NCBI RefSeq assembly: GCF_003991155.1
Contig: NZ_CP031293.1
DNA from: Escherichia coli
GTDB lineage: Bacteria > Pseudomonadota > Gammaproteobacteria > Enterobacterales > Enterobacteriaceae
Direction: 5' to 3' (one strand)
Length of the DNA: 64,000 nucleotides
The translations under genes were made by a program, and so were the position numbers. Shown piece by piece: positions 1 to 64,000 of the stretch. The notes under the pieces were generated by a model. It saw only the letters and a program-made list of their open reading frames with translations. It searched no databases and was not told the origin of the DNA. The stretch's first letter is position 1, and each line of letters opens with the position of its first letter.

Positions 1-11922: not shown

Positions 11923-13158
11923 ATGGAATTTACCACCGGATTGATGTCGCTCGACACCGCGCTTAATGAGATGCTTTCTCGCGTTACCCCACTGACCGCC
12001 CAGGAAACGCTGCCACTGGTTCAGTGTTTTGGTCGTATTCTGGCGAGCGATGTCGTTTCGCCACTGGATGTCCCGGGGTTTGATAACTCCGCTATGGACG
12101 GCTACGCGGTGCGTTTAGCCGATATTGCCTCCGGGCAACCGCTGCCCGTTGCCGGTAAATCCTTTGCCGGTCAGCCGTACCATGGTGAATGGCCTGCGGG
12201 TACCTGCATTCGTATTATGACCGGTGCGCCGGTGCCAGAAGGCTGCGAAGCGGTGGTGATGCAGGAGCAGACTGAACAAACGGACAATGGCGTGCGTTTT
12301 ACTGCTGAAGTGCGTAGCGGGCAAAATATTCGCCGTCGCGGTGAAGATATCTCTGCAGGTGCGGTTGTTTTCCCGGCGGGGACTCGCCTGACTACCGCTG
12401 AACTGCCAGTGATTGCTTCGCTAGGGATTGCCGAAGTTCCGGTGATTCGTAAAGTGCGTGTAGCGCTTTTTTCTACCGGTGATGAACTCCAGTTGCCCGG
12501 TCAGCCGCTGGGCGACGGCCAAATCTACGATACCAACCGTCTCGCCGTACACCTGATGTTAGAACAGTTGGGATGCGAGGTAATCAACTTAGGGATTATC
12601 CGCGACGATCCCCATGCCCTGCGCGCCGCATTTATTGAAGCCGACAGCCAGGCGGATGTAGTGATCAGTTCCGGCGGTGTTTCAGTGGGTGAAGCGGATT
12701 ACACCAAAACGATTCTTGAAGAGCTGGGGGAGATCGCCTTCTGGAAACTGGCGATTAAACCGGGTAAACCGTTCGCGTTCGGTAAACTTTCTAATAGTTG
12801 GTTCTGCGGCCTGCCGGGCAACCCGGTTTCAGCGACGCTGACCTTCTATCAACTGGTACAGCCTTTGCTGGCAAAACTAAGCGGCAATACCGCCATCGGC
12901 CTGCCCGCGCGCCAGCGTGTGCGCACGGCATCGCCTCTGAAGAAATCGCCAGGACGCCTTGATTTCCAGCGCGGCGTGCTGCAACGCAACGCCGATGGCG
13001 AACTGGAAGTGACGACCACCGGACATCAGGGTTCACATATATTTAGCTCCTTTAGCCTCGGCAACTGCTTTATCGTGCTGGAACGCGATCGCGGCAATGT
13101 GGAAGTGGGCGAATGGGTGGAAGTAGAACCGTTTAACGCGTTGTTCGGAGGCCTGTAA
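11923..13158 (+). CDS. moeA: Molybdopterin molybdenumtransferase MoeA
   Basis: 411-aa ORF; recognised MoeA sequence. Confidence 0.92.
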
Positions 13159-13904
13159 TGGCGGAACTCAGCGATCAGGAGATGCTGCGCTACAACCGGC
13201 AAATCATTCTGCGCGGTTTTGATTTTGACGGTCAGGAGGCGCTAAAAGATTCTCGTGTGCTGATCGTCGGCCTCGGTGGACTCGGCTGTGCAGCTTCGCA
13301 GTATCTGGCAAGCGCCGGTGTCGGCAACCTGACGCTGCTCGACTTCGACACGGTTTCGCTCTCGAATCTGCAACGCCAGACTCTGCACAGCGATGCCACG
13401 GTCGGGCAACCGAAGGTGGAATCCGCCCGTGACGCCCTGACGCGGATCAACCCACATATCGCGATTACGCCAGTCAATGCGCTGCTTGATGACGCTGAAC
13501 TTGCTGCGATGATTGCAAAACACGATCTGGTGCTCGACTGTACGGATAACGTTGCAGTACGTAATCAACTGAACGCAGGCTGTTTTGCCGCGAAGGTGCC
13601 GCTGGTTTCCGGCGCGGCAATTCGTATGGAAGGGCAAATCACGGTCTTCACTTATCAGGACGGCGAACCGTGCTATCGCTGCCTTAGCCGTTTGTTTGGC
13701 GAGAACGCGTTAACCTGCGTAGAAGCAGGCGTGATGGCACCGTTGATCGGCGTAATTGGTTCGTTGCAGGCAATGGAAGCGATCAAACTGCTGGCAGGTT
13801 ATGGCAAACCGGCCAGCGGAAAAATCGTGATGTACGATGCGATGACCTGTCAGTTTCGCGAAATGAAACTGATGCGTAATCCGGGGTGTGAGGTGTGCGG
13901 GTAG
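13158..13904 (+). CDS. moeB: Molybdopterin-synthase adenylyltransferase MoeB
   Basis: 248-aa ORF, ThiF/MoeB fold with GLGGLG motif; start overlaps the moeA stop. Confidence 0.92.
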   Translation: MAELSDQEMLRYNRQIILRGFDFDGQEALKDSRVLIVGLGGLGCAASQYLASAGVGNLTLLDFDTVSLSNLQRQTLHSDATVGQPKVESARDALTRINPHIAITPVNALLDDAELAAMIAKHDLVLDCTDNVAVRNQLNAGCFAAKVPLVSGAAIRMEGQITVFTYQDGEPCYRCLSRLFGENALTCVEAGVMAPLIGVIGSLQAMEAIKLLAGYGKPASGKIVMYDAMTCQFREMKLMRNPGCEVCG

Positions 13905-13982
13905 TAACTGCCACCTCCAGGCCAGATAAGACGCGACACTCCGCCACGTCATCAGCAATTTATGAGGATGCAGAACGTCCGG

Positions 13983-14645
13983 TTAAATCGACGTTCTGCC
14001 AAACGCTCCCTGCCAGTCCTGCTCAAACTTCGCCACAGCGGCATCAACCGCCGGATAGCTAATCATCTGTTGTGCCACATCCAGTGGCAGAGTAATTGAT
14101 TCACATCCTGCCAGTAAGCAGTCCAGCGCCTGACGCGGGGTTTTGAAACTCGCGGCTAACACTTTCGCCTGCGGCGCATGCATTTTCAATAACTGGTGTA
14201 AGTCGGTCACAGTCTGAATACCGCTACCGCCCTGAGCATCAATACGATTAACGTAAGGCGCAACATATTCCGCACCTGCCAGCGCCGACAGTAGCCCTTG
14301 TGCTGCGCCATATACCGCGGTTCCCAGCGTCGGAATCCCTTCCGCTTTTAACATCTTAATCGCTGCCAGCCCCTCGGCGGTCACCGGAACTTTCACCACG
14401 ATATCCGCAATAATAGAACGCAGCTTAAGCGCGTCATTCACCATCCCTTCGGCAGTGGTAGCCATTACCTGGGCAAACAGACGCCCCTGACCGCCCATCG
14501 CCTCGTGAAGTTGCGGAAGCACAACCTCCAGCGGTTTTTTACCCGCGGCGATAATGCTTGGGTTAGTGGTCACACCCGCCAGCGGAAAAATACGTGACAG
14601 CGCCTTCACCGCAACAACGTCTGAAGTATCCAGATACAGTTCCAT
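13983..14645 (-). CDS. fsaA: Fructose-6-phosphate aldolase 1 (start at [10 protein letters not shown], 220 aa)
   Basis: Transaldolase-like sequence; the internal ATG has a gaggatgg SD, so the longer ORF (to 14717) is rejected. Confidence 0.88.
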
Positions 14646-14775
14646 AACCATCCTCAAAATGTACTTTTTGTCTGAATGTAGACTATCACGGGAAAACTCT
14701 CTGAACAGTTGACGCACATCAATCTAACTTTCATTCGAAAGTATTTTAATGTTTGAACGAAACAGAGAGGCAACT

Positions 14776-15675
14776 ATGATTTTCAATATTCAGCGCTACT
14801 CGACCCATGATGGCCCCGGTATCCGCACGGTCGTATTTCTTAAAGGCTGTTCGCTGGGCTGCCGCTGGTGTCAGAACCCGGAAAGCCGCGCCCGCACGCA
14901 GGATCTGCTGTATGACCCACGTCTGTGCCTGGAAGGCTGTGAGCTGTGCGCTAAGGCCGCGCCGGACGTGATTGAGCGCGCGTTGAATGGTTTGCTTATT
15001 CATCGGGAAAAGTTAACCCCGGAGCATCTGACGGCGCTAACCGACTGCTGCCCGACACAGGCGTTAACCGTGTGTGGTGAAGTGAAAAGCGTTGAGGAGA
15101 TCATGGCGACCGTTCTGCGCGATAAACCGTTTTACGATCGCAGCGGCGGCGGCTTAACGCTTTCTGGCGGTGAACCGTTTATGCAGCCGGAAATGGCGAT
15201 GGCGCTACTGCAAGCCAGCCACGAGGCTGGCATTCATACTGCGGTAGAAACCTGTCTGCATGTGCCGTGGAAATATATCGCCCCTTCTCTGCCCTATATC
15301 GATCTGTTTCTTGCCGATTTAAAACACGTTGCCGACGCGCCGTTTAAACAGTGGACCGACGGTAACGCCGCCAGAGTGCTGGATAACCTGAAAAAACTCG
15401 CCTCAGCGGGCAAAAAAATCATTATCCGCGTACCGCTGATTCAGGGCTTTAATGCCGACGAAACCTCTGTAAAAGCCATTACCGATTTTGCCGCCGACGA
15501 GCTGCACGTTGGCGAAATTCATTTTCTGCCCTACCACACGCTGGGCATCAACAAATATCACTTACTTAATCTGCCCTATGACGCCCCGGAAAAACCGCTT
15601 GATGCGCCAGAACTGCTCGACTTTGCCCAGCAGTACGCCTGCCAGAAAGGGTTAACCGCGACCTTACGAGGATAA
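14776..15675 (+). CDS. ybiY: Glycyl-radical enzyme activating protein (radical SAM; PflE/YbiY)
   Basis: CxxxCxxC radical SAM cluster motif (CRWCQNPE) plus ferredoxin-like cysteines; start chosen at MIFNIQ because of the gagagg SD; the ORF track start at 14749 is also possible. Confidence 0.88.
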
Positions 15676-15680
15676 CAACC

Positions 15681-18113
15681 ATGACCACACTGAAACTGGA
15701 CACGCTCAGCGACCGCATTAAAGCGCACAAAAATGCGCTGGTGCATATTGTGAAACCACCAGTCTGTACCGAGCGCGCGCAGCACTATACCGAGATGTAT
15801 CAACAACATCTCGATAAGCCGATCCCGGTACGTCGCGCGCTGGCACTGGCGCATCACCTGGCGAATCGCACCATCTGGATCAAGCACGATGAGTTGATCA
15901 TCGGCAACCAGGCAAGCGAGGTTCGCGCCGCGCCGATCTTCCCGGAATATACCGTCTCGTGGATCGAAAAAGAGATTGATGATCTGGCAGATCGTCCGGG
16001 TGCTGGTTTTGCGGTGAGCGAGGAGAACAAACGTGTTCTGCATGAAGTGTGCCCGTGGTGGCGCGGTCAGACGGTACAGGATCGCTGCTACGGCATGTTT
16101 ACCGATGAGCAAAAAGGTCTGCTGGCGACCGGCATCATTAAAGCGGAGGGCAATATGACCTCCGGCGATGCGCACCTGGCGGTGAATTTCCCGCTACTGC
16201 TGGAAAAAGGGCTTGATGGTCTGCGTGAGAAAGTGGCGGAACGTCGCTCGCGCATCAATCTGACGGTACTGGAAGATCTGCACGGCGAGCAATTCCTGAA
16301 AGCGATTGATATCGTGCTGGTGGCAGTCAGTGAACACATTGAACGTTTCGCTGCCCTGGCGCGTGAAATGGCCACGACCGAAACCCGCGAAAGCCGTCGC
16401 GATGAACTGCTGGCGATGGCAGAAAACTGCGATCTTATCGCCCACCAACCGCCGCAGACTTTCTGGCAGGCGCTGCAACTGTGTTACTTCATCCAGTTGA
16501 TATTGCAGATCGAATCTAACGGTCACTCAGTATCTTTTGGTCGTATGGACCAGTATCTCTATCCATACTATCGCCGTGACGTTGAACTGAACCAGACACT
16601 GGATCGCGAACACGCCATCGAGATGCTGCATAGCTGCTGGTTGAAATTGCTGGAAGTGAACAAAATCCGCTCCGGCTCACACTCAAAAGCCTCTGCGGGA
16701 AGTCCGCTGTATCAGAACGTCACCATTGGCGGGCAAAATCTGGTTGATGGTCAACCGATGGACGCGGTAAATCCACTCTCTTATGCGATCCTCGAATCTT
16801 GCGGTCGCCTGCGTTCGACTCAGCCTAACCTCAGCGTGCGTTACCATGCGGGTATGAGTAACGATTTCCTCGACGCCTGTGTTCAGGTGATCCGCTGCGG
16901 CTTCGGGATGCCGGCGTTCAACAACGACGAAATCGTCATCCCGGAATTTATTAAACTCGGTATTGAACCGCAGGACGCTTACGACTATGCAGCGATTGGT
17001 TGTATCGAAACCGCCGTCGGTGGCAAATGGGGCTATCGCTGTACCGGCATGAGCTTTATCAACTTCGCCCGCGTGATGCTGGCGGCGCTGGAAGGCGGTC
17101 GTGATGCCACCAGCGGCAAAGTGTTCCTGCCACAAGAAAAAGCGTTGTCAGCGGGTAACTTCAACAACTTCGATGAAGTAATGGACGCATGGGATACGCA
17201 AATCCGTTACTACACGCGTAAATCAATCGAAATCGAATATGTCGTCGACACCATGCTGGAAGAGAACGTACACGATATTCTCTGCTCGGCGCTGGTGGAT
17301 GACTGTATTGAGCGAGCGAAAAGTATCAAGCAAGGCGGCGCGAAATATGACTGGGTTTCTGGCCTGCAGGTCGGCATTGCTAACCTCGGCAACAGCCTGG
17401 CGGCAGTGAAGAAACTGGTATTTGAACAGGGCGCGATTGGTCAGCAACAGCTGGCTGCCGCACTGGCGGATGACTTCGACGGCCTGACTCACGAGCAGCT
17501 GCGTCAGCGGCTGATTAACGGTGCGCCTAAGTACGGCAACGACGATGATACTGTCGATACGCTGCTGGCTCGCGCTTATCAGACCTATATCGACGAACTA
17601 AAACAGTACCATAACCCGCGCTATGGTCGTGGTCCGGTTGGCGGCAATTATTACGCGGGTACGTCATCTATCTCCGCTAACGTACCCTTTGGCGCGCAGA
17701 CGATGGCAACGCCGGACGGACGTAAAGCGCATACCCCGCTGGCAGAAGGCGCTAGTCCGGCCTCCGGTACTGACCATCTCGGCCCAACGGCGGTCATTGG
17801 CTCAGTGGGTAAACTGCCTACGGCCGCGATTCTCGGCGGCGTGCTGCTCAACCAGAAACTGAATCCAGCAACGCTGGAGAACGAATCTGACAAGCAGAAA
17901 CTGATGATCCTGCTGCGCACCTTCTTTGAAGTGCATAAAGGCTGGCATATTCAGTACAACATCGTTTCCCGCGAGACGCTGCTGGAGGCGAAAAAACATC
18001 CCGATCAGTATCGCGATCTGGTAGTGCGCGTCGCGGGCTATTCCGCCTTCTTCACCGCGCTCTCTCCAGACGCTCAGGACGATATCATCGCCCGTACTGA
18101 ACATATGCTGTAA
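15681..18113 (+). CDS. ybiW: Glycyl radical enzyme, PFL-like (PflF/YbiW), 810 aa
   Basis: Length and the C-terminal glycyl radical region (RVAGYSAFF); paired with the activase directly upstream. Confidence 0.9.
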   Translation: MTTLKLDTLSDRIKAHKNALVHIVKPPVCTERAQHYTEMYQQHLDKPIPVRRALALAHHLANRTIWIKHDELIIGNQASEVRAAPIFPEYTVSWIEKEIDDLADRPGAGFAVSEENKRVLHEVCPWWRGQTVQDRCYGMFTDEQKGLLATGIIKAEGNMTSGDAHLAVNFPLLLEKGLDGLREKVAERRSRINLTVLEDLHGEQFLKAIDIVLVAVSEHIERFAALAREMATTETRESRRDELLAMAENCDLIAHQPPQTFWQALQLCYFIQLILQIESNGHSVSFGRMDQYLYPYYRRDVELNQTLDREHAIEMLHSCWLKLLEVNKIRSGSHSKASAGSPLYQNVTIGGQNLVDGQPMDAVNPLSYAILESCGRLRSTQPNLSVRYHAGMSNDFLDACVQVIRCGFGMPAFNNDEIVIPEFIKLGIEPQDAYDYAAIGCIETAVGGKWGYRCTGMSFINFARVMLAALEGGRDATSGKVFLPQEKALSAGNFNNFDEVMDAWDTQIRYYTRKSIEIEYVVDTMLEENVHDILCSALVDDCIERAKSIKQGGAKYDWVSGLQVGIANLGNSLAAVKKLVFEQGAIGQQQLAAALADDFDGLTHEQLRQRLINGAPKYGNDDDTVDTLLARAYQTYIDELKQYHNPRYGRGPVGGNYYAGTSSISANVPFGAQTMATPDGRKAHTPLAEGASPASGTDHLGPTAVIGSVGKLPTAAILGGVLLNQKLNPATLENESDKQKLMILLRTFFEVHKGWHIQYNIVSRETLLEAKKHPDQYRDLVVRVAGYSAFFTALSPDAQDDIIARTEHML

Positions 18114-18258
18114 TCTTCTCAGCCCGGCGGCGGCGTCGCCGGGCTAAATCATTCACATCATCAATTTCAGCCTCGCTTTCATTCGAAATATAATTTGTGC
18201 TCTGCGTCACATTGTTATTACACTGTTACGGTTTCATTTTCGAGCCAGGAGCACACCT

Positions 18259-19074
18259 ATGAGCGTAAAAGTTATCGTCACAGACATGGACGGTACTTTT
18301 CTTAACGACGCCAAAACGTACAACCAACCACGTTTTATGGCGCAATATCAGGAACTGAAAAAGCGCGGCATTGAGTTCGTTGTCGCTAGCGGTAATCAGT
18401 ATTACCAGCTTATTTCGTTCTTTCCTGAGCTAAAGGATGAGATCTCTTTTGTCGCGGAAAACGGCGCACTGGTTTACGAACATGGCAAGCAGTTGTTCCA
18501 CGGCGAACTGACCCGACATGAATCGCGGATTGTGATTGGCGAGTTGCTAAAAGATAAGCAACTCAATTTTGTCGCCTGCGGTCTGCAAAGTGCATATGTC
18601 AGCGAAAACGCCCCCGAAGCATTCGTCGCACTGATGGCAAAACACTACCATCGCCTGAAACCTGTAAAAGATTATCAGGAGATTGACGACGTACTGTTCA
18701 AGTTTTCGCTCAACCTGCCGGATGAACAAATCCCGTTAGTGATCGACAAACTGCACATAGCGCTCGATGGCATTATGAAACCCGTCACCAGTGGTTTTGG
18801 CTTTATCGACCTGATTATTCCCGGTCTACATAAAGCAAACGGTATTTCGCGGTTACTGAAACGCTGGGATCTGTCACCGCAAAATGTGGTAGCGATTGGC
18901 GACAGCGGTAACGATGCGGAGATGCTGAAAATGGCGCGTTATTCCTTTGCGATGGGCAATGCTGCGGAAAACATTAAACAAATCGCCCGTTACGCTACCG
19001 ATGATAATAATCATGAAGGCGCGCTGAATGTGATTCAGGCGGTGCTGGATAATATCGCTCCTTTCAATAGTTGA
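18259..19074 (+). CDS. ybiV: HAD-superfamily sugar phosphatase (Cof-type) YbiV
   Basis: N-terminal DMDGT(F)L motif and C-terminal GDSGND motif; 271 aa. Confidence 0.9.
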
Positions 19075-19084
19075 TCTTCCCCCT

Positions 19085-19117
19085 GGCCGAAGTGACCACT
19101 TCGGCCTCTCTCCTTTT
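19085..19117 (+). terminator. Rho-independent terminator candidate downstream of ybiV
   Basis: Hairpin ggccgaagtg-acc-acttcggcc followed by a T-rich run (ctctctccttttt). Confidence 0.55.
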
Positions 19118-19225
19118 TGCTCGCTTTGTGCACTGACTCAAGATTTTTATCTTGCGTTAACTTATTTTTAACTTAATGTATCAATCGTAATCATTTTACT
19201 TTCGAATGAAAGAAGCGAGGTTGAT

Positions 19226-20485
19226 ATGACTTTTTCCTGTGAGACGCTGCCCACAGATGCGAAAGCGGCTATCCGAGAGATGAAAGCTGCGCTGCGAGGA
19301 CAGCTCGGTGATGTGCAACAGGTTTTCGATACACTCTCTGCAAAAATCGAAACGCGTGTTGCTGAAATCGATGCCCTAAAAGCGCAAGGGCTGCCGGTTT
19401 GGCCGGAAGTTTCTTATAGTGATATTGCCGCAGGTACAGTAAGCGATGCCACTCGCAATGAAATTAAACGTCGCGGCTGTGCAGTCATAAAAGGCCATTT
19501 CCCTCGCGAGCAGGCGATGGCGTGGGATCGTGCCATGCTCGATTATCTTGATATCAATCATTTTGATGATGTTTATAAAGGCCCTGGCGACAGTTTTTTC
19601 GGCTCGCTGGAGGCTTCTCGTCCCGAAATCTATCCCATTTACTGGTCGCAAGCACAGATGCAGGCGCGGCAGAGCGAAAACATGGCTGCTGTGCAATCTT
19701 TTCTAAACCGACTGTGGACGTCTGAAAGCAACGGCAAACAGTGGTTTAATCCTGATATCAGTGTGATTTATCCAGACAGGATCCGCCGCCGCCCTCCAGG
19801 TACTACATCTAAAGGCCTGGGCGCGCATACCGATTCTGGTGCGCTGGAACGGTGGTTATTACCCGCTTATCAGCGCGTTTTTGCCAATGTGTTTAATGGT
19901 AATTTCGATGATTACGATCCCTGGGATGCAGCACACCGGACCGATGTCGAAGAGTACACGGTAGATAACACTACAAAATGTTCGGTGTTCCGCACGTTTC
20001 AAGGCTGGACGGCGCTCTCTGATATGTTATCGGGTCAGGGATTGTTACATGTGGTGCCTATCCCGGAAGCGATGGCGTATGTTTTATTGCGCCCGCTGCT
20101 GGATGACGTACCGGACGATGAACTGTGCGGGGTTGCACCTGGCAAAGTTCTGCCCATTTCAGAGAAATGGCATCCACTACTGCTTAAAGCGCTGACTTCC
20201 ATTCCCGCGATAACAGCAGGGGATTCCGTCTGGTGGCACTGCGATGTGATTCACTCCGTCGCGCCAGTAGACAATCAACAGGGTTGGGGCAACGTGATGT
20301 ATATCCCTGCTGCGCCAATGTGCGAGAAAAATCGGGCTTATGCACACAAAGTCAAAATGGCGCTGGAAAAAGGCGCATCACCTGGCGACTTCCCGCGGGA
20401 AGATTATGAAGCAAACTGGGAAGGCCGCTTTACGCTGGAGGATCTGAACATTCACGGTAAGCGCGCACTGGGCATGGATGTTTGA
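19226..20485 (+). CDS. ybiU: DUF1479-family protein YbiU
   Basis: 419-aa ORF; recognised sequence and synteny. Confidence 0.88.
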   Translation: MTFSCETLPTDAKAAIREMKAALRGQLGDVQQVFDTLSAKIETRVAEIDALKAQGLPVWPEVSYSDIAAGTVSDATRNEIKRRGCAVIKGHFPREQAMAWDRAMLDYLDINHFDDVYKGPGDSFFGSLEASRPEIYPIYWSQAQMQARQSENMAAVQSFLNRLWTSESNGKQWFNPDISVIYPDRIRRRPPGTTSKGLGAHTDSGALERWLLPAYQRVFANVFNGNFDDYDPWDAAHRTDVEEYTVDNTTKCSVFRTFQGWTALSDMLSGQGLLHVVPIPEAMAYVLLRPLLDDVPDDELCGVAPGKVLPISEKWHPLLLKALTSIPAITAGDSVWWHCDVIHSVAPVDNQQGWGNVMYIPAAPMCEKNRAYAHKVKMALEKGASPGDFPREDYEANWEGRFTLEDLNIHGKRALGMDV

Positions 20486-20567
20486 GAGTTAATGGAAGTG
20501 AATTGATGTGGGATTAAGAAAATCGATTCGACGTTACTCAGATTGCTGACAAATGCGCTTTGTTAAT

Positions 20568-20601
20568 GCCTGATGCGGCGTTAACGCCTTATCCGGCCTA
20601 C
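20568..20601. repeat. REP (repetitive extragenic palindromic) element
   Basis: gcctgatgcggcgttaacgccttatccggcctac matches the E. coli REP consensus. Confidence 0.8.
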
Positions 20602-20636
20602 AAAGTCCTGCAGATTCAATATATTGCAGGTACTGC

Positions 20637-20695
<59 letters not shown>

Positions 20696-20724
20696 GCCAG
20701 ACACAGCGCCGTCAGGCGCTGTTG

Positions 20725-21945
<1,221 letters not shown>

Positions 21946-22004
21946 ATCTTGCGTTTGTCATCAGCCGCCGTCACCCCGACAGTATCGGGCTGACGGATAA
22001 TAAC

Positions 22005-23597
22005 TTACTCGATCCCTTTACTACGCAGGTAATCTTCGTAATTACCGCTAAAGTCGATCACGCGTTCCGGGGTGATTTCCAGAATTCGGGTCGCCAGGGA
22101 GCTTACGAACTCACGGTCGTGTGAAACAAAGATCAGCGTGCCCTGATACAGTTCCAGCGCCATGTTCAGCGACTCAATGGATTCCATATCCAGGTGGTTG
22201 GTCGGTTCGTCCATGATCAGAATGTTCGGCTTCTGCATCATTAACTTACCAAACAGCATCCGCCCTTTTTCCCCACCGGAAAGCACTTTAGCTGGCTTTT
22301 TGATGTCGTCCTGGCTGAACAGCAAACGACCGAGAATGCTGCGTACCGCCTGCTCGTCATCGCCTTCCTGCTTCCACTGGCTCATCCATTCGAACACGGT
22401 CAGATCATTTTCAAACTCATATTCGTGGTCCTGAGCATAGTAACCAATGCGCGCGTTTTCAGACCATTTTACGGTGCCGCTGTCCGGTTGCAGATCGCCC
22501 ACCAGCGTTTTCAACAGCGTTGATTTACCGACGCCGTTGGTACCCAGTACCGCCAGTTTTTCACCGACCTCCAGCAGCAGGTTGAGATTTTTAAACAGCG
22601 GACCGTTATCAAACCCTTTGGTCAGACCTTCCACTTCCAGCGCATTACGGAACAGTTTCTTATCCTGTTCAAAACGGATGAACGGGTTCTGACGGCTGGA
22701 GGCTTTCACCTCTTCCAGTTTGATTTTATCAATCTGGCGCGCGCGCGAAGTTGCCTGGCGAGATTTCGAGGCGTTGGCGCTAAAGCGGCTAACGAAAGAT
22801 TGCAGCTCAGCAATCTGCGCCTTCTTCTTGGCGTTATCAGCCAGCAGACGTTCACGCGCCTGGGTCGCCGCCGTCATGTACTCATCGTAGTTGCCCGGAT
22901 AAACGCGCAGCTCGCCGTAATCCAGATCCGCCATGTGGGTACAAACCATGTTAAGGAAGTGACGGTCGTGCGAGATGATGATCATGGTGCTGTCACGCTC
23001 GTTCAGCACCTGTTCCAGCCAACGAATGGTGTCGATGTCGAGGTTGTTGGTCGGTTCGTCGAGCAGGAGAATGTCCGGATCAGCAAACAGCGCCTGCGCC
23101 AGCAGCACACGCAGCTTCCAGCCAGGAGCAACTTCACTCATCGGGCCGTAGTGTTGTTCCACTGGAATTCCCACGCCAAGCAACAGTTCACCGGCGCGAG
23201 CTTCCGCAGAGTAACCGTCCATTTCGCCGTATTTCACTTCCAGATCGGCCACTTTATAACCGTCTTCTTCGCTCATTTCCGGCAAAGCATAGATACGGTC
23301 GCGCTCCTGCTTCACTTCCCACAACTCTTTATGCCCCATGATCACCGTATCCAGCACGGTGAACTCTTCAAAGGCAAACTGATCCTGACGCAATTTACCA
23401 ATGCGCTCGTTGGGATCGAGGGAAACGTTACCCAGCGTCGGCTCTAAGTCGCCGCCGAGGATCTTCATAAAGGTGGATTTACCACTACCGTTCGCGCCAA
23501 TCAGGCCGTAACGGTTGCCGCCGCCAAACTTGACGGAAATGTTTTCAAACAACGGCTTACTGCCGAACTGCATGGTGACGTTACTGGAAACTAACAC
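22005..23597 (-). CDS. ybiT: ABC-F family ATPase YbiT (two ABC domains, no TM domain)
   Basis: 530-aa ORF with two Walker A motifs ([16 protein letters not shown]). Confidence 0.9.
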
Positions 23598-23815
23598 AGG
23601 CGTATCCTGAAAAGAGATATGACAAACCGCGTATTATGCCATAAGTCTGAAAGAAGATCCTGCTCCTCGCTTAAGGTCTACACTCAAGCCAAAGGCAAAA
23701 AATGTGATTTCGTACACATCTGATTTCACTGTGAGCTGGAATGAACTTATAATGCGCTTCCAATACTCTAATATTCTCAACCCAATGGCCTGCCAGGCAC
23801 AAAATCTCGCTTAAC

Positions 23816-24736
23816 ATGAATATGAAATTGAAAACATTATTCGCAGCGGCCTTCGCTGTTGTCGGCTTTTGCAGTACCGCCTCTGCGGTAACTTATCCTC
23901 TGCCAACCGACGGGAGTCGCCTGGTTGGTCAGAATCAGGTGATCACCATTCCTGAAGGTAACACTCAGCCGCTGGAGTATTTTGCCGCGGAGTACCAGAT
24001 GGGGCTTTCCAATATGATGGAAGCGAACCCGGGTGTGGATACCTTCCTGCCGAAAGGCGGTACTGTACTGAACATTCCGCAGCAGCTGATCCTGCCGGAT
24101 ACCGTTCATGAAGGCATCGTCATTAACAGTGCAGAGATGCGTCTGTATTACTATCCGAAAGGGACCAACACCGTTATCGTGCTGCCGATCGGCATTGGTC
24201 AGTTAGGCAAAGATACGCCTATCAACTGGACCACCAAAGTTGAGCGTAAGAAAGCAGGCCCGACCTGGACGCCGACCGCCAAAATGCACGCAGAGTACCG
24301 CGCTGCGGGCGAACCGCTTCCGGCTGTCGTTCCGGCAGGTCCGGATAACCCGATGGGGCTGTATGCACTCTACATCGGTCGCCTGTACGCTATCCATGGC
24401 ACCAACGCCAACTTCGGTATCGGCCTGCGTGTAAGTCATGGTTGTGTGCGTCTGCGTAACGAAGACATCAAATTCCTGTTCGAGAAAGTGCCTGTCGGTA
24501 CTCGCGTGCAGTTTATTGATGAGCCGGTGAAAGCGACTACCGAACCAGACGGCAGCCGTTACATTGAAGTCCATAACCCGCTGTCTACCACCGAAGCCCA
24601 GTTTGAAGGTCAGGAAATTGTGCCAATTACCCTGACGAAGAGCGTGCAGACAGTGACCGGTCAGCCAGATGTTGACCAGGTTGTTCTTGATGAAGCGATT
24701 AAAAACCGCTCCGGGATGCCGGTTCGTCTGAATTAA
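23816..24736 (+). CDS. ldtB: L,D-transpeptidase LdtB (YbiS)
   Basis: 306-aa ORF with signal peptide, LysM-like region and the YkuD catalytic motif (SHGCVRL). Confidence 0.9.
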
Positions 24737-24756
24737 TCGTCAAAACGTAAAACAAA

Positions 24757-24782
24757 GGCGGACTCATCATCCGCCTTTTTTA
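24757..24782. terminator. Bidirectional rho-independent terminator between convergent ldtB and ybiR
   Basis: Hairpin ggcgga-ctcatca-tccgcc flanked by an A-run upstream and a T-run downstream. Confidence 0.65.
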
Positions 24783-24793
24783 TTTGCCTGACC

Positions 24794-25912
24794 TTACCAG
24801 GCCGGGATCATAACTAACAAAACGTATCCCACCAGCGCCGCCCACAACAGCATCGGTATTGAATAGAGATGGAAACGCCACCAGATGCGGCGATCGTTCG
24901 CCATCCGTAACGCAATCAAATTTGCCAGCGATCCGGGTAATAAACCAAAGCCACCTACGTTTACCGCCCATGCCAATAATAAAGACGGTGGCACATAATT
25001 GAGCAGCAAAATGGTACTCGGCACGTTACTGATCACCTGCGATAAACCGATTGCCGTTAACCATAACCCGGGTTCAGATAAATGACTCACGTTACCCAAC
25101 ACGCCTTGCAACGCTGGAAGCTGGGTCAGTAAATGGACGTCGATAAACATCGCCATAAACACCAGCAGCAGCGTCCAGTCCACACTGAGCACCACGCGAC
25201 GTGCCAGCAGCGCAAAGCCTGCCGCCACAATCACCAGTCCCCACAGCTCTTGTTTGAACTCCAGCGCCGTCAGAAAGACGATATACAGCCCCAGACAACT
25301 CCACACCAGCCGCGGTTTCCACTCCGGCGTTTGCGCCCCCGTATGGTACGGCAGCGCCTTTCCAGGGAAACAACACCAGCACAACAGCAGGAGTGTCAGC
25401 ATCATTGCGCCAGCCAGCGGTGCCATTTGGGCAATAAATCCGGCAAACGAAAGACCAGAACGTCCCCAGATAAGAATATTTTGCGGGTTGCCAATTGGCG
25501 TCAGTAGCGAACCCGCATTGACTGCCAGCGCCTCAAAAATAATCAGCCGATTAACCGGGATCTCACACAGTCTTTTTAGCGTGATAGTCAGCGGAACAAC
25601 TATAAACAGCGCGACATCGTTGGTCAGAAAGGTAGAAAGCAGCGCCGCCGCCAGCACCATAAACATCGCCAGCCGACGCTCCGTAGCAAAGCGGCGCACC
25701 ATTTTGCGCCCCAGCACATCAAAATAGCCGCTTAACTCCACACCTTTGGTCAGCAGCATCAGGCCGCTTAAGGTGATGATGGTGTGCCAGTCGATAGCAG
25801 CAGGCCATGATTTCGGTGCAAAGGGCACGAAAAAGCTTAATCCGATACCAACAAGAATTAATAACTGAAAAAAACGATCGCCTTGCAGCGTGCGTAAAAA
25901 AGGCAGGCTCAT
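24794..25912 (-). CDS. ybiR: Inner-membrane transporter YbiR (ArsB/NhaD-type permease family)
   Basis: 372-aa polytopic membrane ORF; start overlaps the mntR stop (operon). Confidence 0.88.
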
Positions 25913-26376
25913 TTGGCACCGTGTTTCTGGGTAAACAAACGAAAAGCGTCGAGCGTCTCTTCACTAACATGGTGCTCCATGCCTTCCGCGTCGCGACGGG
26001 CGATTTCCGGACTGACGCCCAACACCAACAAGAAATTTTCGACTATCTGATGTCGCTCGCGGCTTTCCTGCGCCAGCTTCTCTCCTTCTGCCGTTAAAAA
26101 CACGCCACGCCAGGGGATCATTTCAATCAGCCCCATGGTTGCCAGTCGCTTAAGCATTTTAGCCACCGTCGGTTGCGAAACTCCCAAACGAGCAGCCATG
26201 TCTACCTGACGAGCTTCCCCCACTTCCCTGATCAAGTCAGAAATCAGCTCAACGTAATCATCAATAAGCTCGCGCCGATGCGCCTCTCTGACCTGGCGGA
26301 ACCCTTCAACGTGCTCTTCCACGTTCACTAACTGCGTCACTTTTTTTGCTGTTGGCGTACCTGCGCGACGACTCAT
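25909..26376 (-). CDS. mntR: Manganese-responsive transcriptional regulator MntR (DtxR family)
   Basis: 155-aa ORF; DtxR-type HTH and metal-binding region. Confidence 0.9.
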
Positions 26377-26477
26377 TGTGCTTCCTCATTATGGTGACGC
26401 ATACCTAGCGTTCTCATTTCGTGCGCACATTGTAAACCAGAGTTGCGAAGGTACAAAAAATTAACGTTTTAGCAATA

Positions 26478-26492
26478 GCTATATAATATAGC
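26478..26492. promoter_or_regulatory. 15-bp palindrome gctatataatatagc containing a TATAAT hexamer; candidate MntR operator / mntS promoter
   Basis: Read directly, about 70 bp upstream of the mntS ATG in the mntR-mntS divergent region. Assignment to MntR is inference. Confidence 0.4.
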
Positions 26493-26561
26493 CTGTGCTA
26501 TATCTGTATGTAATGCAATCATCCCTCAAGGATCGACGGGATTAGCAAGTCAGGAGGTCTT

Positions 26562-26690
26562 ATGAATGAGTTCAAGAGGTGTATGCGCGTGTTTAGTCAT
26601 TCTCCCTTTAAAGTACGGTTAATGCTGCTCTCTATGTTGTGCGATATGGTCAACAACAAACCGCAGCAAGATAAACCTTCCGATAAATAG
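26562..26690 (+). CDS. mntS: Small protein MntS (42 aa; manganese homeostasis)
   Basis: Not in the ORF track (under 60 aa). Translation MNEFKRCMRVFSHSPFKVRLMLLSMLCDMVNNKPQQDKPSDK matches MntS as I recall it; SD caggagg precedes the ATG. Confidence 0.85.
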   Translation: MNEFKRCMRVFSHSPFKVRLMLLSMLCDMVNNKPQQDKPSDK

Positions 26691-26961
26691 CGGCGTCGCG
26701 GTACGCCGCTTCACTCCTGCTTTTATGCAGGCACAACGCGTTTTGGTCTGAAAAACCCCACTTTTTGTCGGATTTGCAATCCCCTTCGCAAAAGATTTGT
26801 TCGTCAGTAGTTGACCTGAACGGCGGCTCGCTCTATCTTCTTGCAGCCCTGCGTATATTGCGGCTCGCGGATGCGGACCCCTTTCCCCTCTCCACGCACT
26901 CTTGCAGGTATTGACCCTTGACGCCAGGGTAAGCACATGGCGTTTGTTACGATAGTGGCAT

Positions 26962-28545
26962 ATGAATTTAACCCTCAAAGAATCGCTTGTTACCCGTAGC
27001 CGGGTATTTAGCCCGTGGACTGCGTTCTACTTTTTACAGTCGCTATTAATTAACCTCGGCTTAGGTTATCCCTTCAGTTTGCTCTACACCGCTGCGTTTA
27101 CGGCTATTTTGCTTTTGCTATGGCGAACATTGCCTCGCGTACAAAAAGTTCTGGTCGGTGTCAGTTCGCTGGTGGCGGCTTGTTATTTCCCTTTTGCTCA
27201 GGCCTACGGCGCGCCTAATTTCAATACATTGCTGGCATTGCACTCCACCAATATGGAAGAGTCGACCGAAATCCTGACGATTTTTCCGTGGTACAGCTAC
27301 CTGGTCGGCTTATTTATTTTTGCGCTCGGCGTAATAGCAATCAGGCGAAAAAAAGAGAATGAAAAAGCGCGCTGGAATACCTTCGACAGCCTGTGTCTGG
27401 TATTCAGTGTGGCGACATTTTTTGTTGCTCCCGTGCAAAACCTGGCCTGGGGCGGCGTATTTAAACTGAAAGATACTGGCTATCCGGTATTTCGTTTTGC
27501 TAAGGATGTCATCGTCAATAATAACGAGGTGATTGAAGAGCAAGAACGGATGGCAAAACTTTCCGGAATGAAAGATACCTGGACGGTCACTGCCGTTAAG
27601 CCGAAGTATCAGACCTATGTGGTGGTGATCGGTGAAAGCGCGCGTCGCGATGCCCTCGGTGCCTTTGGCGGTCACTGGGACAATACCCCGTTTGCCAGCA
27701 GCGTTAACGGTTTGATATTTGCTGACTACATTGCCGCCAGTGGCTCCACGCAGAAATCGCTTGGCTTAACGCTCAATCGCGTTGTCGATGGCAAACCACA
27801 GTTTCAGGATAACTTTGTCACCCTGGCAAATCGCGCGGGCTTCCAGACCTGGTGGTTTTCCAACCAGGGCCAAATCGGCGAATACGATACCGCCATCGCC
27901 AGCATCGCCAAACGTGCAGATGAAGTGTACTTCCTGAAAGAAGGTAATTTTGAAGCAGATAAAAACACGAAAGACGAAGCGTTACTGGATATGACCGCTC
28001 AAGTGCTGGCGCAAGAGCACTCGCAACCGCAGCTGATTGTTCTACATCTGATGGGCTCGCATCCGCAGGCCTGCGACAGGACACAAGGCAAATACGAAAC
28101 CTTTGTGCAATCAAAAGAAACGTCGTGCTATCTCTATACCATGACGCAAACGGACGATTTACTGCGCAAACTGTACGATCAGTTACGCAACAGCGGCAGC
28201 AGCTTCTCGCTGGTTTACTTTTCTGACCACGGTCTGGCCTTTAAAGAGCGCGGTAAAGACGTGCAATACCTTGCCCATGATGATAAGTATCAGCAAAATT
28301 TCCAGGTGCCTTTTATGGTCATTTCCAGCGACGATAAAGCGCATCGGGTGATTAAAGCCCGCCGCTCAGCCAATGACTTCTTAGGTTTTTTCTCCCAGTG
28401 GACGGGAATTAAAGCGAAGGAAATTAACATCAAATACCCGTTTATATCTGAGAAGAAAGCCGGGCCGATATACATCACCAACTTCCAGTTACAGAAGGTA
28501 GATTACAACCATCTCGGAACCGATATTTTCGACCCGAAACCTTAA
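26962..28545 (+). CDS. opgE: Phosphoethanolamine transferase OpgE (YbiP)
   Basis: 527-aa ORF with N-terminal TM helices and a sulfatase-like domain. Confidence 0.88.
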   Translation: MNLTLKESLVTRSRVFSPWTAFYFLQSLLINLGLGYPFSLLYTAAFTAILLLLWRTLPRVQKVLVGVSSLVAACYFPFAQAYGAPNFNTLLALHSTNMEESTEILTIFPWYSYLVGLFIFALGVIAIRRKKENEKARWNTFDSLCLVFSVATFFVAPVQNLAWGGVFKLKDTGYPVFRFAKDVIVNNNEVIEEQERMAKLSGMKDTWTVTAVKPKYQTYVVVIGESARRDALGAFGGHWDNTPFASSVNGLIFADYIAASGSTQKSLGLTLNRVVDGKPQFQDNFVTLANRAGFQTWWFSNQGQIGEYDTAIASIAKRADEVYFLKEGNFEADKNTKDEALLDMTAQVLAQEHSQPQLIVLHLMGSHPQACDRTQGKYETFVQSKETSCYLYTMTQTDDLLRKLYDQLRNSGSSFSLVYFSDHGLAFKERGKDVQYLAHDDKYQQNFQVPFMVISSDDKAHRVIKARRSANDFLGFFSQWTGIKAKEINIKYPFISEKKAGPIYITNFQLQKVDYNHLGTDIFDPKP

Positions 28546-28549
28546 AAAC

Positions 28550-28579
28550 AAAAATCCGCCCCGAGAGGCGGATTTTTTA
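28550..28579. terminator. Bidirectional rho-independent terminator between convergent opgE and ompX
   Basis: aaaaacaaaa-atccgcc-ccgaga-ggcggat-ttttttat: hairpin flanked by an A-run and a T-run. Confidence 0.75.
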
Positions 28580-28593
28580 TATCACCGAAGTGA

Positions 28594-29109
28594 TTAGAAG
28601 CGGTAACCAACACCGGCAATCCAGGTGCCTACGTCAACGCTACGAATACGGCTCTGCTCGTAAGAGAAGTCCAGAGCAACGTTTTCCATCGGGTTGAACT
28701 GCAGACCAGCACCGTAGGAGAAACCGTAGTCGCTGGTGTCGTGTTTGTAGGTCGGGTATTCAGTGGTCTGGAATTTACCATAACCCACACCCACTACACC
28801 GTAGATGCTTGCCCAGTCGTTAATGCGGTAAGCCGGACCAGCAGTGATGCCGTAGTACTGGTTTTTGTTGTAGTCACCAGAGCTTGCAGTACGGCTTTTC
28901 TCGGTGTAAGTGAAAGAACCGATCACACCCAGCGGGCTGTTGTCTTCTTCATAGCGGTATTTCAGGTTGAAACCGCCCATTTTGTTCATTTGGCCCTGAG
29001 CGTCGCTCTGTGCGTAACCGCCAGTTACAGTAGAAGTCGCAGCTACGGAAGTACCTGCGGTGAAAGCCAGAACTGCGGCCAGTGCTGAAAGACATGCAAT
29101 TTTTTTCAT
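28594..29109 (-). CDS. ompX: Outer membrane protein OmpX (8-strand beta-barrel), start at MKKIACLS
   Basis: Recognised OmpX sequence ending ...GVGYRF. Confidence 0.92.
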   Translation of the reverse strand: MKKIACLSALAAVLAFTAGTSVAATSTVTGGYAQSDAQGQMNKMGGFNLKYRYEEDNSPLGVIGSFTYTEKSRTASSGDYNKNQYYGITAGPAYRINDWASIYGVVGVGYGKFQTTEYPTYKHDTSDYGFSYGAGLQFNPMENVALDFSYEQSRIRSVDVGTWIAGVGYRF

Positions 29110-29461
29110 AACCACCTCAAATGTGATTCAAATAAGTCCTAAGTTTTAAATATATCAAAAATTAATGGGAAACTCTTCGCGATTTATGATGTCTAACGGG
29201 CCATTTCATGTAACAGAACGTTTCCATACACCGCTATCCATCTAAATTTAAATCACTTTTTCAGAGAACTGCGTAAGTATTACGCATGTTTTCCCTGTCA
29301 TTCATCCAGATTATTCCTAATCACCAGACTAATGATTCCATCAATCCTGGCGCATTTTAGTCAAAACGGGGGAAAATTTTTTCAACAAATGCTCAACCAG
29401 CATTGGGTATATCCAGTACACTCCACGCTTTACTTAGGTTTAGATATTTGTGGGAGAAAGG

Positions 29462-30349
29462 ATGCCTGGTTCATTACGTAAAATGCCGGTCTGGTTACCA
29501 ATAGTCATATTGCTCGTTGCCATGGCGTCTATTCAGAGTGGAGCCTCGTTAGCTAAGTCACTTTTTCCTCTGGTGGGCGCACCGGGGGTCACTGCGCTGC
29601 GTCTGGCATTAGGCACGCTGATCCTCATCGCGTTCTTTAAGCCATGGCGACTGCGCTTTGCCAAAGAGCAGCGGTTACCGCTGTTGTTTTACGGCGTTTC
29701 GCTGGGGGGGATGAATTATCTTTTTTATCTTTCTATTCAGACGGTACCGCTGGGTATTGCGGTGGCGCTGGAGTTCACCGGACCACTGGCGGTGGCGCTG
29801 TTCTCTTCTCGTCGCCCGGTAGATTTCGTCTGGGTTGTTCTGGCGGTTCTTGGTCTGTGGTTCCTGCTACCGCTGGGGCAAGACGTTTCCCATGTCGATT
29901 TAACCGGCTGTGCGCTGGCTCTGGGGGCCGGGGCTTGTTGGGCTATTTACATTTTAAGTGGGCAACGCGCAGGAGCGGAACATGGCCCTGCGACGGTGGC
30001 AATTGGTTCGTTGATTGCAGCGTTAATTTTCGTGCCAATTGGAGCGCTTCAGGCTGGTGAAGCACTCTGGCACTGGTCGGTTATTCCATTGGGTCTGGCG
30101 GTCGCTATTCTCTCGACCGCTCTGCCTTATTCGCTGGAAATGATTGCCCTCACCCGTTTGCCAACACGCACATTTGGTACGCTAATGAGCATGGAACCTG
30201 CGCTGGCTGCCGTTTCCGGGATGATTTTCCTCGGAGAAACACTGACACCCATACAGCTGCTGGCGCTCGGCGCTATCATCGCCGCTTCAATGGGTTCTAC
30301 GCTGACAGTACGCAAAGAGAGCAAAATAAAAGAATTAGACATAAATTAA
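29462..30349 (+). CDS. rhtA: Threonine/homoserine exporter RhtA (DMT superfamily), start at MPGSLRK
   Basis: 295-aa polytopic membrane protein; synteny with ompX and dps. Confidence 0.88.
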   Translation: MPGSLRKMPVWLPIVILLVAMASIQSGASLAKSLFPLVGAPGVTALRLALGTLILIAFFKPWRLRFAKEQRLPLLFYGVSLGGMNYLFYLSIQTVPLGIAVALEFTGPLAVALFSSRRPVDFVWVVLAVLGLWFLLPLGQDVSHVDLTGCALALGAGACWAIYILSGQRAGAEHGPATVAIGSLIAALIFVPIGALQAGEALWHWSVIPLGLAVAILSTALPYSLEMIALTRLPTRTFGTLMSMEPALAAVSGMIFLGETLTPIQLLALGAIIAASMGSTLTVRKESKIKELDIN

Positions 30350-30359
30350 ATTTACATTA

Positions 30360-30385
30360 CTGCATGGTTATGCATAACCATGCAG
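30360..30385. terminator. 26-bp perfect palindrome ctgcatggttatgcataaccatgcag followed by atttt; likely rhtA terminator
   Basis: Read directly, 11 bp after the rhtA stop; the arms are exact reverse complements. Confidence 0.5.
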
Positions 30386-30474
30386 ATTTTCTCGCTACTT
30401 TTCCTCTACACCGTCTTTATATATCGAATTATGCAAAAGCATATTTATTCCGAAAATTCCTGGCGAGCAAATAA

Positions 30475-31152
<678 letters not shown>

Positions 31153-31190
31153 ATCCATCGCTGATGGTGCAGAACTTTAGTACACGATAA

Positions 31191-31225
31191 AAGCGGCTTC
31201 CTGACAGGAGGCCGTTTTGTTTTGT
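31191..31225 (+). terminator. dps rho-independent terminator candidate
   Basis: Imperfect hairpin cggcttcctg-ac-aggaggccg followed by ttttgtttt. Confidence 0.6.
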
Positions 31226-31383
31226 AGCCCGCCTCAACGCACTTATTTAGTGCATCCATCTGCTATCACCAGCTGGTTAAGTAAATTTTTTGTATCCACA
31301 TCATCACACAATCGTTACATAAAGATTGTTTTTTCATCAGGTTTTACGCTAAATAATCACTGTGTTGAGTGCACAATTTTAGC

Positions 31384-31412
31384 GCACCAGTTTGGTGCCC
31401 CAGAATGGTGCA
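31384..31412. promoter_or_regulatory. Tandem NtrC (NRI) enhancer-like sites upstream of glnH
   Basis: GCACCAgtttGGTGC and overlapping TGCCCCagaaTGGTGCA resemble the NtrC consensus TGCACCA-N3-TGGTGCA. Confidence 0.5.
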
Positions 31413-31485
31413 TCTTCAGGGTATTGCCCTATAAATCGTGCATCACGTTTTTGCCGCATCTCGAAAAATCAATGAGTTGCAAAAC

Positions 31486-31502
31486 TGGCACGATTTTTTC
31501 AT
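31486..31502 (+). promoter_or_regulatory. Sigma-54 promoter candidate (glnHp2): TGGCAC-N5-TTTCA
   Basis: -24 TGGCAC element with a -12-like element 5 bp downstream, about 55 bp upstream of the glnH ATG. Confidence 0.5.
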
Positions 31503-31540
31503 ATATGTGAATGTCACGCAGGGGATCGTCCCGTGGATAG

Positions 31541-32302
<762 letters not shown>

Positions 32303-32334
32303 TAACGCTACGCCTGTAAGGCGCACTGGCAGTT

Positions 32335-32380
32335 CCCTCTCCCCTCTGGGGAGAGGATTAGGGTGAGGGGCGCAAACCCG
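32335..32380. repeat. Structured GC-rich intergenic element between glnH and glnP (hairpin ctctcccctctggggagag plus gggtgaggggcg)
   Basis: Inverted repeat read directly; resembles recurring E. coli intergenic repeat motifs, but the class is not assigned. Confidence 0.4.
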
Positions 32381-32440
32381 CTCCGGGGCCATTAATTACC
32401 CTGAATTTGATTATTTACACCACGGTAACAGGAACAACAT

Positions 32441-33100
32441 ATGCAGTTTGACTGGAGTGCCATCTGGCCTGCCATTCCGCTTCTGATTGAAGGTGCCAAA
32501 ATGACCCTGTGGATCTCGGTCCTCGGTCTGGCTGGCGGCCTGGTGATCGGATTGCTGGCAGGTTTTGCACGCACCTTCGGTGGTTGGATAGCCAACCACG
32601 TCGCGCTGGTCTTTATTGAAGTGATCCGCGGCACACCTATCGTCGTCCAGGTGATGTTTATCTATTTCGCCCTGCCGATGGCGTTTAACGACTTACGCAT
32701 CGACCCGTTTACTGCGGCGGTGGTCACCATCATGATCAACTCCGGCGCGTACATTGCGGAAATCACGCGTGGTGCGGTGCTGTCTATTCACAAAGGTTTT
32801 CGTGAAGCAGGACTGGCGCTCGGTCTTTCACGTTGGGAAACCATTCGCTACGTCATTTTACCGCTGGCACTGCGTCGTATGCTGCCACCGCTGGGTAACC
32901 AGTGGATCATCAGCATTAAAGACACCTCGCTGTTTATTGTTATCGGCGTGGCGGAACTGACCCGTCAGGGGCAAGAAATTATTGCCGGTAACTTCCGCGC
33001 CCTTGAGATCTGGAGCGCCGTGGCGGTGTTCTATCTGATTATTACCCTGGTGCTGAGCTTTATTCTGCGTCGTCTGGAAAGAAGGATGAAAATCCTGTGA
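32441..33100 (+). CDS. glnP: Glutamine ABC transporter permease GlnP
   Basis: 219-aa ORF; polar amino-acid ABC permease. Confidence 0.93.
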
Positions 33101-33819
33101 TTGAATTTAAAAACGTCTCCAAGCATTTTGGTCCAACCCAGGTGCTGCACAATATCGATTTGAACATTGCTCAGGGCGAAGTCGTGGTGATTATCGGGCC
33201 GTCCGGTTCCGGTAAATCGACCCTGCTGCGCTGCATCAACAAACTGGAAGAAATCACTTCCGGCGATCTGATTGTCGATGGCCTGAAGGTTAACGATCCG
33301 AAAGTTGACGAGCGCCTGATTCGCCAGGAAGCAGGTATGGTGTTCCAGCAGTTTTACCTCTTCCCGCATCTGACGGCGCTGGAAAACGTCATGTTTGGTC
33401 CGCTACGCGTGCGTGGCGCGAACAAAGAAGAGGCGGAAAAACTGGCGCGTGAGCTGCTGGCGAAAGTCGGTCTGGCAGAACGTGCACATCACTACCCTTC
33501 CGAACTTTCTGGTGGTCAACAGCAGCGTGTGGCGATCGCACGCGCGCTGGCGGTGAAGCCGAAAATGATGCTGTTTGATGAACCGACTTCCGCTCTTGAC
33601 CCGGAACTGCGCCATGAAGTGCTGAAGGTTATGCAGGATCTGGCTGAAGAAGGGATGACGATGGTGATCGTGACACACGAAATCGGTTTTGCCGAGAAAG
33701 TAGCTTCGCGCCTGATCTTTATCGACAAAGGCCGGATTGCGGAAGATGGCGATCCGCAGGTGTTGATCAAGAACCCACCGAGCCAGCGCTTGCAGGAATT
33801 TTTGCAGCACGTCTCTTAA
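33097..33819 (+). CDS. glnQ: Glutamine ABC transporter ATP-binding protein GlnQ
   Basis: 240-aa ORF with Walker [10 protein letters not shown]; overlaps the glnP stop. Confidence 0.93.
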
Positions 33820-33827
33820 CTTCTCAG

Positions 33828-33850
33828 CCTCCCTTTCCCCGAAAGGGAGG
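33828..33850 (+). terminator. Hairpin after glnQ (cctcccttt-ccccg-aaagggagg), weak U-tract
   Basis: Read directly. Confidence 0.35.
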
Positions 33851-33934
33851 CACACCAGATTCCTCTCATTTAAAATCGCTCCTCCCCCAGCATCTATACT
33901 TATCTTTTTGCTCTGTTTTCTCACTGGAGGAGTC

Positions 33935-36160
33935 ATGCGGTGGATCCTGTTCATCCTCTTCTGCCTGCTGGGCGCACCTGCCCACGCGGTATCCATACCC
34001 GGCGTTACAACCACAACGACAACGGACTCAACGACTGAACCGGCCCCGGAACCGGATATCGAACAAAAAAAAGCGGCCTATGGCGCACTGGCGGATGTGC
34101 TGGATAATGACACCTCGCGTAAAGAGTTGATCGACCAGTTGCGCACCGTCGCCGCGACGCCCCCGGCAGAACCCGTACCGAAGATCGTGCCGCCGACGCT
34201 GGTTGAAGAGCAAACCGTGCTGCAAAAGGTCACCGAAGTCAGCCGCCATTATGGTGAAGCCCTTTCCGCCCGCTTCGGGCAACTTTATCGCAATATCACC
34301 GGCTCCCCGCATAAGCCGTTTAATCCACAAACCTTCAGCAATGCGTTGACCCATTTTTCAATGTTAGCGGTATTAGTGTTTGGTTTTTACTGGCTGATTC
34401 GCCTGTGCGCACTTCCGCTGTATCGCAAAATGGGCCAGTGGGCGCGGCAAAAAAATCGTGAGCGCAATAACTGGTTGCAGCTTCCGGCGATGATTATCGG
34501 GGCGTTTATTATCGACCTTCTGTTACTGGCACTGACATTATTTGTCGGTCAGGTTTTAAGCGACAACCTGAATGCGGGCAGTCGCACCATCGCTTTCCAA
34601 CAAAGTTTGTTTCTCAACGCCTTTGCCCTGATTGAATTTTTCAAAGCCGTACTACGCCTGATTTTTTGCCCAAACGTGGCGGAACTGCGCCCGTTCACGA
34701 TTCATGACGAGACCGCCCGTTACTGGAGTCGTCGCCTGAGCTGGTTAAGCAGCCTGATTGGCTATGGTCTGATTGTGGCTGTGCCGATTATCTCTAATCA
34801 GGTGAATGTACAGATAGGTGCGCTGGCGAACGTCATCATTATGCTGTGCATGACGGTCTGGGCGCTGTACCTGATCTTTCGTAATAAAAAAGAGATTACC
34901 CAGCATTTGCTCAACTTCGCGGAGCATTCGCTGGCCTTTTTCAGCCTGTTTATCCGCGCCTTTGCGCTGGTGTGGCACTGGCTGGCAAGCGCCTATTTTA
35001 TCGTGCTGTTTTTCTTTTCGTTGTTCGATCCGGGCAACAGCCTGAAATTTATGATGGGTGCAACGGTGCGCAGCCTGGCGATTATTGGTATCGCAGCATT
35101 TGTTTCCGGTATGTTTTCCCGCTGGCTGGCGAAAACCATCACCCTCTCGCCACATACTCAGCGTAACTATCCCGAGCTGCAAAAACGGCTGAATGGATGG
35201 CTTTCGGCGGCACTGAAAACAGCGCGTATTCTGACAGTCTGCGTGGCGGTAATGCTGCTGTTGAGCGCATGGGGATTGTTCGATTTCTGGAACTGGCTGC
35301 AAAACGGCGCGGGGCAGAAAACCGTAGATATCCTGATCCGTATCGCACTCATTCTTTTCTTCTCGGCGGTTGGCTGGACAGTGCTCGCCAGTTTGATCGA
35401 AAACCGGCTGGCTTCGGATATTCATGGCCGCCCGCTACCCAGCGCCCGTACGCGTACCCTGCTGACGCTGTTTCGTAACGCGCTGGCGGTGATTATCAGT
35501 ACCATCACCATCATGATTGTGTTGTCGGAAATCGGCGTTAATATCGCGCCATTGCTGGCAGGTGCCGGGGCATTAGGTCTGGCTATCTCGTTTGGTTCGC
35601 AAACGCTGGTGAAAGATATTATCACCGGGGTATTTATTCAGTTTGAAAACGGCATGAACACTGGAGATTTGGTGACTATCGGGCCGTTGACCGGCACTGT
35701 GGAACGGATGTCGATTCGCTCCGTGGGCGTGCGTCAGGATACCGGGGCGTATCACATCATTCCGTGGTCTTCGATAACTACCTTTGCTAACTTCGTCCGC
35801 GGCATTGGTTCGGTGGTGGCAAATTACGATGTTGATCGCCATGAAGATGCTGATAAAGCCAATCAGGCACTGAAAGATGCGGTAGCGGAATTAATGGAAA
35901 ACGAAGAAATTCGCGGGCTGATTATTGGTGAACCGAATTTTGCCGGGATTGTCGGCTTAAGCAATACCGCGTTTACACTGCGTGTTTCGTTCACCACGCT
36001 GCCACTCAAACAGTGGACGGTCCGCTTTGCCCTCGACAGCCAGGTGAAAAAACATTTCGACCTGGCGGGCGTTCGCGCGCCAGTGCAGACTTATCAGGTG
36101 CTGCCTGCTCCGGGCGCGACCCCGGCTGAACCGTTGCCGCCGGGGGAACCAACGCTTTAA
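33935..36160 (+). CDS. ybiO: Mechanosensitive channel YbiO (MscS family), start at MRWILFIL
   Basis: About 741 aa with signal-like N-terminus, multiple TM helices and an MscS-like C-terminal domain. Confidence 0.88.
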
Positions 36161-37083
36161 CGCTGGCGATTGACAAAACGGCGGCGCTGCTCGTCGTTCA
36201 TAAAGGTCCAGGCTATAAAGCGGCTCTGCTTTTGCCCCTGGGCCATCTCTTTTTTGACCACTTTCACCGCGCCCACGTCCGTCAGAGCACGATACAACGG
36301 CGGTAAGTTTTCGCCACGAGATACCAGCGAGGTAAACCACATCACCTGCTTCGCGAAGCCTTTGCTCTCTTCAATCATCTTTTTAATAAAAGCGACTTCA
36401 CCGCCTTCACACCACAACTCCTGTTGCTGACCACCAAAATTCAGTGCATCGTCTTTGTTTAGCCCCAGGTTACGGCGTTTACGTTCACTACCTGCCCGTG
36501 CCGCAGCGGCGGAATCGTGGAATGGCGGGTTACACAAGGTCGCGTCGTATTGCTCGTTTTTATGGATGATGCCGTTAAAAATCGCCCCACTCTCTTTTTG
36601 CCGACGCAGACGAATGGCGCGGTTAAGCCCCGGATTAGCACTGATGATCGCCTGCGCACTGCTTAACGCCTGGCTGCTGGTTTCACTACCAGTAAAACGC
36701 CAGCCATATTCATGTACGCCAATCAGCGGATAAATACAGTTCGCACCAACGCCGATATCCAGAATGCTGGCATTAGCTGGAATTGATCCTGTTGCTTCTG
36801 CCAGTAAATCGGCAAGGTGATGAATATAATCCGCCCGGCCCGGTACTGGTGGGCAGAGAAAACCGTCGGGGATATCCCAGTTCGCTACGGCGTAAAAATG
36901 GGCCAGCAACGCCTTATTGAGCGCCTTCACCGCCAGCGGATTGGCAAAGTCTACGCTTTGCTCCCCGGCGGGTGTAAGCGTGAGGAATTGCCTGAGTTCA
37001 GGATTGACCTGACAAAGTGTGGCGAGATCGTAGCTGCTGTGATGACGGTTGCGCGGATGCAACCCCGGTTTCTGGGCGGACAT
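36157..37083 (-). CDS. rlmF: 23S rRNA m6A1618 methyltransferase RlmF (start at [12 protein letters not shown])
   Basis: SAM-dependent methyltransferase; its 3' end overlaps the convergent ybiO stop by 4 nt. Confidence 0.88.
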
Positions 37084-37358
37084 AGCATTCTCCTTTAAGC
37101 AGCGGCGTAAGATACCCGCATAACGCGACAGGGTAAATATCTGGCTGCGTTTATCATTTCTAAAAACCTTCACATGGCTATGGTTTATGGCAATTCACCA
37201 TAAAAATCATCATCATGCATGTCATTGATTTGTCTTATTTTGTAAAAATATATCGTTCAAAAAATAAGCGCATCTCTGTCAATTTTTTGCGTCATTTTCA
37301 TCGCCCAGGCGACCTACACTTATCAGGCACTACCCGTTGTATTTATGAGGATGTCATT

Positions 37359-37619
37359 ATGAAAAAGTGCCTCACACTACTGATTGCCACCGTCCTGAGC
37401 GGAATCTCTCTCACGGCTTATGCCGCGCAACCGATGAGTAACCTGGACAGCGGTCAGCTACGGCCCGCCGGTACCGTTTCGGCAACTGGCGCATCAAACC
37501 TAAGCGATCTGGAGGATAAACTGGCAGAAAAAGCGCGCGAACAAGGCGCGAAAGGTTATGTCATTAATTCCGCAGGCGGAAATGACCAGATGTTCGGTAC
37601 TGCAATCATCTACAAATAA
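37359..37619 (+). CDS. mcbA: YdgH/BhsA/McbA-family (DUF1471) periplasmic protein McbA (YbiM), 86 aa
   Basis: Signal peptide plus the DUF1471 C-terminal motif (GAKGYVINSA...GTAIIYK). Confidence 0.85.
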   Translation: MKKCLTLLIATVLSGISLTAYAAQPMSNLDSGQLRPAGTVSATGASNLSDLEDKLAEKAREQGAKGYVINSAGGNDQMFGTAIIYK

Positions 37620-37753
37620 CCCCACCAACGTAACTGCATTCGCCTCTGGATGCAGTTTTCGTCCGATTTGTAAGCAAAAAACATCAAATATGAACGCAAT
37701 GTAAATAAATGTATTTCTTTTTCGCGCAATGGGTGATAGAAAAACGCGCCAAG

Positions 37754-37780
37754 TGATAATGCTTATCAAAATTATTATCA
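37754..37780. promoter_or_regulatory. Fur box candidate upstream of fiu
   Basis: gataatgcttatcaaaattattatcac resembles the Fur consensus GATAATGATAATCATTATC; about 100 bp upstream of the fiu start. Confidence 0.55.
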
Positions 37781-37883
37781 CTTGCACGAACGCTATCACG
37801 AGATTAACAGTGGCATCGCATCCGCAGAGATGCTTTCTCGTGGCAGTGAAAATTTCAACATATAAGAAAAAGTCACCTGCAAA

Positions 37884-40166
37884 ATGGAAAACAATCGCAA
37901 TTTCCCTGCCAGACAATTTCATTCGCTCACGTTCTTTGCTGGTCTTTGTATTGGCATCACGCCTGTGGCTCAGGCTCTCGCCGCCGAAGGGCAAACTAAC
38001 GCGGATGACACGCTGGTTGTCGAAGCATCAACGCCTTCGCTTTATGCGCCACAACAATCTGCCGATCCGAAATTCTCGCGTCCGGTAGCGGATACTACCC
38101 GCACGATGACGGTGATTTCTGAACAAGTGATTAAAGATCAGGGCGCAACCAACCTTACCGACGCGCTCAAAAACGTCCCCGGAGTGGGTGCGTTTTTTGC
38201 TGGTGAGAACGGTAACTCCACCACTGGCGACGCCATTTATATGCGCGGTGCCGATACTTCTAACAGTATTTATATTGATGGCATTCGCGATATCGGCAGC
38301 GTCTCGCGCGACACCTTCAATACCGAGCAGGTCGAAGTAATTAAAGGGCCGTCCGGCACCGACTACGGGCGCAGCGCGCCGACGGGCTCGATCAATATGA
38401 TCAGCAAGCAGCCGCGCAATGATTCCGGCATTGACGCCTCCGCGAGTATTGGCAGCGCCTGGTTCCGCCGCGGCACGCTGGACGTCAATCAGGTCATTGG
38501 TGATACCACTGCGGTGCGCCTGAATGTGATGGGTGAAAAAACGCACGATGCCGGACGCGACAAAGTTAAAAATGAGCGTTACGGCGTCGCCCCTTCTGTC
38601 GCTTTTGGCCTTGGCACAGCGAATCGTTTGTATCTTAATTATCTGCATGTCACCCAGCACAACACGCCAGACGGCGGCATTCCGACCATCGGTTTACCGG
38701 GTTATTCTGCCCCATCTGCGGGAACGGCGGCCCTGAATCATTCCGGAAAAGTTGATACTCATAACTTTTACGGCACGGATTCCGATTACGACGATTCGAC
38801 CACCGACACCGCTACCATGCGTTTTGAGCACGACATCAACGATAACACCACCATTCGCAATACTACCCGTTGGTCGCGCGTGAAGCAGGATTACCTGATG
38901 ACGGCGATTATGGGCGGGGCGTCGAATATTACCCAGCCCACCAGCGATGTGAATAGCTGGACCTGGTCACGCACGGCGAATACTAAAGATGTGAGTAATA
39001 AAATTCTCACCAACCAGACCAACCTGACCTCGACGTTCTATACCGGTTCTATCGGTCATGATGTCAGTACCGGCGTGGAATTTACCCGTGAAACGCAGAC
39101 TAACTACGGCGTTAATCCGGTGACGTTACCTGCGGTAAATATTTATCATCCTGACAGCAGCATTCATCCCGGCGGCCTGACGCGCAACGGCGCAAACGCC
39201 AATGGTCAGACGGATACCTTCGCAATTTACGCCTTCGATACGCTGCAAATCACCCGTGATTTTGAGCTGAACGGCGGGATCCGTCTGGATAATTATCATA
39301 CTGAATATGACAGTGCCACCGCCTGCGGCGGCAGCGGACGCGGTGCCATCACCTGCCCTGCTGGCGTGGCAAAAGGTTCTCCGGTCACCACCGTCGATAC
39401 CGCCAAGTCGGGCAATCTGGTGAACTGGAAAGCCGGGGCGCTGTATCACCTGACGGAAAACGGCAATGTCTATATTAACTATGCCGTTTCCCAGCAGCCT
39501 CCGGGCGGCAACAACTTCGCCCTTGCGCAGTCTGGCAGCGGTAACAGTGCCAACCGCACCGATTTTAAACCGCAAAAAGCCAACACCAGCGAGATTGGCA
39601 CCAAATGGCAGGTTCTGGATAAACGCCTGCTACTTACCGCCGCGCTGTTCCGTACTGATATTGAAAATGAAGTTGAGCAAAATGATGACGGGACTTATTC
39701 GCAATATGGTAAGAAACGTGTCGAAGGCTATGAGATATCCGTGGCCGGGAATATCACCCCCGCGTGGCAGGTGATTGGCGGCTATACCCAGCAAAAAGCA
39801 ACCATCAAAAACGGCAAAGATGTTGCCCAAGATGGTTCCTCATCGCTGCCCTATACGCCGGAGCACGCCTTTACCTTATGGAGCCAATATCAGGCAACCG
39901 ATGATATTTCCGTTGGTGCGGGCGCACGGTATATCGGCAGTATGCATAAAGGTTCTGACGGCGCGGTGGGAACGCCAGCGTTTACCGAAGGTTATTGGGT
40001 CGCCGACGCTAAACTGGGGTATCGGGTTAATCGCAATCTCGACTTCCAGCTAAACGTCTACAACCTGTTTGATACCGATTACGTCGCCTCAATCAACAAG
40101 AGCGGCTACCGTTATCACCCGGGCGAGCCAAGAACCTTCTTGCTCACGGCCAATATGCATTTCTGA
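37884..40166 (+). CDS. fiu: TonB-dependent catecholate siderophore receptor Fiu
   Basis: 760-aa ORF with plug and beta-barrel regions and a C-terminal aromatic residue. Confidence 0.92.
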
Positions 40167-40207
40167 TTCAGATGTGGGGCGCAGGCCCCATTTTTTGGAG
40201 AACTTGT

Positions 40208-40885
40208 ATGATGTACCACATTCCCGGCGTGCTATCGCCAAAGGACGTCGCCCGGTTTCGCGAACAACTGGAACAAGCCGAATGGGTGGATGGACGCGTC
40301 ACCACCGGCGCACAAGGTGCGCAAGTTAAGAACAATCAACAGGTAGACACCCGCAGCACGTTATACGCCGCCCTGCAAAATGAGGTGCTGAACGCGGTTA
40401 ATCAACATGCTTTGTTCTTTGCCGCGGCCTTGCCGCGTACCCTTTCCACGCCGCTGTTTAATCGCTATCAGAACAATGAAACCTATGGTTTCCATGTGGA
40501 TGGCGCAGTACGCAGCCATCCACAAAACGGCTGGATGCGCACTGACCTTTCTGCCACGCTGTTTTTAAGCGATCCAGAAAGCTACGACGGCGGCGAACTG
40601 GTCGTTAATGACACCTTCGGGCAACATCGGGTAAAACTCCCGGCAGGCGATCTGGTGTTGTATCCCTCCAGCAGCCTGCATTGCGTGACACCCGTAACCC
40701 GCGGCGTGCGAGTGGCATCATTTATGTGGATCCAGTCGATGATCCGCGATGATAAAAAGCGCGCCATGCTGTTTGAACTGGACAACAATATTCAGTCGCT
40801 GAAAAGCCACTACGGCGAAAGTGAAGAGATCCTGTCGCTGCTCAATCTTTATCATAATCTGCTGCGGGAATGGTCGGAGATCTGA
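40208..40885 (+). CDS. ybiX: Fe(II)/2-oxoglutarate-dependent hydroxylase YbiX (PKHD-type), start at [10 protein letters not shown]
   Basis: 225 aa with HxD...H motif context; sits downstream of fiu as in the K-12 operon. Confidence 0.88.
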
Positions 40886-40958
40886 CGCTTGAACTGCCCG
40901 AGTTCGTCCCTATATTAGCTACACTTAGCTGTACAAGCATTGATATGGGGAGGACGAT

Positions 40959-41225
40959 ATGGCATCCGGTTGGGCTAATGATGACGCCGTCAACGAACAG
41001 ATCAACAGTACAATTGAAGATGCGATTGCCCGCGCTCGGGGTGAAATTCCGCATGGCGAAAGCCTGTATGAATGTGAAGAGTGCGGTGCCCCTATCCCGC
41101 AGGCCCGTCGGGAAGCCATTCCTGGCGTGCGCTTATGCATTCATTGTCAGCAGGAGAAAGATTTACAAAAACCAGCTTATACAGGATATAATCGCAGAGG
41201 TTCGAAAGACAGCCAGTTACGTTAA
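40959..41225 (+). CDS. ybiI: DksA/TraR-family C4-type zinc-finger protein YbiI
   Basis: 88-aa ORF with CxxC...CxxC (CEECGAPI...CIHCQ). Confidence 0.88.
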   Translation: MASGWANDDAVNEQINSTIEDAIARARGEIPHGESLYECEECGAPIPQARREAIPGVRLCIHCQQEKDLQKPAYTGYNRRGSKDSQLR

Positions 41226-41489
41226 CTACAACTGGCGGGATGTATAGCGAGTATAATTTGTATTTTGCGTGGCATTCCGTGCCTTTAACGCTGTCGTGAC
41301 TGCCACGCTGCATAAAACAAGTCCATAAGTTCAACAAATAAATGGATTATCAGTATGTTAGATATCAATCAATTTATTTGAACAAGGCGGTCAATTCTCT
41401 TCGATTTTATCTCTCGTAAAAAAACGTGATACTCATCACATCGACGAAACAACGTCACTTATACAAAAATCACCTGCGAGAGATTAATT

Positions 41490-41750
41490 ATGAAAACTAT
41501 CAATACTGTTGTTGCTGCTATGGCTCTTTCAACTCTGTCATTTGGCGTGTTTGCCGCGGAACCGGTAACGGCATCCCAGGCACAGAACATGAATAAAATC
41601 GGCGTGGTTTCTGCCGATGGCGCATCCACCCTCGATGCCCTGGAAGCGAAACTGGCTGAGAAAGCTGCGGCAGCTGGGGCGAGTGGATACAGCATCACTT
41701 CTGCCACCAACAACAATAAATTAAGCGGTACTGCGGTAATTTATAAGTAA
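41490..41750 (+). CDS. ybiJ: DUF1471-family periplasmic protein YbiJ
   Basis: 86 aa with signal peptide and the C-terminal SGTAVIYK motif. Confidence 0.88.
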   Translation: MKTINTVVAAMALSTLSFGVFAAEPVTASQAQNMNKIGVVSADGASTLDALEAKLAEKAAAAGASGYSITSATNNNKLSGTAVIYK

Positions 41751-41861
41751 TTCGTAAGCCGGATCAGGCGTTTACGCTACGTCCAGCACAAGTATTTCCC
41801 TGTCTGTTTGCCGACAGACGCATATGCTCTAACCCTCATTGATCCTATGTTACCCTTGTTT

Positions 41862-41889
41862 GCCCGTCCGCCACTGGACGGGCTTTTTT

Positions 41890-41890
<1 letters not shown>
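41862..41890 (+). terminator. Rho-independent terminator downstream of ybiJ
   Basis: gcccgtcc-gccact-ggacgggc followed by tttttttt; abuts the ybiC stop codon. Confidence 0.7.
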
Positions 41891-43109
<1,219 letters not shown>

Positions 43110-43115
43110 AAAGAA

Positions 43116-44078
<963 letters not shown>

Positions 44079-44105
44079 TTACGACTCCTTACCTGACTCA
44101 CATCA

Positions 44106-46256
44106 TTAACGCCGCCGACGGCGTGGGGATTTCGTTTTTTCTTTCTTTTTAACTATACCTTCAGGGACTTCCGGTTGCTCTATCGGAAATACCGGTAATG
44201 CATCCAGTAGCCGCTTGCCGTAGTTTTTGGTGAGCAAGCGTTTATCGTAAATCACCACTTCGCCCCAGCAACCGTGGCTTCGAATCAGTCGCCCAACCTG
44301 CTGAATCAGGTTAAACGAGGCGCTCGGCAGGCTTTGCACCTCAAACGGATAGCGGTTGAGGCTTTTCAGCCATTCCCCTTCGGTGATCACCACGGGGCTG
44401 TCGATGGGCGGAAAAGCGATTTTGTGGATATGCACCTGGCTGAGCAGATCGCCTTTCAGATCAAGCCCTTCGGCAAATGACTGTAAGCCCACCAGCACGC
44501 TGCGCTCACCGTTGGCGACGCGTTTGCGGTGCAGTTCAACTAAACGGTAACGCGGCTGATCGCCCTGCACCAGCAACATCAGACGTAAATCCGTCACATA
44601 GTCGAGAAAGCGCTGCATCGCCCGTCCGCTGGCAAACAGTACCAACATACCGAGATGTTTTTTGCTCTCCACCTGCTTACGGAAAAAGGCCGCCATTTCG
44701 GCAATATGCTGCTCTTCGTTGTCGAGGGAAGGCTCAACGCGCATCCGGGGAATAACAATTTTGCCCTGTTCGCAGTGGTTAAAGGGGGAATCCAGCGCCA
44801 CAAAACGGTCGCCCGCTTTCTCTTTCAGCCCACTCATCTCCTGCAAACGCGAAAAACTGTTCAGCGAACGCAAGGTTGCGGAGGTAACAATAATGTGCGG
44901 AATACTGCGCCACAGCAGCCTTTCCAGTTGGTCGCTAACACGAATACCCACACAGTGAAACCAGAGATGCAGCTGCCCTTCGCGCTCTTCCCGCGTCGCC
45001 CATTTGGTCACCGGCGCACCGGAAGATTGCGCCAGAGACGCCAGCCGCCAGAGTTTGCTTTGCGCCTCGAACATCCCCAACGCGCGGTTCATCTGCAAAA
45101 TCAACCGATGCAGGCGTACAATGTCATGGCTGCCGGTTTTCTCACTTAAATCGTTAAGAAATAACTCCGCCAGGCCACGCAGCATCTCGGTGAGTTTTGC
45201 CAGCCGCTGGCAGATCTCCAGTACTTCATCAGGCAGTTCGCCCATCGCAAAACGGTGCTCTGCCTCCTGCCCGGCAGGCATGTAGAGGTTGAGAATGTTG
45301 TTTAACGAGGCGATAAGCTCATACAACTCTTCACAATGGGCATTCAAACGTTCAGGGATCGCCAGCGGCGGGATGGTCTTCGGGCGAAACTGCTCCATGC
45401 AGGTAGCGACCAGTTTCGTGAACAAGTCCAGCTGTAGCCGATACCACGGTGCGGTGATTTCTGCACTCATCTCCAGCGCATCCCGCGCCACATCCGGCAG
45501 GTGATGACCTTCGTCCAGCACCAGCAGTAAATTTTTCGGGTCAGGCAATACGGCTTCGCTTTCCATCGCCGCCATCACCAGCGCATGGTTTGCCACCACC
45601 ACTTCCGCTTCCTGAATCTCCCGACGAGCGACAAAAAACGGGCATTCGCGATAGTAATAACAGTTGCGGTTAAGGCAACTGGCCTTGTCGGTGCTCAAAC
45701 GACGCCAGAGATCGTCATCTATAGCGATATCAGTATGATCACGCAGACCATCCCATTTATAAGTGTCGAGATCGCCCTTCAGCTTCGCACAACGTTTTTG
45801 TTCTTCCTGATTGTTCGGCGTCAGTTCGTCGTCAAGAAACGCCAGCAAATCCTGTTGCGTGGGTTCAGTGCTGGCGAGCGCCGTCAGATTACGCGGACAA
45901 ACGTAGCGCCCACGCCCAAAAGCGGCAGTGAATTTAAGATCGGGAATGATCTTTTTCAGCAGCGGTAAATCTTTACTGTAGATCTGATCCTGCAATGCCA
46001 CGTTGGCGGTACTCACCACCAGCGTTTTTTGCTCTTCGCGGGCAATGGCGATGCCAGGGATCAAATAGGAGAGCGTTTTCCCAACGCCAGTGGGGGCTTC
46101 AATCGCCAGATGCCGCCCTTCTTCTCCGGCCAGCGTTTTGGCGACGTCCGCAATCATCTGCCGCTGCGGCGCACGGGGAATAAAGTCGGGGATCTGTTCC
46201 TGAAGCGCCTTATACCAGGCGGCAATTTGCGCTTTAAGCGCGGCGGTTAATGCCAT
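44106..46256 (-). CDS. dinG: ATP-dependent DNA helicase DinG (Fe-S, superfamily 2)
   Basis: 716-aa ORF with Walker A GVGKTLSYL, DEGHH box and Fe-S cysteines. Confidence 0.93.
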   Translation of the reverse strand: MALTAALKAQIAAWYKALQEQIPDFIPRAPQRQMIADVAKTLAGEEGRHLAIEAPTGVGKTLSYLIPGIAIAREEQKTLVVSTANVALQDQIYSKDLPLLKKIIPDLKFTAAFGRGRYVCPRNLTALASTEPTQQDLLAFLDDELTPNNQEEQKRCAKLKGDLDTYKWDGLRDHTDIAIDDDLWRRLSTDKASCLNRNCYYYRECPFFVARREIQEAEVVVANHALVMAAMESEAVLPDPKNLLLVLDEGHHLPDVARDALEMSAEITAPWYRLQLDLFTKLVATCMEQFRPKTIPPLAIPERLNAHCEELYELIASLNNILNLYMPAGQEAEHRFAMGELPDEVLEICQRLAKLTEMLRGLAELFLNDLSEKTGSHDIVRLHRLILQMNRALGMFEAQSKLWRLASLAQSSGAPVTKWATREEREGQLHLWFHCVGIRVSDQLERLLWRSIPHIIVTSATLRSLNSFSRLQEMSGLKEKAGDRFVALDSPFNHCEQGKIVIPRMRVEPSLDNEEQHIAEMAAFFRKQVESKKHLGMLVLFASGRAMQRFLDYVTDLRLMLLVQGDQPRYRLVELHRKRVANGERSVLVGLQSFAEGLDLKGDLLSQVHIHKIAFPPIDSPVVITEGEWLKSLNRYPFEVQSLPSASFNLIQQVGRLIRSHGCWGEVVIYDKRLLTKNYGKRLLDALPVFPIEQPEVPEGIVKKKEKTKSPRRRRR

Positions 46257-46270
46257 GAGAAAACCTGAAA

Positions 46271-46290
46271 TACTGTATAAACAGCCAATA
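46271..46290. promoter_or_regulatory. LexA (SOS) box candidate of dinG, non-canonical (tattggctgtttatacagta on the dinG strand)
   Basis: Plus-strand tactgtataaacagccaata lies 15 bp upstream of the dinG start; it contains CTGT...ACAG half-sites in an unusual arrangement that matches what I recall for dinG. Confidence 0.6.
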
Positions 46291-46426
46291 TTGTGGCATT
46301 TTTCGGTTTTCAGGGGTAATGGTTTTTCTGTTTCTGGAAAGCGGCTCGCAATAACGTTTTCTGGCTGTGGGGTTTTCTCGCAACAGAAGAAACATCATTG
46401 CGTAGTAAAAGACAATGCACGCAGGC

Positions 46427-46708
46427 TTATTGCGCTGGTGGCCATTGCAGGGCGGTATGTAAAACACGCAGTACCGAGAGCGTATCGCCCTCCACTTGGT
46501 AGATCAGCACATAATGCGGCCTGACAACGGCTTCATGTGTACCAGCGACTCGTCCGGCCCGGTACATCTCCGGGCGTTCACAGGCCTGTTCCGCAATGGC
46601 TTCAAATTGATTATCAAGGGCTATTGCCGCTAGCGGATTATCTTTACTGATGTATTCCATGATTTGCTCCCTGTCAGACAGGGACATTGGCTTCCATTCC
46701 AGACGCAT
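46427..46708 (-). CDS. ParE/RelE-superfamily toxin, 93 aa
   Basis: Translation MRLEWKPMSLSDREQIMEYISKDNPLAA...PEMYRAGRVAGTHEAVVRPHYVLIYQVEGDTLSVLRVLH has the ParE-like layout; the start overlaps the upstream gene's stop (TAATG). Confidence 0.75.
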   Translation of the reverse strand: MRLEWKPMSLSDREQIMEYISKDNPLAAIALDNQFEAIAEQACERPEMYRAGRVAGTHEAVVRPHYVLIYQVEGDTLSVLRVLHTALQWPPAQ

Positions 46709-47148
46709 TAATCCCCCTTCAGCAAGGCTTTTTTACGGGCAGCAAATAGACTTTTGGCCTCTTCATGAGAGAGCGCCGGGCGTGGATCGTCAATGGCGGC
46801 CTGTACCTGTTCACGAAACCAGGCGTCATACGCGGCAGCTTCATGAGCTCGTTTTAATGCCTCTGCCCTGTCTGGTCGGGTCGTTTTCTTCTGACCGTCC
46901 GGGTCGTAATGAGAGGCGTCGACTTCAAACCGGGCAATACCAACATCTTTCAGGTAGTTGACAACCGTTTCCAGCCGTTTAAACAAGCGAATTTGCCGAC
47001 TGCGTTGTGCTGCAAGAGGCCGTTCAGTGTGGCCGTATTTCACGGTCAACGACCAGCCTCCCTGGGTGCCAATAACGTGTGCTGCATCCACTACGCCAGA
47101 TTCAACCAGTTTATGTAAGGTTGAGTGATCGATCGTTTCTGGTGCCAT
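46708..47148 (-). CDS. Putative cognate antitoxin / DNA-binding partner of the ParE-like toxin, atypical 146 aa; family unresolved
   Basis: Translationally coupled directly upstream of the toxin. The C-terminal segment (AAYDAWFREQVQAAIDDPRPALSHEEAKSLFAARKKAL) looks like a toxin-neutralising tail; the N-terminal ~90 aa do not show an obvious RHH, AbrB or HTH signature to me. Confidence 0.6.
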   Translation of the reverse strand: MAPETIDHSTLHKLVESGVVDAAHVIGTQGGWSLTVKYGHTERPLAAQRSRQIRLFKRLETVVNYLKDVGIARFEVDASHYDPDGQKKTTRPDRAEALKRAHEAAAYDAWFREQVQAAIDDPRPALSHEEAKSLFAARKKALLKGD

Positions 47149-47304
47149 AATGCGCTAACCTCTTTGTATACGGCATGCAATTTATAATTAAAGATAGCGC
47201 AATTAATAATAAATTGCAGCACCTTAATCGTAAATTGCCCAGGATAAAATTGCGGTAGAAAGAGATTTGTTGCGAATATGCCGGGCATCGCCCGGCATAA
47301 AAGA

Positions 47305-48669
47305 TTACTGCGCAGCGGCAGGTTTACGCGGACGGCGACGGCGTTGTTGTTCGCCTGCCGGTTTGGCATCACCAAGACGACGAGATGTTTTTTCTGCGGG
47401 CTTCGCGCTAGCTGATTTCGCACCACCTTCTCCACGGCGTGGTTGCTGTTGACCGCGACCACCACCTTGCCCACGACCGCCGCCGCCACGTTGCTGGCGA
47501 CCATTCTGGATTGGTTCCGCTTTGATTGACGGGTCCGGCTCATAGCCAGGAATCGCAATGCGCGGGATCTCTTTTTTCAGCAGTTTTTCGATATCACGCA
47601 GCAGTTTGTGTTCATCAACACACACCAGCGACAACGCTTCACCGGTAGCAGCCGCACGACCGGTACGCCCGATACGGTGGACATAATCTTCCGGTACGTT
47701 TGGCAGTTCATAGTTGACCACGTGCGGCAGCTCTTCAATATCCAGGCCGCGCGCAGCGATGTCAGTTGCCACCAGTACACGAATATCGCCCGATTTAAAA
47801 TCAGCCAGCGCACGGGTACGCGCACCTTGCGATTTATTGCCGTGGATCGCCGCACTGCGGATGCCATCTTTATTGAGCTGTTCAGCCAGATGGTTAGCGC
47901 CATGTTTGGTACGGGTAAACACCAGCACCTGCTGCCAGTTCCCTTTCCCAATCATATGCGACAGCAATTCGCGTTTGCGTTTCTTATCAACAAAGTGAAC
48001 ATGCTGGGTCACCTGATCAGACGCGGTATTGCGGCGTGCCACTTCGATTTCCAGCGGGTTGTGCAACAGTTTTTCCGCCAGGGCTTTAATATCGTCAGAG
48101 AAGGTCGCGGAGAACAACAGGTTCTGGCGCTTCGCTGGCAATTTTGTTAACACGCGACGGATATCGTGGATAAAGCCCATGTCGAGCATGCGGTCAGCTT
48201 CATCAAGGACGAGGATTTCAACCTGATCCAGCTTCACCGCATTCTGATGTTCCAGGTCCAGCAGACGTCCCGGCGTTGCCACCAGCACATCAACGCCGCC
48301 GCGCAACTTCATCATCTGCGGGTTAATGCTGACACCGCCAAACACCACCAGCGAACGGATATTCAGGTATTTGCTGTAATCACGGACGTTTTCGCCAATC
48401 TGCGCCGCCAGTTCACGGGTTGGGGTAAGAATGAGCGCACGTACCGGACGACGCCCTTTGGCGTGCGGCTGGCGAGTGATCAGGTGTTGCAACAGCGGCA
48501 GCGTAAAGCCCGCTGTTTTGCCGGTACCGGTCTGGGCGCTGGCCATCAGGTCGCGGCCTTCCAGCACCGCAGGGATCGCCTGCTGCTGAATAGGGGTGGG
48601 TTCACGGTAACCCTGCTCGGCAACGGCGCGCAGGATATCAGGGCTTAAACCCAAAGAATCGAAAGACAT
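47305..48669 (-). CDS. rhlE: ATP-dependent DEAD-box RNA helicase RhlE
   Basis: 454-aa ORF with Q-motif, Walker A (AQTGTGKT), DEAD box and a basic Gly/Arg-rich C-terminal tail. Confidence 0.93.
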
Positions 48670-48897
48670 AACTACTCCGAACCGCCCCGACCGTTACCGG
48701 TGTAGTTTTCAGGGAGATACTGAAAAGGAAAATGACAAAAACCACAATGTCATGAGGGAGCGGAGTGTAGCAGTTTTTGTGACGCAGCGCATAAATTATC
48801 CCTGTGACTGGCGTAGCTAAAATTCTTAGCCATACTGGACAACTCCCCTATGGAGTCATAATCTTAATCAATCATTTGATTAAGAATGGACTGTGCG

Positions 48898-52288
<3,391 letters not shown>

Positions 52289-52296
<8 letters not shown>

Positions 52297-53422
52297 TCCG
52301 ATCCTGTCCTGGCGTCGCGTGCGGGCACTGTGCGTCAAAGAGACGCGGCAGATCGTTCGCGATCCGAGTAGCTGGCTGATTGCGGTGGTGATCCCGCTGC
52401 TACTGCTGTTTATTTTTGGTTACGGCATTAACCTCGACTCCAGCAAGCTGCGGGTCGGGATTTTACTGGAACAGCGTAGCGAAGCGGCGCTGGATTTCAC
52501 CCACACCATGACCGGTTCGCCCTACATCGACGCCACCATCAGCGATAACCGTCAGGAACTGATCGCCAAAATGCAGGCGGGGAAAATTCGCGGTCTGGTG
52601 GTTATTCCGGTGGATTTCGCCGAACAGATGGAGCGCGCCAACGCCATTGCACCGATTCAGGTGATCACCGACGGCAGTGAGCCGAATACCGCTAACTTTG
52701 TGCAGGGGTATGTCGAAGGGATCTGGCAGATCTGGCAAATGCAGCGCGCGGAGGATAACGGGCAGACTTTTGAACCGCTTATTGATGTACAAACCCGCTA
52801 CTGGTTTAACCCGGCGGCGATAAGCCAGCACTTTATTATCCCCGGTGCGGTGACTATTATCATGACGGTCATCGGTGCGATTCTCACCTCGCTGGTGGTG
52901 GCGCGAGAATGGGAACGCGGCACCATGGAGGCTTTGCTCTCTACGGAGATTACCCGCACGGAGCTGCTGCTGTGTAAGCTGATCCCTTATTACTTTCTCG
53001 GGATGCTGGCGATGTTGCTGTGTATGCTGGTGTCGGTGTTTATTCTCGGCGTGCCGTATCGCGGGTCGCTGCTGATTCTGTTTTTTATCTCCAGCCTGTT
53101 TTTACTCAGTACCCTGGGGATGGGGCTACTGATTTCCACAATTACCCGCAACCAGTTCAACGCCGCTCAGGTTGCCCTGAACGCGGCTTTTCTGCCGTCG
53201 ATTATGCTTTCCGGCTTTATATTTCAGATAGACAGTATGCCCGCGGTGATCCGCGCGGTGACGTACATTATTCCCGCACGTTATTTCGTCAGCACCCTGC
53301 AAAGCCTGTTCCTCGCCGGGAATATTCCGGTGGTACTGGTGGTGAACGTGCTGTTTTTGATCGCTTCGGCGGTGATGTTTATCGGCCTGACGTGGCTGAA
53401 AACCAAACGTCGGCTGGATTAG
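52289..53422 (+). CDS. ybhS: ABC-2 type transporter permease YbhS
   Basis: 377-aa membrane protein; overlaps the ybhF stop. Confidence 0.88.
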
Positions 53423-53432
53423 GGAGAAGAGC

Positions 53433-54539
53433 ATGTTTCATCGCTTATGGACGTTAATCCGCAAAGAGTTGCAGTCGCTGCTGCGCGAACCGCAAACCCG
53501 CGCAATTCTGATTTTACCCGTGCTGATTCAGGTGATCCTGTTCCCGTTCGCCGCCACGCTGGAAGTGACCAACGCCACCATCGCCATCTACGATGAAGAT
53601 AACGGCGAGCATTCGGTGGAACTTACTCAACGTTTTGCCCGCGCCAGCGCCTTTACCCATGTGCTGCTGCTGAAAAGCCCGCAGGAGATCCGCCCAACCA
53701 TCGACACACAAAAGGCATTACTCCTGGTGCGTTTCCCGGCTGACTTCTCGCGCAAACTGGATACCTTCCAGACCGCGCCGTTGCAGTTGATCCTCGACGG
53801 GCGCAACTCCAACAGTGCGCAAATTGCCGCCAACTACCTGCAACAGATCGTCAAAAATTATCAGCAGGAGCTGCTGGAAGGAAAACCGAAACCCAACAAC
53901 AGCGAGCTGGTGGTACGCAACTGGTATAACCCGAATCTCGACTACAAATGGTTTGTGGTGCCGTCGCTGATCGCCATGATCACCACTATCGGCGTAATGA
54001 TCGTCACTTCACTTTCCGTCGCCCGCGAACGTGAACAAGGTACGCTCGATCAGTTACTGGTTTCGCCGCTCACCACCTGGCAGATATTCATCGGCAAGGC
54101 CGTACCGGCATTAATTGTCGCCACCTTCCAGGCCACCATTGTGCTGGCGATTGGTATCTGGGCGTATCAAATCCCCTTCGCCGGATCGCTGGCGCTGTTC
54201 TACTTTACGATGGTGATTTACGGTTTATCGCTGGTAGGCTTCGGTCTGTTGATTTCATCACTCTGTTCAACACAACAGCAGGCGTTTATCGGCGTGTTTG
54301 TCTTTATGATGCCCGCCATTCTCCTTTCCGGTTACGTTTCGCCGGTGGAAAACATGCCAGTGTGGCTGCAAAATCTGACGTGGATTAACCCTATTCGCCA
54401 CTTTACGGACATTACCAAGCAGATTTATTTGAAGGATGCGAGTCTGGATATTGTGTGGAATAGTTTGTGGCCGCTACTGGTGATAACGGCCACGACAGGG
54501 TCAGCGGCGTACGCGATGTTTAGACGTAAGGTGATGTAA
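53433..54539 (+). CDS. ybhR: ABC-2 type transporter permease YbhR
   Basis: 368-aa membrane protein, paralogous to YbhS. Confidence 0.88.
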
Positions 54540-54911
54540 CTTCTTATCTTTCGCCAGCAAAGACACCACCGCCGGGCCGGCAAGGATTGCCAGCCCTGCA
54601 ATTGCCAGCAAAAAGTTGTTTTCCAGTACGCGGGACAACAGCCACAGCACAATCAGCGCTGCGCCAAAATACCAGGTCGTGGTCAGCTCTTCCAGCACGT
54701 CTGCCACCTCACGCCAGCGTTGCTCGGGGTGGCGCTGAAACACCAGCATCATCACTACCGTGACACAATACAGTGCGCATAATCCCACGCCGACGTGAAC
54801 CAGAGTCTTACTCATCCAGCCCACCACCAGCAGCGCCACTACCAGTAAATGCAACATACTCTGCCAGCAACTTAGGCCAGTTGCGACACGAACACGTTGT
54901 TGCCACTTCAT
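54501..54911 (-). CDS. ybhQ: Inner membrane protein YbhQ
   Basis: 136-aa hydrophobic ORF; its 3' end overlaps the convergent ybhR 3' end by 39 nt. Confidence 0.8.
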
Positions 54912-55043
54912 GGCTTCTCTCCTGAAGAATTTATCTCTACTTATTCAGAGTACCGAACTTTACGGAAAATTCCGTAAGACCGCACCTTTTTGTGACGCCG
55001 ACTACACTATTTCAATGAGATAAGAGGCAAAGACAGGAAAATT

Positions 55044-55805
55044 ATGCCCGATCAAACACAACAATTTTCGTTCAAGGTGCTCACCATCAATATTCACAAA
55101 GGCTTTACCGCGTTTAACCGACGCTTCATTTTGCCGGAACTTCGCGACGCCGTGCGTACCGTCAGTGCCGATATTGTTTGCCTGCAGGAAGTGATGGGCG
55201 CGCACGAAGTTCATCCGCTGCATGTGGAAAACTGGCCCGATACCTCGCACTACGAGTTTCTCGCCGACACCATGTGGAGCGATTTCGCCTACGGTCGCAA
55301 TGCCGTATACCCGGAAGGACATCACGGTAATGCGGTTCTTTCACGTTATCCCATTGAACATTATGAGAATCGTGATGTTTCGGTCGATGGTGCGGAAAAG
55401 CGCGGCGTGCTCTACTGCCGCATTGTGCCGCCGATGACCGGAAAAGCGATTCATGTAATGTGCGTACATTTGGGCCTGCGTGAGGCGCACCGTCAGGCGC
55501 AGCTTGCGATGCTCGCCGAATGGGTGAATGAGCTACCGGACGGCGAACCGGTATTGGTGGCGGGTGATTTCAATGACTGGCGGCAAAAAGCTAATCATCC
55601 GTTAAAAATGCAGGCCGGACTGGATGAGATTTTTACCCGCGCCCACGGACGCCCGGCGCGCACGTTTCCGGTGCAATTTCCTCTACTACGACTGGACAGG
55701 ATCTACGTCAAAAATGCCAGCGCCAGCGCGCCAACCGCGTTGCCGCTGCGGACATGGCGACACCTTTCTGATCATGCCCCTTTAAGTGCGGAGATTCATT
55801 TATGA
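55044..55805 (+). CDS. ybhP: Endonuclease/exonuclease/phosphatase-family protein YbhP
   Basis: 253-aa ORF; recognised family. Confidence 0.88.
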
Positions 55806-57043
55806 AATGTAGCTGGCGCGAAGGCAATAAGATCCAGTTGCTGGAAAACGGCGAGCAATATTATCCCGCGGTGTTTAAGGCGATTGGCGAGGCGCAAGAA
55901 CGCATCATTCTTGAAACGTTTATCTGGTTTGAGGATGACGTCGGCAAACAGCTGCATGCGGCGCTACTGGCAGCAGCGCAACGCGGGGTGAAAGCGGAAG
56001 TCTTGCTGGATGGCTACGGTTCGCCGGATCTCAGCGATGAGTTTGTCAATGAACTGACGGCAGCTGGCGTGGTATTTCGCTACTACGATCCCCGCCCGCG
56101 CCTTTTTGGTATGCGCACCAATGTGTTTCGCCGGATGCATCGCAAAATTGTGGTGATCGACGCGCTTATCGCCTTTATTGGCGGGCTGAATTACTCCGCC
56201 GAGCATATGTCCAGCTACGGTCCAGAGGCCAAACAGGATTACGCGGTACGCCTTGAAGGGCCGATTGTTGAAGATATCCTCCAGTTTGAACTGGAAAATC
56301 TGCCAGGACAGAGCGCGGCCCGACGCTGGTGGCGACGTCATCACAAAGCGGAAGAAAATCGCCAGCCGGGAGAAGCGCAGGTATTGCTGGTCTGGCGCGA
56401 TAACGAAGAACATCGCGATGATATCGAACGTCACTATCTGAAAATGCTCACTCAGGCGCGGCGGGAAGTGATTATCGCCAACGCCTACTTCTTCCCCGGC
56501 TATCGTTTTTTACACGCCTTGCGTAAAGCGGCACGGCGCGGGGTGCGGATCAAACTGATCATTCAGGGCGAACCGGATATGCCGATTGTCAGAGTCGGCG
56601 CACGTTTGCTGTATAACTATCTGGTTAAAGGCGGCGTTCAGGTGTTTGAGTACCGCCGCCGCCCACTCCACGGCAAAGTAGCATTGATGGACGATCACTG
56701 GGCGACAGTAGGGTCCAGTAATCTCGATCCGCTCAGTTTGTCACTGAATCTCGAAGCAAATGTCATCATCCACGATCGTCATTTTAACCAGACGCTGCGC
56801 GATAATCTGAACGGCATCATCGCCGCAGATTGTCAGCAGGTCGATGAGACCATGCTGCCGAAACGCACCTGGTGGAATCTGACCAAAAGCGTGCTGGCCT
56901 TCCACTTTTTACGCCACTTCCCGGCGCTGGTCGGCTGGCTTCCGGCACACACGCCACGTCTGGCGCAGGTTGACCCGCCCGCTCAGCCGACAATGGAAAC
57001 GCAGGATCGGGTAGAAACTGAAAACACGGGGGTAAAACCCTGA
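55802..57043 (+). CDS. clsB: Cardiolipin synthase B (phospholipase D family) ClsB
   Basis: 413-aa ORF with two HKD motifs ([16 protein letters not shown]); overlaps the ybhP stop. Confidence 0.9.
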
Positions 57044-57999
57044 TGAGTAAATCACACCCGCGCTGGCGCTTAGCAAAGAAGATCCTCACCTGGCTGTTTT
57101 TTATCGCGGTGATTGTGTTGTTGGTGGTCTACGCCAAAAAGGTGGACTGGGAAGAGGTCTGGAAGGTCATCCGCGACTACAATCGCGTTGCGCTGCTCAG
57201 TGCGGTCGGGCTGGTGGTCGTCAGTTATCTGATTTACGGCTGCTATGACCTGCTCGCCCGCTTCTACTGCGGTCACAAACTGGCGAAGCGCCAGGTGATG
57301 CTGGTGTCGTTTATCTGCTATGCCTTCAACCTGACGCTCAGTACCTGGGTCGGCGGGATTGGTATGCGCTATCGCCTGTACTCCCGTCTGGGATTGCCGG
57401 GCAGCACCATTACGCGGATTTTCTCGCTCAGTATTACCACCAACTGGCTGGGATATATTTTACTGGGCGGGATTATTTTTACCGCAGGCGTGGTAGAGCT
57501 ACCGGACCACTGGTATATCGATCAAACCACGCTGCGCTTTCTCGGCATTGGGCTGCTTTTGATAATCGCCGTCTATTTATGGTTTTGCGCCTTTGCTAAA
57601 CACCGCCACATGACCGTTAAAGGGCAAAAACTGGTACTCCCGTCGTGGAAGTTCGCCCTGGCACAGATGCTGATTTCCAGTGTTAACTGGATGGCAATGG
57701 GCGCGATGATCTGGCTGCTGCTGGGGCAGAACGTGAACTATTTCTTTGTGCTGGGCGTATTGTTGGTCAGTAGTATCGCCGGTGTGATTGTGCATATTCC
57801 GGCGGGGATTGGTGTGCTGGAAGCGGTGTTTATCGCGCTACTGGCTGGGGAGCATACATCCAAGGGCACAATTATCGCCGCCCTACTCGCTTACCGTGTG
57901 CTGTATTACTTTATCCCGCTGCTGCTGGCGCTGGTTTGCTATCTGGTACTGGAAAGCCAGGCGAAGAAGCTGCGGGCGAAAAATGAAGCGGCGATGTGA
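57043..57999 (+). CDS. ybhN: Inner membrane protein YbhN (lysylphosphatidylglycerol-synthase-like TM domain)
   Basis: 318-aa polytopic membrane ORF; overlaps the clsB stop. Confidence 0.85.
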   Translation: MSKSHPRWRLAKKILTWLFFIAVIVLLVVYAKKVDWEEVWKVIRDYNRVALLSAVGLVVVSYLIYGCYDLLARFYCGHKLAKRQVMLVSFICYAFNLTLSTWVGGIGMRYRLYSRLGLPGSTITRIFSLSITTNWLGYILLGGIIFTAGVVELPDHWYIDQTTLRFLGIGLLLIIAVYLWFCAFAKHRHMTVKGQKLVLPSWKFALAQMLISSVNWMAMGAMIWLLLGQNVNYFFVLGVLLVSSIAGVIVHIPAGIGVLEAVFIALLAGEHTSKGTIIAALLAYRVLYYFIPLLLALVCYLVLESQAKKLRAKNEAAM

Positions 58000-58034
58000 A
58001 GTATAGTTAAGTTCTTTAGTATGTGCATTTACGG

Positions 58035-58748
58035 CTAATGAAAAAACCGCGTATGCCTTTGCCAGACAAGCGTTATAGCTATAGCGGCAAGAATCCCAAA
58101 GAAGCCGATAAAATAGTAATAGAGTGTTAATGCACCTATAAAAGCACAACGAACCGGACTCCATAATTCTTCACTATGGCATTTTCCTGCCAGTTCAAGG
58201 AGCTTATTTCGTCCATGCGAGATAATGCCTGACCATAAGACAATCATTAAGCAACTTATTACCCAAATGGGTCGTTCACTCATTAATGTGGCATTCACGA
58301 TGATTACCAGGGCCAACCCTGTCAACGTCATCATAATGGTAAAACGGTGAGAGCCAGGATCAACATTGAATAATAAACCAGCCAGCATACTGATAAAAAA
58401 CATCGCGCCCGCTGTGCTGAATACGACGATAATGGCAGATACAGGCGCTAAACTCGCAACGACAATCGCCACCAAAGAGATTAAAAACAAATATATTACG
58501 CCCGCGATGGCGGTATTTATCTTGTTGATATCTTTACTTAAGCCATACATAGAAAGTAATAATAATCCTATAGCAATATACATTTCCGGTGAATCATATT
58601 TTGTTGCCGTAATTTCGAGATACTTAGCGCCCCAGGCCAGCCCTGCGGTTGCCACCAAACCCAAAGCGGTAATGAGCCATATGCCGTTTAATATCCTGGC
58701 TTCGTGCTGAAAATCTAATTTATTGCTATTTTGCGAGAATGATTCCAT
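58035..58748 (-). CDS. ybhM: BAX inhibitor-1/YccA-family inner membrane protein YbhM (start at MESFSQNS)
   Basis: 237-aa, 7-TM-type hydrophobic profile. Confidence 0.82.
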   Translation of the reverse strand: MESFSQNSNKLDFQHEARILNGIWLITALGLVATAGLAWGAKYLEITATKYDSPEMYIAIGLLLLSMYGLSKDINKINTAIAGVIYLFLISLVAIVVASLAPVSAIIVVFSTAGAMFFISMLAGLLFNVDPGSHRFTIMMTLTGLALVIIVNATLMSERPIWVISCLMIVLWSGIISHGRNKLLELAGKCHSEELWSPVRCAFIGALTLYYYFIGFFGILAAIAITLVWQRHTRFFH

Positions 58749-58908
58749 TCTTTTAGTTGTCCTTAGAAAAAAAACATTAATATTCACCATCAATAAATTT
58801 AAAACCACGCATACAAAATACTTTTGCATTTATGGATACAGAAAACGCTTCCGCTCGTCCATAAGGCATATTTTATACCTGGTACTTGTTAAGTGTCGTT
58901 TTTAGTAA

Positions 58909-58936
58909 GAAAAAAATCCCGACACATGGCCGGGAT
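58909..58936 (-). terminator. Rho-independent terminator downstream of ybhL
   Basis: On the minus strand: hairpin atcccggc-catgtg-tcgggat followed by ttttttt. Confidence 0.6.
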
Positions 58937-58955
58937 ATTGATGGTGAAAAAAGAA

Positions 58956-59660
58956 TTAACGGCGGTTGCCGAAGATCCGCAGCAACATCAGGAACAGGTT
59001 GATGAAGTCCAGATACAAGGTCAACGCGCCAAGAATGGAATATTTGCGCAGGTTCGACGTGTCGCGGGTATCAATCTGCTCACCCATATTTTTCAGTTTC
59101 TGGGTGTCATACGCCGTCAATCCGACAAAGACAATCACGCCGATGTAGGTAACTGCCCACATCAACGCTTCGCTTTTCAGCCAGAAGTTGACCAGCGATG
59201 CCAGCACAATGCCGATCAACGCCATAAACAGCATATTGCCGAAACCACTTAGATCGCGCTTCGTGGTGTAACCGTACAGGCTCATTGCGCCGAACATCCC
59301 GGCAGTAACGACGAAAGTACTGGCGATAGAAGCAGCGGTATAGACAATGAAAATACTGGAAAGCGTCAGGCCAGTCAGCGCGGAATAAAGCATAAAGAGC
59401 ATCGTCGTTACACCTGCGCTCAGCTTTTGAATCATCGCTGATAACACAATAACCAGAGCTAATTGTGCTATTACCAGACCAATTAAAAAGATGCGGTTGG
59501 TGAATAATAGCTCCATAACGGCCGCGGAATTAGCCGCATACCAGGCAACAAACGCAGTAAGCAGCAAGCCTACTGTCATCCAGCCATAGACCTGTGCCAT
59601 ATAGGTTTGCAGGCCAGTTCGGGTTTGTACGATTGAATCAGAACGTGGGAATCTGTCCAT
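58956..59660 (-). CDS. ybhL: BAX inhibitor-1/YccA-family inner membrane protein YbhL (start at MDRFPRSD)
   Basis: 234-aa paralogue of the preceding gene. Confidence 0.85.
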   Translation of the reverse strand: MDRFPRSDSIVQTRTGLQTYMAQVYGWMTVGLLLTAFVAWYAANSAAVMELLFTNRIFLIGLVIAQLALVIVLSAMIQKLSAGVTTMLFMLYSALTGLTLSSIFIVYTAASIASTFVVTAGMFGAMSLYGYTTKRDLSGFGNMLFMALIGIVLASLVNFWLKSEALMWAVTYIGVIVFVGLTAYDTQKLKNMGEQIDTRDTSNLRKYSILGALTLYLDFINLFLMLLRIFGNRR

Positions 59661-59758
59661 GACGATCTCCTGAAGATATAAGGAATATCTTAAGGATACT
59701 GCAAAATGATGAGGCTGTGCATCGACGCAGCGTAAACGCATATACTGAGCGGTGAAAT

Positions 59759-59786
59759 TGCCGGACGCAGCGGTGCCTTATCCGGC
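59759..59786. repeat. REP-like palindromic element downstream of moaE
   Basis: gccggacgcagcggtgccttatccggc resembles the REP consensus (GCCGGATG...CCTTATCCGGC). Confidence 0.45.
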
Positions 59787-59796
59787 TAACAAAAAA

Positions 59797-60249
59797 CTAC
59801 CAGCGTTTTGCCGCCTGCTGATCGCTCTCCCGAGCTTCGACCCAGCGGTCGCCTTCCGGCGTGGCTTCGCGCTTCCAGAACGGTGCGCGGGTTTTGAGAT
59901 AATCCATAATAAACTGCCCGGCTTCAAACGCACTGCTGCGATGCGCACTGGTGACACCGACAAAAACGATTTCATCGCCCGGCCATAATTCCCCGATGCG
60001 GTGAATCACCGTGACGCGCCCCAGCGGCCAGCGGTTACGCGCTTCATCGACAATTTCTGCCAGTGCTTTTTCAGTCATCCCCGGATAGTGTTCGAGGGTT
60101 AATGCTTTGACGCTGTCGCCAAGGTTATGGTTGCGCACCTTACCGGTAAAGGTGACTACCGCACCGTCTTCATCACGCTCCGCCAGCCACGGATACTCTT
60201 CTCCTACGCTGAACGGCTGCGGGCCGACAACAATTTTGGTTTCTGCCAT
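59797..60249 (-). CDS. moaE: Molybdopterin synthase catalytic subunit MoaE
   Basis: 150-aa ORF; recognised sequence. Confidence 0.93.
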   Translation of the reverse strand: MAETKIVVGPQPFSVGEEYPWLAERDEDGAVVTFTGKVRNHNLGDSVKALTLEHYPGMTEKALAEIVDEARNRWPLGRVTVIHRIGELWPGDEIVFVGVTSAHRSSAFEAGQFIMDYLKTRAPFWKREATPEGDRWVEARESDQQAAKRW

Positions 60250-60250
60250 C

Positions 60251-60496
60251 TTAACCTCCGGTTACCGGCGGGAAGAAAGCCACTTCGTCGCCGTCAGTCA
60301 GCGGATGGTCAAAACTCACCAGCGTCTGGTTGACGGCAGCCAGCAATTTGCCATCTTCCAGCGCCAGCGCCCAGCGATCGCTCTGCGCAGCCAGGTGCTG
60401 GCGTAACGCTTCAACGGTTGGGAAATCCGCAGCTACTTCGGTTGCATCTGTTCCTACCAACTCGCGCACCTGGGCGAAAAAAAGAACTTTAATCAT
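60251..60496 (-). CDS. moaD: Molybdopterin synthase sulfur-carrier subunit MoaD (81 aa, C-terminal GG)
   Basis: Ends ...FFPPVTGG; start at MIKVLFFAQ. Confidence 0.92.
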
Positions 60497-60974
60497 CCGC
60501 TTCCACCTTAAAGTCACCTGATTTGCCGCCACTCTTTGCCAGCAAACGTACCGGACCAATCACCATATCTTTTTGCACCGCTTTGCACATGTCATAAATG
60601 GTCAGCGCCGCCACGGAGGCCGCGGTTAATGCTTCCATTTCGATACCGGTTTTCCCGGTCAGGCGGCATAAGGTTTCTATACGTACCCGATTGTGCTCCG
60701 GCTCAGCCTGTAAATTGACTTCAACTTTGCTGAGCATCAGCGGGTGACACAGCGGGATCAGATCCCAGGTGCGTTTTGCCGCCTGAATACCGGCAATACG
60801 CGCAGTGGCAAATACGTCGCCTTTGTGGTGGCGACCATCAATAATCATCGCCAGCGTCTCGCTGCGCATGGTAACAAAGGCTTCGGCGCGCGCTTCACGC
60901 ACGGTTTCCGCTTTGGCGGAGACATCCACCATGTGCGCTTCGCCAGCGGCGTTGATATGGGTCAGTTGCGACAT
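60489..60974 (-). CDS. moaC: Cyclic pyranopterin monophosphate synthase MoaC
   Basis: 161-aa ORF; recognised sequence. Confidence 0.93.
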
Positions 60975-60976
60975 AC

Positions 60977-61489
60977 TTATTTCTTCAAATGTGGATGGAA
61001 ATTACACGGACGCGTACGGGCATCCAGCTGCGGCGCAATGATATTTTCCCATGCGGTACGGCACGCTTTGGTCGAACCCGGCATGGCGAAAATCAGCGTT
61101 TTGTTAGCGACGCCCGCTACCGCACGAGATTGCAACGTGGAAGTGCCAATCTCTTCGAACGACAACATCCGGAACACTTCACCAAAACCTTCAACTTCAC
61201 GGTCGAACAACGGCAGCAGCGCTTCGGGAGCCTGATCTCCTTCCGTCAGGCCAGTCCCCCCCGTAATCAATACCACTTGTACATCGTCGCTGGCGATCCA
61301 CGCAGATACCTGAGCGCGAATAGCGTAGCGGTTTTCTTTCACAATGGCTTTATCGACAACGTGATGGCCCGCTTCTTGCGCCGAGTCGCGCAGATAGTGA
61401 CCGGAGGTATCGTCTTCTTCACCGCGACGATTAGAAACCGTAAGAATAGCAATACGGGTCGGGATAAATTCAGTGCTTACCTGACTCAT
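60977..61489 (-). CDS. moaB: Molybdenum cofactor biosynthesis protein MoaB
   Basis: 170-aa ORF, MogA/MoaB fold. Confidence 0.93.
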
Positions 61490-61510
61490 CTGATCTCTCC
61501 TTTTGACGTT

Positions 61511-62500
61511 TTAGCCGCCAATGTACGATAAGTTTTGCGTAATACCGGTGTTGTTTTGATGCAGGAAATGGGTCTGTTTCTTCTCCCGCAGCGCCGCTGA
61601 AATACGCGCTTCCAGCGCCTGTTGCTGGGTATCGTCTTCCAGCAGATCGCGCAGGTTAACGCCGCCTTCACCAAACAGGCAGAGATGGAGTTTACCAATG
61701 GAGGAAACGCGCAGGCGGTTGCAAGTGGCGCAGAAGTCTTTTTCATACGGCATGATAAGGCCAATCTCTCCGGCGTAATCCGGATGACAAAAGACTTGCG
61801 CGGGACCGTCGCTGCGTTGACGTAATTGGTGGATCCAGCCGCGACGCAGTAACTCGTCACGCAGAACCTGACCAGAGATGTGATGCTTACGGAAGAGCTC
61901 GCTGCCCTCGCCCGTCTCCATCAGTTCGATGAAACGCAGCTGGATGGGACGATGCTGGATCCAGTTCAGAAAGGTGTCGAGCTGATGATGATTAACATCA
62001 CGCATCAGCACGGTATTGACTTTGACCTTCTCAAAACCGGCCTCAAATGCAGCATCGATTCCTGCCATGACCTGGTTGAATTTATCCTGCCCGGTAATGG
62101 CATGAAACTGGCGGGCGTCCAGACTATCAACGCTGACGTTGATGCCAGTAAGTCCAGCATCGCGCCAGTTCGCCACATCGCGTTCCAGACGGTAACCATT
62201 GGTGGTGACCGCAATCTGGCGGATAGCGTCGTTTTCTCGCACAGCGGCGATGATATCGGTAAAGTCGCGGCGTAAAGACGGCTCACCGCCCGTCAGACGG
62301 ACTTTTTCGGTGCCCAGACTGGCGAAGGCGCGCGTAACCCGGCGAATTTCATCGACGGTAAGAAAGCCTTTATTGGTGACGCCGCTCGGTTTGTAGCCAT
62401 CCGGCAGGCAGTAGGTGCAACGAAAGTTACACACATCGGTAATCGACAGGCGCAAGTAGTAAAACTTACGCGCAAATGCATCAGTCAGTTGTGAAGCCAT
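61511..62500 (-). CDS. moaA: GTP 3',8-cyclase MoaA (radical SAM), start at MASQLTDAF
   Basis: CNFRCTYC cluster motif; 329 aa. Confidence 0.93.
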
Positions 62501-62504
62501 GTAC

Positions 62505-62645
62505 ACCTTTCCAGATACGGGAGGCGAAGTCATTTCTTCCTTCGCCCTGGTGGCAATCTTTACGAGCATTGTCACGGCCAAAGCACCGTATCAGTTGACC
62601 CAGGTGCAGAGGCTAGAGTGTTTAGTGGTTAAGCCGATACTAGCG
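62505..62645 (-). ncRNA. Molybdenum cofactor (Moco) riboswitch candidate in the moaA 5' leader; ends approximate
   Basis: Established knowledge that the E. coli moaABCDE leader carries the Moco RNA motif. The leader here is about 140 nt, structured and GC-rich, and ends in a GCCUCCC segment near the RBS. Not verified with a covariance model. Confidence 0.55.
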
Positions 62646-62836
62646 TGTAAATGAGATTTTTACCATCCACACTTTCGCTATGTAATCATGTATATAGCGT
62701 CATGATCGTGCTATTTCGCTACAGAATAAGGGAAAATGGCGGTTTTACTTTGATATACATCATCAGGAAGGCATAGCGTACATCGTCCTTTAGAGGTAGA
62801 AGAAAATAGTTTGTATCCTCAATATTGGCAGGTTAA

Positions 62837-63805
<969 letters not shown>

Positions 63806-63842
63806 CACGAAGCCGGAAGAATATTCCGGCTTCGTCATCTTG

Positions 63843-64000
63843 TCACGACGCGGCAATAAACAAATCACGCAACTGATGCAACTGGTCACGAATTTGCGCC
63901 GCTTCTTCGAACTCCAGATTCTGCGCGTGTTGCATCATCAACCCTTCCAGTTCATGGATCTTCTGCTGCAACGCTTTAGGCGACATATCCATCGGCACAT
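63843..64000 (-). CDS. uvrB: Excinuclease ABC subunit B (UvrB), C-terminal ~52 codons; remainder outside the window
   Basis: Minus-strand translation ends ...[47 protein letters not shown], the UvrB C-terminal UvrC-interaction region. Confidence 0.85.

Follow-up and report, generated by a model that had tools for sequence, protein, structure and literature searches.

The closest described counterpart of the locus analyzed here is the moaA leader of Escherichia coli K-12, studied as the "138 moaA" and "149 moaA" RNAs (Regulski et al. 2008, PMC2408646). A Moco riboswitch before moaA is already known; it was described in 2007-2008, is held in Rfam, and is routinely annotated by the NCBI pipeline. 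The K-12 RNA has stems P1 to P5, with P3 present and GAAA on P4, and it carries its Shine-Dalgarno sequence in P1, ahead of moaABCDE and downstream of ModE and FNR sites. When a translational fusion containing the 149-nt moaA RNA was driven from lacUV5, induced Moco synthesis led to more than 3-fold repression (Regulski et al. 2008, PMC2408646). Mutant M1, in which P3 is disrupted, lost this repression, and the compensatory mutant M2 regained it. Repression was also lost in moaA, mogA, modC, and moeA knockouts and was kept in a mobA knockout, and tungstate gave no repression in E. coli and could not replace molybdate (PMC2408646). The position of the ribosome binding site within P1 implies an OFF switch (Regulski 2008, PMC2408646; Fig. 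3 legend and text).

Further layers of control have been documented for the same leader. Two transcription starts are described, S1 at 131 nt ahead of the moaA start codon and S2 at -87, with ModE controlling S1 and FNR controlling S2 (Anderson 2000, as cited in PMC2408646), and a ModE site upstream of S1 has been reported (PMC2408646). Translation of moaA is activated by CsrA, which has two binding sites within the aptamer and appears to act by freeing the Shine-Dalgarno sequence (Patterson-Fortin et al. 2013, as summarized in PMC7652899). A fusion of the moaA 5' untranslated region (UTR) and open reading frame was more than 2-fold higher in a rho R66S strain (Adams et al. 2021, PMC7815308). 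The supplementary tables of that study put a region of Rho readthrough at K-12 position 817336, inside moaA, which corresponds to about 62208 in the coordinates used here. An in-cell structure-ensemble study lists the riboswitch among the regions that are conformationally heterogeneous once refolded in vitro (PMC13271884). The moaA leader is a documented case in which an aptamer responding to a small molecule is coupled to Rho and also serves as a binding site for CsrA, a global RNA-binding protein.

Two other groups of leaders invite comparison. The tungsten-cofactor (Tuco/Wco) variants share with the present element the family model, the junction, P2, P4, and P5, but they are without P3, which the present element has as a hairpin. 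The Rho-coupled translational OFF riboswitches of E. coli, of the thiM or ribB type, and the guanidine-II sugE leader (PMC7815308) likewise sequester the Shine-Dalgarno sequence in a ligand-dependent manner, and Rho-dependent termination within the leader or the early coding region likewise follows. Their aptamer folds and ligands differ from those of the Moco element, whose ligand, unlike theirs, is without an in vitro binding demonstration and whose aptamer is bound by CsrA as well.

Identity and extent of the element

The window analyzed here is a stretch of 64,000 nucleotides from a non-K-12 strain of E. coli, and all positions refer to it unless otherwise stated. When the whole window was searched with cmscan against 4,227 Rfam families at gathering thresholds, one match to RF01055 (Moco RNA motif; family name, molybdenum/tungsten cofactor riboswitch aptamer) was obtained on the minus strand (Table 1). 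The match is 145 nt long; its score, 103.4 bits, exceeds the curated gathering threshold of 36 by 67 bits, and its E value is 1.2e-24. It is full length, covering model positions 1 to 135 of 135 without truncation. RefSeq record NZ_CP033850.1 carries a feature "molybdenum cofactor riboswitch" at locus positions 3779-3923, which is exactly 62632-62488 in the window, directly before moaA to moaE. A rescan of 59000-64000 with permissive settings again returned the RF01055 match and no other RNA family, and nothing relevant emerged when the surroundings of the riboswitch were searched for further RNA families, tRNAs, and tandem repeats.

An initial annotation, made by a reader without tools, had put a probable Moco riboswitch in the moaA leader at 62505-62645 and had named a covariance-model scan of the minus strand with the Rfam model as the check. 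The score given above bears out that assignment, on the predicted strand, and RefSeq agrees with it; the full-length match extends over the moaA start codon. The interval itself was right in large part, with 128 nt in common with the 145-nt element, but the true span is 62488-62632. The earlier interval stopped 17 nt short at the 3' end, leaving out 62504-62502 (the final three positions of the P1 3' strand), the AUG (62500-62498), and the 13 nt at the beginning of moaA that belong to the model, and it took in 13 extra nucleotides, 62633-62645, that precede the published S1 start and contain a -10-like TAGTAT. The description of the leader as GC-rich did not hold: the match has 50.3% G+C, compared with 51.8% for the earlier interval, 51.6% for the whole window, and 53.9% for moaA, and it is richer in G+C solely than the remaining intergenic DNA (40.5%). 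A long leader reaching to the divergent ybhK had also been described; the intergenic region is indeed 396 nt long (62501-62896, with ybhK/yvcK starting at 62897 on the plus strand), but the riboswitch occupies just the 131-nt 5' UTR nearest moaA. The riboswitch therefore makes a useful positive control, the known element having been placed within about 15 nt.

The region is nearly uniform in E. coli. Using window positions 62380-62910 as a 531-nt query, we found it in 5,424 of 5,426 complete E. coli genomes, 4,223 of them at 99% identity or higher. The search returned 5,437 matching places, 2 of them on plasmids, and 2 of the 5,426 complete genomes gave no match. Over 901 nt around the locus, 15 differences separate the window from K-12 MG1655. 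The sole one within the Rfam match is at 62632, its first base, where K-12 has A and the window T; this base is unpaired and sits at the S1 start or immediately before it. The sequence from 62631 to 62488 is identical to that of MG1655, so the published experiments on the K-12 RNA apply to the window sequence unadjusted. The element in the window is the E. coli moaA Moco riboswitch itself, the founding experimental example of RF01055.

Table 1. Coordinates of the riboswitch, its stems, and the associated genes and control sites. Stem positions are the Rfam consensus structure projected onto the window sequence; K-12 positions were converted to window positions via the moaA start (817044 in MG1655).
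Feature	Position	Strand	Basis or remark
FNR-like site TTGATATACATCAT, 9/10 to TTGAT-N4-ATCAA	62750..62763	.	About 38 nt upstream of S2
S2 start	~62718		Published -87
ModE-type palindrome CGCTATATA-N6-TACATAGCG	62676..62699	.	Pattern match, 1 mismatch
-10-like TAGTAT	62642..62637	-	Read from sequence
S1 transcription start (+1), approximate	62631	-	Published 131-nt distance; second base of Rfam match
Moco RNA motif (RF01055), aptamer and expression platform	62488..62632	-	cmscan; RefSeq; includes first 13 nt of moaA
P1 5' strand AACAC-U-C	62616..62622	-	Structure projection
P1 3' strand GGUGUA	62502..62507	-	Structure projection; overlaps 3' part of Shine-Dalgarno
P1 pairing	62622-62616 with 62507-62502	-	Few weak outer pairs reach 62630 / 62494
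P2 hairpin with internal loops	62577..62613	-	Basal 62613-62603 with 62587-62577
P2 apical helix	62599-62597 with 62592-62590	-	Structure projection
P3 hairpin	62550..62575 (62575-62571 with 62554-62550)	-	16-nt loop; 5 model pairs, 4 standard here
P4 hairpin	62522..62547 (62547-62537 with 62532-62522)	-	GAAA tetraloop cap 62536..62533
P5 (CC/GG, 7-nt loop)	62511..62521 (62521-62520 with 62512-62511)	-	Structure projection
Shine-Dalgarno region GGAAAGGUG	62504..62512	-	Read from sequence; purine tract
moaA start codon AUG	62498..62500	-	RefSeq CDS start (locus position 3911); ORF list
Abundant RNA 3' end (K-12 817052, +9 of moaA)	62492	-	PMC7815308 supplementary tables; 3' edge of fold
moaA (GTP 3',8-cyclase), first regulated gene	61511..62500	-	ORF list; RefSeq
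moaB	61489-60977	-	ORF list; RefSeq
moaC	60974-60489	-	ORF list; RefSeq
moaD	60496-60251	-	ORF list; RefSeq
moaE	60249-59797	-	ORF list; RefSeq
Other RNA matches on the Budvicia diplopodorum L063 contig (positions of that contig)	6-154, 431-518, 14446-14685		Rfam check

Architecture of the aptamer and its expression platform

All five stems, P1 to P5, were placed around the conserved multistem junction (Table 1). P5 belongs to an invariant core, CCUCCC-N5-UGGAAAGG. The expression platform is recognizable: the Shine-Dalgarno region GGAAAGGUG spans the 3' strand of P5, the P5-P1 junction, and the 3' strand of P1, and ends 4 nt before the AUG, which is the arrangement given for the K-12 moaA RNA (Regulski et al. 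2008, PMC2408646). A terminator scan found no terminator-like hairpin within the moaA leader. P3 correlates with Moco use and is absent from members of the tungsten-cofactor type (PMC2408646), and its presence here therefore places the element in the Moco-type subgroup and not in the tungsten-cofactor-type one.

The sequence-testable defining features of RF01055 are all present, with one exception, the P2 tetraloop receptor, which in Enterobacteriaceae departs from the canonical sequence. The canonical 11-nt tetraloop receptor is CCUAAG...UAUGG. At the corresponding position in P2 the window reads CCUGGG...UACGG, in which the bulge is present and the AA platform of the canonical receptor is absent. 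The GAAA loop that would be its partner was read directly from the window sequence.

Relatives and covariation

Relatives were sought with the core pattern AGGG-N5-14-GAAA-N5-14-CCTCCC-N5-TGGAAAGG in a collection with one genome per species. The scan returned at least 120 loci from many phyla; among the matches listed were loci from Bacillota, Chloroflexota, Actinomycetota, Acidobacteriota, and proteobacterial classes. Of the gammaproteobacterial loci, 20 were run against Rfam, and all 20 proved to be RF01055, with scores of 81 to 105 bits; the score of the window element is near the top of this range. Among the matches listed, 116 instances had at least 150 nt of downstream sequence, and a MoaA homolog followed on the same strand in 57 of them, 49 of these within 120 nt. 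In the gammaproteobacteria among these matches, MoaA starts 2 to 25 nt after the motif, often followed by MoaB, MoaC, MoaD, or MoaE. The contig of Budvicia diplopodorum that bears a moa riboswitch also carries CRISPR-DR4 repeats, a C4 antisense RNA (P1/P7 phage type), and a cspA thermoregulator, all unrelated to the riboswitch.

The 20 gammaproteobacterial loci and the window sequence (21 in all) were aligned with MAFFT, which is blind to structure, and the Rfam pairs were then counted. In register, 79.2% of cells held standard pairs, compared with 34 to 45% when the 3' partners were slid by 1 to 3 columns. Cells in which both sides had changed numbered 133, compared with 58 ± 6 in shuffles, and none of 500 shuffles reached the observed value. 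The covariation score was 0.395, compared with about 0.09 to 0.14 in the slid registers. Pairs changed on both sides made up 8 of 11 in the basal part of P2, 2 of 3 in its apical part, 3 of 5 in P3, and 8 of 11 in P4, where 90% of cells were paired. P2, P3, and P4 covary, and their pairing is kept through compensatory changes.

The remaining stems behaved differently in the same alignment. P1 was paired in 58% of cells, with weak covariation, which is due at least in part to a one-column offset of its 5' strand by MAFFT, the enterobacterial sequences reading ACACUCUAGCC and the others AACUCCGAGCU. No variation was seen in P5 or the junction, which is partly forced by the search pattern. An independent run of RNAalifold recovered P2 in part, all of P3, most of P4, and a P5-like hairpin shifted by one column, and at P1 it gave two inner-end pairs, one of them a model pair.

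The alignment also bears on the tetraloop receptor. The P4 GAAA loop is kept in all members, as the search pattern forces it to be. At the receptor position, Escherichia albertii and Citrobacter have the sequence found in the window, and Enterobacter and Pluralibacter have CCUGUG...UAUGG. Most of the 16 members from outside the Enterobacteriaceae carry CCUAAG, which resembles the receptor, together with a UA-N-G 3' half. Divergence of the receptor, at 62603-62599 and 62590-62586 on the minus strand, is thus common to the five Enterobacteriaceae members of the alignment. In-line probing of the ligand-free E. coli RNA left much of P2 unsupported (PMC2408646), and the divergence may relate to this poorly formed P2.

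Folding calculations

The leader had been described in the initial annotation as structured. This stands by the covariance model and by covariation, whereas the folding energy does not show it by itself: at a minimum free energy of about -42 kcal/mol, the z score is -1.57, and 14 of 200 shuffled sequences were at least as stable. Single-sequence folding does not recover the consensus fold, as P1 and P2 are not reproduced. Because of this, and because z is only -1.57, the folding energy is unusable for or against the element. In the minimum-free-energy structure given by ViennaRNA (-42.8 kcal/mol), the 5' strand of P2, UGCACCU, is predicted to pair with AGGUGUA of the Shine-Dalgarno/P1 region; this alternative helix is a prediction only. 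With P2 to P5 enforced (-39.8 kcal/mol), P1 forms spontaneously.

In constrained ensembles computed with ViennaRNA, the probability that the Shine-Dalgarno sequence is unpaired was 0.27 without constraint, 0.31 with the aptamer enforced, and 0.23 in a third state. The Shine-Dalgarno sequence is predicted to be mostly paired in all three states, and nearest-neighbor modeling therefore gives no ON/OFF difference. The predicted pairing agrees with little basal translation and with the need for CsrA that has been reported, and is evidence for neither.

Proposed mechanism and alternative readings

Family membership, architecture, covariation, gene context, and identity to K-12 are established in this analysis. 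We read the moaA leader (minus strand, about 62631 to 62501, with the fold continuing to 62488) as the E. coli Moco riboswitch, a member of RF01055 and a Moco-dependent translational OFF switch, and we put the probability of this reading at roughly 90%. The transcript is supplied by the ModE-dependent S1 and the FNR-dependent S2. It folds into the five-stem aptamer around the conserved multistem junction, with the GAAA tetraloop of P4 probably docking into P2. Under plentiful Moco, the fold with bound ligand would lock P1 and mask the ribosome binding site, and translation of moaA would fall. A genetic OFF switch of this kind would amount to end-product feedback on molybdopterin synthesis. The untranslated mRNA would then be exposed to Rho-dependent termination inside moaA, and CsrA, at its two aptamer sites, would counteract the sequestration of the Shine-Dalgarno sequence. 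We infer that Moco itself binds the RNA.

This last step is where an alternative might enter, in which Moco is sensed indirectly: a Moco- or molybdopterin-binding protein, or a Moco carrier complex, would bind the leader, and the RNA would serve as its operator. The Moco class is one of the few widespread riboswitch classes without demonstrated in vitro ligand binding, and direct binding of Moco to the RNA is unreported in the sources consulted (PMC2408646, PMC10845959, PMC10265488). The original authors left it untried owing to the instability of the cofactor (PMC2408646), a 2024 paper describes the exact Moco-related metabolite as still unidentified (PMC10845959), and a 2023 review cites ligand-free structural work only (Amadei et al. 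2023, in PMC10265488). In addition, CsrA shows that the aptamer has at least one protein partner. However, the same fold precedes Moco-related genes in many phyla, and its junction is highly conserved, as is typical for a ligand pocket. A conserved gene for a partner protein is not known, and Regulski 2008 notes that no protein factor had been found for the moaA leader region (PMC2408646). The presence or absence of P3 also tracks the use of Moco versus the tungsten cofactor, which argues that the RNA itself discriminates. We consider sensing through a protein improbable.

Somewhat different readings concern the RNA product and the ligand. The abundant RNA 3' end at 62492 implies a stable fragment of about 140 nt, which is the riboswitch alone. 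Such an RNA (S1 at about 62631 to 62492), which contains both GGA motifs of the aptamer, might act in trans, as a minor CsrA-titrating RNA or a base-pairing sponge, in the manner of other fragments derived from 5' UTRs in the 3'-end mapping study (PMC7815308). Separately, the ligand might be a Moco-related species and not free Moco. We regard these ideas as quite improbable additions to, or departures from, the reading of the leader as a riboswitch that binds Moco.

The leader could also be viewed as mainly an attenuator that responds to CsrA and Rho, CsrA setting translation and Rho premature termination, with its Moco dependence secondary or indirect. CsrA binds two aptamer sites and activates moaA translation, as described above, and the aptamer contains only two GGA motifs, at 62540-62538 in the apex of P4 and at 62512-62510 in the Shine-Dalgarno/P5 region, which presumably represent these sites. 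The elevated expression in rho R66S, the Rho readthrough region inside moaA, and the prediction that the Shine-Dalgarno sequence is largely paired even without the aptamer fold all point in the same direction. These layers are, however, documented as additions to Moco-dependent control and not as replacements for it; repression of the lacUV5-driven fusion needs both the Moco pathway genes and P3 pairing. The supplementary table gives the 3' end at moaA +9 a Rho score of just 1.24, which is low, and marks it "No" (PMC7815308), and CsrA is limited to some lineages, whereas the motif is far more widespread. We find it very improbable that the leader is mainly such an attenuator.

A chance resemblance or a non-functional remnant in ordinary intergenic DNA, to which only the non-significant folding energy would lend itself, is ruled out by the full-length covariance-model match (E = 1.2e-24) and by covariation across genera, and it would have to be squared with near-universal presence in E. 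coli genomes and with published genetics on the identical sequence.

Upstream control region and neighboring sequences

The control sites reported for K-12 have likely counterparts upstream of the element. The palindrome CGCTATATA-N6-TACATAGCG was the single match in the window to the ModE consensus, which we take to be that of the modA operator, and no match occurred in 100 shuffles. From its sequence and position, the palindrome is likely the ModE operator of promoter S1. The FNR-like site near S2 is weak when taken alone, as the window holds 8 such sites with at most one mismatch, compared with 2.8 expected, and no shuffle reached 8. They lie at 4620, 4992, 6455, 14709, 19548, 35832, 41359, and 62750, and those at 19548 (TTGATATCAATCAT) and 41359 (TAGATATCAATCAA) are near-palindromic. 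A generic sigma-70 promoter scan of 62400-63000 gave no site, as is expected because S1 and S2 are activator dependent.

Several other signals were noted in the course of the analysis. A terminator-like match at 62912-62899 on the minus strand, inside the start of ybhK, was judged to be a chance match (0.5 expected). Two plus-strand open reading frames that run antisense across the riboswitch, 62499-62654 (51 amino acids) and 62476-62598 (40 amino acids), were likewise set aside as chance, with no annotation or other support. Elsewhere in the window there are weak tandem repeats at 47442-47502 (period 24, 2.5 copies, 67% match) and at 20562-20597 (period 18, 2 copies), which are probably repeats within coding sequences.
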